Source of the DNA: Myxococcota bacterium | Lineage (GTDB): Bacteria > Myxococcota_A > Polyangia > Nannocystales > Nannocystaceae | DNA length: 64,000 nt | Assembly: GCA_039028615.1 (NCBI GenBank) | Contig: JBCCHT010000014.1 | Coordinates: 128,001 to 192,000 of the forward strand | Direction: 5' to 3' | In this document: piece by piece, positions 1-64,000 of the stretch | How positions within the stretch are numbered: the first letter of the stretch is position 1 | How the letters are laid out: each line of letters starts with the position of its first letter | Translations under genes and position numbers: made by a program | Notes under the pieces: model-generated | What the model was told of the DNA's origin: nothing | Seen by the model: the letters and a program-made list of their open reading frames with translations, nothing else | Databases searched by the model: none

Positions 1-248
1 TTGGTGCACAGGGTAAAGCGCTCGTCGGCGGCGTAGCGCTCGTGGAACGGGTGATCGTGGTGATCGACCCACCGGGCCAGGCGCGGACCGAGCTGCTCGA
101 TGAAGCGCCCGGTGGTCTTTTCGAAGCCGCGACCGAGCCCGACCGAAGCAAAGGCGATGTCGAGCACCACCACCCGCCCCTCCAGGGCTCCGATCCGCGG
201 CAGCTTGCGCGGGCTGGCGAAGACCAGGTTGGGCAGGGCGTCGCTCAT
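1..248 (-). CDS. Partial CDS (runs off window edge), possible DHH-like phosphoesterase
   Basis: Not in ORF track. Translates from ATG 248 as MSDALPNLVFASPRKLPRIGALEGRVVVLDIAF...RWVDHHDHPFHERY..., with VVVLD and VDHH motifs. ATGA overlap with the upstream TPR gene. Confidence 0.6.
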   Translation of the reverse strand, partial: MSDALPNLVFASPRKLPRIGALEGRVVVLDIAFASVGLGRGFEKTTGRFIEQLGPRLARWVDHHDHPFHERYAADERFTLCT

Positions 249-553
249 GACAGCTCCGCTCGGGCGGCCGACAGCTCGCCCAGTGCGTGGTCGTCCCCGG
301 CCGCCTCGGCGGCTCGGATGCCCGCGTCGAGCACTCCCGCCGCGGCCTCTCGCTCGCCCATCTCGACGAGCAGGTTGCCGAACATCAAGTAGCTCGGCAC
401 GTAGCCTGGGTGGGCCGCGATCAATCCGTCGAAGGTCGTGCGGGCCTCGTCGTGCAGCCCCTGCTTGCGCAGCTCCATGGCCAGGCCGTAGCTCGGGAAC
501 GGGTCGTCCGGGCGAGCCGCCGCCATTTGGCGAAGCAGGGGCAGGCGATCCAT
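245..553 (-). CDS. Small tetratricopeptide-repeat protein
   Basis: MDRLPLLRQMAAARPDDPFPSYGLAMELRK...HPGYVPSYLMFGNLL: TPR-like pattern. Start taken at ATG 553, 7 nt after the upstream stop. Confidence 0.8.
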   Translation of the reverse strand: MDRLPLLRQMAAARPDDPFPSYGLAMELRKQGLHDEARTTFDGLIAAHPGYVPSYLMFGNLLVEMGEREAAAGVLDAGIRAAEAAGDDHALGELSAARAELS

Positions 554-560
554 CGTCCCG

Positions 561-1112
561 CTACTCCGCCTTCGAGCCGGCTTCGCCGTGCTGCTCGATG
601 CTGGCGGCCGCGAGCGCCTTGGCATCGGCCTCGGCCATGCCCAGCGCGACCAGAACTTCGCTGGTCTGCTCGAAGACCCGAGTCTCCTGGAGGTGCCCCA
701 CCAGCAGCAGGTACGTGGCCACGTGGTGGTGCTCGTACTTGCCCAGCAGCATCTGCGCCCCTTCGCGCAGCTTCTCGGGGGGGTTGGTCTCGCAGAAGTC
801 CTCGTCGGTCTCGCCGTTGCGATGCTCGACCTCGAGGAAGTCGAGAAAATCGACGAGCATCTCTCGGTGGTGGCGCATGAGCCACTCGATGAGCAGGGCG
901 AGGGCCAGCTGCCCGTTGGCTCCCGCGAACTCCCTGTCGAAGCGCTTACGCCAGACCTTCAGTCGGGCGGCCCTGGTGTAGGCGGTCTTGGGCACGCTGC
1001 TGGAAACGCCGCCCGCCTTGAGCACGGAGCGAACCTCCTTCGCGGACAGCTCGCCGTAGTAGGCGTCGATGTGTTCGTTTCCCAGGTGCTGGCAGATCTC
1101 GATCGGCGTCAC
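561..1112 (-). CDS. Hypothetical protein (183 aa)
   Basis: Protein-like composition and GC3-rich codons; first gene of a tight three-gene run. Confidence 0.75.
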   Translation of the reverse strand: MTPIEICQHLGNEHIDAYYGELSAKEVRSVLKAGGVSSSVPKTAYTRAARLKVWRKRFDREFAGANGQLALALLIEWLMRHHREMLVDFLDFLEVEHRNGETDEDFCETNPPEKLREGAQMLLGKYEHHHVATYLLLVGHLQETRVFEQTSEVLVALGMAEADAKALAAASIEQHGEAGSKAE

Positions 1113-1258
1113 GTCGGTTCCTCAATCCTCAGTGGGCGCGGAGAGTAGCTCGGATTGCCCAGCGGGGACATCCGGCGGGGACAGACGAGACGAATCGCGG
1201 ACAATCGCCCCATAGCAGCACGCTAGAGGCCACTTGGCCCCACGGGGCGCGCGTGCGG

Positions 1259-3088
1259 CTACCGGAAGCGGACGTGAATGTGGTCCTGGTGCGGTGGCCA
1301 CGAGCCGCCGCTGCCGTACGCACCGGAGCCCGAGCCATCGCCGATGAACTTGCCCGCAGGCGCCTGAATGTCGGCCCGTGTGGCCGGCCCCGGGCCCCAG
1401 CTCGCCTTCCAGCCGGGCACCGAGCCACCGGTGCCGGCCGCCACCACCGAGTCCCATGCGGCCTGGGCCGCGGTCACGGCATCGCTGCGCAGCCGCCGGG
1501 CGCCGTGCCAGACCACCGCCGACAACAGGCCATGCGTCGCGGCGCAGTACGCCAGCATGTTGACCCAGATCGCCTTGACCCGATCGTTGTCGATGCCCGT
1601 CAGCCGAGTCATGCCCGAGGTGTTGTACGCCGGCCGGGCGGCGGTGGGATCGGGCTCGCCCATGCGGTCGAAGACCACGTTGCCCGAGCTGACCTCCGTC
1701 CAGTAGCCCCGAGCGTAGTTGCTACCGGCCGCAGGCGCCTCGACGCCGTAGATGTCGACGTCGACCCCGCGCTCGTGAGAGCCGTGATCGGTGATGTCCT
1801 CGCCCACGATGTGGCTGATGTCGCCGATGCCGACCTGCTCACCGCTGCGCTCGAGACAGAAGGCGGCCAGGCCCTGCAACCACTGGATGGTGGCTTCCTT
1901 GCCCCACTGCCGATGAAAGCTGGCCTCGAAGTAGCGGCGCTTGAACAGCCGAAAGTCGGTATTCGGGGTGGCCTCGATGGCGATGTTCTTCCAGACGTCG
2001 GTCCCGATGATGGCCTCGACCCGACGGGTGCTCTCGCGGCCGAAGTGCACCTCGCGATCGTCGTTGTTGTTGCGCAGCCCCACGAAGCTGACGCTGGCCG
2101 CGGGGGACTGGGTGGGCAGGGCCTGCACGGACGCCGACGCCCGCGCGCCCTGACTGCCGAGCGAGCGCAGGTCCTTGCCCCACAGCCCGGCCAGCTCCAC
2201 CACGCGAATGCCGGCCCGCGACAGCGAATCGAGGTGCCCGGCGTCTCCGGTCGGGTGCAGGTTCTGGTGGGTGCCCACGCAGTTCGAGGGCGTGTTGCGG
2301 CACAGGCCGCTGGCGGACTGGCTCTCGCTGCTGCGCGTCCAGGTGTGACGCATCGCGTAGGTGACCGCGTCGTGCAGCATGACCTCGTCGCGATTGGTGC
2401 AGCGCAGGCGCTCGCGATCGGCCTGGATCTGCGCGTAGGTCTGACCGTCGTCGTAGGTGGCGGACGCGGTGGTGAGCACGGGAGCGTCATGCCGCGCGGG
2501 GGTGATGGGACTGTTGGGGGTCAGCCCCGCCACCGCCCGGAAGAAGCACAAGTGGTGATAGCGGGTCTGCGCCGGATCGATGCGCACGAAGTAGACGATG
2601 TGGCTGTTGAGCGTGGTGCCCGACGGCCGCAAGTGCAGCAGGATGTCGATCATCGGGTGCCCGGCCGGCGTCACCGTGGTGTAGGGCACCCGCGCGAGCA
2701 GGTAGTACTCGCCCTCGACCAGCTTGACCTCCTTGACGACCGACGGAGTCACGCTGGTGTCGACGAGCGTGAGCAGCTCGGGGTTGAAGTCGGTATGCGG
2801 GAAGCAGTGGGAACCCGGGCCGCCCGACGAGCCGCGCGCGGTGGGGCATGCCGTGCCCGCCCAGGCGGTGGCGACCTGGGCCGGATCGCTGACGGCGGTC
2901 GACAGCACCTTGACCGCGAAGCCAGGGCGCACGCCCTGGCTGTTTCGCTGCACGGTGGGGCCCGGATAGGTGTCGTAGACGCCGGCCAAGATCGACAGGT
3001 TCGTCAGCGACGAGTGGTTGATCCCGGTGGTGCGGAAGAAGCTCGTGACGAGCGCGGGGAGCTGCGGGTCGATGGAAATCTGTGACAT
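1259..3088 (-). CDS. 609-aa protein: unknown N-terminal region plus C-terminal MepA-like (LAS/M74-type) Zn peptidoglycan endopeptidase domain
   Basis: QWG...IGDISHIVGEDITDHGSHERGVDVDIY and terminal HQDHIHVRFR match the H-x6-D and HxH pattern of MepA-like peptidases. No signal peptide. Confidence 0.7.
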   Translation of the reverse strand: MSQISIDPQLPALVTSFFRTTGINHSSLTNLSILAGVYDTYPGPTVQRNSQGVRPGFAVKVLSTAVSDPAQVATAWAGTACPTARGSSGGPGSHCFPHTDFNPELLTLVDTSVTPSVVKEVKLVEGEYYLLARVPYTTVTPAGHPMIDILLHLRPSGTTLNSHIVYFVRIDPAQTRYHHLCFFRAVAGLTPNSPITPARHDAPVLTTASATYDDGQTYAQIQADRERLRCTNRDEVMLHDAVTYAMRHTWTRSSESQSASGLCRNTPSNCVGTHQNLHPTGDAGHLDSLSRAGIRVVELAGLWGKDLRSLGSQGARASASVQALPTQSPAASVSFVGLRNNNDDREVHFGRESTRRVEAIIGTDVWKNIAIEATPNTDFRLFKRRYFEASFHRQWGKEATIQWLQGLAAFCLERSGEQVGIGDISHIVGEDITDHGSHERGVDVDIYGVEAPAAGSNYARGYWTEVSSGNVVFDRMGEPDPTAARPAYNTSGMTRLTGIDNDRVKAIWVNMLAYCAATHGLLSAVVWHGARRLRSDAVTAAQAAWDSVVAAGTGGSVPGWKASWGPGPATRADIQAPAGKFIGDGSGSGAYGSGGSWPPHQDHIHVRFR

Positions 3089-3092
3089 GGCC

Positions 3093-5543
3093 TCAGGTGA
3101 AATCGGGGTGCAGCAACAACGCTTGGTTGTTCGTGGTGATCGGTCCGACTGGGGTCGCGCCGTCGCGGCGAATCCAGGTCACGGTGTAGCGGTACTCGGT
3201 GCCACCGCGGGTCTTCAGGGGCACCCGGATCTTCACCGGGTCGGGCTGCGGCGCGGTCCAGATGTGCTGAACCGGTGCCTCGAAGCCCGCCGCCGCCTCG
3301 GGGACCTCGAGCGTGAGCCGAGCGGCCACGATGCCCTCCGCCGCAAAGTCGTCCACCAACATGATCGCCTCCAGATCGAGCAGCCCCGCGAACAGATCGC
3401 CCAATAGCAGCATCCGCTGCGAGGTCTCCTTCCACTCGCCCTCGGCCACCGTACCGTCCTTGAACATGGAGGTCGCTCGGTAGTGGAAGACGGGCTCCTC
3501 CCCCGCATCGAGCCGGTTGACGCGCCAGTGGGCCCGCGGCTCGGCCGTGCTCAGCTCGAACTTCTCTTCGAGGGTGACGTCGCCTCGCTGGCACCGAAGC
3601 TCGACCATGACGCGCTCGTGGCGATCGAGCGGGTCCACCATCTGCACGTCGATGCGGGCCATCCCCGCAGGCACCCCGTTGAGGATCTCGAGGCCAGCCC
3701 CGTGCCGAGGCTGCGAGCGCACGGCGTTGCGCGTGCCGTCGGCGTAGTGCCAGGTCGTCTCCACGTGCCACTCGTCGGTGCCCTCGGGCCCCGGGCGGAT
3801 GGGCACGACGGCCGACTCGTGCTCGGCGTCGATGGTCACCGCGCGGCGCGTCTGCATGCCCGAGTCGGCCGCGACGGCGTCATAGACCACCTCGCACTCC
3901 ACCCGATCCACCAGGTCCCAGTCGACCAGGCCCACCGTGACCCGAGCCAAGAACATGGGGAAGTACTCGCGCGGGGAGACGTGGACGAAGTAGCTGCCGA
4001 GCGGGCGCCACTCCGATCGCATGGAAGTCGCAGGGTCGCCCAGCGCGACCTTCGTATCCAAGTTCAGCACCACCTGGAGCTCGACCTCCCGGCTGCGCTG
4101 GTGGTCGGTGGCAAACTCGTAGGCGCCCCCCTGCCCTTCGCCGTCGAGCACGACCTCGGTCATGTGCAGCGGCCGCGACCCGTCGGGCTGCTCGCCGTAG
4201 CGGAGCTTGGCCACCATCGACACGATGCCCAGCGGGCCGAACTCCACCGAGGTCGCCACCTCGCCGCGAACCGTGCTGAAGAACGCGTCGGCCAGGTCGA
4301 TGAACTGCACCAGGCCTTCGGTGTCCGTGTCCCGCGTCAGCAGAGCCAGCGTGCCCTGCGGGGCGATGCTGCGGAGCACGGCCGAGGCCTGCTTGGTCTC
4401 GTAGGTCACCCGTCGCAGCTCGCTCTGATCGAGCTGCCGCAGCAGGTAGCCGGCTTGGGGCCGCCCCGCCTGGTTCCAGCGCTCGACCGCCGTCAGCGGC
4501 CGCTCCCCCGCCGCTGGAGCCGGCTCGGGCTCGGAGGCGGGTGCCGGTTGCGGGGCAGCCACCGCCACCCCGCCCAGCCCACCGCTGGCCTCCGAGGTCC
4601 CGCTGAGCACGGCGTCGGACGTATCGGCCATGACCGCGGCCGTCAGCGGCGAGGTGAAGCCTGCCGTGTTCTCGGTGGCCTCTTCGGTGGGATCGTAGAC
4701 CGTCAACGTCCCCCGATCGGCGGCGATGGCCTCGCCCGGCTTGAGGCTCGGCGAGAACATCGAGCCCGACGCCAGGTCCCGCGCCAGCTGCTCGAGCCGC
4801 GTGCGCTCGGTGGCCTGGTCCTCGGGGCTCATGCCCACGAAGTCCTCCTGCTCGATCACGATGGCCTCCTCGCGCATCAACGACTCGAACTCGCGATCGA
4901 GATCGGCCTTGAACACCAGCGTGTTGGAGGTGAAGCGGTTTCGCAGGTGGCGATAGGTCTGCTCGAAATCGATGGTGATGTTGGCCCGGTACGCGGGCAT
5001 CATGCCGCGGAACTGGAGATCGTAGACCACGGAGACCGGGGTGGCTCCACTCTTGGTCAGTGCCGCCGACATCAGGCTCGCCCCCGCCATGCTCAGCTGC
5101 ATGGAGAAGGTGGCCCGGTTGTCCCCGTACAGCGCGGGGCGAGAGGAGCCGATGATCTTCTCGACGAAGCGGCCCGTGTTCGCGCCGTCGGCGTCTCCGC
5201 CGCTCTGCTCCCCCAGCGTCACGATGCGCACGCTGCCGTTTTCCAGCGGCAGCGGGGCGAGGATGACGTCGGCGGCCCCGCCCGTGGACAGCTCGTCCCG
5301 GATGCGCTGCTTGGTCTCCTCGGGCACCCCCAAGTCGACGGTGAGGTCCAAGAAGCCGCCGCCCGAAGCCCGCGACCCCGCCACCAGGGCATCGCGATAG
5401 ACGATGAGCTTGAGCGCCAGGCGGCCGCCCTCGTCACGGGCGATGCGAGGGGCGGCCGGGCAATAGTAGTAGCGCCGAGGATCACCGTGATCGCGGTACA
5501 AGAGCACGCGGTGAAGCTCTCGGGGTTCGTCGAGAGAAAGCAT
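3093..5543 (-). CDS. Large hypothetical protein (~816 aa), C-terminal half probably repeated beta-sandwich domains
   Basis: Long coding-like ORF, start placed at MLSLDEPREL (track ORF extends to 5663). Motifs YYYCPAAPRIA, GGGFLDLTVDLGVP, PALYGDNRATFS. Beta-strand-like C-terminal segments. Confidence 0.75.
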   Translation of the reverse strand: MLSLDEPRELHRVLLYRDHGDPRRYYYCPAAPRIARDEGGRLALKLIVYRDALVAGSRASGGGFLDLTVDLGVPEETKQRIRDELSTGGAADVILAPLPLENGSVRIVTLGEQSGGDADGANTGRFVEKIIGSSRPALYGDNRATFSMQLSMAGASLMSAALTKSGATPVSVVYDLQFRGMMPAYRANITIDFEQTYRHLRNRFTSNTLVFKADLDREFESLMREEAIVIEQEDFVGMSPEDQATERTRLEQLARDLASGSMFSPSLKPGEAIAADRGTLTVYDPTEEATENTAGFTSPLTAAVMADTSDAVLSGTSEASGGLGGVAVAAPQPAPASEPEPAPAAGERPLTAVERWNQAGRPQAGYLLRQLDQSELRRVTYETKQASAVLRSIAPQGTLALLTRDTDTEGLVQFIDLADAFFSTVRGEVATSVEFGPLGIVSMVAKLRYGEQPDGSRPLHMTEVVLDGEGQGGAYEFATDHQRSREVELQVVLNLDTKVALGDPATSMRSEWRPLGSYFVHVSPREYFPMFLARVTVGLVDWDLVDRVECEVVYDAVAADSGMQTRRAVTIDAEHESAVVPIRPGPEGTDEWHVETTWHYADGTRNAVRSQPRHGAGLEILNGVPAGMARIDVQMVDPLDRHERVMVELRCQRGDVTLEEKFELSTAEPRAHWRVNRLDAGEEPVFHYRATSMFKDGTVAEGEWKETSQRMLLLGDLFAGLLDLEAIMLVDDFAAEGIVAARLTLEVPEAAAGFEAPVQHIWTAPQPDPVKIRVPLKTRGGTEYRYTVTWIRRDGATPVGPITTNNQALLLHPDFT

Positions 5544-5758
5544 GGGGGCTCCGAGCTTTGGGCGGCAACCGAAGTCGCGCGCAGGCGGGGTAGCTTCAGG
5601 TTCGCAGGCGCATCCGTCGGACTCAAGGCCTCGGGAGGCACAGCCGCACGGAATCGCGTTCACGTGCGGCCCCGTTCGTCGCCACGGCCCCGCCGCCCGG
5701 AGAAACGCTCGGGGTCACTTCGATTTTCGGTGCGCGGGCCGTGGTGCGGCCGGCCGCC

Positions 5759-6631
5759 CTACCCGGCCGCGTTGGCGACGTACTCGGTGTACGCGACATG
5801 CAGCCGTCGCGTCATCGGGCCCGCCGTGCCGTCACCGACCTTCGTCCCGTCGAGCGTGGTCACGGGCATGATCCCGCGCACCGAGCTGGTCAGGAACACC
5901 TCGTCGGCGGCCCGCAGATCGTCGGGCATCAGCGTGGTCTCTTCCACGGGCGCGCCCGTGGTGCTCGCCAGCTCGCACACCACCTGCCGCGTGATGCCGG
6001 GCAGCAACCCCGTGCGCAGGTGCGGCGTCTGGAGCTTGCCTTCGCGCACGATGAACACGTTGCTCGTCGCCCCCTCCGAGACCGCGCCTTCGGGGTTGCA
6101 CATGATCGCGTCGTCGCCCCCGCGCGCGAACGCCTGTCGCAGGGCGAGGATGTTGGTCAGGTAGTTGCCCGACTTGATGGTCGGGTCGAGCGAGGTCCCG
6201 GCGTTCTTGGTGATCCCCACGATCACCGCCGACAAGCCCTTTTCGTACGCGTCGTCCTTGGGCAGCTCGAGCGGCTTGACCAGGATCACGAGCAGCGGGT
6301 CTTCGGACACGCGCGGATCCAGTGCCACCGGCCCCGACCCGCGCGTCACCATCATCCGCACGTAGCTCTCGGTGTTGCCGGACGCCTCATGGGTGCGCGC
6401 GATCGACTCGGAGAGCATCTGGTCGGAGAACGGAATCGCCAGGCCGATGCCGTCGCCGCTCCGCCGCAGCCGCTGCAGGTGCCGCGACAATTCCAGCGGC
6501 CTGCCCCCGGCCGTACGCATGGTCTCGTACACGCTGTCGCCGTACAAAAAGCCGCGATCGAACACGCTGATCTTGGCCTCGTGAGGGTCGAGGGGCTCGG
6601 GCTGGGTGGACAGGAAGACCTTGGTCGTCAT
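5759..6631 (-). CDS. PLP-dependent class IV aminotransferase (IlvE/Dat/PabC family)
   Basis: DRGFLYGDSVYETMR, IKSGNYL, EGATSNVF, LPGITR, ADEVFLTSS motifs. Confidence 0.93.
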   Translation of the reverse strand: MTTKVFLSTQPEPLDPHEAKISVFDRGFLYGDSVYETMRTAGGRPLELSRHLQRLRRSGDGIGLAIPFSDQMLSESIARTHEASGNTESYVRMMVTRGSGPVALDPRVSEDPLLVILVKPLELPKDDAYEKGLSAVIVGITKNAGTSLDPTIKSGNYLTNILALRQAFARGGDDAIMCNPEGAVSEGATSNVFIVREGKLQTPHLRTGLLPGITRQVVCELASTTGAPVEETTLMPDDLRAADEVFLTSSVRGIMPVTTLDGTKVGDGTAGPMTRRLHVAYTEYVANAAG

Positions 6632-6686
6632 GGCGATCGAAGCGTCCATGCTTCGGTTACCAGAGCCCGGCCCGGCAGGCCAGACC

Positions 6687-7442
6687 TCAGCCCGGCGGAC
6701 GCGGCAGACCGCGTCGCATCCACCACACCGAGCTGGCGCCCTCCAAGAAGATCTTCATGGACATCTTGCTCTGCCCGCGGACACGATCGGGGAACACGAT
6801 GGGGTGCTCGACCACCCGAAATCCCGCGACGAGGGCGCGGTATTTCATCTCGATCTGGAAGCCGTAGCCGCGGCTGCGCACCTCGTCGAGCGGCAGGGTC
6901 TCGAGCACCTCGCGACGCCAGCACACGTAGCCCGCGGTCAGGTCGCGCAGGCGGACGCCGAGCACCATGCGCGAGTAGCAAGAGCCGCCCCAGCTGATGC
7001 CGAGCCGCCACGCGCTCCAGCCCTGAATGCCGCCGCCGGGCATCCATCGCGAGCCCACCACCACGTCACCATCGGTCGTCGCCCGCTCGAGCATCGGGCC
7101 GAGGTACTGCGGATCGTGCGAGAAGTCGGCGTCCATCTCGAACACGTGGGTGTAGCCGGCGTCCTGCGCCAGCGCCCAACGGAATCCGTGCAGGTACGCC
7201 GGGCCCAGGCCCTCCTTACCCGCTCGATGCACGACGTGAATGCGAGGGTCTTCGGCCGCGCGCGCATCGGCGATGGCGCCCGTGCCGTCGGGACTCGCAT
7301 CGTCGACCACCACGATGTTGAAGCGCGGCTGAGCCTCGAGGATGACGTCGAGAATCGCGTCGAGGTTCTCGCGCTCCTCATAGGTCGGCACGATCACCAA
7401 CGGGCGAGTCGCATCGGGGGCGGATGAACCGGATTGACGCAC
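6687..7442 (-). CDS. Polyprenol/dolichol-phosphate mannose synthase-like GT2 glycosyltransferase
   Basis: IVPTYEEREN, VVDDASPDGTG, EMDADFSHDP, DLTAGY, GYGFQIEMKY, FPDRVRGQSKMS. Confidence 0.9.
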   Translation of the reverse strand: MRQSGSSAPDATRPLVIVPTYEERENLDAILDVILEAQPRFNIVVVDDASPDGTGAIADARAAEDPRIHVVHRAGKEGLGPAYLHGFRWALAQDAGYTHVFEMDADFSHDPQYLGPMLERATTDGDVVVGSRWMPGGGIQGWSAWRLGISWGGSCYSRMVLGVRLRDLTAGYVCWRREVLETLPLDEVRSRGYGFQIEMKYRALVAGFRVVEHPIVFPDRVRGQSKMSMKIFLEGASSVWWMRRGLPRPPG

Positions 7443-7548
7443 GCGGCAAGTTCCTCAGCACGGGTAATACCCGCAACGGCGGGCACTATACTAATGGCTT
7501 GCCGCTTGTCCTACATCACCCGTAATGTAGGTCCACGGAATGGGACGG

Positions 7549-8991
7549 ATGAAGACGAAATTGACCCTTGGAGGGGCCGTGGGGGCGGCACTTCTCCTGG
7601 CGAGCCCTGCCCTGCAGGCGGAGGAACCCACGCCTTCGGACGGGCTTTCACCGGTCGACCACACCGACCACCACCATCGGCCGGCCGAATACGACGACCC
7701 GGACTACGCGGTGCCGCCCGTCTCGGGCGAGGCCGCCGAGTACCCGCTGGCCGTGGGCTTCACGCCCGCGCACTCGTCGAACTTCACCAACGGGGGCATC
7801 AACTCGTACGACTACGTCGTCGTGCACACGATGCAGGGCTACTACGGGGGCAGCATCTCGTGGTTCCAGAACCCCGACGCCAACGTCTCCGCGCACTACG
7901 TGATGCGCTCGGAGGACGGCGAAGTCACCCAGATGGTGCGCAACGACGACCGCGCCTGGCACGTGGGCGGCTCCAACTCGCAGGCGCTGGGCATCGAGCA
8001 CGAGGGCTTCATCGACGATGCCAGCTGGTACACGTGGGAGACCTACCTGAGCTCGGCCCGGCTCGCCCGCTGGCTGTGCGAAGAGTTCGAGATCCCCGTC
8101 GATCGCGATCACATCGTGGGGCATGTGGAGCTGCCCGCCCAGTCGCATACCGATCCGGGGCCGCTGTGGGATTGGGACATGTACATGGCGCTCATCCGCG
8201 ATGTCGTGCCCGAGGGTGAGATTCACGGGGTCGTGGTCGACGACACCCTCGCCTGCGAGCTGACGGCCACCGAGGACACGTGGATCAAGACCACCCTCGA
8301 GAACTCGGCCGACCTCAGCGACGCCGAGCGCTGCCTGGTCCCGGCCGGCACCGTCGTTGGGGCGCTGCATCGCAGCGACGACATGATCGGCCACGCCCGA
8401 CTGCACTTCGACGCCGAGGACACGCCCTGCGACGGTGCGCTCGCGACCGAGGGCTTCGCGTTCCTCAGCCACTACGACGGGGCCTGCTCGCCCGCCGACA
8501 TGGCGGCCGTGGGGGCGTGGGTCAGCGTGGACGGTGGAGATCCGATCGACGTCGATGCCGAGGGCCGGTTCGTGGTCTCCGGGGTCGCTCCGGGCGAGCA
8601 CAGCCTCGAGATCGGCGCCGACGGGTACTCGTCCCAAAGCGGCTCGGTCGACGTGGACGTCTATCCGGGCGCCCGGGTGGTGATCTCCTTGGACCCCGTG
8701 CCGGGGGGTGCCGACAGCGAGGGCGACGGCAATCCGGACCCCGACTCGGGGACCGGCGGCGAGCCTCCGCCCGGGGGTACGGGGGGCGAAGATGGCCCAG
8801 AACCCGAGCCTACGAGCGGTGGAACGGCGGCGGACGATGACGGAGGCGGCGACGATCGGGCCCTACCGCCCGGCTTCGGCGAGGACGACGGCGAGGGCTG
8901 CGGGTGCTCCGAAAACGGCCGCCCGGCTCGTTTGGCCTGGCTGCTGCCGCTTCTCCTCGTCGGTTTGCGTCGGCGGGCTTCGCGAAAATAA
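7549..8991 (+). CDS. Secreted N-acetylmuramoyl-L-alanine amidase (Amidase_2/AmpD-like) with beta domains and MYXO-CTERM sorting tail
   Basis: Signal peptide; VVVHTMQG, SAHYV, AWHVG, GIEHEG, IVGH..HTDPG; C-terminal GCGCS...WLLPLLLVGLRRR. Confidence 0.9.
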   Translation: MKTKLTLGGAVGAALLLASPALQAEEPTPSDGLSPVDHTDHHHRPAEYDDPDYAVPPVSGEAAEYPLAVGFTPAHSSNFTNGGINSYDYVVVHTMQGYYGGSISWFQNPDANVSAHYVMRSEDGEVTQMVRNDDRAWHVGGSNSQALGIEHEGFIDDASWYTWETYLSSARLARWLCEEFEIPVDRDHIVGHVELPAQSHTDPGPLWDWDMYMALIRDVVPEGEIHGVVVDDTLACELTATEDTWIKTTLENSADLSDAERCLVPAGTVVGALHRSDDMIGHARLHFDAEDTPCDGALATEGFAFLSHYDGACSPADMAAVGAWVSVDGGDPIDVDAEGRFVVSGVAPGEHSLEIGADGYSSQSGSVDVDVYPGARVVISLDPVPGGADSEGDGNPDPDSGTGGEPPPGGTGGEDGPEPEPTSGGTAADDDGGGDDRALPPGFGEDDGEGCGCSENGRPARLAWLLPLLLVGLRRRASRK

Positions 8992-9056
8992 TCGCGCACC
9001 GGTTCTTTTCGTGCAGTCTACGTGTGCTAGCCTGCACTACACGCCCCCTCACGGAG

Positions 9057-9686
9057 TTGTACTCCACCTTGCGGAAAATTCGCTGCCATTACTCCTCCGC
9101 GGACTCCTTCACCGAGGCTGTCACCTCGGGTGAACCGAACGCGATCCAGGTGTTCACCACCGACGCATTCGAACCCGGCGAAGAGGTCCTGCTCGAGATC
9201 TACTTCCCCGAACTGCCGGGCAAGATGATGGTGCGGGCCATCGGCCAGGAGTGGCATCCCGCTCGGCCTCGCCTGCGGGTGCGCGCGGGCGGCGTGTTGC
9301 GCTGCACGGGCACGGAACAGCGAAAGCTCGCGTTCTTGGGCAGTGTGGCCAGCGGTGAGCTCAAGCTCACCGCCCGTCGCAAGCACGTGCGGCTGCCCGT
9401 GCTGGTCGAGGTCAGCTGGCGTTGCCAGGGCAGCACCGAATCCACGGTGGCCGCGCTGTCCGAAATCTCCGAGGGCGGCGCGCTGCTGCTGACCCCCGTG
9501 CCTCCGGAGGCCGGCACCGAGGTGATCGTCGAGATTACCCCGCCCGGCAGCGCTCGCGCGCTCGAGGTGCTGGCCATCGTACGCAACACGAGCAACCCCG
9601 ACGGGGTCGGTCTCGAGTTCCTGGCCCGCGACATGGGCGGCGTGCATCGGCTCCGCGAGGTCATTCGCCGGCTCGTCGAGCAATAG
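9057..9686 (+). CDS. PilZ-domain protein (tandem PilZ-like)
   Basis: RRKHVRLP (RxxxR), EISEGGALL, GVGLEF. Probable TTG start after GGAG; exact start uncertain. Confidence 0.8.
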   Translation: MYSTLRKIRCHYSSADSFTEAVTSGEPNAIQVFTTDAFEPGEEVLLEIYFPELPGKMMVRAIGQEWHPARPRLRVRAGGVLRCTGTEQRKLAFLGSVASGELKLTARRKHVRLPVLVEVSWRCQGSTESTVAALSEISEGGALLLTPVPPEAGTEVIVEITPPGSARALEVLAIVRNTSNPDGVGLEFLARDMGGVHRLREVIRRLVEQ

Positions 9687-9693
9687 CTCGCCC

Positions 9694-11268
9694 ATGCGCG
9701 TGACCCTGGGCCCGGCGACGCGCCGATGGCTGACGGTCGGTTTTGCCGCGGCAACGTTGTTGCTGGGCAGCTGGCTGTGGTTTCGCACGCGCGCGACACC
9801 TCCGGCCGAGACCGCGGCTGCCCCCGCGAGCCCCGAGCCGGCCGAGGTCGCCGACGAACCTGCGGCCGAGCCAGAACCCGAGCCCGCCCTCCCCTCCGAC
9901 TGCGATGCGCTGGCTCGACGCGCGGTCGACCACGACGCCGACGCGACGCTGCTGGCGTGGCTGTGCCCCTCGCATCCGCTCGATCCGGTCACGGCTCGGG
10001 CGTTGTTGCTGTCGGTCCGCAGCGCCGATGAGGCGGCCGCCGTCGCGCCTCGGCTCGCCGACTTCCCCTCGTTGCAGGGGCTGGCGCAGTTGGTGGCGCA
10101 GACGCGAGCGCCCCCCGTGCCAGGGCTGCTGCCCAACCCCAATCGAGCGGTGGTCAATCCGGTCGACGCGCGCGTGTTGGCCCGCGTTCAACAGGCGCAA
10201 GCGCTCATCACCGAGCCGGGACTGCCGCTGGCGGAGCGGACTCGGGCGCGAGCCTATGTCGCCAAGGTCTACCTGCAGGCGACGCAGCAGCTCGGCGTCA
10301 CGGTGGGGCGACCGCCCGGGCCCTTTGCTCGGCTGCTCACCGGACGCGCGCTGTACTACGGCCGCAGCTTCACGCTGTCGTACTGGCGCAACCGCGTGGC
10401 GGGACTCGCCCGGCTCTTCGCCGAGATCGAGACCCGGCTGCTGGAGCTGTGCCTGGCGCTGGAAGGCGGCCCCTGGTCGGGCGACGGAGCCCGGCTGGCG
10501 GTGGAGCTCGAGCGAACCCGGCGGTATCTGCAGCTGGAGGGACCCACCGCCCGCATCGAGCGTCGGCTCGCCGAGCGCGGCACGACGCCCTGGAGCCTCG
10601 AACGACTGCTGCCGCCGCCCAACGCCATCGAGCGCCTGCTCGGTCACGGCTTCGTCGACCTGGCCATTGCGCGGGCGCTGGACGAAGGCCGACGCGCGGA
10701 TGGACCGGGCCTGGCCCCCACCGAGCAGCTACTGCGCGACACCCTCGCTCGTGCCGAACAGGGCGAGTACCTCGCGCTGATGGAGCGTCGTTTCGCTCGC
10801 GTGCGGGCCCGCAGCTCGGCCCCGGCCGAGCACGCGGCGGGCGAGATGACCCACGCGGCAGAACGAGCGTGGCCCGGGGCCAGCCAGGTCGCGGACGAAG
10901 CTGCGCACTGGCTGGTGCGGGCCCCCGCACGCGGGTTCGCCCGGCACTACGCCCTGGGGCGCGCGCTGCTGCTCGTGCGCGACCGACCCGATGCTCTGGT
11001 GCAGCTGCTCGATCGAGCCAGCGATGCCGCCGCGCCGCCGTCGTTGGCTGCCGCCGAGCCGTGGCTGCTCGAGGAGCTCGACGCCCGTGACGACGGGCGA
11101 CGCAGCTGGCTGAGGCGCCGGGTCGCGGCCGAGTCTGCCACCACAGGCCCGGAGGCACTCGCGACCATGGACGCCGAAGAGACCCACCGTCGACGCAGTT
11201 TCGCCCTGCGGCTCCGCGAGGCGGACCGGCTCCCCCGCGGGCCGGGCATGCTCCCTCGCGCCGGTTGA
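9694..11268 (+). CDS. Hypothetical membrane-anchored helical protein (524 aa)
   Basis: N-terminal TM segment, Pro/Glu linker, Ala/Leu/Arg-rich body; 7 nt after the PilZ gene. Confidence 0.65.
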   Translation: MRVTLGPATRRWLTVGFAAATLLLGSWLWFRTRATPPAETAAAPASPEPAEVADEPAAEPEPEPALPSDCDALARRAVDHDADATLLAWLCPSHPLDPVTARALLLSVRSADEAAAVAPRLADFPSLQGLAQLVAQTRAPPVPGLLPNPNRAVVNPVDARVLARVQQAQALITEPGLPLAERTRARAYVAKVYLQATQQLGVTVGRPPGPFARLLTGRALYYGRSFTLSYWRNRVAGLARLFAEIETRLLELCLALEGGPWSGDGARLAVELERTRRYLQLEGPTARIERRLAERGTTPWSLERLLPPPNAIERLLGHGFVDLAIARALDEGRRADGPGLAPTEQLLRDTLARAEQGEYLALMERRFARVRARSSAPAEHAAGEMTHAAERAWPGASQVADEAAHWLVRAPARGFARHYALGRALLLVRDRPDALVQLLDRASDAAAPPSLAAAEPWLLEELDARDDGRRSWLRRRVAAESATTGPEALATMDAEETHRRRSFALRLREADRLPRGPGMLPRAG

Positions 11269-11287
11269 GCGGGTCCGCAGCGGGGGT

Positions 11288-11323
11288 TTGCACAAACTGT
11301 GCACCGTTGCACGAACTGTGTAC
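11288..11323. promoter_or_regulatory. Tandem palindromic sites, putative enhancer for a sigma54 activator
   Basis: TTGCACAAACTGTGCAC-CG-TTGCACGAACTGTGTAC: two 17-mers at 19-bp period, each TGCAC-N5-GTG(C/T)A. Confidence 0.55.
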
Positions 11324-11366
11324 TCGAACTCGGGTCGGCCGGCGTCCAGGTATGTGGAAGTAGGTC

Positions 11367-11381
11367 CGGCACGGCTCTTGC
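11367..11381 (+). promoter_or_regulatory. Sigma54 (-24/-12) promoter
   Basis: CGGCACGGCTCTTGC matches YGGCACG-N4-TTGC with exact GG-N10-GC spacing, 31 nt before ATG 11413. Confidence 0.7.
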
Positions 11382-11412
11382 GATGTCTCCTCCGCAGGGA
11401 GGCGACGAGACT

Positions 11413-12540
11413 ATGCAGATTTCCACGTGGCGAGCAGCGATCCATGTCGGAGCACTCGGGGTGCTCATCGGGGGCTGTGGCCCCGCAGCGCGAGGGACGG
11501 GCGGCGCACTCTCGGGTGGGTTCACCGGAGACGACGCCGCATCCACCGGGCCCATCGACGGCACCGACGACGGTCATGAATCGGGCGAGGACGACGGCGA
11601 GGCCACCGACGGCGACGAGCCCTGGCCGCCCGACTCCGGCTCCGATTCCGACGGCGACGACACCGAAGGCGCCGACGCGGGCCCCATCGCGTGCGCGTAC
11701 ACGTCGACCACCTTCGGCCAGCCGCTGCAGCACCTGGACGTGATGGACCCCGACTCGCCCGTGCGGCTGACCTTCTCCGTGCCGGGCCTGCCCGACCCCG
11801 CCCTCATCGAGTCCGTGCGCCTGCGCTTCGACAGCTACGACGCCGATCACCCCGGCGAGGAGGGCTACATCTACGTCGGCGACGGCGTGTTCGACATCCC
11901 CGCCGACACCGACTGGGAAGAGCAACCGTCGACCGGCGACATCGACATCACGGGGCACACGGTGGCCGGCGCCAACCTCATCGAGTTCGGTCCGGGCCCC
12001 CTGCCCCGCTCCTACTTCTTCATCGGTCAGGTGCAGCTCGACGTGATCGCGTACATCGACACCTGCGACGACGCCGGCGACATGGACAACGACTGGGACG
12101 GCGTGGAGCAGACCATCGGCTATCGCGACGCCGAGTACACCGGTCGCCACAACTGGGTGTTGCGCTGCGACGGGCCCGAGTATGCGTTCACGGCCGCCAA
12201 CGGCAAGCATGCCGACAAGGACTGCGACGGTCTCTATGCCCCCGACGGCAGCGCCCACGGCACGGCCACCTTCCACTTCGAGGACGTGGTCGAGGACGAC
12301 TACCTCGTGCAGGTGCACGCCTACCACACGTGGAATCGCAACCCGAACGGCGCGCTGGTGTGGGTCGAGGGCGTGTCCGGGCGCGTGCACCAGCGCAGCG
12401 AGGCGGAAGGCGTCTCCTCGTTCGAGACGGTGGACTGGGGCATCGCCCACCTGTCCGGCGACGTGGACATCGTGATGGACAGCGCCGAAGGGGGCTACGC
12501 CAGCGATGCGGTCAGCTGGATCCGCATCGTGCCCCAATGA
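11413..12540 (+). CDS. Lipoprotein with acidic linker and two beta domains (C-terminal golvesin/Xly CBD-like)
   Basis: Lipobox LIGGC; Asp/Gly/Thr linker; C-terminal GTATFHF...YLVQVH...NRN...VHQR...ASDAVSW pattern. Confidence 0.7.
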   Translation: MQISTWRAAIHVGALGVLIGGCGPAARGTGGALSGGFTGDDAASTGPIDGTDDGHESGEDDGEATDGDEPWPPDSGSDSDGDDTEGADAGPIACAYTSTTFGQPLQHLDVMDPDSPVRLTFSVPGLPDPALIESVRLRFDSYDADHPGEEGYIYVGDGVFDIPADTDWEEQPSTGDIDITGHTVAGANLIEFGPGPLPRSYFFIGQVQLDVIAYIDTCDDAGDMDNDWDGVEQTIGYRDAEYTGRHNWVLRCDGPEYAFTAANGKHADKDCDGLYAPDGSAHGTATFHFEDVVEDDYLVQVHAYHTWNRNPNGALVWVEGVSGRVHQRSEAEGVSSFETVDWGIAHLSGDVDIVMDSAEGGYASDAVSWIRIVPQ

Positions 12541-12541
12541 G

Positions 12542-15247
12542 CTAGTGCTCGGCGGGGTCGTGCGCCTGCTGCCATCGCGTCAGCCGCTCGAGCTGCGACG
12601 CGGAGGCCCCTGCCTTCATCCCCGCGGCTTTGGCTTCGGCCACCAGCTGCGCGGCGCGATGGCGGTCGCCTCCGCCGTCCCACAGGGCCCGGGCGAGCGC
12701 GAACCGAGCCCGCAGGGCGAGCATGCCCACGTCGGGTCGTTGCTCGAGCGCGACGAGGGCCGGCTCGAGCAACGGCAACGCCTGCGACGACCGCCCCAGC
12801 TCGATCCGCAGCTCCGCCACGTCCACCGCCGACTCCAGCGACTCCGGGTGCTCCGCCCCGTACAGGTCGACCCGAAGCTTCAGGGCCTGCTGCTGCAGAT
12901 CCAGCGCCTCGTCCCGGCGTCCGTAGTGCGCGTGCACGCGGGCCATGCTGCCGAGCGTGGCCGCCAACGCAGGGTGCTGAGAGGCCCCCTGCCCCCGCTC
13001 GATGGTCAACGCCTGCTCGAAGCGCTGCATGGCCTCGTCCCAGCGCCCGTCCTCGAGCAAGGCGTGGCCCGTGTTGTGGAGCAGAAAGCCGACGTCGGGG
13101 TGCTCGTCGCCCAGGATCCGTCGCGTGACCTCGAGGGCGTGGTCGAGCAGCGGCAGCGCCCGGTCGGGGCGCCCGCGCTGGTTCTCCAGCGTGCCGAGTC
13201 GGCTCAGGGCCGTGGCCACGCTCAGGTGGTCCTCCCCGAGGTGCTCCGTGGCGATCTGCAGGGCTCGGGTCAACGACGACTGGGCCCCTTCGATGTCCCC
13301 CACCGTGGCCTGCACGATTCCGAGGTTCGTGAAGCTGCCCATGAGGTCGAGGTGGTCTTCACCCAAGGCCGCCGCCTTGATGGCCAGCACCGCCTCGTGC
13401 CCCGCTCGGGCTTCGTCGTAGGCCCCGCGCGCCCAGTGCACCACCGCCACGTTGTTCAGCAGTGCGGTGCGCCTCGGGTCGTCGTCGGCCAAGCCCATTC
13501 GACGTGCGATGGCGACGCCCAGATCGTGGATCCGCAGCGCTTCGTCGTGCCGACTCCGGCCGTAGCCCACCACGTAGACCAGGCGCGCCACGGATCGGAG
13601 CGCGGCCGCGTCGTCCCCCGCCCCCACCGCGAGGGTCAGGGCTTCGGACGCAGCCTCCTCCGCCTCGTCGTAGCGCCCGAGCGCTTCGAGGGCCTCCGCC
13701 CGATCGAGCTGAACCTCGGCGATTTCGGGCGACCACGCCACAGTGCGGGCGTGGTCCAGCGTCTCGTCCGCGCGTTCCATCGCCTGCGCGACGCGGCCGG
13801 CCGCGAGCTTGGCCGTGGTCTCCGATCGGGCTTGCCGAAGCGCGGCCACGGACTCACGGGTGGCCGCGTCGGGCGGGAGCGAGGGCCGTGCCCGCAGCCA
13901 CTCCGCGTCCGTGCACAGCGACGCGTCCGGCAGGTTGATGGCCGCCCGCACCGCTCGCCGCACCATCGTGTCGTCGGCTCGCTGCAGCTCCGTCAGCAAC
14001 GCCGCGACCGCGAGCCGTCGCTCCTCCAGGCACTCCAGCGCGACCGGAGACTCGGCCTCCACCCCGGCTGGGTTCGGCGTGGACTCGCACACGGCCGCCC
14101 GGGCCTCGGACCACCGCCGCGCGTGCTCGTCGATCCAGCGCGAGGCCTGCTCGAACGCAAACTCCGAGCCCGCGCCACCCGAGGACTCGAAGTTCTGCCG
14201 CAGCCGTTGCCGGGCGTCGGCGCTCCAGACCTCCGCGATCGCGCTCGAGTGGGCCTGGCAGTCGGCGTCTCGTCGTTGTTGGTCTCGCCACTGAAGGCCC
14301 TGCCACCCTAGCAGCCCCGCGATGCCCACCACCCCGAAGGCCAGCGATCGGCGTCGACGAGCCGGGTCGCGACGCAAGTGCTCGAGCAGCTCTTCCATCG
14401 AGCCGAAGCGCTCGTCGGCATCGGGTCGCAGGCCCCGACGCAGCGGCGCCTGCAGGTGTCGCGGGATCTTCCGCGGGGCGTCGTCGGTCCCCAGCTCCAT
14501 CCGTTGCTTGGCCCCGTACAGGTCACGAAGGTCGAACGGCCGCCCCCCGGTCAGCGCCTCCCACAGCGAGACACAAAACGCGTACTGGTCACTCTTGGCG
14601 TCGGCGGGCCGCCCCTCGTGCTGCTCGGGCGCCAATTAGGCGGGCGTCCCCGTGACCATGCCGGTCCGGGTCCGCGACAAGTCGTCGGTCGGCTCCGGCT
14701 CGTCGGAACCGACCGGCTGCGTTCCCTCGAGCTCGCGCGCGATCCCGAAGTCGGTCACCAGGACCTGCCCCGCCTCGCTGCGCATGACATTGGCGGGCTT
14801 GAAGTCGCGATGCACCAGGCCGGCCCGATGCGCCGCCGCGAGCCCCCGCCCCGCCGCATCGAACACGGCCAGGGTCTCCCGCCAGCCCGGCTCCTGCTCC
14901 TGCAGCCAGGTCCGCAGCGACGCCCCTTCGACGTACTCCATCACCATGAAGGGCTGCCGGTCCTCCTCCTCGACGTCGTACACGGCCACGATGTTGGGGT
15001 GCGAGAGCTTGGCCATGGCTCGGGCCTCTCGCACGATGGCCTGCCGCCCTCGCTCGTCTTGCGCTCCGAACAGCAGCTTGATCGCGACCTCTCGACGCAG
15101 CCTCGGATCGTAGGCACGAAACACCTGCCCCATCGCGCCGCTGCCCGCCGAGCCCAGCACCGCGTAGCGACCGATTCGAACCCGCTCACGGCTTTGCCTT
15201 CGATCTCCGCCGACGTCGTCACCGACCACCGTGGGTGCGGTGTCCAT
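12542..15247 (-). pseudogene. Ser/Thr protein kinase-TM-TPR gene interrupted by an in-frame TAA at 14636-14638
   Basis: Upstream ORF has [26 protein letters not shown] and ends GTPA*. The same frame continues TTG GCG CCC GAG CAG (LAPEQ...DQYAFCVSLWE), then TM and TPR repeats. Confidence 0.8.
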
Positions 15248-15336
15248 GTCGGTGGCCGACGTCACCCTTCGATCTTCTCAGCTGCGCCCCGGCCTGCGCA
15301 AACCCGATGCCTGCTACACTCGTCGCGGTAGCCGGG

Positions 15337-16626
15337 ATGAGCGACGAGATCGAGACCCTTCCGCTCGGCCATCACGAGGCTCGGATCGAGCTGCTCGTGA
15401 TCGTGGGGGGACAGACCCAGTCGCATACCGTAGACGCTGCCGACCGGGTCGTACTGGGACGCTCTCGCTCCGCGACCATCACCGTCGATCACCCTTCCAT
15501 CTCGCGGGAGCACGCCCGGATCGAGTTCGGCGACCGCACGATGTTCACCGACCTGGGCAGCTCCAACGGCTCCCGCGTCCGCGGCGACCGGGTCCCGCCG
15601 AACACCCCGGTGCCGGTCGGGGACGGCGAGCTGATCGAGCTGGGTTCCGCCCTCGTCGTCGTGCACGACCATCGACTGCGCGAGCCCGCCGATCGCTCCA
15701 TCCGCATCGAGATTCCCCCGGACGAATCGGCCATGGACACCGTGCGGGCGGCGGCCAGTCGCGCCGCGCTGCACGGGCTCAACGTCCTCATCCAAGGCGA
15801 GACCGGCGTGGGCAAGGGGGTCATCGCCCGCGAGCTGCACGAGCGCTCGCCTCGCGCCCGCGGGCCCTTCGTGGTCGTCGATTGCACCTCCATCGCGCCC
15901 GAGCTGGCCGAGAGCGAGCTTTTTGGGCACGAAGCGGGCGCGTTCACCAGCGCCCGCGCGCCCAAGCCCGGCCTGCTCGAGACGGGCAACGGCGGCACGG
16001 TGTTCCTCGACGAGATCGGCGACCTCGATCCGCGCACCCAGGCCAAGCTCCTGCGGGTCATCGAGGAGCGACGGGCGCGGAGGGTCGGCAGCGTCACCGA
16101 GCACGACATCGACATTCGCATCGTGGCCGCGACCCACCGCGATCTCGAGGCCGAGGTCGTGGCCGGCAAGTTTCGCAAGGACCTGCTGTACCGGCTCAAC
16201 GCGGTGGTCATCGAGATCCCGCCGCTGCGCGCCCGTCGGTCCGAGATCATGCCGCTGGCGCAGCAGTTCCTCGCCGAGATGGCCCCCGGTCAGCCCTCGC
16301 CGACCTTCTCGGCCGACGCCCGACGCTGGCTGCTCGCCCACGACTGGCCCGGCAACGTCCGCGAGCTCCGCAATGTGATCGAGCGAGCCTTCGCCACCAT
16401 GACGGGCACGACGATCGAGCTCGAGCACGTGCGCCGCGACGGAGCCCCGACGCCTCCGCCCACCGCCGAGCAGATGTCCGAGCGAGACCGCATCGTCGAC
16501 GCCCTGGAGCGCTGCGTGGGCAACCAGACCAAGGCCGCCAAGATGCTCGGCATCTCGCGGCGGACCCTGATCTACCGCCTCGACATGTACGGCCTGCCGC
16601 GGCCCCGCAAAAAACGCCCTGGTTGA
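15337..16626 (+). CDS. FHA-domain sigma54-dependent enhancer-binding protein (FHA-AAA+-Fis HTH)
   Basis: FHA (LGRS..SISREHA..DLGSSNGS), GETGVGK, ESELFGHEAGAFTSA, FLDEIG, WPGNVREL, GNQTKAAKMLGISRRTL. Confidence 0.93.
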   Translation: MSDEIETLPLGHHEARIELLVIVGGQTQSHTVDAADRVVLGRSRSATITVDHPSISREHARIEFGDRTMFTDLGSSNGSRVRGDRVPPNTPVPVGDGELIELGSALVVVHDHRLREPADRSIRIEIPPDESAMDTVRAAASRAALHGLNVLIQGETGVGKGVIARELHERSPRARGPFVVVDCTSIAPELAESELFGHEAGAFTSARAPKPGLLETGNGGTVFLDEIGDLDPRTQAKLLRVIEERRARRVGSVTEHDIDIRIVAATHRDLEAEVVAGKFRKDLLYRLNAVVIEIPPLRARRSEIMPLAQQFLAEMAPGQPSPTFSADARRWLLAHDWPGNVRELRNVIERAFATMTGTTIELEHVRRDGAPTPPPTAEQMSERDRIVDALERCVGNQTKAAKMLGISRRTLIYRLDMYGLPRPRKKRPG

Positions 16627-16659
16627 CCGGCTGCGCGCGCTGCCGCATCGTCGGGGCGC

Positions 16660-17877
16660 ATGGAGGTCGCCGTCATCGGGGCCGGCGCGGCCGGGTTGGT
16701 CACCGCCCGTGAGCTCATGCGCGCGGGGCTGAGCGTCACCGTGTTCGAGCGGGCCGCCCACCCCACGGGGACGTGGGTCTACGGCGACAGCCCGCTGTAC
16801 GCCTCGCTGCGCACCAACCTCCCGCGCGACCTCATGGCGTTCGACGACTTCGCCTTCGAGGATGCGGGAGACCCTCGGCGCTTCCCCGGGCACGAGGAAG
16901 TGCGGCGCTACCTCGAGCGCTTCGCCCAGGCGCATGCCATCGGCCCACGCATGCGCACCGAGACCACCGTGACCGCGGTTGCCCCTCACACGATCCAGGG
17001 CCTGCGTTGGCGCGTCGCGTGGCGCGATGCCCAAGGCCCGGCCGAGGCCGACTTCGACGCGGTCGCCGTCTGCAACGGCCACTACCTCGAGCCCGAGATC
17101 CCGCGTCTACCCGGCACGGAGACCTTCGGCGGCCGCATCGTGCACAGCCGGCAGTACCGCGAGCCGAGTGCCTTCGCCGATCGCCATGTCGTGCTGTGGG
17201 GCGCCAAGTCCTCTGGCATCGACCTTTCGCGGGAGCTGTCGACCGTGGCCCGACGCGTGGTGCTGTGCAGCCGCGACTCGCCCCGTGTCGACGGGCTCGG
17301 CCCGCGGGGCAACCTCAATTTGCGGCCGAACATCACCGCCCTCGAGCCCGGAGGCATGCGCCTGTCCGACGGCAGCCGCGAAGCGGGGATCGATACGCTC
17401 ATCCTGTGCACGGGCTATCGCTATGCGTTCCCCTTCCTGGACCCGAGCGCGGGCGTGCTCGAGCCCGGCCCTGCGCGCGTGTTCCCGCTGCACCTCGATC
17501 TGCTGAGCACACGCTCGCTTCGCCTGGCCTTCGTGGGGCTGCCCTACCAGGTCGTGCCCTTTCCCCTGATGCATCGCCAGGCCCGCCTGTGGGCCACCGC
17601 GCTCACGGGCACGGCCGCGCTCCCCGAGGCTCCCGTCCGCCACTCCATGGCGCTCGAACGCGACGCCCGCTTCGCCGCCGCGGGCGTGCCTCCCCGGCAC
17701 CGCCTGCGCTACGGCCCCCGCCAGTTCCGCTACAACGCCCTGCTCGCCGAGCTGGCCGGAGACCCTCCGCCCCCGGCCTGGCGCGCGCAGCTCAATCGCA
17801 TCGTCGCCGAGCATCGCCGCCGCGACCCCGAGGGCTACCGCGACTTCGTATTCCCCACCGCGAGCGAGCTGGGCTAG
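16660..17877 (+). CDS. Flavin-containing monooxygenase (class B FMO)
   Basis: GAGAAG, LRTNLP, VCNGHY, FGGRIVHSRQY (FxGxxxHxxxY), CTGY. Confidence 0.9.
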   Translation: MEVAVIGAGAAGLVTARELMRAGLSVTVFERAAHPTGTWVYGDSPLYASLRTNLPRDLMAFDDFAFEDAGDPRRFPGHEEVRRYLERFAQAHAIGPRMRTETTVTAVAPHTIQGLRWRVAWRDAQGPAEADFDAVAVCNGHYLEPEIPRLPGTETFGGRIVHSRQYREPSAFADRHVVLWGAKSSGIDLSRELSTVARRVVLCSRDSPRVDGLGPRGNLNLRPNITALEPGGMRLSDGSREAGIDTLILCTGYRYAFPFLDPSAGVLEPGPARVFPLHLDLLSTRSLRLAFVGLPYQVVPFPLMHRQARLWATALTGTAALPEAPVRHSMALERDARFAAAGVPPRHRLRYGPRQFRYNALLAELAGDPPPPAWRAQLNRIVAEHRRRDPEGYRDFVFPTASELG

Positions 17878-17890
17878 TGCTCGTCGTTGG

Positions 17891-19009
17891 TCACTGCGTG
17901 GCCGAGACGGTCACGGGCTGATACGCGGCCTTCATGCACACCGAGACGTCCTCGAGGATCGACGGGCCGAAATCGGCCCCCATCGCCCCCTCCCACTCGC
18001 GGATGACGTCCTCGTCGATCGCGTGGTTGTCGACGCTGATGCTCGGCGTCTTCGCGGGCAGCTGCGCGTGCGGGCAATAGCCGATGGGGCGGCCGCGCAG
18101 GAACGGATCGAGGTCGTTGGGCTGATCGATGAACCCCAGCCAATGGATGAACGGCGCCCAGGTGCTCACCGGGTCCTTGTCCCGCGTGAAGTTGAACGGG
18201 ATGAAGGCCGCTCCGACGTTGTCGGCGAACTCTCCCACGAACACGCAGTCCCCGGTCTTCGGCGAGTTGAAGGCAAAATTGAAGACGCGGAAGCGGCTCC
18301 GGTCGTAGCCCCGGAAGGTCAGGTATCGATACGCGTACATCGAAAACAGCTGCGACGAGATACCGCCCAGGCTGTGCCCCGTGACGTGTACGTCGAGCCT
18401 CGCGTTGGGGTCGTCCAAGATATCGGCGATGACGGTGCGCAGGCGCATGCCGCAGCCGTCCCCGCAGCCATCGGCTTCGCCCCACATATAGTCGGACACG
18501 CGCTGGTGAAAGCCCTTGCCCACTTGCCCCGGGATCAGGGCGTCCGCCCCCGGGTGCTGCTCGATCCACGGGTTGCTCGCCTGAATTCGGCTCGTCATGC
18601 CGCTCGCGTTGGCGTTCCAATCCCGCCACGAAGTCTCCGCCGTGCCGCGAAACCCGATGATGATGCTGTGCTCGTTGCCGTTGGCGTATTGATAGACCTG
18701 GACCTTGCGCGCGCTCAGGTCCGCCCGATGCACGTGCCGTTTGCCGCCCAGGTCCACGGGCTGCGAGATCGACGGTACGTCGAGGGTGGGGTCGGTGGCG
18801 TAGGTCCGCAGCGCCACCATCGCCATGTCCCCCACGCGCAAGGCGAAGTCCGACGTCAGGATGCTGGCGCGGAAGGTGGAGCCCACCTCGTCGACGCCCG
18901 CCGTCTCCGTATCGCACGCGGTCGCGGCCATGCTCAGGGCCAGACCCAATCCCAGCAGCGAGGCCTTCGCAGTGGACCCATGACGTTGATTAGCACTGTC
19001 TCGTTGCAT
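17891..19009 (-). CDS. Lipase class 3 family lipoprotein
   Basis: Lipobox ATAC; IIIGFRGT, VGKGF, VTGHSLGG, DPV, terminal NH. Confidence 0.85.
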   Translation of the reverse strand: MQRDSANQRHGSTAKASLLGLGLALSMAATACDTETAGVDEVGSTFRASILTSDFALRVGDMAMVALRTYATDPTLDVPSISQPVDLGGKRHVHRADLSARKVQVYQYANGNEHSIIIGFRGTAETSWRDWNANASGMTSRIQASNPWIEQHPGADALIPGQVGKGFHQRVSDYMWGEADGCGDGCGMRLRTVIADILDDPNARLDVHVTGHSLGGISSQLFSMYAYRYLTFRGYDRSRFRVFNFAFNSPKTGDCVFVGEFADNVGAAFIPFNFTRDKDPVSTWAPFIHWLGFIDQPNDLDPFLRGRPIGYCPHAQLPAKTPSISVDNHAIDEDVIREWEGAMGADFGPSILEDVSVCMKAAYQPVTVSATQ

Positions 19010-19205
19010 CGATATCTCCGCGTCCGCGCTCGTCGAGCACGCCCCCGCGCGATGCCAAGCGAATACGCACCCGACTTCGGGCCTCGCTCGTCGCGACGCA
19101 GGCGAACTCCCGCCGATCCCTAAGTCCGCTTGCGGGCGCGAATCTCTTCACCCGCCGCGGGATTTTTCCAGACGCGGGCCGCGGTGATTCCCCGACCCGG
19201 TGGCG

Positions 19206-20891
19206 CTATGGGCACTCGACGTCGGACTCGACCACGCCCTCGCGCCCCACGATGGTCGCGATGTCGGCACAATCGTCGGCGTCGAGCGCCGTTCCGGTCG
19301 CGATCACGGTGTCGCCACGACGGAAGGTTTCATTGGCCACCAGCGGCGCGAGATCGGACACCGTGGTGTCGCGAACGTCGAGCTCGGTGAGGATCTCGTG
19401 CATCTCGACCCCCTCGAGGCTGGTCAGCGGGTTGCCCGAGACGATCGCCGTGTTGAGCGAGGGCCAGCTGGCGAAGGCGTCGATGCGCTCGAGCATGTTG
19501 TCGCGCGCGGTGATCACCTCGATGAGGGGCAAGGCCGCCAGCGGGCTCAGGTCGGTGAGGCCCGCCGAGTCGATGCGCAGCGTCTGCAGGGTGGGCGCCA
19601 GGGCGATGTTGCCGAGGTCCTCGGCAGAAAGCGGCGTGCCGTTGAAGTTGACCGCCTCGATACCCGGCAGCTCGGCGAAGAACGCCAGGTCGACCACCTC
19701 GGCCTCGGTGAAGTTCAGCGAGCGAAGGACCTGCCTCCCCGCCAGCGCGGACATGTCCTGCCGCTGGCCGTAGCCGCCCGCGCCAAAGAAACCCAACAGC
19801 GGCAGCGTGCCCACGACGCTGAGGTCGGTGAGCCCTTCGTTGAAGCGCAGGTCGAGGTCGCGAAGCTCCGGCAAGCCGGCGATGGGCGACAGATCGGTGA
19901 CCTGATTGAGCGCCACCTGCAGGCGCTGCAGCTCCACCGCCCCGTCGACGTCCTCCAAGGAGGTGAGCGCGTTGTCCCCCAGGTCCAGCGTGCTCAGGGC
20001 GACCAGGTTCCGTACCCCGGCCGTGCTGGTGATCTGGTTTTCCTGGGCGACGATCCGGGTGATGCCGACCATCTGCTCGACGCCGGCCAGGCTCGTCAGC
20101 GCGTTGCGCGAGGCCTCGATCTCCTGCATGTCGACCGCGTCGCTCAGCGGCTCGAGGCTCGTGATCATGTTGCCGTCGAGGTCGACGAAGCGCAGGTTCA
20201 CCAGGCCCTCGAGGGGCTCGAGGCTGCGGATGGCGTTGTCGTCGAGCTCGAGGCCGATGAGGCGCTCGAGCCCCGCCAGGGCCTCGACGTCGGTCAGCTG
20301 ATTGCGCGACAGCACCAACACCGCCAGCTGGTCGAGGTCGCGGAGCGCCGACACGTCGGTCAGCTCGTTGCCCGACAGATCGAGGGTCTCCAGCTGCGTC
20401 AGGTTGGCCAGGGGCGACGCATTGGTGACCCCGTTCTCGTCGACCGCCAGGCGCGTGAGCCGATGCAGGGTGCCCAGCGCGGACAGGTCGGTGATCTGGT
20501 TGCCCGAAAGCTCGAGCTGCTCGAGCCCGGTCAGGTGCAGCAGCGGCTCGATGTTCGTGATCTCGTTGTCGGCCAGGCCGAGGCTCAGCAGGCCCTGCGC
20601 ACACTCGAGGCCGGACAGGTCCTGGATGCCCGCGCCCGGCAGGTTCAAGCCCCGCATCGATCGCAACAGCTCGGCCATGATGACCGGCTCGGGCTCTTCG
20701 GGGGGGTCTTCACCGTCGGGCGGCTCGGGCTGCGGCACGCGGGCCAGCAACGCCTCGCGCAGCACGGGATCGGGCACGTCGACCTCGCCGAGGCACAGCT
20801 CGATCTGATCGCCGCCCGCCAAGAAACCGGGGCCAGGCTCGGACGAGCACGCGGTGAGCATCGGGCCCATCGAGGCGAGCGCCACCACCAT
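19206..20891 (-). CDS. Internalin-like leucine-rich repeat lipoprotein
   Basis: LTAC lipobox; VPDPVLREAL cap; many 22-aa LxxLxLxxNxIxDLxxL repeats. Start uncertain. Confidence 0.85.
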   Translation of the reverse strand: MVVALASMGPMLTACSSEPGPGFLAGGDQIELCLGEVDVPDPVLREALLARVPQPEPPDGEDPPEEPEPVIMAELLRSMRGLNLPGAGIQDLSGLECAQGLLSLGLADNEITNIEPLLHLTGLEQLELSGNQITDLSALGTLHRLTRLAVDENGVTNASPLANLTQLETLDLSGNELTDVSALRDLDQLAVLVLSRNQLTDVEALAGLERLIGLELDDNAIRSLEPLEGLVNLRFVDLDGNMITSLEPLSDAVDMQEIEASRNALTSLAGVEQMVGITRIVAQENQITSTAGVRNLVALSTLDLGDNALTSLEDVDGAVELQRLQVALNQVTDLSPIAGLPELRDLDLRFNEGLTDLSVVGTLPLLGFFGAGGYGQRQDMSALAGRQVLRSLNFTEAEVVDLAFFAELPGIEAVNFNGTPLSAEDLGNIALAPTLQTLRIDSAGLTDLSPLAALPLIEVITARDNMLERIDAFASWPSLNTAIVSGNPLTSLEGVEMHEILTELDVRDTTVSDLAPLVANETFRRGDTVIATGTALDADDCADIATIVGREGVVESDVECP

Positions 20892-21177
20892 CGAACGGCT
20901 GAGGTTGCGCCCGTGTCTCGTACGACTGGTCCCGGTCACGGCCACAACGCTAGCTCGGATCGCCCGTGGGGAAAATGGCGGTTGCGTCGCTTCTGCCACC
21001 GAGGGACCCATGCTCCGTGCCGGCCCCGCCGAGATCGGCCACGACCGGGGGTCCAACGCCCCCTAGGGCCACGATTGAACGGAGCCCCTCGCCCGGCGAT
21101 CGTGGCGACCCGGTGGTGCACGCGCAGCGTAATGAAACCGGGGCAGCCGGCAACAAGGATTCGTAGCGGTGCTGCCC

Positions 21178-21729
21178 ATGCTCGAGACTTCCGGTCCTTC
21201 ACTCCATCGCCAAAGCAATCCTCGCTGGCTCCGTCGCCGTGTGCCCCTGGCCTTGGCCCTGGGCGGCGTGATGCTCGGCGAACCCGCCTTGGGCACGACG
21301 CGGGCCGCCCTGGCCAACGCCGACGCCACCGAGGAATCGAAGGCCGTGCTGCTCGATGTCGTGAACCTGCGGCTGGACATCGCGGTCGAGGGACGCCGGG
21401 TCGGCCGCATCAACCGCCTGGTCGCCTTCGACACCACCACCGTGATGGCGTTGGAGGCGGGGCAGCGCCACGAGGTCACCGTGCTCGTGCACCGGGTCGA
21501 CGACGGCGACCAGCTCGAGGTCACCGTGGCCTATCGCCGCGACGACGAATCGATGATCCAGCGGCGCACGGTGCAAACGACGGCGGACCGCCTCGAGGTG
21601 GTCCGCAACCGAGACGCGCGCCTGCGGCTCAAGATGTACGAGACCAAGGTCCCGCCGAGCGAGCTACCGCCCGCGCGACCGCGACTCGAGTACGAGCAGG
21701 GCTCCGACGATCCGCTCGCCGGCTTGTGA
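21178..21729 (+). CDS. Hypothetical exported protein
   Basis: Basic/hydrophobic N-terminus (RRRVPLALALGG) and beta-rich body; start uncertain. Confidence 0.6.
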   Translation: MLETSGPSLHRQSNPRWLRRRVPLALALGGVMLGEPALGTTRAALANADATEESKAVLLDVVNLRLDIAVEGRRVGRINRLVAFDTTTVMALEAGQRHEVTVLVHRVDDGDQLEVTVAYRRDDESMIQRRTVQTTADRLEVVRNRDARLRLKMYETKVPPSELPPARPRLEYEQGSDDPLAGL

Positions 21730-21738
21730 GCGGCCCGC

Positions 21739-23901
21739 TCAGACGGGCACGGTGACCAGCGTGGATCCCTCGAGGCGCTCTTGCAGCGCCTGCACGTCCT
21801 CGGTAGAGACGCCGTAGTCGCCGATCATCACGATGTGCCCGCGGAAGCCGTGGCGCTCGTGGAATGCCACCAGCGTGTCCATGGCCTGGTGTAACCGGCT
21901 CTGCGTCGGGTCTCCCGTCTGCGGCGCCAGGGCCAGGAACATGCGGATGTCGTCGGGGGCCAGCTCGGTGAGCTCGGTATGGATGCGCACCGCGTTGCCC
22001 TCGATCCCCGCGGGCCGCAGCGAGTCGCGATCGATGCGATAGACGTACTCCCGCCCGACCGATCCGGTCATGTGGAAGACCACGACCTGTTTGTAGGGAA
22101 TGCCAGTGGTGCGGCTCTGGGCGCGGGCCAGGTCGAGGGCATGCTGGATGAGCCGCCCCATGCGGACGCCACCCACCGCCACCACGATGGTGCGGGCCCC
22201 CGTCTCGATCTCGTCGCCTTCGACCGTCTCGATGACCCGCCGGAAGTAGCGATAGCCCGTGCGGATGAGCTGGCGATGGTTGTAGCTGAGCAGCACCACG
22301 CCCACCATCACGCCGACCACGGTGAGCAGGGCCTGGAGGCTGCGGATCTGCTCGGCGTAGCGCGCGTAGAGGCCGAGCAGCGCAAAGGACAGGAAGGCGA
22401 TGCCGACGATCGCCCCTACGGGCACGCGGGTGCCGGAGATCTTGACGTTGACGGGCGCCCAGTAGATCCGCGGGTCGGCGGCCTTGAAGCGGCGCAGCAG
22501 GATGAACGCGACCACGCCCGAGAACATCACCAGGCCGAAGGTCGCCCCGTACCAGCGCTCGAGGATCTCGACGTCGGCGTCGCCCTCCCAGCACAGCGCG
22601 AAGATGGCCACCAGCATCAGGATGTTGACCCGCGAGAACGCGCCGCGCTCGTTGGTGTCGAGCACCCGTCGCGGGAGCAGGCTGTCGCGCGCCATCGTGA
22701 CCCACAGGCCGCGAGCGCCCGCGAAGCCGGTATTGGTCGCGCCCAGCAGCATCAGCGCCGCGTTGGCCACGATGACCACGTTCCAGATCTCGCCCAGCGT
22801 CTCCGAGCCCGTGACCCCCGTGACCGAGACCTTGCCCAGCACGGCGAGCAGGTAGCCGGAGGCGCCCACCAGCTGGGCCGGCGGCAGCACGAGGAACACC
22901 AGCAGGGACAGCGAGCCGCCGATGACCAGCAGGATGCCGAGCATCCAGTAGTAGATCCGCCGCACGTCGCGACGCGGTCGCTCGAGCTCCTCGGGAATGT
23001 TCATCACCGACTCGACCCCGGAGGCGCCGAGGATGGACGAGCCCAGGGCGGCGGGAATGAGCGCCGCGCCGAGGGTGGCGAAGCCGGGCAGGTAGCTCGC
23101 GGTGCTGTGGCCCAGGCCGTGCTCGGCCGCGGCGCGGTGGGGCGAGACGTCGGCCGACAGATCGAGCTGGGCCCCCTGCACGAAGGCCTCGAAGTTCCCG
23201 CCGTGCATCGCCACGTACACCGCCCCCATCGCGATGGTGATGCCCATGACCGCCAGGTTGAACAGGAAGATGGTGCGGCTGACCTGGACGCTCTCGCGCA
23301 GTCCGTAGTTGTTGAGCGTGTACAGCAGCATCAGCGGGGCGAGCATCACCACCACCCCGGCCGGGAACACGGCCGACAGCGCCAACGCGATCAACGAGGT
23401 CAGCAGCACGGTGACCACCGTGCGTCGCCACTGGCCGGGCATGACCCAGATGCCGAAACCCAGCGCGGGAATGGCCGACAGCCCGATCGCCGCCGCCACC
23501 TGGCCCCACGGCAAGGCCGAGGCCAACGAGGTCACGTAGTCGCTGAAGCTCAGCAGGCTGACGATGGCCGTGGCCACATAGGAAAACGAGATGATGACGC
23601 CGACCAGCGCCGCGGCCCCGATGGCCAGCTTGCCCAGGTGCGACAGGGCGTAGCGGGTCATCACGTAGGTGCCGCCGTTGCTCAGCGTCAGCAGCACCGC
23701 CTCGATGTACAGCGGCGCCAGCAGAAACAGCAGGCCATACAGGCCGATCTGAAACGCGGGCGTGGCATAGCCGACCCCGGCCACGATGAGCGCGCCCGAC
23801 GAGTAGTAGGGCGAGGTCAGCGGGTCGGGGCCGACGAGATAGAGCCCCTCCTTCCAGGAGAGCTTGGGCTGCTCGTGGGTCGAGGGGCTCGATTCGGCCA
23901 T
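21739..23901 (-). CDS. APC-family permease with C-terminal cytoplasmic USP-like domain (KimA/YdaO-like)
   Basis: Many TM helices; GPDPLTSPYY, NGGTYVM, SGVESVMN; C-terminal TIVVAVGG domain. Confidence 0.8.
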   Translation of the reverse strand: MAESSPSTHEQPKLSWKEGLYLVGPDPLTSPYYSSGALIVAGVGYATPAFQIGLYGLLFLLAPLYIEAVLLTLSNGGTYVMTRYALSHLGKLAIGAAALVGVIISFSYVATAIVSLLSFSDYVTSLASALPWGQVAAAIGLSAIPALGFGIWVMPGQWRRTVVTVLLTSLIALALSAVFPAGVVVMLAPLMLLYTLNNYGLRESVQVSRTIFLFNLAVMGITIAMGAVYVAMHGGNFEAFVQGAQLDLSADVSPHRAAAEHGLGHSTASYLPGFATLGAALIPAALGSSILGASGVESVMNIPEELERPRRDVRRIYYWMLGILLVIGGSLSLLVFLVLPPAQLVGASGYLLAVLGKVSVTGVTGSETLGEIWNVVIVANAALMLLGATNTGFAGARGLWVTMARDSLLPRRVLDTNERGAFSRVNILMLVAIFALCWEGDADVEILERWYGATFGLVMFSGVVAFILLRRFKAADPRIYWAPVNVKISGTRVPVGAIVGIAFLSFALLGLYARYAEQIRSLQALLTVVGVMVGVVLLSYNHRQLIRTGYRYFRRVIETVEGDEIETGARTIVVAVGGVRMGRLIQHALDLARAQSRTTGIPYKQVVVFHMTGSVGREYVYRIDRDSLRPAGIEGNAVRIHTELTELAPDDIRMFLALAPQTGDPTQSRLHQAMDTLVAFHERHGFRGHIVMIGDYGVSTEDVQALQERLEGSTLVTVPV

Positions 23902-23913
23902 GGGCCAGGGCGC

Positions 23914-25368
23914 CTAGAGACCGGGGATGACCGGGGGCGCACCACCAGGGGCGCCAGCCGGGGCGGCACCGCCAGCGTCGGCCGGCGCGTCCTTGAACAG
24001 CTCGTCGCGCTCCTTGTGCATCTGCGTGAAGCTCGAGTCCGAGATCACGTAAAACCACTGGTTGAAGCGGGCCTGGAGCTTGCCGGCCTTCTCTTGCGAC
24101 TCGGCCATCTTGGCCTTGTCACCCTCGGCGTCGATGGGCTCGCTGGCCCCCTCGCCTTCCCCGGCGGGATCGGTGAGCCCGGCCAGGCGCGTGTCCATGG
24201 CCGGGTTGTAGCCCACGTCCACGAACATGTAGCGGCTGGCGACCTTCTTGTCGTCGGCCTCCTCGTCCTTGCCCTGCTCCTCGACGCCCTCTTCCACGAC
24301 GCCCTTGTCGTCGTCGGGCGAGCCGGTGGGTGCCCCGGCGGTCAGGTCGATGCCCGTCTCGTAGGTCACCTCGCCGAAGTACAGCGTGTACTCGACCCCG
24401 TCGTCGGTGGCCGCGCTCAGCTTCCCCTCGTTGCCGAAGATCGCCTGCTCGCCGCTGGGACCGGTGGCGACGAAGAAGCCCTTGCGCGCCATGTCCTGGC
24501 GGGCGATCTGCTGCTGGAGCAGGCCCTGGACCTGGGGCCGCGGGCGCACGCCCACGATCTTGAGGTTGGCCATGGCCGTGAGCACCTGACGCAGCTTGGT
24601 GCTGTCGAGCACTTTGCCCTCGGGCACCTCGATGCCCTCGAGCAGCGCCCACTCGCGGCGGTTGGCGGGGTCGATGACCTTGGCCGCAACCGGCTGGAAG
24701 CCGGTCACGCGCCCCTCGACCTCGTCGACGGTGTAGGGGTCGTAGATCATCAGGTGGAACTCGTCGCGCTCCACCCCGAGCAAGTCTTTTTCGATCCAGT
24801 CCTCGAAGCTCGTGGAGATGTCGAGCTCGAGCTTGGATCCGTAGACCCGCTTGCTGTCCTCGCCCGGCTCGCGGACGTAGTAGTAGCCCGACCTCCCCTC
24901 GATCTCATTGCCCACGATGATGTCGACGAGCACCGTGTCGGCGGCGTCTTTGATCGTGATGCGCTGGCCCTTCTCGTCGGCCTCGCCCTCGGTCGCCTCG
25001 GGATCGATGACCCCGTACGCGCCGTGGTTGGCGGGGTTGTCCCCGTAGTAGCGGTCCTTCTTCACGTCGATGAAGGAGGCGGCCGCCTTGCCCATGCGAG
25101 CGGTGCCGTCGGCGGGATAGTCGTTGTGGCTGGGGATGACCCAGCGCCCCTCGGTCTGGCTGACCGAGAAGCTCACGACCCGCGCCTCGTCCTCGTTCCA
25201 CGCGACGATCTCGAGCTGAGTCGCCGTGGTGGGGTCGGTGAAGTCGGGGAACAGCGCCTCGCCCGTGTCCTCGAACTGGACGTCGGGGAGGGGCTGGGGA
25301 CGCATGCTGTAGGCCGCCCCGGCGCTACCCAGGGCGAGGACGACCATGATGATGGTGTTGCGATTCAT
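23914..25368 (-). CDS. DUF4340-domain protein
   Basis: N-terminal anchor; WVIPSHNDYPAD, YYVREPG, DWIEKDLL; typical position after a GldG-like gene. Confidence 0.8.
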   Translation of the reverse strand: MNRNTIIMVVLALGSAGAAYSMRPQPLPDVQFEDTGEALFPDFTDPTTATQLEIVAWNEDEARVVSFSVSQTEGRWVIPSHNDYPADGTARMGKAAASFIDVKKDRYYGDNPANHGAYGVIDPEATEGEADEKGQRITIKDAADTVLVDIIVGNEIEGRSGYYYVREPGEDSKRVYGSKLELDISTSFEDWIEKDLLGVERDEFHLMIYDPYTVDEVEGRVTGFQPVAAKVIDPANRREWALLEGIEVPEGKVLDSTKLRQVLTAMANLKIVGVRPRPQVQGLLQQQIARQDMARKGFFVATGPSGEQAIFGNEGKLSAATDDGVEYTLYFGEVTYETGIDLTAGAPTGSPDDDKGVVEEGVEEQGKDEEADDKKVASRYMFVDVGYNPAMDTRLAGLTDPAGEGEGASEPIDAEGDKAKMAESQEKAGKLQARFNQWFYVISDSSFTQMHKERDELFKDAPADAGGAAPAGAPGGAPPVIPGL

Positions 25369-25389
25369 CGTTTCGTCTCCGTCCCCGGC

Positions 25390-27366
25390 TCAGGCCTTGG
25401 CACTGCGGCTTTTCGGGATGGTCTCGGTTTCGCGGCGACGCCGACGAACCAGGATGACGAGCGCGAGCAACAGCGCCGGGATCGGGGGCAGCACGACCGC
25501 CAGCAAGCGGATGCGGTCCTGGACCTCGTCGATGGTGCGCTTGTGCTCGGTCTCGATGCGATTGATCGACTTGGCCTTGTCGCGGTTGATGCGGGCCTCT
25601 TTGACCTTGAGGCGCCGCGACTCGGCCGCCTGCGCGCTCTCGGCCATGATCTCTTTGGTGTTCTCGTCGAGATCGGTGCGCGCGCGGATCTTGTCGACCA
25701 TCGCGTCGAGCGCCTTCTGGGCCTCGTCGAGCTCCTCGTCCGCCTTCTTGTTGGCCTCCTCGCGCTCCTTCTGGAGCGTGTCGTGGGCCTCTTGAGTTTG
25801 CTCGTCGACCCAGGTCAGGCGGCGGAACTTCTGCTGCCGCTTGCGCAGCTCGATGAAGCGATCGTCGCCCGCGAGCGAGTCGACCGCGTTGAGCAGGAAG
25901 GTGACGTTGTCGAAGCGCAGGTCGATGAGACCGTCGCCGTTGGTGTCGCCGCCGCGCTCGCGCAGCTGGAAGAACTGGTCGTGGAACAGGTCGAGGTCGG
26001 CGACCACGATGACGTTGCGGTCTTTGGGTGCCGTCTCGCCCTCGGCCGCCTGGCCCCCGCCGCCGCCGGAGATGCGCGCCGCCATGACGGTGCTGGTCCC
26101 GGTGATGGGGGAGCCCTTGGCCCGCGGGTTCATCTGCAGCCCGAACAGCGGGTGCGAGCTGACCATCTCCTCGAACAGGAAGTAGCCCGAGCTGCGGCCC
26201 GTCTGGAGCAGCGGCGTGAACTGACCGGTGAAGCTCGCCGACTTGCGAAGCTCACCGCCGAAGAGCACGACGATCTCGCTGAGGCCGGCCACCACCGGGT
26301 CCACGCCTTCGCCCTCGAAGGGGTCGAAGCCGCCCGGTCGCTCGCCCACGAACACCACCCGGTTGGGCACCTCGGAGAAGCTCGGGTGCGGGTTGTAGGT
26401 GTCGTAGACGATGTGGTCGTCGGCCCAGTCGACGCCGATGCCCGCGAGCATGCCGCGGAAGTCACCCTTGGGCTGGGCCGGGGGCTGACCGCCCATCATG
26501 CCGCCCATGCCTCCGCCTTGCGGGTTGGGCTTGGGCTGGCTGGGCGCGAGCCCGGGGTTGAAGGTGGGGAACGGGTCGACGGTGAGCAAGGCCGGACGGC
26601 CTGCGTCGACGTACTCGCGCACCTTGTCCAGCTCGGCCTGGGTCAGGCTGGCCAGCTGCGGGACCAGCAGCACGTCCACGTCCTCGGGAATGGCGGCCGT
26701 GGGGTTGAGGCTGCGGACCTCGTACTGCTTGCGCAGCTCGGCCACGATGGCCCACGCGGGCTGCTGCTGCCGGGTCTGCATGTCGAAGTTGCCCATGATG
26801 GGCGCGTCCGTGCGCAGGATGCCGACGACTCGCTTCTTCTCCTCGGTGACGACCTGGAGCGCGCGGATGATCTCGTACTCGACGGACAGACCGGCGCTGA
26901 GGAAGGGCACCACCTCTTCACGCGGACCGCTGACGAAGGCCAGGCCCAGGAAGGTGGGGATGAAGTCGAGGCGGCCGCCCTCTTGGTTGGGCAGCTCGCG
27001 GGGGAAGATGCCGTACTTCTCGAGCGCCTCCTCGGCGTCGAGCGAGTACTCCTTGGGCTCCACGATGCGAACCTGGAGGCCGGGGCCGCCGGAGCTCTCC
27101 ATCTCGCGCAGGATGTTGAGCAGGCGCGAGCGGACCTCGACGTAGTCGCGAGGCACCTCTTTGGACACGTAGGCGTGCACCGTGACCGGGCGATCGGTCT
27201 CGATGCCCTCGATGAGCTTCAGCGTGTCCGGAGTGAGCTGGGACAGCCCCTCCTCGGTCAGGTCGCTCCGTACGTGGGAGCGCTGCCCCATGAACGCGAC
27301 CGAGACCGTAATGACGATCAGCGCCAGCAGGCGGATCAATCGATGATGGCGTGCAGTGAGAGCCAT
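25390..27366 (-). CDS. GldG-family ABC transporter auxiliary component
   Basis: RSDLTEEGLSQL, EYEIIRAL, VIVVADLD, NVTFLLNAVDSLAGDDRFIELR, coiled coil and C-terminal TM. Confidence 0.88.
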   Translation of the reverse strand: MALTARHHRLIRLLALIVITVSVAFMGQRSHVRSDLTEEGLSQLTPDTLKLIEGIETDRPVTVHAYVSKEVPRDYVEVRSRLLNILREMESSGGPGLQVRIVEPKEYSLDAEEALEKYGIFPRELPNQEGGRLDFIPTFLGLAFVSGPREEVVPFLSAGLSVEYEIIRALQVVTEEKKRVVGILRTDAPIMGNFDMQTRQQQPAWAIVAELRKQYEVRSLNPTAAIPEDVDVLLVPQLASLTQAELDKVREYVDAGRPALLTVDPFPTFNPGLAPSQPKPNPQGGGMGGMMGGQPPAQPKGDFRGMLAGIGVDWADDHIVYDTYNPHPSFSEVPNRVVFVGERPGGFDPFEGEGVDPVVAGLSEIVVLFGGELRKSASFTGQFTPLLQTGRSSGYFLFEEMVSSHPLFGLQMNPRAKGSPITGTSTVMAARISGGGGGQAAEGETAPKDRNVIVVADLDLFHDQFFQLRERGGDTNGDGLIDLRFDNVTFLLNAVDSLAGDDRFIELRKRQQKFRRLTWVDEQTQEAHDTLQKEREEANKKADEELDEAQKALDAMVDKIRARTDLDENTKEIMAESAQAAESRRLKVKEARINRDKAKSINRIETEHKRTIDEVQDRIRLLAVVLPPIPALLLALVILVRRRRRETETIPKSRSAKA

Positions 27367-27368
27367 GG

Positions 27369-28286
27369 CTACCAGTGCCTCCGTCCGAGAAGGAATGCGC
27401 AGAAGTAGAGCAGCACGACCACTCCACCCAAGAAGTAGGAGACGTCGCCGAGGCGCATGACGCCCTCGCCGAAGCTCTCGAAGTGGTCACCGACCGACAG
27501 GGACGCGAAGAACTCCTGGAACTGGCTGCTGAGGTCGGTGATGGCCTCGCCGTTCTCGTAGTACTCCTCGTCGCTGGTGGTGAAGCGCCGCGACTGCCAC
27601 ATCAGGGCACCAGCGGCGAGACCCACCACGCCGAACAGCACGGTGGACAGCGACCCGCGACCGGCCAGTACGTAGCCGATGAGGGTGAACAGGACGCCGA
27701 TGATGGTCACGCCCACCAGGCCGGACGCCCAGGGAGTGGAGCCGGCGACGACCAGCGACAGGCACCCGGTCGCGCCCAGGATGAACGCCACCGTGGTGTT
27801 GAGGGTGAGCATCGAGCCCACCAGGCCGATGGCCGCGAACAGCAGGCCGATGAACCAGTACCCGGCGAAGGTCGAGAACATCAGGCCCTTGTCGGGCTCA
27901 CCGAGCACGCTCAGCACCGTCAGCTGGGCCACCGAGGTCAGCGCCAGCGACAGGGTGAACATGCCGACCACGCCGAGATACTTACCCAGCACCACCTCGC
28001 CGTCGCGGATGGGCAGGGTCATGAGCAGCTCGTCGGTGCCCGCCTGCCGCTCCCGCGCCCACGCATCCATCGTGATGGCGGGCACGAAGAACATCAGAAT
28101 GAGCGGCATGATGGGGTTCAGCGTCGCCAGGTCGGCGAGGTTGCGGGAGAAGAACCCCTCCTGCAGGAACGCCGCCGAGCCCGTGGCGAGGATGAACAAC
28201 GTGATGAACACGTAGCCGGTGGGATTGCCGAGGTAGGCGCGCATGTCCTTGCGGAAGATCGCGCTCACCACCTTGAAGTCGAGCAT
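27369..28286 (-). CDS. ABC-2 permease (GldF-like)
   Basis: IFRKDMRAYLGNPTGYVF, PAITM..WARERQAGTDELLMTLP, VVLGKYLG, HFESFGEGV. Confidence 0.9.
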   Translation of the reverse strand: MLDFKVVSAIFRKDMRAYLGNPTGYVFITLFILATGSAAFLQEGFFSRNLADLATLNPIMPLILMFFVPAITMDAWARERQAGTDELLMTLPIRDGEVVLGKYLGVVGMFTLSLALTSVAQLTVLSVLGEPDKGLMFSTFAGYWFIGLLFAAIGLVGSMLTLNTTVAFILGATGCLSLVVAGSTPWASGLVGVTIIGVLFTLIGYVLAGRGSLSTVLFGVVGLAAGALMWQSRRFTTSDEEYYENGEAITDLSSQFQEFFASLSVGDHFESFGEGVMRLGDVSYFLGGVVVLLYFCAFLLGRRHW

Positions 28287-29050
28287 CAGGCCACCTCCTT
28301 GTCTTCGTCTTGCGTCTTGCCGCCGGCCAGGTCGACGAAGCGCTCCTCGAGGGTGCCGTCGGCCGAAAGCTCGTCTTTGGTGCCCGTGAAGACCACGCGA
28401 CCTTCGCTGATCATCACGACCTCGCTGGCGACCGCCTCGACCTCCTGGAGGATGTGGGTCGACAGCAAGATGGTCTTGTTCTGCCCCAGCTCGATGATGA
28501 GGTCCCGGACCTCCCGGATCTGTAGAGGATCCAGACCGGAGGTGGGCTCATCGAGGATCAGCACGTCGGGGTCGTGCAGCAGGGCCTGAGCCATGCCCAC
28601 GCGCTGCCGATAACCCTTCGAGAGCTTGTGGATGGGCTTGTGCAGGACATCCCCCACCGCGCATTGCTGGACCACGCGGTCGATGGCGGCCAGGGGCTTG
28701 TCCACCGCCCGGATGTCGGAGAAGAAGCTGAGCGCCTCGAACGGCGTCATGTCGCGGTACAGCGGTCCGCTCTCGGGCAGATACCCGAGGGACCGTGCGA
28801 GCTCGCGACGCTGCTCCCCGTCGGAAGGGTCCCGCCCCATGACCTCGGCGCTGCCCGAAGTCGCCGAAGAAAACCCGGTCAGGATCTTCATCGTGGTGGA
28901 CTTGCCCGCGCCGTTGGGCCCGAGGAACGCACAGACCGTGCCTTTGCGTACCTCGAAGCTGACCTTGGAGAGCGCGGCAAACTCCCCGTACAGCTTGGTG
29001 ATCTCGTTCGCCCGGATGGTTACCGGACGTGCCTTTTGGTCTTTGGCCAT
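28286..29050 (-). CDS. ABC transporter ATP-binding protein (GldA-like)
   Basis: GPNGAGKS, LSKGYRQRVG, LILDEPTSGLDP, STH. Start at MAKDQK. Confidence 0.93.
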   Translation of the reverse strand: MAKDQKARPVTIRANEITKLYGEFAALSKVSFEVRKGTVCAFLGPNGAGKSTTMKILTGFSSATSGSAEVMGRDPSDGEQRRELARSLGYLPESGPLYRDMTPFEALSFFSDIRAVDKPLAAIDRVVQQCAVGDVLHKPIHKLSKGYRQRVGMAQALLHDPDVLILDEPTSGLDPLQIREVRDLIIELGQNKTILLSTHILQEVEAVASEVVMISEGRVVFTGTKDELSADGTLEERFVDLAGGKTQDEDKEVA

Positions 29051-29297
29051 GAATCGGTCTGCCTCGTTCGTCCCGCCCGGCCGAAGGTCCCCGATGGACG
29101 GGCCAGCGACGGGATTGCGTCTGGTCCGCGCCATTGGCGCAGGACACGCGGCGCATAGTTTTGTCGGGTCGGCGAATGTACGCAAGGGGCCGCGCGCAGG
29201 AGATGTCCCACAAACAAAGCGGGATCGTCGCGGCGTGCCTCGCGGGCCCTCGCGAACAATTTCGGCGAATGCGACGCGAGGGCTAGGGTGCGAGGCA

Positions 29298-30488
29298 ATG
29301 GTCTCGGCTGCCTTCGCTCGCCATGTGGCGCTCATGACGCTACTCGTCGGATCTGCCGCCTGTTCGGAGGGTTCCGCCGCCGAACCGAGAGCTGCGGTGT
29401 CTGTTTCGGCGGACGCCGAAGCCCCCGCGCCCGCGGTGAAGGCCCCGGCCGTCCCTTCCCCGGCCGCCACGACCACGCTGGCCGCCGCGCAAGCCGCGAA
29501 CGTGGCTCCGAGCCGGGCCGTCGTCGCCGACCCGATCGAGCCCGCCGATCCCCTGCGTCCGCTCTCGGCCGACGAGCGCACACGCTTCGCCGCGGGGGAT
29601 CGAGACGAGCCGATCCCGGTCGAGATCCACTACATCCAGAGCAACGAGACCCGACACGACCTGTTCTTCCCGTTCCTCGAGCAGCTCGGGGGAGCGTTCG
29701 TCGGCGTCGGCTCGGACCAGAGCTTCACCATGGCCGCCGCGGCTCGGGCCGAGCTGCTGATCATGATGGACATCGATCACCGCGTGGTCGACCTGCACCA
29801 GATCTACGCCGTGCTGATCCCCGAGGCACACAGCCCTCGAGCGCTCGTGGACGCGTTCGAGAGCGACGCCCAGGCCGCCGTGCTCGCGCGACTCGAAGAC
29901 GCGTTCGCCGACCGGACCCCGGCCGAGCGCCGTCGCCTGCTGCAGGGCTATCGCGCCAGCCGAGAGACCGTGCTCCGACACCTGCACCGGGTGATCGACC
30001 GTCGCGTCGACGGCGAGCCCGCGTCGTGGCTGTCCGACCCCGCCATGTTCGAGCACCTGCAGACGCTGTATCGCAGCGGTCGGGTGCGGGTCCTGCCCGG
30101 CAACCTCGCGGGCGAGTCCAGCATGCAGACCATCGGGGCCGTCACCCGAGACCTCGGCATCCCCGTGCGTGCGCTGTACCTGAGCAACGCCGAGGAGTAC
30201 TTCATGTACACGCCGCAGTTCGTCGCCAACATCCAGGCCCTGCCCGTGGACGAGCGCAGCATCGTGCTGCGGACCATCTACGCCAAGACCTGGGAGCACG
30301 CCGACCTTTGGGCGTACCAGGTGCAGTCCGCCGCCGATTTCGTCGAGCGCCTGGGCGATCGAAGCCGCGCCAGCGGGCGGAAGGCCATGCTCCGCCACGC
30401 CGTCAAGGACGGCGTCATCGACCACGCACCAGGTCCCAAGGGCCTGTCGCTGCTGGCGATGGAGCGCGCCCTGACCGACGACGAGTGA
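29298..30488 (+). CDS. Hypothetical lipoprotein
   Basis: SAAC lipobox, Ala/Pro linker, globular domain (SNETRHDLF, GGAFVGVGSDQ, YLSNAEEY). Confidence 0.75.
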   Translation: MVSAAFARHVALMTLLVGSAACSEGSAAEPRAAVSVSADAEAPAPAVKAPAVPSPAATTTLAAAQAANVAPSRAVVADPIEPADPLRPLSADERTRFAAGDRDEPIPVEIHYIQSNETRHDLFFPFLEQLGGAFVGVGSDQSFTMAAAARAELLIMMDIDHRVVDLHQIYAVLIPEAHSPRALVDAFESDAQAAVLARLEDAFADRTPAERRRLLQGYRASRETVLRHLHRVIDRRVDGEPASWLSDPAMFEHLQTLYRSGRVRVLPGNLAGESSMQTIGAVTRDLGIPVRALYLSNAEEYFMYTPQFVANIQALPVDERSIVLRTIYAKTWEHADLWAYQVQSAADFVERLGDRSRASGRKAMLRHAVKDGVIDHAPGPKGLSLLAMERALTDDE

Positions 30489-30537
30489 TCCAGATCCCTG
30501 GCGAAGGCCGCGGGCCCGCCGATACCGTGCGCTCGCC

Positions 30538-31020
30538 ATGTCCGTAAAGAGCGCGCGACCCGGTCATTGGGTCTTGGTCATCACCCTCCTGGCAATGGCT
30601 TTGGCCGCGTTCACCATGGATCGCTCGGCCGCGCTCGACCTGTGCGGGCCCGACTCGCCCGACCCCTTCGGCCGCGCGCTGTGGGACTACGGGCAGCGCT
30701 ACGATCCGCTCGTGTCCGACAACCCGTTCTTCTTGCGGGTGATGTCGGGCCTGAGCGCGTTCGTGTTCGGCCCCCTCGAGCTGCTCATCGCCTACGGCCT
30801 GTGGAAGGGCCGCGCCTGGGTCCGCCTGCCCGCCATCGTGTGGTCGGTGGCCATGCTCTACTCGATGGTCGTGCACACCATCGCCGAGCTGTGGGGACCC
30901 CTGCCCCCGCCCAACCCGGTCATCGCCGTGGCGGCCTATACCGCGTACATCATCGTGCCGCTCGTGCTGCTGTGGCGCTTCCGCGAGGGGCTCGTCGGTC
31001 CCGCGAGCCCCTCCGCATGA
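30538..31020 (+). CDS. EXPERA/EBP-like (TMEM97/DUF2781-type) 4-TM membrane protein
   Basis: Four TM segments; DYG..YDPL...P.F, FVFGP, A.YI.VPL pattern. Confidence 0.6.
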   Translation: MSVKSARPGHWVLVITLLAMALAAFTMDRSAALDLCGPDSPDPFGRALWDYGQRYDPLVSDNPFFLRVMSGLSAFVFGPLELLIAYGLWKGRAWVRLPAIVWSVAMLYSMVVHTIAELWGPLPPPNPVIAVAAYTAYIIVPLVLLWRFREGLVGPASPSA

Positions 31021-31072
31021 GCGCGGTGCGTCGACGCGACCGAAGCCGCGCCGACACTCCGTCACGATCCAC

Positions 31073-31762
31073 CTAGCCGCACACGCCCGGGCACGGGCAC
31101 GTGAAGCAGTACTGGGGCTGGCAGGCCTGGCCGTAGCCGCAGTCATTGTCGTCGTGGCAGCCCGCCACGCACTCCATCTGGTCGGTGCCGCAGCCGGGGA
31201 ACGACGGCTCGCACACCGTGCCCGGACCGCAGTCGTAGTCGCTCTCGCAGCTGGTGTCGTCGGGGATGCAGTTGCCCGGGCACGGGCAGGTCACGCACAC
31301 CACCGGGTCGCAGATTTCGCCGGAGCCGCAGTCGGCATCCTCGTGGCAGCCCGCCACGCACTGCATGTCGTCGAGGTCGCAGCTGGGACCGCCCGGCTCG
31401 CACACCGTGCCCTGCCCGCAATCGTCGTCGTCTTCGCAGCCGTCGCCGCCCTCGGGCTGACAGCTGCCCGGACACGGACACGTCACGCAGTCGACCTGCT
31501 CGCAGAACTCGCCCGAGCCGCAGTCGGCGTCCTCGTGACAGCCGGGCACGCACGAGCTCTTGTTCACGTTGCAAAGAGGCCCGGAGGGTTCGCAGACCGT
31601 GCCGTCGTTGCAGTCGGTATCGTCCTCACAGGGGGCCTTTTGCTCTGCGGCCGCGGACAGCTTGCGGTAGCTCAGATCGTCGGTGGGCTCCTCACCGAGA
31701 TCGCAGCCGACCGCGATGCCGAAGGCCATGGACAGAGCGAGGGGAATCGTCAAAAAGCGCAT
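31073..31762 (-). CDS. Cys-rich repeat lipoprotein (three ~57-aa units)
   Basis: AVGC lipobox; three units CxxDxDCxxGTVCEP..C....CVxGCHxDxDCG....C.TCPCPGxC. Confidence 0.85.
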   Translation of the reverse strand: MRFLTIPLALSMAFGIAVGCDLGEEPTDDLSYRKLSAAAEQKAPCEDDTDCNDGTVCEPSGPLCNVNKSSCVPGCHEDADCGSGEFCEQVDCVTCPCPGSCQPEGGDGCEDDDDCGQGTVCEPGGPSCDLDDMQCVAGCHEDADCGSGEICDPVVCVTCPCPGNCIPDDTSCESDYDCGPGTVCEPSFPGCGTDQMECVAGCHDDNDCGYGQACQPQYCFTCPCPGVCG

Positions 31763-31765
31763 GGG

Positions 31766-31825
31766 GTCTCGTTTCGTCGTCGTGGTCGCGATGCACGACC
31801 ACGAAGTGACAAGCGCAAACGAGAC
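31766..31825 (-). promoter_or_regulatory. Nested inverted repeat in the 5' leader of the Cys-rich gene
   Basis: GTCTCGTTT(31766-74)/AAACGAGAC(31817-25) enclosing TCGTGGTCG(31780-88)/CGACCACGA(31796-804). Confidence 0.5.
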
Positions 31826-31858
31826 GAGAACCTGATCAGCCTCGCGTCGATTTTTTTC

Positions 31859-32818
31859 TCACTGGCAAACGCCGAGCGATTCGAAACCTTCGGGGGCCAC
31901 GCCGACGAAGTACGGCAAGCACACCGTGCCCGGGTTCGCGCTCGCGCAGCCATCGTCGGCGCCCGGGTCGTCGTGGTCGCACCACGGCGTGCAGCAGGCG
32001 TAGCTCTCGCAGCTCGGGAGCGCGTCTTCGAGCACGCACAGCGAGTCGGGATCGCAGACCTCGTCCGCACAGGCGCCATCGCCTCCGGTAATCGTGGCCC
32101 CGAGGGTCGGCACGCAGACCGGCAACCCATCGCCCGGCTCCGCCCGACACTCCTCGTCTTCGTCGCAGGCGACCGGGTCGAGCGGGTCGCACAGCGCCAG
32201 GCAGACCGGCGCCGTCGCATCGTTCAGCGGGGCGCAGACCGAAGCCTCCGGGCACGCCTCGGGGTCCGTGGGATTGCAGAACGCCTCGCAGGTTCCGGTG
32301 AGCGTCTCGGGATCGACCTCCCAACAAAACGCGAAGCGCTCGCAATCATCCAGGCCCGACGCGACGCCACCCTCCACTGTGCACGAGCCTCCGACGGGTA
32401 CCGGGTCCGGCGCGATCGGTGAGCAGCGCGTCGAGTTCCACTCGTCGGAGCCATCGTTGGCCCACGGTGTGCAACGTTCATCCGAAGGGCAGTCCTGCAC
32501 GATCACGTCGCACGTATAGGAGCAGTGCCACCGCGAGCCGTCGGGGCCGACTTCGACGCAGCTGCTGGTCGGGTCGTCGATGAACGCGGCGCCCGTCGAC
32601 TCGGTCGACTCGCTGGACCCCGTCGTGCTGGTGGCCGTCGTCGTGCTGGTGGCGGGCGGCAGGCCTCCCGTGCTGTCGTCCGAGGGAATGCCGGAACCGC
32701 TGGCGCTCGGGCCTCCGGTGGTGGAATCGGGCGACTCACCCGTGTCTTGGAGGCTGGGATCGAGGCTCGGGCCACAGGCCACCACGAACGCCAGCGACGC
32801 CCACAATGTCGACCTCAT
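31859..32818 (-). CDS. Cys-rich lipoprotein with Ser/Thr/Gly linker (Nannocystaceae-type family)
   Basis: VVAC lipobox; CDVIVQDCPSDERCTPWANDG..WNSTRC, DDCE..FCWEVD, CCTPWCD, terminal GVC. Confidence 0.8.
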   Translation of the reverse strand: MRSTLWASLAFVVACGPSLDPSLQDTGESPDSTTGGPSASGSGIPSDDSTGGLPPATSTTTATSTTGSSESTESTGAAFIDDPTSSCVEVGPDGSRWHCSYTCDVIVQDCPSDERCTPWANDGSDEWNSTRCSPIAPDPVPVGGSCTVEGGVASGLDDCERFAFCWEVDPETLTGTCEAFCNPTDPEACPEASVCAPLNDATAPVCLALCDPLDPVACDEDEECRAEPGDGLPVCVPTLGATITGGDGACADEVCDPDSLCVLEDALPSCESYACCTPWCDHDDPGADDGCASANPGTVCLPYFVGVAPEGFESLGVCQ

Positions 32819-33247
32819 CGGTACTCTCGCCCTCAAGACCAACAAAACATACTATCAAAACCTTCATAACTTCAACCGAGATGCTCTTTCTTTCGTGGAC
32901 CCCGATCGGCGCTTGTGACGCAATACGCGGACGGCCGCTCTCCTTAGGCGACCAACCGCACGTTCGGGCCGAGGGCAGCCGTGCTCTCCTCGTTTCACGA
33001 TCGAAGCCCGACACCGACCCAACCCCAGCGAAATCATCCTTGCCGTTTCGAACCTCGGCCGATCACTCGCGTCCACGGCCGCCCTCTCGACAGCGTGTTG
33101 GCCGATCGGAATTCAACGGTTCGTTTCCGAGCCGACGCCACCCACGTCTCGTTCTTCTCCTGCGACAGTGAGTTGAATCGAACGAAGACTATCCCTTTCG
33201 TCACTCGCATCATGGTCACCGGAAAAAGTCATGCTATCAGGAAAACC

Positions 33248-33559
33248 ATGACACCTCGCAGAGGACGACACCTCGGCATTCACTGCATGCTCGCCCTGTG
33301 TATCAGCACAGTCTCACTATATGGATGTGACGACGTCGAAGACATCGAAGACATCGAAGACATCGAACTCGAAGAAGAGGACGAGGACGTCGAGTTCCGT
33401 GGCGTTTCCGCCCTCGAGTATTGCGCGACGCTCGACATGATCTTGGCGAACAACCCACTGTCACGCGACGCCCAGTTCGGCGCCGCAATCGGCTGGAATC
33501 ACGCCAATTGCAACCAATTCTCTCCGGTCGAACTGTGGAACAACTGGCCCACGCACTGA
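33248..33559 (+). CDS. Small lipoprotein (103 aa): acidic linker plus 52-aa C-terminal domain
   Basis: AGGAAAACC-ATG; LYGC lipobox; DDVEDIEDIEDIELEEEDEDVEFR, then a domain with two Cys. Confidence 0.65.
   Translation: MTPRRGRHLGIHCMLALCISTVSLYGCDDVEDIEDIEDIELEEEDEDVEFRGVSALEYCATLDMILANNPLSRDAQFGAAIGWNHANCNQFSPVELWNNWPTH
33338..33367 (+). repeat. 9-bp tandem repeat (GAAGACATC)x3.3
   Basis: Read directly; encodes EDI-EDI-EDI-E. Confidence 0.9.
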
Positions 33560-33838
33560 GCTGAGCCAGCCATTCACCGAGCCCGGGCTGTAGAAAATTC
33601 GCAGCCCGGACTCGCATGAGTTGAACTCGTCACATTTTCATGTCGCATTGGTGACAACAACGTCAATCGAGCGACCTCGTCGAGAGGACAACGCGAGCTA
33701 GGATCTACAATTGGGCCACAATAATTGAACACTCGGTCTCATGAGCTGGCCGAGTCATAAACCTCGGTAGCGTGTGCACATTTCGTGCAGTCACGGGCTC
33801 CCGCGCCGTAAAGATGCCGGGGCCGAAGTTTGGTCGAC

Positions 33839-34267
33839 CTACTCGTCGCCGGGCGTCGGCACGCGACCGTCGCAATCGCGGCGCTCGACCACCTCGATGC
33901 GATCGCCGTCGACCTGCACCGTGGTGTGGGTCCCCGCGGGCACGCCCACCCTACGCGTGGCGACCGGCTTCCCCGAGACCCACAGTTCCGCCGCGAGCCG
34001 CCCCTTGGCGCCGTCGGGGCCGACCACGCACTCGCCCGGCAGCACCACCGTCTCGCCCAGCCGCAGCTCGTGCAGGCCATCGTCGTCCCCCGACAGGCAC
34101 AGCACGGGCGGCGAGTCGGGCGCGCATGCGCGCCGGTCGGTGGAGTGCCAGCCCTGCGTGGGCGCACAGCCCACGGCGGCCGCCAGCGCAGCACCCAGGG
34201 CCCAACGCGCGGCGGCGCGTGGTTTGTGGCAAGCTGAACGGCGGTGGCGCGGCGTCGCGACAACCAT
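33839..34267 (-). CDS. Hypothetical lipoprotein
   Basis: WALGAALAAAVGC lipobox then a beta-rich domain. Start uncertain (overlaps the DUF721 start). Confidence 0.55.
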   Translation of the reverse strand: MVVATPRHRRSACHKPRAAARWALGAALAAAVGCAPTQGWHSTDRRACAPDSPPVLCLSGDDDGLHELRLGETVVLPGECVVGPDGAKGRLAAELWVSGKPVATRRVGVPAGTHTTVQVDGDRIEVVERRDCDGRVPTPGDE

Positions 34268-34714
34268 GGGAACTCGGTCCAGGCCTCTCGCCTGGCGTGG
34301 CGCGAGGTGTTCAAGACGGTCCCTCGCGACCGCATCGATCTGGCGCGATTGCAGAACGCGTGGCCGGGCATCGTGCCGCGGCACATGCAGGAAGTGGCCT
34401 GGCCGGCGTGGCTGGCCGAGGGGCGCCTCATCGTGCACGTCGAGGACAACCAGTGGCTGCACGAGCTCAACTACATGCGCGCCGACCTGCTCTCCGAGCT
34501 GCGGCGTGCCTGCCCCCGCACCCGGCTGGTCGAGCTGCGGCTGCGGGTGGGTGAGGTGGAGATCACGCCCCCGCCCGAGCGTCCGCCCGAGCCCAAGATC
34601 CAGGGACTCCCCGCGGAGCCCGAGCGAGCGACCCTCGACGCCATGCAGTCGATCGACGACGACCAGCTGCGCGACGCCATCGCGGCGGCCCGCCTCGCCC
34701 TGGGCTCGCGCTGA
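34244..34714 (+). CDS. DUF721/DciA family protein
   Basis: LQNAWPGIV...A.P..L..GRLIVHVEDNQWLHELNYMRADLL..L pattern. Confidence 0.8.
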   Translation: MARRRDNHGNSVQASRLAWREVFKTVPRDRIDLARLQNAWPGIVPRHMQEVAWPAWLAEGRLIVHVEDNQWLHELNYMRADLLSELRRACPRTRLVELRLRVGEVEITPPPERPPEPKIQGLPAEPERATLDAMQSIDDDQLRDAIAAARLALGSR

Positions 34715-34716
34715 GC

Positions 34717-35523
34717 TCACGAGGACGACTTCTCCGGGCGAGTGAGCGCGGCAGCGATGGAGGCGACCTTGGCTCCCAACGCCTCGGTCCCCTGCTGGGC
34801 CGCTTCGATGAAGGCGGATCCGACGACGATGCCGTCGACGTGGGGCGCCAAGGCGGCAGCCTGCTCGGGCTCGCGGATGCCGAAGCCCACCGCGATGGGC
34901 CGCTCGGTGTGCTCGCCGATGGCCCGCAGCTGAGCGGCCAGCTCCTCGCTGTTGGCGTCGAGCGCCGCCCCGGTCACGCCGCGCAGCGCCACCGCATAGA
35001 CGAAGCCCGAGGCGGCCTTGGCCACCGAGGGCAGCCGCGAGGCGGGAGTGGTGGGCGCCACGAGGGTCACCCAGCCGATGCCCGCCGCTTCGACCGGGTC
35101 GCGAAGCTCGGCCGCATGCTCGGGCGGCAGGTCGACCACGAGCACCGCGTCGATGCCCGCCTCGCTCAGCCGCGAGCCCAACGCGTCACCCAGCTGCAAC
35201 AGCGGGTTGGCGTACGAGAACAAGACGATGGGACCGTCCCAGCCGGAGCGCAGCTCGGCCGCCAGCTCGAGCACCCCGGCCATGGTGGACCCGGCCGCCC
35301 GCGCCCGATTCATCGCCCCCTGCACCGCGTCCCCGTCGGCCGCAGGATCGGAGAACGCCACCCCGAGCTCGATGACGTCGACACCATGCTCCACGGCCGC
35401 GCGAAGCAGCGCCAGCGAGGTGTCGCGATCGGGGTCGAACGCGGTCAGGTACCCGACCAGCGCGGCCCGGTTGCGCTCGCGGCAGGCAGCAAAGGTCTCG
35501 GCGATGCGATCACGAGCGGTCAT
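34717..35523 (-). CDS. trpA: Tryptophan synthase alpha chain
   Basis: [41 protein letters not shown]. Confidence 0.97.
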
Positions 35524-36722
35524 TGGTCTCCCTCACCCTGCTGCATGTCCTGGCGCGCCATCACGGTGTGCATGTCCTTGTCCCCGCGCCCCGACAGGTT
35601 GAGCATCAAGGTGCGCGAAGGGTCTTCTTTGGCGAGCGCGGGCAAGGCGGCCACGGCATGGGCCGTCTCGAGCGCGGGAATGATGCCTTCGGTCCGCGAC
35701 AGCAGCTTCAGCCCCTCGAGCGCCTCTTCGTCGGTCACGCTCATGTAGCGAGCGCGGCCGGTCTCGGCGAGGTAGGCGTGCTCGGGGCCGATGCCCGGGT
35801 AGTCGAGCCCGGCCGAGATCGAGTGCGCCTCTTGGAGCTGCCCGTCGCCGTCTTGCAGCACCAGGCTGCGCATGCCGTGGTAGATGCCCAGCTGGCCCTG
35901 GCTCATGGTGGCGGCGTGCTTGCCCTGCAGGCCTTCACCCGCTGCCTCGACGCCGATCAGGTCGACCCCGGCATCATCGACGAAGCCGCTGAAGATGCCC
36001 ATCGCGTTGGAGCCTCCGCCCACGCAGGCGACCACCGCCCCGGGCAGCTCGCCGGTCATGCTCAGGCACTGCTCGCGCGCCTCGGTCCCGATGACGCGGT
36101 GCAGCTCGCGGACCATGGTCGGATAGGGATCCGGGCCCATCACGCTGCCGATGAGGTAGTGGGTGTCGTCGACGTTGGCGACCCAGTCGCGCAGCGCCTC
36201 GTTGATGGCGTCCTTGAGCGTGGCCGAGCCGGAGTGCACGGGCACGACCTCGGCCCCCAGCAGGCGCATGCGGAACACGTTGAGCGCCTGCCGCTCGACA
36301 TCCACCGCGCCCATGTACACGACGCAGGGCAACCCGAAGTGAGCACAGACCGTCGCCGTGGCCACGCCGTGCTGGCCCGCGCCGGTCTCCGCGATGATGC
36401 GGGTCTTGCCGAGCCTGCGCGCGAGCAGCACTTGCCCCACGCAGTTGTTGATCTTGTGGGAACCGGTGTGGTTGAGGTCCTCGCGCTTGAGCAAGACCTT
36501 GGCCGCACCGATGGCCTCGGCCAGGCGCGGCGCCGGAGTCAGCGGCGACGGACGGCCCACGTACTCGGCCAAGATCCGGCGGTACTCCGCCCGGAAGCTC
36601 TCGTCCGGCCAGGTCTCCGCCCACGCCTTGCCCAGTGCCTCCACGACGGGCATGAGGGTTTCGGCAACGTAGCGACCCCCGAAGGGGCCGAACTCGAGTG
36701 ACGGGCCTGACGAGGCAGTCAT
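35520..36722 (-). CDS. trpB: Tryptophan synthase beta chain
   Basis: [60 protein letters not shown] overlaps with neighbours. Confidence 0.98.
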
Positions 36723-37372
36723 GATTCGGGGTAGTTGTGGCAAATCGCGGCCAGGGCCGCAATCTTGGCCGCGTCCTTACGCCGTGGATCGCCGGTTCGC
36801 TCTGCACCGCTGGCCACATCCAGTCCGGCGGGATTCACCTGGCGCAGGGCGGCCGCGGCATTGTCGGGTGTGATCCCGCCCGCCAGCCAGACCGGCGCGC
36901 CGTCGAGTCGTTGCACCGCCGTGGCGGCCCACGACCAATCGGTGGTCTTGCCCACCCCGCCGTAGCCGGGCACGTGGGCGTCCAGCAGGATCCACGCCGG
37001 GGCCGGCGACGGGATCTCCAGCGTCTCCAAGTCCGGCGTTCCGCGCACGACCCAGAGCCAGGGAAAACCCAGTCGCGCGTAGGGCAATGGCGAGGCGTCG
37101 CCATGCAATTGAACCGCATCCAGCCCGATCTCCTCGACCGCCGCCTTCACCTCCTCGGGTGAGGGGTCGACGAATACGCCCACCAACGACGCTGCACCTC
37201 CGCCATCGCGCACCCGCTGCGCCAAGGGCTTGGCCTCCGCCACCGTGAGCGCCCGCTTGGACTTGGGCCACAGGTTCAGGCCGATCGCATCGACCCGGTG
37301 CTCGAGACAGGCATCGATGTCGTCGAGGTGGGTGACTCCACAGACCTTCAGGGACGCTCGACCGGCCGCCAC
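36719..37372 (-). CDS. trpF: Phosphoribosylanthranilate isomerase
   Basis: [43 protein letters not shown]. Confidence 0.95.
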
Positions 37373-37496
37373 GGGGCCGAGTCTAGACCAACTCGACCGA
37401 GCGAGCCTCCGTCGCTTCGCCGGATTTTCGCGAACGAACAGCGTTTATGCAGCGATGCATCGTCCGGGGGCCGAAGCCCGCCCTCACAGGTTCCGC

Positions 37497-38306
37497 ATGA
37501 CGCGTGGACACCCACTTTTCACCGCCATCGTCCTGGTGGCGGCGGGCTGCACGGCACGGAACCCGCTGTTCGATCCCGATGGCGACGCTGGTTCCGCCGA
37601 GGCCAGCGGTATGAGCGGCGGTGACTCCGGCACCACGGGCGGCGTGCTGCCCGGACCCGACACTCGCGATGGTTCGACCGGAGATCCAGATCGGCCCCTG
37701 CCGGACGGAAGCACGAGTGACGACGGGAAGGGCAGCTCGTCGGGATCCGCCGAATCGAGTGCGTCCACCTCCGATGCGGTGTCCGAGTCGTCGACCGGAG
37801 AGCCCGCCGACTGCGATCCGCTCGAGCTCGTGGATGTCACGTGCTCGGATTTCGACGCGGGCCTCACGGGTGAAGTGCACTGCACCGCGGCCGGAGACTA
37901 CGACCTGCGCAGCTGCAGCGACCAAAACCCGTGCAACATCAATTCCCCGGACGAAGGTGCGTACGTCGACGGGGCATGCTGGCTCGTCGTCCCGTCCGGC
38001 GGGTGTGACATCCACTTCGACGTCCCCGCGTTTTGTGCCTCCCACGGGGCCACGGGCTCTCACGGATGGATCGGAGGCCTGCACTGGAATCCGCAGCGGG
38101 CCAACGCAATCGCGCTCCAGCTCGGGTTGCCCTACGTCGGGACCACCCAGACGACGGTCGGCTTCGCGTTCGTCGACGGTGAGGCGGGCACCCTCAACCT
38201 GTCTGCGGCTACATTGATGGACGATGAATTCGTCGGCTACACGAACTGGGGCATCTGCGGCAACCTGGAGGACATGCGGAACCTGATCTACTGCACCCCC
38301 GCGTAG
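37497..38306 (+). CDS. Hypothetical lipoprotein with Ser/Gly/Asp linker and Cys-containing domain
   Basis: AAGC lipobox followed by NPLF; low-complexity linker. Confidence 0.7.
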   Translation: MTRGHPLFTAIVLVAAGCTARNPLFDPDGDAGSAEASGMSGGDSGTTGGVLPGPDTRDGSTGDPDRPLPDGSTSDDGKGSSSGSAESSASTSDAVSESSTGEPADCDPLELVDVTCSDFDAGLTGEVHCTAAGDYDLRSCSDQNPCNINSPDEGAYVDGACWLVVPSGGCDIHFDVPAFCASHGATGSHGWIGGLHWNPQRANAIALQLGLPYVGTTQTTVGFAFVDGEAGTLNLSAATLMDDEFVGYTNWGICGNLEDMRNLIYCTPA

Positions 38307-38328
38307 GACGACCTCGGGTGCCCGCCCG

Positions 38329-39387
38329 TCAGCCCGAGGTGCGAGCCGAACGGTCGCGCCACGCGGCGGGCGTCTGCCCCGTCCATCGCCGAAACGACCG
38401 ATGAAACGTGCTCGGCTCGCTGTAGCCGAGCAGGTACGCGACCTCGTGAATCGCCACGGAAGGGTCGGCCAGCCACGCCTGGGCCAGCCGTTGTCGGACC
38501 GACTCGAGCAGCTCTCGAAACGACGCGCCCTCTTCTTGGAGGCGTCGGCCCAGCGTGCGAGGGCTCAGCCCCATGCGCTGGGCGACTTGTTCCTTGCTGG
38601 TCACCCCTTGGGTCAGCTCCTCGAGCAGCAGCGCCTCGACCTGCTGCGCACAGCCCTCTTCGACCGGTTCTTGGGGTTTGAGCGCCTCGAGCAGGCGCAG
38701 CAACGAAGGCTGGAGCTCGGGTCGCGCCCCGACGACGGGCAGGTCGAGCACATCGGACGGTAGCGTGAGCGCGTTGAGCTCGGCACCGAATTCGGCGGGA
38801 CAACCCACCCGCTGCTCGAACTCTTCGGGCGGCCCCGCGGGGTGGTGACGAAACTGCAGGCGTCGCGGATTCCAGGGGACCCCCGTCAGCCGTCGCCCGA
38901 GCATGACCCACAGCGCCAGCTGGGTCTCCAACGGAAACGCCAGCGCCTGCATCCGCGGGTGGGCCTCCACGATGATGCGCGGCTCGGGTTCGTCGGTGAG
39001 CTGCCAGGACACGGCCGGCGACAAGATCGCCTGGTAGCGCATGAACGCACCGAGAGCGGCGCGGAGGTTGGCGCAGTGGCGAATCGCATAACCCAGGACC
39101 CCGAGCATCGACGGCCGCACGTAGTCCAGCGTCGCCAATCCGATGTTCATGCCCGGTCGAGCTCGAGCCATCGCCTCCCCCAGCGCGATCTGCTGGGACA
39201 GGAGCACGTACCCATCGCGATCGACCAGCGCCGATTCCTCGAGTCCGATCTCGGCCAGCAATGTCGCTCGGTCGAGTCCGAGGCCAGCCGCCGCATGCAA
39301 CACCAAGTGCATGACGGAAATCTGAACCTTCGGATCGTCGGGTGTCTCCACCGACCACGAGAATACCGCGGTGGCCGCTTCGGCCAA
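38329..39387 (-). CDS. AraC-family transcriptional regulator (Arabinose_bd_2/OruR type)
   Basis: LGVLGYAI, VAQRMGLSPRTLGRRLQEEG, EVAYLLGYSEPSTFHRSFRRWTGQTP. True start may be downstream. Confidence 0.92.
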   Translation of the reverse strand: MAEAATAVFSWSVETPDDPKVQISVMHLVLHAAAGLGLDRATLLAEIGLEESALVDRDGYVLLSQQIALGEAMARARPGMNIGLATLDYVRPSMLGVLGYAIRHCANLRAALGAFMRYQAILSPAVSWQLTDEPEPRIIVEAHPRMQALAFPLETQLALWVMLGRRLTGVPWNPRRLQFRHHPAGPPEEFEQRVGCPAEFGAELNALTLPSDVLDLPVVGARPELQPSLLRLLEALKPQEPVEEGCAQQVEALLLEELTQGVTSKEQVAQRMGLSPRTLGRRLQEEGASFRELLESVRQRLAQAWLADPSVAIHEVAYLLGYSEPSTFHRSFRRWTGQTPAAWRDRSARTSG

Positions 39388-39446
39388 TGGTTTGGCTCAA
39401 AGTGTCCGTAGCCCCCACGTTGGCCGACATTACAGTGTCAATTGCG

Positions 39447-40388
39447 ATGGAACTGGTCATCCCCGAACCCCACGAGGCCCACGCCGGTCTGCGCGCAATC
39501 AAGACCGTGCTCACCTGCGAGGCCCCCCTCAACCCCATCGAGACCAAGCTGCTCGAGGCGGCGCAGACCCACATCCTGCGCCACCAGGTGGACCTCGAGG
39601 CGTTGAGCCCCATCGCGCCCGCCGAGCTGGCCCAGGCCGTGACGCGCCCGGAGGTGCGGGCTCAGCTCGTGCGCGGGATGGTGATCGGCAGCTTCGCCAG
39701 CGGCGACGCCAACGAGACTCAGCTCGAGCTCATCGGCACCTTCGCCGCCGCGCTGGGCGTGGAGCCCCCGGCCCTCGAAGAGCTCCGTCGCTTGGTCCAC
39801 AAGCAGCTCGCCACGCTGCGCTTCGACGTGCTGCGCAAGATGTACATCGGCCAGGCCATCGGATCGATCTGGGACGACGAAGGCTTCCGCGGGATCATGA
39901 AGGTCATCGGCAGCTTTCGCGGCTGGCGCGAAGAACCCGAGCTCGCCGCCCGCTACCAGGCCATGGGCGAGCTGCCGCTCGGCACCCTCGGTCGCGAGTT
40001 CTACGAACACTGTCGTCGCCACGAGTTCCCGCTGCCCGGCGAGCGCTTCTGCGGCCCCGAGCTGATGGTCCGCCACGACATGGCCCACGTGCTCGGCGGC
40101 TACGGCAGTGACCCCGAGGGCGAGATGCAGGTCGCGGCCTTCACCGCGGGCTTCCGCCGCGAGCAGAGCATGCACATCCTGCTCTTCGTGCTCTGCCAGT
40201 TCGACCTGGGGATCCAGATGGTGCCCGTGGCCGCGCCCGAGTTCGGCAACCTCGACGCCGACCTGTTCCTGCGCGCGCTGGCCCGTGGCGCCCGCATGAA
40301 CCTCGACCTGTTCGACTGGGACTACTGGGCGGTCATAGAACAGCCGGTCACCGCGCTTCGCGAGCGCTACGGCATCACGGCGGCGTGA
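39447..40388 (+). CDS. Hypothetical protein: TerB-like N-terminus and Coq4-like C-terminal domain
   Basis: LPLGTLGREF and HDMAHVLGGYGSDPEGEMQVAAF (Coq4-like HDxxH...E). Confidence 0.7.
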   Translation: MELVIPEPHEAHAGLRAIKTVLTCEAPLNPIETKLLEAAQTHILRHQVDLEALSPIAPAELAQAVTRPEVRAQLVRGMVIGSFASGDANETQLELIGTFAAALGVEPPALEELRRLVHKQLATLRFDVLRKMYIGQAIGSIWDDEGFRGIMKVIGSFRGWREEPELAARYQAMGELPLGTLGREFYEHCRRHEFPLPGERFCGPELMVRHDMAHVLGGYGSDPEGEMQVAAFTAGFRREQSMHILLFVLCQFDLGIQMVPVAAPEFGNLDADLFLRALARGARMNLDLFDWDYWAVIEQPVTALRERYGITAA

Positions 40389-41595
40389 CCGACTGCGTGG
40401 GCCAGCCCATCATCGACCGCAGCGCCGCGGTGTTCATGTTGACTCCGTAGATCACGCCCTGATCGCGGGCTCGATCGACCGCGGCGCTCAGGTCGTCTCG
40501 GGTCTTGCCCCGAGATTGGAACACGGGCCGAGCAAAGACGGTGACCCGGTCCATCTCGATGTCGGCGGCCTCCAGCGCGGCCACGAACTCGGGCATGCGG
40601 TCGTGGACGTCCTCGGTGCGCTCGGTGCCCGGGATCAAGGGCCCACCGACCCATACGTAGACGTGGTGGCCGGGGCCGCTGCCCGCGGGCACCAGCATCT
40701 CGAGCACCTCGATGGCTCGCTGCACGTCCGACTCGCGCGTGATGTCGTAGCGCTCGATGGCCATGGCGCCGTCGCGCAGCCGTCGGCGATAGACATACTC
40801 GCGGGTCAGCGCGATAGCCTCGGGATCGAGGGCGCGTCCGTGAACCACGAGCCCTTTGCCTTCGTCGACGATCTCATGCTCGCTGGGGTTTTCGACGAAC
40901 AATGGGATCACCCGATCGTGGCGCATGCGAACGCCGAAGTACGCCCGATCACTCTCGGCGATGATCTCCCCGCCCTCGGCCGCCACCGCCTCGGGGCCAC
41001 GACTGGCCGCCGCGCGTAGACGCTCGGCGGCCGCGGCCAGGGTATGAACCGAGGTTCGGGCGTTCGCGACACGCAGCTGGTCGTCGGCGCTGGCCGAAGC
41101 CTTCGACTTCGTGGCCCACCGATGCAGCGACTCGCTGGTGGGAAAGCCACCGAAGAGCTTGGCCGGGGTATCGAGCGTGGCCCAAGCCTCGTCGTCGTCG
41201 AGCGCGGGCGTCTGCACGGGCGCCGTCACCCGCCCCGCCCGAGCGTCGTGCACCGCCACCGTCACCCAGTTGGGCGGCAGCATCAGGGCACACGAAGGAT
41301 GGTGAACCGGGTGATCCTGCTGGCTGAACAACGCATCGCGCAGCAGGAACAGCCCCTTGCTGGCCTTCGCCAGTGCCTGGGTCCGCTCGGCGTCGGCACA
41401 CGCGGGCGCATGGTCTTCGAAGGGCGCCCGCAAAGCCCGGTTGTTGCCCTCGTAGCGCAGGTTGGAGAACACCCGCCGCGTGCGACGGCTCAGGCGCGGC
41501 ACCACGTGCGCGTGATCGGCCGGCGCGGTCCAGGACTCCAGCGTGGGAGCGGAAGTCGAGGTCGCGAGGGCCAGCAGCATCGATGACAGGATCAT
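40375..41595 (-). CDS. Hypothetical secreted protein (~406 aa)
   Basis: Signal peptide MILSSMLLALATSTSA; coding-like composition. Confidence 0.7.
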   Translation of the reverse strand: MILSSMLLALATSTSAPTLESWTAPADHAHVVPRLSRRTRRVFSNLRYEGNNRALRAPFEDHAPACADAERTQALAKASKGLFLLRDALFSQQDHPVHHPSCALMLPPNWVTVAVHDARAGRVTAPVQTPALDDDEAWATLDTPAKLFGGFPTSESLHRWATKSKASASADDQLRVANARTSVHTLAAAAERLRAAASRGPEAVAAEGGEIIAESDRAYFGVRMRHDRVIPLFVENPSEHEIVDEGKGLVVHGRALDPEAIALTREYVYRRRLRDGAMAIERYDITRESDVQRAIEVLEMLVPAGSGPGHHVYVWVGGPLIPGTERTEDVHDRMPEFVAALEAADIEMDRVTVFARPVFQSRGKTRDDLSAAVDRARDQGVIYGVNMNTAALRSMMGWPTQSVTPP

Positions 41596-41691
41596 GGGCT
41601 CGTTCGAGGATCGGAGGCGCGGGGACCCAACGCAAGGATCCGGCCCGAAAACGTCGACCCCCGGGCAGACATTCCCACAACCGCCCACCAC

Positions 41692-41750
41692 AAAAAGGCG
41701 CCCCCGCGCCGGCACCGATCCACTGAGGTCGATGCCGCACCGCGGGGGCG
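41692..41750 (-). terminator. Probable intrinsic terminator downstream of the PLD gene
   Basis: CGCCCCCGCG(41699-708)/CGCGGGGGCG(41741-50) stem with an inner stem, followed by TTTTT on the minus strand. Confidence 0.6.
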
Positions 41751-41780
41751 CAGGGGACTCGATGAGGCGAGAGAGGAACT

Positions 41781-43394
41781 TTAGAGCTGGCAGACGCCGG
41801 TCTCGAAGTCGACCGTGGCGGCGAAGCTGGAGTTTTGCCACATCGGCGCCCGGTAGGAGGCCTCGAACTGGCTCGCGGCCGCCTCGTCCTCGACCACGTA
41901 GCCGAAGTCCTGCAGCGTGGCGGGGTACAGGTTCTTGGAGCCGATGTAGAAGGCCTCGCCGTCGACGGAGACGACCTTGGCGTGGTTGGCGGGCGCGTGC
42001 CCGTTGTCCCAGGCGTCCACGCCGTCTTCGATGCGAATGGGGGCGAGCTGAAGGCTGCCGCAGACGAGGGTCTCGGCCTCGAAGGTGCTCACCCCAGCGC
42101 GCTCGGCCACCTTGCGCACCAAGATGTCGCTGACCTCGGTCAGGCTCCCGGCGTTCGAGTAGGGCATGTTGAGCGAGCCCTGCTTGGCGCCGGGCGAGGT
42201 CAGGATGATCTGCACCGCGACGCCGTCGATGAGCTTGTCGGCGAGCACGTCGAAGAGGCGGGCGTCGTACTTCGAGTTGGCGAAAGGCGGCGCACAGGGA
42301 GCGATGAGGTCCTGCTGCGACAGGAACACGCTGCGCTCGGCGCTGGCCACCAGCGCACGCAGGCCCTCTTCCTCGGGGTTGGCGACGGAGTAGCCGGTGT
42401 CATCGTTGACGTAGTCGTCGAACCAGCCCGAGCACGCGGCGTGGTCGTCGTCGGCCGCGGGCAGGCCCGGGCCGTAGCCGCCGGGCACGTCCATGCCGAA
42501 GCCCAGGCCGCCCAGCGCCATCACCTGCGCCGTGCCGACGGGCGCGACCTCGGTGGTGGAGTGCGTGCGGGGGCAAGCGCTGCCCATGGCGTCGCTGCGC
42601 GCGAGGTCGACGTAGAAGGTCGACTGCCACCACGAGTCGCCGTTGTCACAGGCGAAGCCCCACAGCTCGTCCGCGAACAGGTGGGCCGAGTCGGCGGCGG
42701 GACCCGCCAGGCGCATCGTCATGTCGTTGACCGGGTCGGTCACCTCGCCGTAGGAGGCGGTCCACAGGTTGTGCCCACCCACGATGGCGGTGCGAGAGTC
42801 GACGGCGATGATCTTGGAGTGGTTCCAGGAGTACAGCCAGCTGGTCTCCACGCCGGCCACGATGAAGCGCGCGTCGTTGCCCGCCGCACCGAGGTCGGCG
42901 ACCAGGCGGTCGTGGTAGTCGAACGCGCTCTCCGACACCGGGCTGGTGAAGTTGCCCAGGCCCGGCGGCGTGCCGCCCAGGATGCGGATGGTCAGATCGG
43001 GGTTCTCGTCCAGCGCGGTGAGCAGACCGTCGACGATGGCCTCTTGGAAGATGCCGTCCGGGTAGGTCACCAGCGTGGTGATGTCGACCCACTCCTGTGC
43101 GGACGCGATGTCCTCGTAGATGGTGTCGGCGAGGACCTGAGCGCCCAGGGGGTCACAGCCCGCGTCGCCCCAGCAGTCGGGGCTCTGGAGCAGCCACTCG
43201 TCACCCTCGACGCCGTAGCCGGAGATGTCGTTGCCGACGCTCCGACCCCAGACCGTGCCCTCCGAACCCGGAGCGAGATCGCGAAGGGCATCTTCGACGC
43301 GATCGATATGGGGCGTGGCCGCCTCGGCGGGAAGAGAGACGAGAACGCTGGCCGCAGTGGCGAGCACGAACGAAAACTGTCGCAGAGAAGTCAT
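41781..43394 (-). CDS. Secreted phospholipase D
   Basis: Signal peptide; two HxKxxxxD motifs (NHSKIIAVD, NHAKVVSVD); GSKNLYP.LQDFG; WLLQSPDCWGD. Confidence 0.9.
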   Translation of the reverse strand: MTSLRQFSFVLATAASVLVSLPAEAATPHIDRVEDALRDLAPGSEGTVWGRSVGNDISGYGVEGDEWLLQSPDCWGDAGCDPLGAQVLADTIYEDIASAQEWVDITTLVTYPDGIFQEAIVDGLLTALDENPDLTIRILGGTPPGLGNFTSPVSESAFDYHDRLVADLGAAGNDARFIVAGVETSWLYSWNHSKIIAVDSRTAIVGGHNLWTASYGEVTDPVNDMTMRLAGPAADSAHLFADELWGFACDNGDSWWQSTFYVDLARSDAMGSACPRTHSTTEVAPVGTAQVMALGGLGFGMDVPGGYGPGLPAADDDHAACSGWFDDYVNDDTGYSVANPEEEGLRALVASAERSVFLSQQDLIAPCAPPFANSKYDARLFDVLADKLIDGVAVQIILTSPGAKQGSLNMPYSNAGSLTEVSDILVRKVAERAGVSTFEAETLVCGSLQLAPIRIEDGVDAWDNGHAPANHAKVVSVDGEAFYIGSKNLYPATLQDFGYVVEDEAAASQFEASYRAPMWQNSSFAATVDFETGVCQL

Positions 43395-43961
43395 GGCTCG
43401 TTTGCCGGTCAGATGACACGGGGATCCGAGGGCGGCAACGCAGTGCCAACCCGCTCCGATCGCGAGGTCCTCGATCGCGCCATCGAAGCTCGGGCCCGCT
43501 GTTGGGGCGGTCACCAAACGCGGCGGTCTCGAGTGTCCGAGCCCCCCGAAGACCGCCGCGACGGTCCTCGATTTCCGTGGCCACCCGCACCAAACCGGTG
43601 GACCCGGTGGCGGCCCTCACCAAATCGCGGCCGAGGGACGCAAAACGCCACAGTCGATCGAAGTCGAGACCACCCACACAGGCACACAATGTAGTCTTTT
43701 TGCATTTCAATATCTTGACGGCGCAACGCGTAGTGAGCGCCGAATGTTCTACCGTACGGGTGTACGGTTACCGGCGACCACGCGGGAGAAGCGCGGAGTT
43801 GTTGTCGGCCGACGGCGATGCCGCGTCGGTCCGCGCCATGGTGAAGCTTCGACCCCACCGGAGCCACCGCGCCGCGACCGACTCGCCCTTCCTTTACTTC
43901 GGCTTTGCGTTGGCTCGCGAGCCCAGTGACATCGCCCCGCTATGCTCTGAATCGAGGTTCG

Positions 43962-44441
43962 ATGATCAACGCTCGACGAATGCCACTGGCCCTGTTGTTG
44001 CTCGCTCTGCCCCTGGGATGCACGAACGCCGACGCTCACGACGGGCCCGGGCACGACGCCGAGGCTCCGCTCGTGGCTGCGCCCGCGAAGGCTCGCGGCC
44101 CCGGTGGACCGGGCGGCCCCGGCGGTGAGCGAGGTCGAGCGAAAGCCAAAGAGGCCTGCCAGGGCAAAGACGCGGGCGCGGCCTGCCAGATCACCACCCC
44201 CCGCGGGACCCACGACGGCACCTGCCGCGACAACCCGCACGGCGACCGGCTGTGTGTGACCCCGCAGATGGAGGAGCGCCGCAAGAAGCCCGCGGAGGCC
44301 TGCTCGGGCAAGAACGACGGGGACACCTGCACCATGAATTTCCGCGGTCGCGAGGTCGCCGGACAGTGCAAGGCGGGGCCCGACGGCGGCGCGCTCATGT
44401 GCCGTCCCGAACGCCGCGGCCGCCCGCAACCCCCGGCGTGA
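43962..44441 (+). CDS. Small lipoprotein with two Cys-rich repeats
   Basis: PLGC lipobox; EACQGKDAGAAC and EACSGKNDGDTC repeats. Confidence 0.75.
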   Translation: MINARRMPLALLLLALPLGCTNADAHDGPGHDAEAPLVAAPAKARGPGGPGGPGGERGRAKAKEACQGKDAGAACQITTPRGTHDGTCRDNPHGDRLCVTPQMEERRKKPAEACSGKNDGDTCTMNFRGREVAGQCKAGPDGGALMCRPERRGRPQPPA

Positions 44442-44507
44442 GCCCGCCTCCCCTACCCCATCGCGGCCCGCCTGCCGTCGCCGCGCCGATGTGGTATGGG
44501 GCGGCCG

Positions 44508-45380
44508 ATGCTCCGATTGATCCTCACGCACCCCGGCGGCGCGCACAAAGACGACTTGTTGGCGGTCTGCGTCCTGATCGCCAAGTACGGCGCTCCCGTC
44601 GTGCGGCGGGTGCCCACCGACGAGGAGCTCGTGGATCCGGCGGTCGCCATCGTCGACATCGGCGGTGTGCACGACCCGGAGAAGATGGACTTCGACCACC
44701 ATCACTTCCCCCGGGAGCACGCGCCCACCTGCGCGCTGAGCCTGGTGCTGCAGCACCTGGGCATCTACGAAGATGCCCTCAAGTTCTGCGACTGGCTCGA
44801 GGTGGCCGAATGGTTCGACTCGCGCGGGCCCAAGAAGACGGCGGAGTGGCTCGGGGTGCCGCGCCGCGCCGTCTCCCAGCTCAACTCACCCATCGACGTC
44901 ACCCTGCTGCGCCGCTTCGCCGCGAACAGCGAGCTGAAGCCGGGGGACACGCTGTACGAGTACATGCGCTTCGTGGGTGAGGACCTGCTCGAGTACCTCC
45001 GCGTGGTCCGGGAGCGCCTCGACTTCACCGCCTCGGTCGTCCAGCGCTGGACCATCCAGCAGGGCGACGACACCATCGAGGCGGTGTTCCTGCCCCGCAC
45101 CGACCCCATCGTCGACGAGCCGAGCACCGCGGTGGCCAACTACATCCGCGCCGAGGGGCTCGAGGAGGTCGTGGCGGCCACCGTCTATCCCGATCGGCGG
45201 GGCAGCGGCTACGGCATCGGTCGCTACGAGGACCACCCCATGCTCGACTTCTCGCGGGTCGGCGAGGAGCCCGACGTGCACTTCGCCCACAACAGCGGCT
45301 TCGTGTGCAAGACCTCGGCGACCGAGCCCGAGCGGCTGCGCGAGCTCATCGCGGGCGCCTGGGGCCAAGCCAAGGGCTGA
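44508..45380 (+). CDS. MYG1 family protein (DHH-type)
   Basis: THPGGAHKDD, DIGGVHDP...FDHH, FAHNSGF. Confidence 0.85.
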   Translation: MLRLILTHPGGAHKDDLLAVCVLIAKYGAPVVRRVPTDEELVDPAVAIVDIGGVHDPEKMDFDHHHFPREHAPTCALSLVLQHLGIYEDALKFCDWLEVAEWFDSRGPKKTAEWLGVPRRAVSQLNSPIDVTLLRRFAANSELKPGDTLYEYMRFVGEDLLEYLRVVRERLDFTASVVQRWTIQQGDDTIEAVFLPRTDPIVDEPSTAVANYIRAEGLEEVVAATVYPDRRGSGYGIGRYEDHPMLDFSRVGEEPDVHFAHNSGFVCKTSATEPERLRELIAGAWGQAKG

Positions 45381-45384
45381 GCCG

Positions 45385-47214
45385 CTAGCGGTAGCCCGCG
45401 GCCTGAATCGAGAAGAGCTGGGCGTAGCGGCCCTCGTCGGCCATCAGCGCTTGGTGCCCTCCCCGCTCCACCACCCGCCCGTCGTCCATCACCACGATGA
45501 GATCGGCATCGCGGACAGTGGAGAAGCGGTGCGAGACCAGCACCAGGCTGCGCCCCTCGGAGCGCGCCCGCACCTGCTCGAAGAACGCCTGCTCCGCCTC
45601 GGGGTCCACGGCCGAGGTCGGCTCGTCGAGCACCAGGATGTCCGACTCGGCCCGCATGAACGCCCGCGACAGCGCCAGTTTCTGCCACTGGCCACCGCTG
45701 AGGTCCACGCCCCCCTCGAACCATCGGCCGACCTGAGTCTCGTACCCCTGCGGTAGCGCCTCGATGAACGGGGCCGCCATGCCTCGACGCGCCGCTCGTC
45801 GCCAGCCGAGCTCGTCTTCCGCCCGATCGATGTCCCCCAGCCCGATGTTGTCGCCCGCCCGCATCTGGTAGCGAATGAAGTCCTGGAACACGAGCGAGAT
45901 GCGGCGCCGCAGCGCACGTTCGTCCCAGCACTCGAGCGGCAGGCGATCGAGCAGAATCCGTCCTCGAGTGGGCGTGTACAGCCGCGTCAGCAGCTTGACC
46001 AAGGTGGTCTTGCCCGAGCCGTTACCGCCCACCAAGGCCAGCGAAGTGCCGGGTGGGAGGTGCAGGTCGACGTCGGTCAGGGCATCGACGTTCGCCCCGG
46101 GGTAGCGGAAACAAACGCCCTCGAAGCGAATGCCGTCGCCGGGCACCAGGCCCTCGGTGCGGCCTTCGGCGTCCTCTTGCACGGGGTGGTCGAGAAATCC
46201 GAACAGGTTGGACAGGTACAGGTTGTCCTCGTAGGTGCCGCCGAGCGTGCGCAGCAGGTTGGCCACCGCGTTCTGCCCCTGGCGGACCAACGCGACGTAC
46301 ATGGCCATCTCGCCCAGGGTCAGCTGACCGCGGGCGGTCGCCCAGGCAATGCTGCCGTAGATCCCGAAGAACACTAGCGACGACAACGTGCCGGTCACCC
46401 AACCCCACAGGCCTCGCGCCATGGCGAGCGCTCGATCTTCGGGATAGACCCGCTCGAAGACCCGGTCGTAGCGCCGCAGCAGGGTCTGGCCCAAGCCGAA
46501 GGCGCGGACCTCCTTGGCGTAGTCGTCTCGAGTCAGCAGCGTGCTCAGGTAGCTGCGCTCACGACCCTCGGGCGCTCGGAAGTTGGCCAACGCAAAGGCC
46601 CGCCCCGAGTACTTGGCCTCCACGAGCACGGCCGGCACAGCGGCCACGACCAGAGCAAGCACCGCCCACGGCGAGAACATCCACAGCAGCGCCCCCACCC
46701 CCGCCAGCGAGGCACCGCCCTGGGCGAGGCTCGCGACGCGGGACACGGTGGACAGCGGCCGGGACCCCGCCTCCCGCCGGGCTCGCACCAAACGATCGTA
46801 GAAGCGGGAGTCTTCGAAGGCCGACAGCGGAAGGCGACGCGCTCGATCGAGCAGCATGCGCTCCACCTGGTGGGCGAGCCGAACCCGCAGCAGCGCTCCG
46901 ACCACGTCGCCGACCCGAGCCCCCGCCAGCAAAGCCAGCGCCAGGGCCCCCTCGAGCGCGACCCACCCCCATAACGGATCGTAGCTGGGACCGGTGTCGG
47001 CCACCGCGGCCAGGGCCGCGGCGGTGTCGATGACCCCGCGACCGACCCACGCCATGACGGTGGGCAGCACCCCCGCCAAGACCATCAGCCCGACGGTGAC
47101 GGCGAAGAGGCTCCGCTCGAGCGACCACACCAGCGCCAAGGCGCGACCGGTGAAGCGAAAGCCGTGCAGGCCCTCCCTCAGGGCTCGGCCGGCGGCGACG
47201 AAGCGACCGGGCAT
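45385..47214 (-). CDS. ABC exporter (TMD+NBD) without C39 peptidase domain
   Basis: TM helices begin near the N-terminus; GGNGSGKT, LSGGQWQK, LVLDEPTS, SHRFSTVR. Confidence 0.92.
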   Translation of the reverse strand: MPGRFVAAGRALREGLHGFRFTGRALALVWSLERSLFAVTVGLMVLAGVLPTVMAWVGRGVIDTAAALAAVADTGPSYDPLWGWVALEGALALALLAGARVGDVVGALLRVRLAHQVERMLLDRARRLPLSAFEDSRFYDRLVRARREAGSRPLSTVSRVASLAQGGASLAGVGALLWMFSPWAVLALVVAAVPAVLVEAKYSGRAFALANFRAPEGRERSYLSTLLTRDDYAKEVRAFGLGQTLLRRYDRVFERVYPEDRALAMARGLWGWVTGTLSSLVFFGIYGSIAWATARGQLTLGEMAMYVALVRQGQNAVANLLRTLGGTYEDNLYLSNLFGFLDHPVQEDAEGRTEGLVPGDGIRFEGVCFRYPGANVDALTDVDLHLPPGTSLALVGGNGSGKTTLVKLLTRLYTPTRGRILLDRLPLECWDERALRRRISLVFQDFIRYQMRAGDNIGLGDIDRAEDELGWRRAARRGMAAPFIEALPQGYETQVGRWFEGGVDLSGGQWQKLALSRAFMRAESDILVLDEPTSAVDPEAEQAFFEQVRARSEGRSLVLVSHRFSTVRDADLIVVMDDGRVVERGGHQALMADEGRYAQLFSIQAAGYR

Positions 47215-47217
47215 CGG

Positions 47218-50200
47218 CTACTCCCACAGCATGAAGGTGCCGATGGTCTCCGGGTCGTGCACCCGCAGCAGGTGAAACCCGACGCCCGCGAGTCCGTCGA
47301 AGAGGCCGACCTGGAGCGCTTCGCGGGGCAAGCCGATGAGGAGCGAGTAGCCGCCATGGGCCCGAGCCTGCTCGACGACCGCGGCGGTCCACGCCTGGAC
47401 CTCGTCACCGAGTTCGGTGCGACCGGTCGCGCGCCCCATGGTCAGCAGGGCCTCCAGGCGCCCGAAGACACCGCAGCAGACGTTGCCTTCACCGACCGCC
47501 CCGTGCATGCGAGTGGTGGCCACCGCGTGCTCGAGGTCCTCGCGGATCAAGGGCGAGCCCACGCTGTCGAGCATGGCCGCCCGCGACATGCCGATGCCCG
47601 GAGCGCCGTAGCACCAGCTCGAGACGGAGCGGAAGCGGCCGTGTTCGTCGGCTTCCCGCAGGTCGTACCAGTTGCGCACGCGAGGATCGAAGGCCGTGCG
47701 CTCGTAGGCGACCGCCGCCTCGACCACCTGCCGATAGCGCGGGTCGGGATCCAGCTCGGAGAGCCGGGCGAAGGCCAAGGCGAAGCCCGAGGCACCATGA
47801 GACAGGCCGGCCAGCGGCCGCTCTTCGCCCGGCATCCAGCGCGAGCCCTCCGCTCCCGGCTCGCCCAACAGTCGAGGCAACAGGTGCTCGGCACACGCAC
47901 GAGCGAGCTCCAGGGCTCGGGCCGACCCGGTGATGGCGTGCATCCGCAGCAGCCCCAGGATGGCGCCCGCGTTGCCCTTGGTCGCGTCGAGTTCTTCGTC
48001 GTCCGCGTACAGGGTGGCCAGCCGCTCCATGACCACCTCCGCTCGCGCCAGCAAGCTCGGGTCGTCGAGGTACTCGGCCGCCTTGGCCAGGGTGTAGATG
48101 ACCGAGCCGTCGCCCGTCAGCCCGCCCGTGCTCCAGGGCAAGATGCCCTCTTCGAAGCCGCCGTCGATCTCCGCGTAGACGTGGGCCAAGGTCGCGTGGC
48201 AGCACGTCTTCCAGCGCTCCTTGCCGGTCACGCGGTGCAGCGCGGCGAAGAACAGGCCCACGCCCAGGCTGCCGCCGTACAGCAGCGTCGAGCACGGGCC
48301 GAGTCGGAACGCATCGCTGCCGAACAGGTGCTCGAAGGAGATCCAGGTCATGCTGCCGTCGTCGGCCTTGATTGCCGCGCGGTCGAGCTGGTCGCCGATG
48401 CGCTCGGCCTCGGCCACGAAGTCGACGCTGGCGGGGTCGACCTCAAGCGGAGCCTCGGATGCCTGGTGGTCGTGCCCATGCGTCACCCGACCGTTGCGCG
48501 ACTGGATGGAGGCTTGGATGTAGCTCAGCTGGAGCGCCAGATCCTCCTCGCCGAGCGCCGCGAGTCGCTCCCGGACCCCGTCCAGGGGCGCTGCTCGCAA
48601 GAACTCGGACGAGACGAGCTCGCCGGTACCGGTCTGCAGCTCGGCTCGCTCGGTGGGCGCGTAGAAGGCCGGGATGTCGAGACGCGTGAGCGCGGCATGC
48701 TCGATGCGCACGCTGTCCCAGTACGGCGGGCGATCGTCGTGGTGCGGCGGTCGACCGAGCAAGTCGAAGTGAATGCCCCGGTCGACGCCGTCGCGCATGA
48801 GGTCGGGATGGCAGCCGTTCTCGAGCAGGTCGCTATAAAGCCGCGTCGGTCGCAGCACCACGCGTACCCGCTGACCCGCGAAGCCCTGCAGCGGACCCGC
48901 GGGCGCATCGATGCGAGCGCGGGCCTCCAGCAGGTAGCGATACATGCGCTCGAAGCCGCGGGCGAACGCGTCCTGGTGGTCCAAGACCGAGGCACTCTCA
49001 CCGTCGAGCTGCGGCGCGTGGCCCTGTCCACCGAGCGGCAGGCGCGTGGGCGCGAGGTCGAAGTCGTCGGTGTTGACCCCGTGCCAGCCCATGAACTCGC
49101 GATCGGTGACCTGGCCCTCCGCCGCGCCCGCCCCGGAGATGTCCATGCTCTTGCCGTCGATGCCCATCGTCCACTCGGGCAGCAGGCCCGGGCGCTGCAC
49201 CGAGTGCACGGTCTGCTCGCGCGCGAGCTGCTGGGCGCCCGTCCCCATGGGGCTGGGGCGCACGGCAAAGCGCGGGTGCATGACCGTCTCCGCGTCGATC
49301 AGGACCGGGTCGGCCCCGGCCGCGATCACGTTCTCGAAGTGACAGTCGGTGGCCTCGAAGGTGTGCAAGATGGCCAGCATCGCGCCCAGGCGCTCGTAGA
49401 AGGCGACGATCTCGGCTCGAGCGGCGCAGGGGGCCGCTTCGACGAATTCGACCCACCCGTAGTCCGGCCGCGAGCAGATGGACAGCGGTCGGTGCTGGTA
49501 GGGAGCGCCATCGGCCGCGAACCACCGCAGCAGGTCGAACCACGCCACCTCGATGCCGAGCGGGCGCGGCTTGTAGACGACCTTGGTGCCCTCCCCCATC
49601 GTCACGATGAGCACCGAGCGCCCGCCGTTGTGACGATCGGAGATGCCGCCATCGAGGCGAGCGACTCGGGTCTCGTCCCGACCGTCCGCGAAGGCCTCCG
49701 TGAGCGCGCTCCAGTCCGCGTCGAGCCGTTGCACGAACTCGGCGGTGGCCTCGACCCAGTGCAGCACCGCGGTGCCCATGGCGCGAGCCAAGGCGCTGTA
49801 CTCGAGGAAGAAGCTCTGCATGCCGTCGGCACACAGCCGGGCGATGAAGCGATCGTAGTGGCGACGGCTGGTCTCTCCGCGTGCCTGGCGAGCCATGCGT
49901 TCGAGCGGCGACTCGCTGCGCTGACACTCGAGCCGCAGCTCGAGCCGCAGGGATGCAGTGGACAGCCACCCCAGGCTCCGCAGCAGACGGAGGCGCAGGT
50001 CGGCCTTCACCGCGTCGTCGAGCCGCGCCAGCTCGGCGCCCGCGGCCGCCTGGAGGCGGTCGTAGCCCTCATCGACGAAGTGGGCCAAAAGCTCCTGAAA
50101 CGGGGCCGGCAGCCCCGACATGAAGTAGTCACGCTCCGTCGCCGGACCCCGGCCCGCGCGGCTGGCCACGGTCTCGATGAGGCTCGCCCACCCGGGCAGC

Positions 50201-50430
50201 GGCGCGTCGGGATCGGGCACGAGGTCGGCCAGGGCTCGCTCGGGGGCGGGCAGCTCATCGAAGGCACGACGAAGGTCGAGCCGCTGCCGCAGCGGGTCGA
50301 CGCGCTCCGTCCACCGCTCCACGCGTTCGGCGGTCGCGGGCGTATCCACGGCGAGCGAGGAACCGGAGCGCTCGTAGAGCGAGGCGGCACGAGCAACGAT
50401 GCGATGGGTAGCGAGTCGGGGAGCGAGCAT
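47218..50430 (-). CDS. lanM: Class II lanthipeptide synthetase LanM (CCG type)
   Basis: SDRHNGGRSV, YKPR, DCHFENVIA, IDAET, RPTRLY; cyclase SHGASG, WCYGAPG, VCCG, GLFDGLAG. Confidence 0.96.
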   Translation of the reverse strand: MLAPRLATHRIVARAASLYERSGSSLAVDTPATAERVERWTERVDPLRQRLDLRRAFDELPAPERALADLVPDPDAPLPGWASLIETVASRAGRGPATERDYFMSGLPAPFQELLAHFVDEGYDRLQAAAGAELARLDDAVKADLRLRLLRSLGWLSTASLRLELRLECQRSESPLERMARQARGETSRRHYDRFIARLCADGMQSFFLEYSALARAMGTAVLHWVEATAEFVQRLDADWSALTEAFADGRDETRVARLDGGISDRHNGGRSVLIVTMGEGTKVVYKPRPLGIEVAWFDLLRWFAADGAPYQHRPLSICSRPDYGWVEFVEAAPCAARAEIVAFYERLGAMLAILHTFEATDCHFENVIAAGADPVLIDAETVMHPRFAVRPSPMGTGAQQLAREQTVHSVQRPGLLPEWTMGIDGKSMDISGAGAAEGQVTDREFMGWHGVNTDDFDLAPTRLPLGGQGHAPQLDGESASVLDHQDAFARGFERMYRYLLEARARIDAPAGPLQGFAGQRVRVVLRPTRLYSDLLENGCHPDLMRDGVDRGIHFDLLGRPPHHDDRPPYWDSVRIEHAALTRLDIPAFYAPTERAELQTGTGELVSSEFLRAAPLDGVRERLAALGEEDLALQLSYIQASIQSRNGRVTHGHDHQASEAPLEVDPASVDFVAEAERIGDQLDRAAIKADDGSMTWISFEHLFGSDAFRLGPCSTLLYGGSLGVGLFFAALHRVTGKERWKTCCHATLAHVYAEIDGGFEEGILPWSTGGLTGDGSVIYTLAKAAEYLDDPSLLARAEVVMERLATLYADDEELDATKGNAGAILGLLRMHAITGSARALELARACAEHLLPRLLGEPGAEGSRWMPGEERPLAGLSHGASGFALAFARLSELDPDPRYRQVVEAAVAYERTAFDPRVRNWYDLREADEHGRFRSVSSWCYGAPGIGMSRAAMLDSVGSPLIREDLEHAVATTRMHGAVGEGNVCCGVFGRLEALLTMGRATGRTELGDEVQAWTAAVVEQARAHGGYSLLIGLPREALQVGLFDGLAGVGFHLLRVHDPETIGTFMLWE

Positions 50431-50436
50431 GGCGAG

Positions 50437-51534
50437 CTAGACCGTGGGGGCGCGATGGGCCCAGTGAAGGTGAAAACCGAAGTAGGCCTTGACGAGCGGG
50501 GGGCGTCGCCCGTGCAGGACCAGCTTGAAGTGGTTGATGCGTCGCTCGAGCGACGGCTGGGGGAGACCGAATCGACCGAGTCCGCGGAATCGGCCGGGCC
50601 AGGTGGGCGCGCTCTCGTCCGTCCGACCGCAGAAGGCTCGCAGCGCGGCGGCCTCGTCGGCGGGGCACGTCCCGGTGGCGACGAAGTGTTCGAGCAAGGC
50701 CAGGCTGCGAGCGTCGGGGCCCTGGCCTTCGCCGCGCAGCGGGCTGGTCTCGAGCCCGAGTCGAGGCCCGACACCCGCGGCGATGTCGATGCTGAGCGCC
50801 ACGTCGTCGCTGCGCTCCATCAACGCGTGCAGGTGCGAGGCCACCGACGACGGCTCGCCGGGCCACCCGATGCGCTGGAGGTAGGCCAGGGCCGTCGCGG
50901 GCTCGAAGCCTCGGACGACCACCCGGGCCCCACGATCGGGGCGAGAGAGCATCGCGCCGACCTGCAGCACGTGCTGCCCGTCCTGGAGCGCACGAAAGCA
51001 CCGATCTAGCGTCCGCCGGGTAGTGGGGGGCAAGGCGCCGTCGGCCAGGCACTGCAGCCCCATCGTGGCGGATGCGGGCGCGCCCTGGCGAAAGTCGTGG
51101 GCGTCGGTCTGCCACCGCGCGAGCCCGAGGAACACCGAAGGCACGGCGGCGCGGTGGGGCTGCCTGCGACCGACGTCGAACTCGAGCCACAGCTCGTGGA
51201 TGCGATCGTAGCGGTGAGCCTCGACCTGCTGCGGGCTGTTGAGGTCACCGACCAGAGTCGCGACGCGGTCCCAGGCTCGACGCTCCGCGGAGGCCTCGGC
51301 GCGGTCGGGGACCGTCAGCTCCTCGGGCGTCGCCCGGATCGCGAAGTCGGCCCGTCCCCTCCCCTCGCCCAGCACCACCTCGAACCCGGCCGTCGACACG
51401 GCGGGCAGGCAGCAGGCGACCCGACGCATCGCCGCCCGACTCTCCTCGCTCACCAACCGGGTCGGGAGCGCGGGGTCGATCGCATCGAGCAGGTCGCACA
51501 ACGCGATGGCGGGTCGGGGCAAGGGGGCGTTCAC
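50437..51534 (-). CDS. Unassigned RiPP tailoring enzyme (365 aa), possibly ABBA-fold prenyltransferase-like
   Basis: Lies between precursor and lanM; motifs GFEVVL..ADF, WLEFD, PSVFLG, QVGAMLSR, RRINHFKL, VKAYF. Function is inference. Confidence 0.7.
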   Translation of the reverse strand: MNAPLPRPAIALCDLLDAIDPALPTRLVSEESRAAMRRVACCLPAVSTAGFEVVLGEGRGRADFAIRATPEELTVPDRAEASAERRAWDRVATLVGDLNSPQQVEAHRYDRIHELWLEFDVGRRQPHRAAVPSVFLGLARWQTDAHDFRQGAPASATMGLQCLADGALPPTTRRTLDRCFRALQDGQHVLQVGAMLSRPDRGARVVVRGFEPATALAYLQRIGWPGEPSSVASHLHALMERSDDVALSIDIAAGVGPRLGLETSPLRGEGQGPDARSLALLEHFVATGTCPADEAAALRAFCGRTDESAPTWPGRFRGLGRFGLPQPSLERRINHFKLVLHGRRPPLVKAYFGFHLHWAHRAPTV

Positions 51535-51551
51535 GGGTCTTGGGGGGCAGG

Positions 51552-51600
51552 AAAAATCGAAGAGACCCGGGTCCCGCCAGCAAGGGCGAAGACCCGGGTC
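51552..51600 (-). terminator. Hairpin/attenuator after the precursor gene
   Basis: Minus strand GACCCGGGTCTTCGCC-CTTGCT-GGCGGGACCCGGGTC followed by TCTTCGATTTTT. Confidence 0.65.
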
Positions 51601-51609
51601 GAGGGGGCA

Positions 51610-52203
51610 CTAGCCGCCGAGGGGGCCGGTGGGCGTGGGGGGCTCGGGCGTGCCCGGGCCGCCGGGGCAGTTCGGCACGTCGTTGGTGGTGCAGAACGAA
51701 GTGCAGGTGCTGTGACCGCACTGGGTGCACGAGGAGCCGCCCTCGGTGGGATCGGGGCCGCCCCAGCCCGCCGCGCGGACCTCGTCGACGAGCACGCCGG
51801 CCTGGAACATCGAGGGCAGGACGATGTGGATCTCGTTGTCGCTGTCGGCCAGGACGTTGATCTCGACGTTGGCCGGGAACCCGATGCCGAACGCGGCCTC
51901 GAGGCTGCCGCGAGGATCGGCCAGCAGCTGCGCGCGATAGTCATCGTCCGTCATGGCGCGACTGACCACCTGGGTGGTGATGTCCTGCTCCTGGTCGGTG
52001 AGGACCATGGTGCGGGGGATCAACACGTAGACGGACTCGTCGTTCTCCTCGAGGACCCGCACGCTGCAGGTGTCGGAGAAGGTGACGCCGAAGTCTCGCT
52101 GAAGCACCACCTTGGGCTGGTTGACCAGCTCTTGGCGGAAGGCAGGATCCTTCGCCGCTTGGGCGAGCAACGCCGAGACGGGGATGGGGCTGTGGGTCTG
52201 CAT
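51610..52203 (-). CDS. NHLP-family lanthipeptide precursor with two tandem NHLP leader domains and a Cys/Ser/Thr-rich core
   Basis: AAKDPAFRQELVNQPK...YVLIP (aa ~12-63) and AMTDDDYRAQLLADPR...HIVLP (aa ~79-130); core SSCTQCGHSTCTSFCTTNDVPNC. Confidence 0.9.
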   Translation of the reverse strand: MQTHSPIPVSALLAQAAKDPAFRQELVNQPKVVLQRDFGVTFSDTCSVRVLEENDESVYVLIPRTMVLTDQEQDITTQVVSRAMTDDDYRAQLLADPRGSLEAAFGIGFPANVEINVLADSDNEIHIVLPSMFQAGVLVDEVRAAGWGGPDPTEGGSSCTQCGHSTCTSFCTTNDVPNCPGGPGTPEPPTPTGPLGG

Positions 52204-52674
52204 GGGTATCGTTCTTCCGTTCGTATTGGGGGAGCGCCCACGGCCCTACGAACACGGGGTCGCGAGCGAGGGCATGCAGGCGACCGTGGAGACACCACGC
52301 GTCGGCTCATGCTCTCGTTCGGGGTAGAGAACGCGGGTACCGCTCGGATCACGAGTTTTTGAAAAAATCTGCCAGTGCACGTCGCGGCGGCCCACGGGCG
52401 CGAAACCGAAACGGCAATTGTCGCTCCCGGAATGATGGATTCCATCGAGCCATCGCCGCTCCCAACGCCGCGGAATTGCGAAGGGTCGTGCACGCTTCCG
52501 TGAAAGCGGTGTCACGGTTGCAGCGCACAATCATGTGACCTCCAACACCGCAGAGATCGCCGCCGGTCGTTGTGACGAATCGGAGACAAACCAGGGGCGG
52601 CCCCGGCTAGTCCTTCGTGCGAGGCTCCGCCGGAACGTTGTCGCCGGGGGGCGTCAGCGATCTGGGGAGTCTTC

Positions 52675-54282
52675 ATGAGCGACCATGGACTGGGATGGTG
52701 CGAGGGTCCGACCCCTCCTGCCTTCACCGCCGAGACCATCACCGCCGCGGTGCATGATTTCCGGCGCGAGACCTTCGTCGTCCGTCATCCGCACGATGGT
52801 TCGATCGGTGTTGCCCAGGGGGGTGGACTGGGCCCGGGGGGCGGCACCGCGCGGACCTGGCCCGTGCTGGGCATGCTGGCGCCGCTTTTTCCCGAGTGGC
52901 TGGGTGACCGCAGCTTCGCCGAGATCCACGGCGTTCGGTTCCCCTACGTCAGCGGGGCCATGGCCAACGGCATCGCCACCACCGAGCTGGTGACGGCGAT
53001 GGGCCGGGCCGGCTTCCTCGGGTTCTTCGGCGCGGCCGGTCTGGGCTTTTCTCGCGTCGAGCAGGCCGTGGCCACCCTGCGCCAGCAGCTGGGCGACCAG
53101 GCGCCGTGGGGCTGCAACCTCATTCACTCGCCGCAAGAGCCTCGCCTCGAAGAGGCGGTGGCGCAGCTGTACCTCGAGCAAGGCGTGCGGCGCGTCTCGG
53201 CCGCGGCCTATATGCGGCTGACCCCGGCCATCGTCCGCTACGCGGCGAGCGGCCTGAGCACGGGGCCGCAGGGGCAGATCCTGCGGCGCAATGCGGTGTT
53301 CGCCAAGATTTCCCGCCCCGAGACGGCGCGGCGCTTCATGGAACCGGCTCCTGCCGCCATGCTCGACGCGCTCGTCCAAAAGGGGCAACTCACCGCCGAC
53401 GAGGCCGCGCTCGCCCGCCACGTGCCGGTCGCGGAGGACATCACCGTCGAGTCGGACTCGGGCGGCCACACCGACAACCGGCCGCTCGGGGCCCTATTGC
53501 CGCTCATCATCTCCGAGCGCGACACCATCGCCGCCGCCCGCGGCTACACCCGCCCCATCCGCGTGGGTGCGGCGGGAGGCATGGGCGCCCCCCGCTCGGT
53601 CGCGGCCGCGTTCGCGATGGGAGCGGCCTACGTGCTCACCGGCTCCGTCAACCAGGCCTGCGTGGAGTCCGGGCTCGATGCCAGCGGACGCCAGATGCTG
53701 GCCGAGGCCGGGGTCGCCGACGTGATGATGGCCCCTGCCGCCGACATGTTCGAGCTCGGCGTGGACGTGCAGGTCCTGCGTCGCGGCACCATGTTCGCGG
53801 TCCGGGCTCGACAGCTGTACTCGCTGTATCGCGCCCACCAAAGCTGGGACGAGATCGCCGCGGACGAGCGCAGCAAGGTCGAAGACCAGCTGCTGCGCTG
53901 CTCCTTCGCCGACGCCTGGGACTCCACGCGCCGCTTCTGGGAAGAGCGCGACCCCACGCAGATCGAGCGCGCCGACGCCGATCCCCGCCACCGCATGGCG
54001 CTGGTCTTCCGCTCCTATCTCGGCCGCTCGAGCCGCTGGGCCATCGACGGCCAGCTCGATCGCCGCGCCGACTATCAGATCTGGTGTGGCCCCGCGATGG
54101 GTGCCTTCAACGACTGGGTCCGCGACAGCTTCCTCGCCGCCCCGCCGAAGCGCACCGTGGTGCAGGTCGCCCGCAACCTCATGGAAGGCGCGGCCGTGGT
54201 CACCCGCGCGCAACAACTTCGCTCCTACGGGGTCGCCGTGCCCCCGACCGCCTTCGACTTCCGCCCCCGTCCCTTGGGTTAG
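52675..54282 (+). CDS. pfaD: PUFA synthase enoyl reductase (PfaD / myxobacterial Pfa1)
   Basis: GAMANGI, NLIHSP, AKISRPE, ESDSGGHTDNR, MAPAADMFELG, DYQIWCGPAMGAFN. Confidence 0.95.
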   Translation: MSDHGLGWCEGPTPPAFTAETITAAVHDFRRETFVVRHPHDGSIGVAQGGGLGPGGGTARTWPVLGMLAPLFPEWLGDRSFAEIHGVRFPYVSGAMANGIATTELVTAMGRAGFLGFFGAAGLGFSRVEQAVATLRQQLGDQAPWGCNLIHSPQEPRLEEAVAQLYLEQGVRRVSAAAYMRLTPAIVRYAASGLSTGPQGQILRRNAVFAKISRPETARRFMEPAPAAMLDALVQKGQLTADEAALARHVPVAEDITVESDSGGHTDNRPLGALLPLIISERDTIAAARGYTRPIRVGAAGGMGAPRSVAAAFAMGAAYVLTGSVNQACVESGLDASGRQMLAEAGVADVMMAPAADMFELGVDVQVLRRGTMFAVRARQLYSLYRAHQSWDEIAADERSKVEDQLLRCSFADAWDSTRRFWEERDPTQIERADADPRHRMALVFRSYLGRSSRWAIDGQLDRRADYQIWCGPAMGAFNDWVRDSFLAAPPKRTVVQVARNLMEGAAVVTRAQQLRSYGVAVPPTAFDFRPRPLG

Positions 54283-54285
54283 GTC

Positions 54286-57200
54286 ATGACCGATTCCAAA
54301 CGACCTCCTTTGGCCATCGTCGGTGCTTCGGCACTGTTCCCCGGTTCCCCGGATGCCACCGGGTTCTGGCACGACATCCTGCGCGGCCAGGACCTGCTCA
54401 CCGAGATCCCGAAGAGTCACTGGCTCATCGAGGACTACTACGACCCCGACCCCAAGGCGCGCGACAAGACCTATGCCCGTCGCGGTGGGTTCATCGACCC
54501 GGTGGACTTCGATGCCGTCACCTGGGGCGTGCCGCCGGCCATCATCAAGGCCACGGACACCTCGCAGCTGCTGGGGCTCATCGTCGCCGAGCAGGTGCTG
54601 CGCGACGCCGCGCGCGAGCGCTTCGAGACCATCGACCGCTCGCGCATGTCGGTGATCTTGGGGGTGACCTCGGCCCAGGAGCTGCTCGCCGCGATGGTCA
54701 GCCGGCTGCAGCGCCCCGTATGGGTGAAGTCGCTGCGCGAGCAGGGCCTGCCCGAAGACGAGGTCCAGGCCGCCTGCGACCGCATCGCCGACCACTACGT
54801 CGAGTGGGAAGAGAGCAGCTTCCCCGGCTTGCTCGGCAACGTGGTGGCGGGTCGCATCGCCAACCGGCTCGATCTCGGCGGCACCAACTGCGTGACCGAT
54901 GCCGCCTGCGCCTCGACCTTCTCCGCGCTGTCGATGGCCGCGCAGGAGCTCTACCTCGGGGACTCTGATCTCGTGATCACCGGAGGGGTCGACACCCTCA
55001 ACGAGATCTTCATGTTCATGTGTTTCAGCAAGACCCCGGCGCTGTCGCTGTCGGGGGACTGCCGGCCCTTCTCCGACCAAGCCGACGGCACGATGCTCGG
55101 CGAGGGTCTGGGCATGGTGGCCCTGCGTCGCCTCGAAGACGCCGAGCGCGACGGAGACCGCATCTACGCCGTGATTCGGGGCATCGGCGCGTCGTCGGAC
55201 GGTCGCAGCAAGAGCGTGTACGCGCCCGTGTCCGCCGGTCAGGCCAAGGCCCTGTCGCGCGCCTACGAGCACGCGGGCTACGAGCCGAGCACGGTCGAGC
55301 TGGTCGAGGCCCACGGCACGGGCACCAAGGCCGGCGATGCGGCCGAGCTGGGCGGGCTGCGGCTCGTGTTCGACACCGAGGGCACCGATCGCCGTCAGTG
55401 GTGTGGCCTCGGCTCGGTGAAGTCGCAGATCGGGCACACCAAGGCAGCCGCGGGCGCGGCGGGCCTGTTCAAGGCGGTGATGGCCCTGCACCACAAGGTG
55501 CTGCCGCCCACGATCAAGGTGGACACGCCCAACCCCAAGCTCTCGCTCGAGGACTCGGCGTTTTACGTCAACACCCAGGCCCGCCCGTGGGTCCGCAGCA
55601 GCGACCACCCGCGCCGCGCCAGCGTGAGCGCCTTCGGCTTCGGCGGATCCAACTTCCACATCACGCTCGAGGAGTACGACGGGCCCGCCCCGCGAGCCGA
55701 GCGACTGCGAACCTGGCCGAGCGAGCTGGTCGTGCTGTGCGGCGACGATGTCGTGGCGCAGGCCCGGCAGTGGGCCGAGCGCGCCGACGAGACCGAGCTT
55801 CTGCCCTTCGCCGCCTGGACGACCCAGCGCAGCTACGACGCCACCGCCAAGCGACGGCTGGCGGTCGTCGCCTCCACGGGCGACGAGCTGCGCACCCGGC
55901 TGCTCGCCGCCGCCAAGCGGATCGAGGCCGCGCCCGACGATGGGTTCGAACTGCCCGATGGCACCCGCTACGGCGTCGGAGAAGTGAGCGGCGGCGTGGC
56001 CCTGCTCTTCCCGGGGCAAGGCAGCCAATACGTCGGCATGGGGGCGGACCTGGCCATGGGTCTGGACCGAGCCCGCGCCGCGTGGGACCGCGTCGCCGAG
56101 CACCCCATGGACGGGGCGCGGCTCGACCACCAGGTGTTTCCCATCCCCCGCTTCAACGATGCCGATCGCGAGGCGGACACCCAGCGACTGCGGGCGACGC
56201 AGTGGGCCCAGCCGGCCATCGGCTGCACCAGCGCCTCGATGCTCGCCGTCGTGAAGAGCCTCGGCATCGAGGCCCAGGCGGTCGCCGGGCACAGCTTCGG
56301 TGAGATCACCGCCCTGCACGCCGCGGGTGCGCTGGATGCCGACGCCCTGGTCGCGGTGGCCCGTCGCCGCGGCGAGCTGATGGCCGATGCCAAGGAGCCC
56401 GGAGCGATGGTCGCCGTCTCGGCCCCCGTCGACGACGTGCGCCCGATTCTGCAAGCCCACCCCGACGTGGTGCTGGCCAATCACAACGCACCGCGCCAGG
56501 CCGTCCTCAGCGGACCCGTCGACGCGATCGAGCGCGCCGAAGCGGCGATCAAAGCCGCGGGCTTGCGGGCGACCCAGCTCCCCGTGTCCTCCGCGTTTCA
56601 CTCCCCGGTCGTGGCCGGCTGCGTGGCGCCCTTTGGCGAGTTCTTGGCCGGCATCGAGTTCGAGCGGCCGGGGCTGCCCGTGTACTCGGCCGAGTCCGCG
56701 GCGCCCTACGAGCCCGACGCGGCCGCGATCCGAGCCCGCCTCGGCCGTCAGATCGCCGAGCCCGTGCGCTTCGTGGACACCATCGAGGCCATGGCCGCAT
56801 CGGGTGCACACACCTTCATCGAGGTCGGCCCCGGCTCGGTCCTCAGCGGCTTGGTCGGTCGCATCCTGAAGGGGCGCCCGCACGCCGCGGTGTCCATCGA
56901 TCGCAAGGGTCGCAACGGCCTCGAGTCTCTGAACCTCGCACTGGCCCAGCTCGTCGCGCTCGGCGTGCCGATGCAGCTGGCGCCGCTGTGGGATGGCCAT
57001 CGCGAGCCCCTCGATCCGGCATCGCGGCCCAAGCCCAAGCTGGCCATCCCTCTCACCGGTACCAACTACGGAAAGCTCTACCCGCCGCCGGGTGGCGCTG
57101 CCGATCTTCCCGCTCCCAATCCCCCGCGTGCTGCCATGTCTCGAGAAGCGAATCGTCCATCGAACCCCGCCCCGAGCTCCACGCCCACCATCGTGCCGGC

Positions 57201-60200
57201 CGAGACGCCGACGCCCGCCGCGGCTCCCCCTGCGGCCGCCCTGCCCGCGCCCACGCCCATGGTGGCGGCCCCCGTCGCGCCTGCGTCCGCTCCGTTCGTG
57301 GCGGCCCCCGCCCCCGCGGCGCCCCTGGTGACCCCCGCGGCACAGGCCCCCGCGGGATGGCTCGCGGCCTGGCAGCAGGCGCAAGAGCAGACCGCTCAGA
57401 CCCACGCGCTCTTTCAGCAGACCATGGCGCAGTCCCACGCGGCGTTCCTGCGCACGGCGGAGGCGAGCCTGATGGGATTGGCCGCGATGGCGGGTGCTCC
57501 GGCGACGGCCGGGATGAACGCGTCCGTCGCCGTGCAGCCGGCCGTGCCCGCCCCCGCTCCGATGCCCGCCGCGGCTCCGCCTGCATGGGCGCCCGCTCCC
57601 GCTGCGCCGGCACCGATGGCGGCTCCGCCTGCGATGCCGGTCGCCCCCCCGAGCCCGGTTGCCGCCGCCCCGGCGCCCACTCCCGTGGCTCCTGCACCCG
57701 CCGTGCAAGCGGCTCCGCCCGTCGCCGCGGCAGCGAAGCCCGCGATCGACCTCGAAGCGGTGATGCTCGAGGTGGTCTCCGACAAGACCGGCTATCCGCA
57801 GGACATGCTCGAGCTGTCCATGGACATGGAGGCCCAGCTCGGCATCGACTCCATCAAGCGCGTCGAGATCCTCGCCGCCGTCCAGGAGCGCGCCCCGGGC
57901 ATGCCCGAGGTCGATGCCTCCCACATGTCCAGCCTCACCACCCTCGGCCAGATCGTCGACTACATGCGTGACCTGATGGGTGAGGCGGCGCCCGCTGCCG
58001 CCCCGGCCAGCAGCGCGGCCCCGGCCAGCCCCTCCGTCGATCTGGAGCGCCTCATGCTCGAGGTGGTCGCCGACAAGACCGGCTATCCGCAGGACATGCT
58101 CGAGCTGTCCATGGACATGGAGGCCCAGCTCGGCATCGACTCCATCAAGCGCGTCGAGATCCTCGCCGCCGTGCAGGAGCGCGCCCCGGGCATGCCCGAG
58201 GTCGACGCCTCCCACATGTCCAGCCTCACCACCCTCGGGCAGATCGTCGACTACATGCGTGGTTTGCTCGGTGCGGCGGCCCCCGCTGCGGCGCCCACCA
58301 ACGCGCCCGCGGCCAGCCCCGCCGTCGACCTCGAGCGCCTGATGCTCGAGGTGGTCGCCGACAAGACCGGCTACCCCCAGGACATGCTCGAGCTGTCCAT
58401 GGACATGGAAGCGCAGCTCGGCATCGACTCCATCAAGCGCGTCGAGATCCTCGCCGCCGTGCAGGAGCAGGCCCCGGGCATGCCCGAGGTCGATGCCTCC
58501 CACATGTCGAGCCTCACCACCCTGGGGCAGATCGTCGACTACATGCGCGGCCTGCTGGGCAGCACCGCCCAAGCCGCTGCCCCGGCCGACGTGGCTGCAG
58601 CGGCTCCCGCGGTGGACCTCGAGGCGCTCATGCTCGAAGTGGTCGCCGACAAGACCGGCTATCCGCAGGACATGCTCGAGCTGTCCATGGACATGGAAGC
58701 TCAGCTGGGCATCGACTCCATCAAGCGCGTCGAGATCCTCGCTGCCGTCCAGGAACGTGCCCCGGGCATGCCCGAGGTCGATGCCTCCCACATGTCCAGC
58801 CTCGCCACGCTGGGGCAGATCGTCGACTACATGCGCGGCCTGCTCGGCGGCGCCCCGCAGCCGATTCCCACCGCTGGCACCGCCCCCTCCGAAGGCTCGA
58901 GCCCGGACATCGAAGGTCCCCCGCTCGGTCGCTTCGCCCTCGAGCTCCGAGACGCGCCCGCGGTCGGACTGGCGCAGCCGGGCCTGTTCGGAGACGACGG
59001 CGTCGTAGTCAGCTCCGATGGTGGACCCGTCGCCGCCGCGCTGGTGGCCGAGCTGACGCGTCGTGGCGTGCCCGCACGCGAGGCCGAGGTCACCGACACC
59101 ACCACCGCCGCCATCTTCCTCGGCGGCCTCCGGGCGGTGCAGACGGCCGATGACGCGGTCGCCGTGCAGCGCGAGGCCTTCACCACCGCTCGCACGCTGG
59201 CCCCGCGCCTGAGCACCACGGGCGGCCTGTGGGTCACCGTGCAGGACACCGGGGGCGGCTTTGGCCTCGAGCCCTGCCCGCCTGTGCGCGCGTACCTGGG
59301 GGGCATCCCGGCCCTGGTCAAGACGGCCCGCCAAGAGTGGCCCCACGCTAGCCTCAAGTCGATCGACATCGACGTCGGAGGCCGCAGTGCGGAGCAGATC
59401 GCCAACGCCCTCGCCGACGAGTTGCTCGGCGGTGGTGGTGAGATCGAGGTCGCGCTGTCGACCGACGGCACTCGTCGCACGCTGCGGTCCTTCGCGGCCG
59501 AGGTGGAGCCCGCCGCGTCGGTGGTGGGGCCACAGGACGTCATCGTGGTCTCCGGCGGCGCCCGAGGGGTGACCTCCGCCTGTGTCCGCGAGTGGGCGGC
59601 CGACAGCGGTGCGCGCTTCGTGCTGCTGGGCCGGACCCCGCTCACCGACGAGCCCGCCGGGCTCCAGGGCGACGAAGACGACGCCGCGCTCAAGCGAGTG
59701 CTGCTCCAGCAGGCCCGCGACCGCGGCGAGCGACCCTCCCCCGTCGAGCTGTCGCGCCAGACCTCGGCCATCCTCTCCGGCCGCGAGATCCGAGCCACGC
59801 TGTCCGCCCTACAGGGCATCGGGGTGAAGGCGCGCTACGAGGCGGTCGACGTCACCAATGCCGACGCCCTGGCCTCCACGCTGGCCGAGGTACGTACGCA
59901 GTGGGGCCCGATCACGGGGCTGGTGCACGGCGCGGGCGTCCTCGCCGACAAGCCCATCGCCGCGCTCGACGACGCCTCGTTCAACCGGGTCTTCGACACC
60001 AAGGTCACCGGCCTCCGAGCGCTGCTGCACGCCACCCGCGACGACTCGCTCAAGGTGCTGGCGATGTTCAGCTCCGTCTCCGCCCGCTGCGGCAACAACG
60101 GCCAGAGCGCGTACGCGATGGCCAACGAGGTGCTCAACAAGGTCGCCCAGGCCGAGGCACGCGCCCGGGGTCCGCAGGTCCGCGTCCGCTCGCTGGGCTG

Positions 60201-61209
60201 GGGCCCGTGGGAGGGCGGCATGGTCAACCCGGCCCTACGCAAGCGCTTCGCCGAGCTGGGCGTCCCGATGATCCCGCTGGACGTCGGGGCCCGCATGCTG
60301 GCCGACGAGCTGCGAGCCCCGCACGCCGAGTCGGTAGAGCTGGTGCTGGGCGGTGAGCCCCGAGCCGAGGCTCTTTTGGTCAAGGGCAGCGAAGATCGAC
60401 GGCTCGAGCTGGAGGTCCACGTCGGCCAAGGCACGCATGGCTATCTCGCCGACCACTCCATCGGTGGTGCCGCGGTCGTCCCCGTCGTGCTCGCCATGGA
60501 GTGGATGACCCGCCTCGCCCGCGCCTTCCGGCCCGACCTCGAGCTGCGCTCCATCGACAAGCTTCGGGTGCTGCGGGGCATCAAGCTGTCCGGCTTCGAC
60601 GGCGGCGGCGACCGCTTCACCTTGCGCGCCCGCACGCTCCGCAACGGCCACGGGGCGATCCTCGAGCTCGAGGTCCTCGGCTCGGATGGAACGCCGCACT
60701 ACCGCTCCGAGGCCACGATGGCCGCCAAGGAGGACCCGGCGCCGCCCTCGTCGTCGCCCTCTTCGCCCCGGCTCGAAGCGTGGAGCGGCAGCTCCATCTA
60801 CGGCGACGTGCTCTTCCACGGCGACAAGTTCCAGGTCATCGAGTCGCTCGAGGGCGTGGGCGCTGATGGCATCGCCGGCACGCTCAAGGGCGTGGACCGA
60901 GCGGGCTGGACCTGGGAGAGCTGGCAGACCGACGCCGCCGCGCACGACGGTGGCCTCCAGCTCGCCGTGCTGTGGGCACGTCACCAGCTGGGCCGCGCCA
61001 TGCTGCCCATGGGAATCGAAGCGCTGAAGCTCTCGGGCCAACCGGTGGTCGAAGGGCCCCTGCGCTGCTTTGCCCGATGCCGCGAAACCGACGCGTCGCG
61101 AGTGACGGCCGACCTGGCCTTCGTCGACGCCGAGGGCCGCGTGATCAGTGAGCTGCGGGGGGCCGAGCTGGTCGCCCGTCCCGACATGCCGTCGATCGCC
61201 CGGGGCTGA
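54286..61209 (+). CDS. pfaA: PUFA synthase KS-MAT-4xACP-KR-DH (PfaA / Pfa2)
   Basis: DAACAS, EAHGTGT, GHTKAAAG; GHSFGE and AFHS; four LGIDSIKRVE ACPs; SGGARGVT KR; DH-like YLADH. Confidence 0.95.
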   Translation: MTDSKRPPLAIVGASALFPGSPDATGFWHDILRGQDLLTEIPKSHWLIEDYYDPDPKARDKTYARRGGFIDPVDFDAVTWGVPPAIIKATDTSQLLGLIVAEQVLRDAARERFETIDRSRMSVILGVTSAQELLAAMVSRLQRPVWVKSLREQGLPEDEVQAACDRIADHYVEWEESSFPGLLGNVVAGRIANRLDLGGTNCVTDAACASTFSALSMAAQELYLGDSDLVITGGVDTLNEIFMFMCFSKTPALSLSGDCRPFSDQADGTMLGEGLGMVALRRLEDAERDGDRIYAVIRGIGASSDGRSKSVYAPVSAGQAKALSRAYEHAGYEPSTVELVEAHGTGTKAGDAAELGGLRLVFDTEGTDRRQWCGLGSVKSQIGHTKAAAGAAGLFKAVMALHHKVLPPTIKVDTPNPKLSLEDSAFYVNTQARPWVRSSDHPRRASVSAFGFGGSNFHITLEEYDGPAPRAERLRTWPSELVVLCGDDVVAQARQWAERADETELLPFAAWTTQRSYDATAKRRLAVVASTGDELRTRLLAAAKRIEAAPDDGFELPDGTRYGVGEVSGGVALLFPGQGSQYVGMGADLAMGLDRARAAWDRVAEHPMDGARLDHQVFPIPRFNDADREADTQRLRATQWAQPAIGCTSASMLAVVKSLGIEAQAVAGHSFGEITALHAAGALDADALVAVARRRGELMADAKEPGAMVAVSAPVDDVRPILQAHPDVVLANHNAPRQAVLSGPVDAIERAEAAIKAAGLRATQLPVSSAFHSPVVAGCVAPFGEFLAGIEFERPGLPVYSAESAAPYEPDAAAIRARLGRQIAEPVRFVDTIEAMAASGAHTFIEVGPGSVLSGLVGRILKGRPHAAVSIDRKGRNGLESLNLALAQLVALGVPMQLAPLWDGHREPLDPASRPKPKLAIPLTGTNYGKLYPPPGGAADLPAPNPPRAAMSREANRPSNPAPSSTPTIVPAETPTPAAAPPAAALPAPTPMVAAPVAPASAPFVAAPAPAAPLVTPAAQAPAGWLAAWQQAQEQTAQTHALFQQTMAQSHAAFLRTAEASLMGLAAMAGAPATAGMNASVAVQPAVPAPAPMPAAAPPAWAPAPAAPAPMAAPPAMPVAPPSPVAAAPAPTPVAPAPAVQAAPPVAAAAKPAIDLEAVMLEVVSDKTGYPQDMLELSMDMEAQLGIDSIKRVEILAAVQERAPGMPEVDASHMSSLTTLGQIVDYMRDLMGEAAPAAAPASSAAPASPSVDLERLMLEVVADKTGYPQDMLELSMDMEAQLGIDSIKRVEILAAVQERAPGMPEVDASHMSSLTTLGQIVDYMRGLLGAAAPAAAPTNAPAASPAVDLERLMLEVVADKTGYPQDMLELSMDMEAQLGIDSIKRVEILAAVQEQAPGMPEVDASHMSSLTTLGQIVDYMRGLLGSTAQAAAPADVAAAAPAVDLEALMLEVVADKTGYPQDMLELSMDMEAQLGIDSIKRVEILAAVQERAPGMPEVDASHMSSLATLGQIVDYMRGLLGGAPQPIPTAGTAPSEGSSPDIEGPPLGRFALELRDAPAVGLAQPGLFGDDGVVVSSDGGPVAAALVAELTRRGVPAREAEVTDTTTAAIFLGGLRAVQTADDAVAVQREAFTTARTLAPRLSTTGGLWVTVQDTGGGFGLEPCPPVRAYLGGIPALVKTARQEWPHASLKSIDIDVGGRSAEQIANALADELLGGGGEIEVALSTDGTRRTLRSFAAEVEPAASVVGPQDVIVVSGGARGVTSACVREWAADSGARFVLLGRTPLTDEPAGLQGDEDDAALKRVLLQQARDRGERPSPVELSRQTSAILSGREIRATLSALQGIGVKARYEAVDVTNADALASTLAEVRTQWGPITGLVHGAGVLADKPIAALDDASFNRVFDTKVTGLRALLHATRDDSLKVLAMFSSVSARCGNNGQSAYAMANEVLNKVAQAEARARGPQVRVRSLGWGPWEGGMVNPALRKRFAELGVPMIPLDVGARMLADELRAPHAESVELVLGGEPRAEALLVKGSEDRRLELEVHVGQGTHGYLADHSIGGAAVVPVVLAMEWMTRLARAFRPDLELRSIDKLRVLRGIKLSGFDGGGDRFTLRARTLRNGHGAILELEVLGSDGTPHYRSEATMAAKEDPAPPSSSPSSPRLEAWSGSSIYGDVLFHGDKFQVIESLEGVGADGIAGTLKGVDRAGWTWESWQTDAAAHDGGLQLAVLWARHQLGRAMLPMGIEALKLSGQPVVEGPLRCFARCRETDASRVTADLAFVDAEGRVISELRGAELVARPDMPSIARG
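57745..58848 (+). repeat. Four near-identical ACP-coding repeats (~290-bp period)
   Basis: Repeated GACAAGACCGGCTA.CC.CAGGACATGCTCGAGCTGTCCATGGACATGGA...CAGATCGTCGACTACATGCG. Confidence 0.9.
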
Positions 61210-61213
61210 GCCC

Positions 61214-64000
61214 ATGACCATGCCGCCCATCGCGATCGTGGGCCGGGCCTGCGTGGTGCCCGGTGCTCTGAGTCCGCAACAACTGTGGGACGCGGTCCGT
61301 GAACGCCGCTACCACGTGAGCGCGGCCGACCCGGGCGCATGGCGAACCGGGGCCGACGACGTCGTGCGGGGCCCCGGGCAAGACCCGACCAACGGCACGT
61401 GGCACGACCGCGGGGGCTATGTCCGCGGCTTCGATCGAGTGTGGGACCCCGAGGGTTTCGGGGTCCCGGCGGCCTCGCTCGCGGGGCTCGATCCGTTGTT
61501 CACCTGGGTCCTGCACTGCGCCCGGCAAGCGCTGCGTGACGCGGGAGACGACCGCACGGGGGCCATCGCCCGCCCCCGCGTTCGCGCCGTACTCGGCAAC
61601 CTCGGCTTCCCCACTGCGGGGATGAACCGCTACGCCGAGTCCGTGTGGTCGCCCCAGCCCGGGGAGACCGCGCCCGATCCTCGCAACCGCTTCATGTCGA
61701 GAGGCCCGGCGGCGCTGCTCGAGCAGGCCCTGGGCCTGGCCCCGGGTGCGTTCTGCCTCGATGGCGCCTGCGCCAGCTCGCTCTACGCCATCGCCATGGG
61801 CTGCGCCCAGCTCAACGACGGCGACGCGGACCTCGTGCTCGCGGGCGCCGTCAATCGTGCCGACGACCTGTTCCTGCACGTGGGCTTCTGCGCCCTCAAG
61901 GCCCTCAGCCCCAGCGGCCACAGCCGCCCCTTCGACGCCGACGCCGATGGCCTGATCCCGGGCGAAGGCGCGGGCGTGGTGGCGCTCAAGCGGCTGGCCG
62001 ATGCGCGGCGAGACGGCGACACGATCCACGGCATCATCCGTGGCGTCGGCCTGTCCAACGACGGCCGCGGTCGAGGCTTCCTCGCCCCCTCCGAAGAAGG
62101 CCAGCGTCGGGCGCTCGAGGCCGCCTATCGCAACGCGGGGGTCGACCCGTCCGAGGTCTCCCTGCTCGAGTGCCATGCCACCGGCACCGTGCTCGGCGAC
62201 GCCACCGAGCTTCGCAGCACGGGCACCGTATTCGAGGACTGCGAAGGCGTCCCCATCGGCTCGCTCAAGTCCAACCTCGGACACCTCATCACCGCCGCGG
62301 GCGTAGCCGGGCTCATCAAGGTGCTCGAGGCCATGCGCCACCGCCAGCGACCGGCGACGGTGCAGGTGCGCACGCCCAACCCCGCGCTCGACACGGGGCC
62401 CTTTCGGCTGCTCACCGAGCAAGAAGACTGGCCGGCGTCGTCCCCTCGCCTCGCGGGCGTCTCCGCGTTCGGCTTCGGAGGCAACAACGCACACCTGGTC
62501 GTCAGCGAGGACGACCCGACCCTCGACGCGCCGACCGAGGTTCGTCCGCCCGCAGCCGCACCGCTGGCCATCGTGGGCGTGGGCGCGGTGGTGGGCTCGG
62601 TCTCGAATGCCGAAGACTTCGCCGCCGCGATCGTCAGTCGCCGCTCGCTGCTGCAACCCGGGGACGAAGGAAAACCCGCGGGGGCTCGCATCGACGAGCT
62701 CGCGCTCGGCCTCGAGGGCCTGTGTTTTCCGCCCCGGGACCTGCAGCGCACGCTCGCGCAGCAGCTCGCCGTGCTGCAGGCAGCGCGCGAAGCCACGGCC
62801 GACGCACCCGAGCTACCGCGCGACCGCACCGGGGTCTACGTGGCGATGGAGGCCGATCCCGAGGTCTGCCGCTATGGGCTGCGCTGGCGCCTGCGAGAGC
62901 GCCTGCGCCAAGCGGGGGCCACATCGCCCGAGTCGGCATCGGGCCTGAGTTCGCTCGAGGAGACCATCGCCCCTCCGCTGGGGGCCGAGGAAGTCGTGGG
63001 CACCATGCCCAACATCCCCGCCAACCGTCTCAATCGGCAGCTCGACCTCGGCGGGCCCAGCTTCACCGTGTCCGCGGGCGAAGCGTCGGGACGGGTCGCG
63101 CTCGAGTTGGCGGCGCGAGCCCTGCGAACGGGGCAGCTCGATGCCGCGGTGGTCGGTGCGGCCGACCTCTCGTGTCAGGCCGTGCACTTGGCCGCGCTTT
63201 CGGCCCGGGGTGATGCATCGCCGCCGCCCGGAGATGCGGCCACCGTGGTCGTGCTGCGCCGACTCACCGATGCGGTGCGCGAAGGCGAAGCAGTCCTCGC
63301 CGTGCTCGAGACCGAGGCAGACGCCCCATCCCCCGCCCAGGAATCGATCGACGCGCTCGGATTGCGATCGACGATGGGGCACTGCTGGGCCGCGGGCGAC
63401 CTCCGCGACGTCACAGCGGCCGCCCTGCTCGCCCGCGACCAACCGGGTACGACGACCCAGATTCCCGCTCGCCCCGGAGGTCACGCGGTGCGGGTGCGAA
63501 GTGCCGGGCCGCAGCTGTTCCGGTTCGCGGGAGCCGATCGCTCGGCGCTGGAACGACGACTCCAAACGGGTGAGCCGGGCGGTGAAGGTCCGTGTCGAGC
63601 GGCGATCATCGCGTCCACGCCCGCCCAGCTCGAGCAACGCCGTGCCCAGGCCGGAGCCCATCTGTCCAAGGGCACCGCCGTGGGGCCCGGCGTGTTCGTA
63701 CGGTCGCGTCCCATGGACGGCAGCCTGGCGCTCGTCTTCTCCGGTGCAGGTGCGGCGTACCCCGGCATGGGCACCCCCCTGCAACGAGCCCTGCCCGAGC
63801 TCGACCAGGCGCTGCGAAGCCGCAGCCCGGTGCTCGCTCGCCACTTCGATGCCCCCTGGGACGACGACGGCCACGCGCCCCCCTTGCAGCGCCTGTGGAG
63901 TTCGTCCTACCTGACCCAGCTGCACGCCGAGCTCACTCGTTCGTGGCTCGAGCTCGAGGCCGACGCGGTCATCGGCTACTCCTCCGGTGAGAGCAACTCG
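61214..64000 (+). CDS. PUFA synthase KS-CLF-AT subunit (PfaBC / Pfa3), partial at window end
   Basis: Not in ORF track because it runs off the window. MTMPPIAIVGRAC..., DGACASSLY, CHATGT, KSNLGHLITAAG, CLF-like MPNIPANR, AT FSGAGAAYPGMG and GYSSGE, all in one frame. Confidence 0.9.
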   Translation, partial: MTMPPIAIVGRACVVPGALSPQQLWDAVRERRYHVSAADPGAWRTGADDVVRGPGQDPTNGTWHDRGGYVRGFDRVWDPEGFGVPAASLAGLDPLFTWVLHCARQALRDAGDDRTGAIARPRVRAVLGNLGFPTAGMNRYAESVWSPQPGETAPDPRNRFMSRGPAALLEQALGLAPGAFCLDGACASSLYAIAMGCAQLNDGDADLVLAGAVNRADDLFLHVGFCALKALSPSGHSRPFDADADGLIPGEGAGVVALKRLADARRDGDTIHGIIRGVGLSNDGRGRGFLAPSEEGQRRALEAAYRNAGVDPSEVSLLECHATGTVLGDATELRSTGTVFEDCEGVPIGSLKSNLGHLITAAGVAGLIKVLEAMRHRQRPATVQVRTPNPALDTGPFRLLTEQEDWPASSPRLAGVSAFGFGGNNAHLVVSEDDPTLDAPTEVRPPAAAPLAIVGVGAVVGSVSNAEDFAAAIVSRRSLLQPGDEGKPAGARIDELALGLEGLCFPPRDLQRTLAQQLAVLQAAREATADAPELPRDRTGVYVAMEADPEVCRYGLRWRLRERLRQAGATSPESASGLSSLEETIAPPLGAEEVVGTMPNIPANRLNRQLDLGGPSFTVSAGEASGRVALELAARALRTGQLDAAVVGAADLSCQAVHLAALSARGDASPPPGDAATVVVLRRLTDAVREGEAVLAVLETEADAPSPAQESIDALGLRSTMGHCWAAGDLRDVTAAALLARDQPGTTTQIPARPGGHAVRVRSAGPQLFRFAGADRSALERRLQTGEPGGEGPCRAAIIASTPAQLEQRRAQAGAHLSKGTAVGPGVFVRSRPMDGSLALVFSGAGAAYPGMGTPLQRALPELDQALRSRSPVLARHFDAPWDDDGHAPPLQRLWSSSYLTQLHAELTRSWLELEADAVIGYSSGESNS

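Follow-up and report, generated by a model that had tools for sequence, protein, structure and literature searches.

The window, i.e. the whole stretch of 64,000 nucleotides that was analysed, codes for a lanthipeptide precursor in which two NHLP leader units, one behind the other, precede a single core. Its gene stands in a four-gene class II lanthipeptide operon, together with the genes for a probable prenyltransferase (PT), a LanM synthetase and an exporter devoid of a peptidase domain (Table 1). Precursors with a doubled NHLP leader constitute a real, widespread and recurrent variant, apparently undescribed so far, and we regard the doubled leader as a recurrent, overlooked design feature rather than as a new peptide class or the marker of a subclass. 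The explanation that we favour, and hold to be reasonably likely, is that of a class II lanthipeptide operon with probable tryptophan prenylation, in which the duplicated leader constitutes an accessory docking or stabilising module.

Table 1. Features of the operon and of its precursor gene, with positions in the window.
Feature	Position	Strand	Description
Precursor peptide, 197 aa	51610..52203	-	Two NHLP units, short tail, core rich in Cys/Ser/Thr whose end is rich in Pro/Gly
NHLP unit 1, about aa 8-63	52015..52182	-	TIGR03793 stretch, 49.5 bits
NHLP unit 2, about aa 75-130	51814..51981	-	TIGR03793 stretch, 50.6 bits
Leader tail, aa 131-146 (...VLVDEVRAAG)	51766..51813	-	Degenerate version of the usual ELSDEELxxVAGG end
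Putative core from W147, exact start uncertain	51613..51765	-	5 Cys, 13 Ser/Thr
Stem-loop with U-rich tail, between precursor and maturase genes	51553..51600	-	-34.5 kcal/mol, z -3.6
Probable ABBA-fold peptide prenyltransferase, 365 aa	50437..51534	-	Predicted-structure matches, homologs in RiPP clusters
LanM class II lanthipeptide synthetase, 1070 aa	47218..50430	-	CCG-type zinc site; TIGR03897 793.8 bits, cut-off 304
ABC exporter, 609 aa	45385..47214	-	Pfam ABC_tran and ABC_membrane

An earlier note on this DNA had read two leader units at a period of 67 aa and had proposed a scan with TIGR03793, expecting two matches. Two stretches were indeed found (Table 1), the whole precursor scoring 95.8 bits against a cut-off of 50.9, with the match ending at position 63 of the 77 of the profile. 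At the period of 67, 13 of 61 ungapped positions are identical, D19/D86 and P63/P130 among them, and the self-alignment of the precursor scores 80, a value that none of 2000 shuffles attained (22.8 +/- 4.4). The units are 24% identical as protein and 46% as DNA, in a host genome of 70% GC; they are thus as strongly diverged as the note had claimed, and the duplication, far from recent, is old in its own lineage, with both units retained. The resulting leader of about 146 aa departs from the typical single NHLP leader of about 80 aa. A whole-genome search of the 12.3 Mb found no other TIGR03793 gene. The CxxCSC metal-binding motif is absent from the precursor, its segment being occupied by the linker between the units. 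We rejected the possibility of two fused precursors, each with a core of its own, since no core separates the units in the sequence. A single-sequence AlphaFold2 model of the precursor (pLDDT 41.8) was too low in confidence for a fold search.

The composition of the core stands as first described, i.e. 51 aa from W147 with the Cys and Ser/Thr residues listed in Table 1, and its Cys and Ser/Thr content is conserved in the relatives P0003 and P0004. Its start is less firmly placed, as an alternative cleavage after G148-G149 would yield a 48-aa core beginning at P150. The leader ends in VLVDEVRAAGWGG, a degenerate double-glycine motif: G148-G149 have L138 at -12, yet positions -7 and -4 are occupied by R and G, and the relatives P0004, P0005 and P0006 lack the Gly-Gly. 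A145-G146-W147-G148 is invariant in a four-sequence alignment, and W147 is the sole tryptophan of the precursor.

Downstream of the precursor gene, a stem-loop whose stability was matched by one of 200 shuffles also gave a terminator-like match, and is probably a leaky terminator or an mRNA stabiliser. A search for a sigma-70-like promoter found none. The last three genes of the operon, those of the 365-aa protein, LanM and the exporter, are separated by 6 and 3 bases. LanM comprises DUF4135 and LANC_like domains, and its motifs at residues 283, 362, 379, 526, 939 and 985 are those to which we would assign the catalytic roles. An inserted helix at about aa 170-183 (49882-49923) is present in all five NHLP-linked LanMs aligned and in one for which no precursor was detected; the other LanMs lack it or have a shorter one. 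It resembles the helix described for DprM in the available text of PMC12537861, and is presumably its equivalent. LanM of this cluster is therefore intact and of the NHLP-binding type, as judged by its TIGR03897 match, motifs and inserted helix. No C39 peptidase domain (PF03412) was found in the exporter with Pfam; the genome codes for three C39 domains elsewhere. The downstream edge of the operon is marked by a MYG1-like gene (window 44496-45380, forward strand), convergent with the exporter gene, and by a phospholipase D-like gene (41781-43517, reverse strand). On the other side lie divergent pfa-type polyunsaturated fatty acid synthase genes (52675-61209, forward strand), i.e. PfaD and a PfaA with four ACPs.

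The 365-aa protein had no sequence match in Pfam, NCBIfam or the PDB, searches of the PDB and Pfam with an alignment of its family were also blank, and its single-sequence AlphaFold2 model (pLDDT 34.8) was too low in confidence for a fold search. Its ESM Atlas model (pTM 0.85), in contrast, matched clusters of Trp-dimethylallyltransferases (Trp_DMAT) with TM values of 0.61-0.65, and reached TM 0.84 with a squalene-cyclase fusion. From this similarity of predicted structures and of language-model representations, the protein is probably an ABBA peptide prenyltransferase, so that its role as a second maturase, proposed in the earlier note, is plausible. A C-terminal insert carrying W312 and F316 (50587-50601) is a candidate leader-binding element; the two residues stand at i and i+4, the spacing reported for W336/F340 of MppC, to which they may be equivalent. 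MppC inserts F340 into the nucleus of the Nif11 leader of MppE and geranylates a tryptophan solely while the leader is attached (PMC12715784). By analogy with MppC, W147 is a candidate prenyl acceptor, and a tryptophan follows unit 2 in all four precursors of the conserved cassettes described below. The conservation of tryptophan in the 26-sequence 'WGG' alignment A4 is not evidence, as its sequences were hand-picked on the motif. On annotated plasmids, the homologs of the PT lie beside NHLP or Nif11 precursors in all four records; a clear NHLP gene was found near only three of the 23 homolog loci examined, some of them on short contigs, so NHLP precursors are not the only context of the PT family.

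Within the bacterial family, seven of 73 genomes matched the double-leader profile, and four of the 73, from three genera, keep the order double precursor, PT, LanM (G000, G210, G485 and G453, the last with split PT and LanM frames). The other matches comprise two genomes with coreless doubles and one with a single leader beside a LanM dehydratase domain and YcaO. P0003 and P0004, whose contigs agree in length with those of the PTs P0196 and P0197 (54% and 53% identical), probably represent further copies of the cassette. The PT accompanies the double leader in 4/4 cassettes and there carries the C-terminal insert. However, six double-linked PTs fall, with one unlinked row, on one side of a single branch (93/93), so that the co-occurrence of PT and double leader counts once; we consequently rejected it as independent evidence of an association. 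The two coreless double-NHLP proteins (L086:7481-8167, forward strand, and L085:1227-1736, reverse strand) lie immediately after a protein of 1620 aa that contains four LamG domains, with no RiPP enzymes detected nearby, and their NHLP pair may have a non-RiPP role. At L087:7663-10885 (genome G405), a LanM dehydratase domain standing alone (DUF4135) and a YcaO come after a single NHLP gene.

Single-leader counterparts of the cassette also occur. At L057, a single NHLP gene, a PT without the C-terminal insert and a LanM follow each other in the same order; in Nostoc UHCC 0926, three single NHLPs lie beside both a PT homolog and a LanM; and in Azospirillum B510, eight of them accompany a frame that contains a PT and a LanM dehydratase. 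The insert is also found in the PTs of L151 and L152, which lie beside single leaders. As PT homologs and LanM occur beside single leaders, a pair of enzymes does not require a pair of leaders, and the suggestion in the earlier note that each leader recruits a different maturase is, although conceivable, not required.

A word-index search with the precursor retrieved only three relatives. A profile search of 1.84 billion representatives (50%-identity clusters), in contrast, gave 457 matches at E <= 1e-10; among the best 150 of these, an iterated unit HMM identified two units in 144, four in 4 and one in 2, i.e. at least two in 148. This sample of 150 was ranked by a double-leader profile, and accordingly shows the number of doubles, not their share among NHLPs. 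The CT/SLCSC motif of nitrile hydratase was found in none of the top-150 representatives, and a cross-check with TIGR03793 recovered at least two stretches in 40 of 42 hand-picked ones. In a sample of 401 genomes of the phylum, 34 matched; 30 loci were examined, comprising 20 nitrile hydratases, 5 single leaders, 3 leaders of one and a half units and 2 full doubles. A canonical double-glycine end is present in 62 of 149 doubles, and 62 of the 149 have fewer than two Cys after unit 2, so that many doubles are not lanthipeptides. Two doubles from Nostoc in RefSeq are examples without PT or LanM. WP_179076313.1 lies within a TOMM/radical-SAM cluster that includes a C39 transporter, no RiPP enzyme is annotated in the vicinity of WP_179069833.1, and neither of their plasmids gave a PT match. 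The earlier proposal that a double leader defines an undescribed RiPP subclass is not upheld, as doubles are found widely, have arisen repeatedly and independently, and are accompanied by other enzymes or by none. No account of a single core preceded by two NHLP leaders was found in the open-access PMC and bioRxiv literature, within the text available from these sources (PMC12455567, PMC13647313, PMC10027976 and PMC9259500 included).

Multi-unit NHLP leaders, of two to four units, fill at least 148 sequence clusters. Their precursors are 170-400 aa long and would tend to be missed by the size filters of precursor mining. Four units were found in P0007, from a Calothrix MAG and with an Arg-rich core, P0008, P0009 and P0010, the last with a core rich in Tyr and Gly. 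In the leaders L134, L136 and L138, from genomes G078, G183 and G233, a complete unit is joined by a second repeat of reduced length, and the cores are long and rich in Val/Thr.

The doubled leaders do not share one history. Across 147 doubles, the identity of the two units within a protein ranges from 16 to 95% (median 36%), 22 of 119 tree cherries pair both units of one protein, some with weak support, and the nearest neighbour of 191 of 294 units is the same-position unit of another protein. Together, these results support both old, inherited duplications and repeated recent ones, the latter with near-identical units (95% and 90%); a single ancient origin for all doubles is rejected by the unit identities and the tree. 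The alpha subunit of nitrile hydratase (e.g. P0189) likewise consists of two homologous halves, each matching the NHLP unit model, and the double leader is colinear with it over 126 columns (99.15%), the linker replacing the metal-binding segment. Nevertheless, the units of doubles start like the N-terminal half and continue like the C-terminal half, as 32 single NHLPs do. Both units being chimeric in the manner of single NHLPs, the doubles represent a duplicated single NHLP; a direct remnant of the hydratase subunit was rejected, as its units would resemble the N- and C-terminal halves, respectively. In the available text of Haft et al., single NHLPs are characterised by a 63-residue deletion, which would correspond to about one repeat. 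The degree of conservation is the same for unit 1 as for unit 2 (0.322 vs 0.322, 325 pairs), and the hydrophobic core positions of both persist among proteins that are 15-49% identical per unit, and across three genera. This equal conservation argues that neither unit is a relic.

Under our preferred explanation, an ordinary single NHLP domain would have been duplicated in tandem to produce the leader. LanM would insert its single extra helix into the hydrophobic pocket of one unit, probably that adjoining the tail (unit 2), and would dehydrate Ser/Thr residues of the core and close as many as five (methyl)lanthionine rings. Next, the ABBA enzyme would bind the cyclised, leader-bearing peptide and prenylate it, most likely at W147, after which the peptide may be exported with its leader on and cleaved by a protease encoded elsewhere. 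The second unit would be a selected accessory module, providing extra docking surface, avidity or stability. The earlier note had proposed modelling the precursor with LanM and the 365-aa enzyme. A three-chain model (LanM 105-612, PT and leader 6-149) scored 0.44, against 0.01 for the best control, in which LanM was replaced, with a contact agreement of at least 37% and a partner pLDDT of at least 72 across the runs. Of 157 solved complexes, 116 attained the mark, as did 2 of 215 mismatches; both of these mismatches, but only 18 of the solved complexes, did so with a value of 0.60 or under. The model thus lends weak support to binding of the leader and none to the part of the PT: the control that kept PT and leader and replaced LanM scored 0.01, which is not evidence either way. 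That NHLP leaders oligomerise, as also proposed earlier, found no support, the term 'oligomer' being absent from the available text of the NHLP structure literature searched.

A division of labour, with one NHLP pocket for LanM and the other for the PT, would allow both enzymes to be held simultaneously, or the peptide to be handed over without competition. Competition for one pocket is plausible, as DprM and MppC place aromatic side chains in the hydrophobic nucleus of the respective leader (modelling and mutagenesis, in the available text of PMC12537861 and PMC12715784). In the present operon, LanM contains a single helix of this kind, and W312/F316 of the PT show the MppC-like spacing. Furthermore, the units differ by 76% yet are equally conserved, same-position units of different proteins are mostly nearest neighbours, and the PT accompanies the double leader in every cassette of the family, whereas the insert is missing from the single-leader PT of L057. 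Nevertheless, single leaders suffice beside LanM and PT in L057, L151 and L152, the PTs of the latter two having the insert, and one Nif11 leader of MppE serves both MppM and MppC (PMC12715784). Doubles without a PT exist, and the double-linked PTs, confined to one branch, reflect one event rather than a repeated association. We consequently consider a division of labour unlikely. A second unit tolerated as a functionless by-product of slippage would agree with the near-identical recent copies and the partial leaders of one and a half units, but it is highly improbable for this precursor, in which the hydrophobic core positions are kept and both units are equally conserved at only 15-49% identity across three genera.

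A carrier role is decidedly improbable in our estimation. It supposes that the two units pack as one two-repeat domain like that of nitrile hydratase alpha, which stays attached through export and stabilises or shields a lipidated core, the enzymes reading only unit 2. Besides the colinearity with the hydratase subunit, it agrees with Atlas models in which residues 8-141 are aligned in a single block (TM 0.55) and 123-129 residues match nitrile hydratase alpha clusters, with the existence of coreless doubles, with an exporter lacking C39 and with a Gly-Gly that is not conserved. Twin-arginine-like N-terminal extensions (SRRxxL, a hydrophobic stretch and AxA) were observed in five double-NHLP precursors (L036:6264-7022, forward strand; L083:11202-11948, reverse strand; P0105; P0125; P0222), four of which match the Tat model TIGR01409 weakly, at 13-15.7 bits. 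The peptidase-less exporter and these Tat-like relatives hint at export with the leader attached, and a Tat-exported RiPP precursor would be unusual. On the other hand, the Tat scores lie under the cut-off of 16.7, the precursor of the window has no such signal, the genome has three C39 domains elsewhere, a C39 transporter is present at the G210 locus, and the linkers vary widely in length (periods from 59 to over 100 aa), against one fixed packing. Combining both ideas, tandem leaders might act as scaffolds with two sockets, restoring the two-repeat fold of nitrile hydratase alpha, here with one socket for LanM and the other for the PT (or the isoprenoid), the folded lipopeptide being exported whole, by the peptidase-less ABC exporter here and by Tat in relatives. 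This reading is speculative and rather doubtful; were it true, a RiPP would be assembled and shipped on its own folded carrier.

Known systems resemble the operon in part. According to the available text of PMC12537861 and PMC2887384 (TIGR03793), DprE/DprM and OspA/OspM share with it a TIGR03793 leader, an adjacent LanM with a helix in its dehydratase domain, W203/W207 of which are inserted into the NHLP nucleus by DprM (PMC12537861), and a Cys/Thr-rich core. It differs from them in its two leader units, a degenerate leader end without a conserved Gly-Gly, the lack of a C39 transporter in the operon and a 48-51-aa core with five Cys. The nearest precedent for the doubled leader, within the available text of PMC2887384 and PMC4603692, is that of the fused NHLP-Burk (TIGR03795) pairs of Delftia and Acidovorax, likewise with two NHLP-clan modules per polypeptide, which are described there as two fused precursors of a two-peptide TOMM product. 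In contrast, no core lies between the units here, and LanM takes the place of YcaO; membership of NHLP-Burk was rejected on this LanM cluster and on a TIGR03795 score of 33.4, under the cut-off of 41. The precursor is also distinct from nitrile hydratase alpha (TIGR01323, 41.1 bits against a cut-off of 249.85), as it is devoid of CxxCSC. The mpp cluster of Moorena producens similarly combines, in the available text of PMC12715784 and PMC11791876, a LanM with a prenyltransferase, of which the counterpart here is a probable ABBA enzyme, a long structured leader and an available tryptophan. MppE, however, has one Nif11 leader and a 7-aa core as opposed to two NHLP units.

Recent work shows that one hydrophobic pocket of NHLP and Nif11 leaders is used by more than one maturase. 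Two diverged pockets, a LanM and a probable prenyltransferase constitute a small, cloneable system for leader multiplexing and RiPP engineering, and the cluster is a candidate source of a large polycyclic prenylated lanthipeptide. Polycyclic isoprenoid RiPPs are reportedly a subject of work by Chekan/Piel. Among the plasmid-borne PT homologs, that of Azospirillum sp. B510 pAB510a (L152:14203-16077, forward strand), which has no Pfam match, adjoins the eight single-NHLP precursors, and that of a Pseudanabaena galeata plasmid (L153:7995-9788, forward strand) forms, within a Nif11/LanM cluster, part of a fusion with a 2OG-Fe(II) oxygenase, the fusion protein being annotated merely as an oxygenase.
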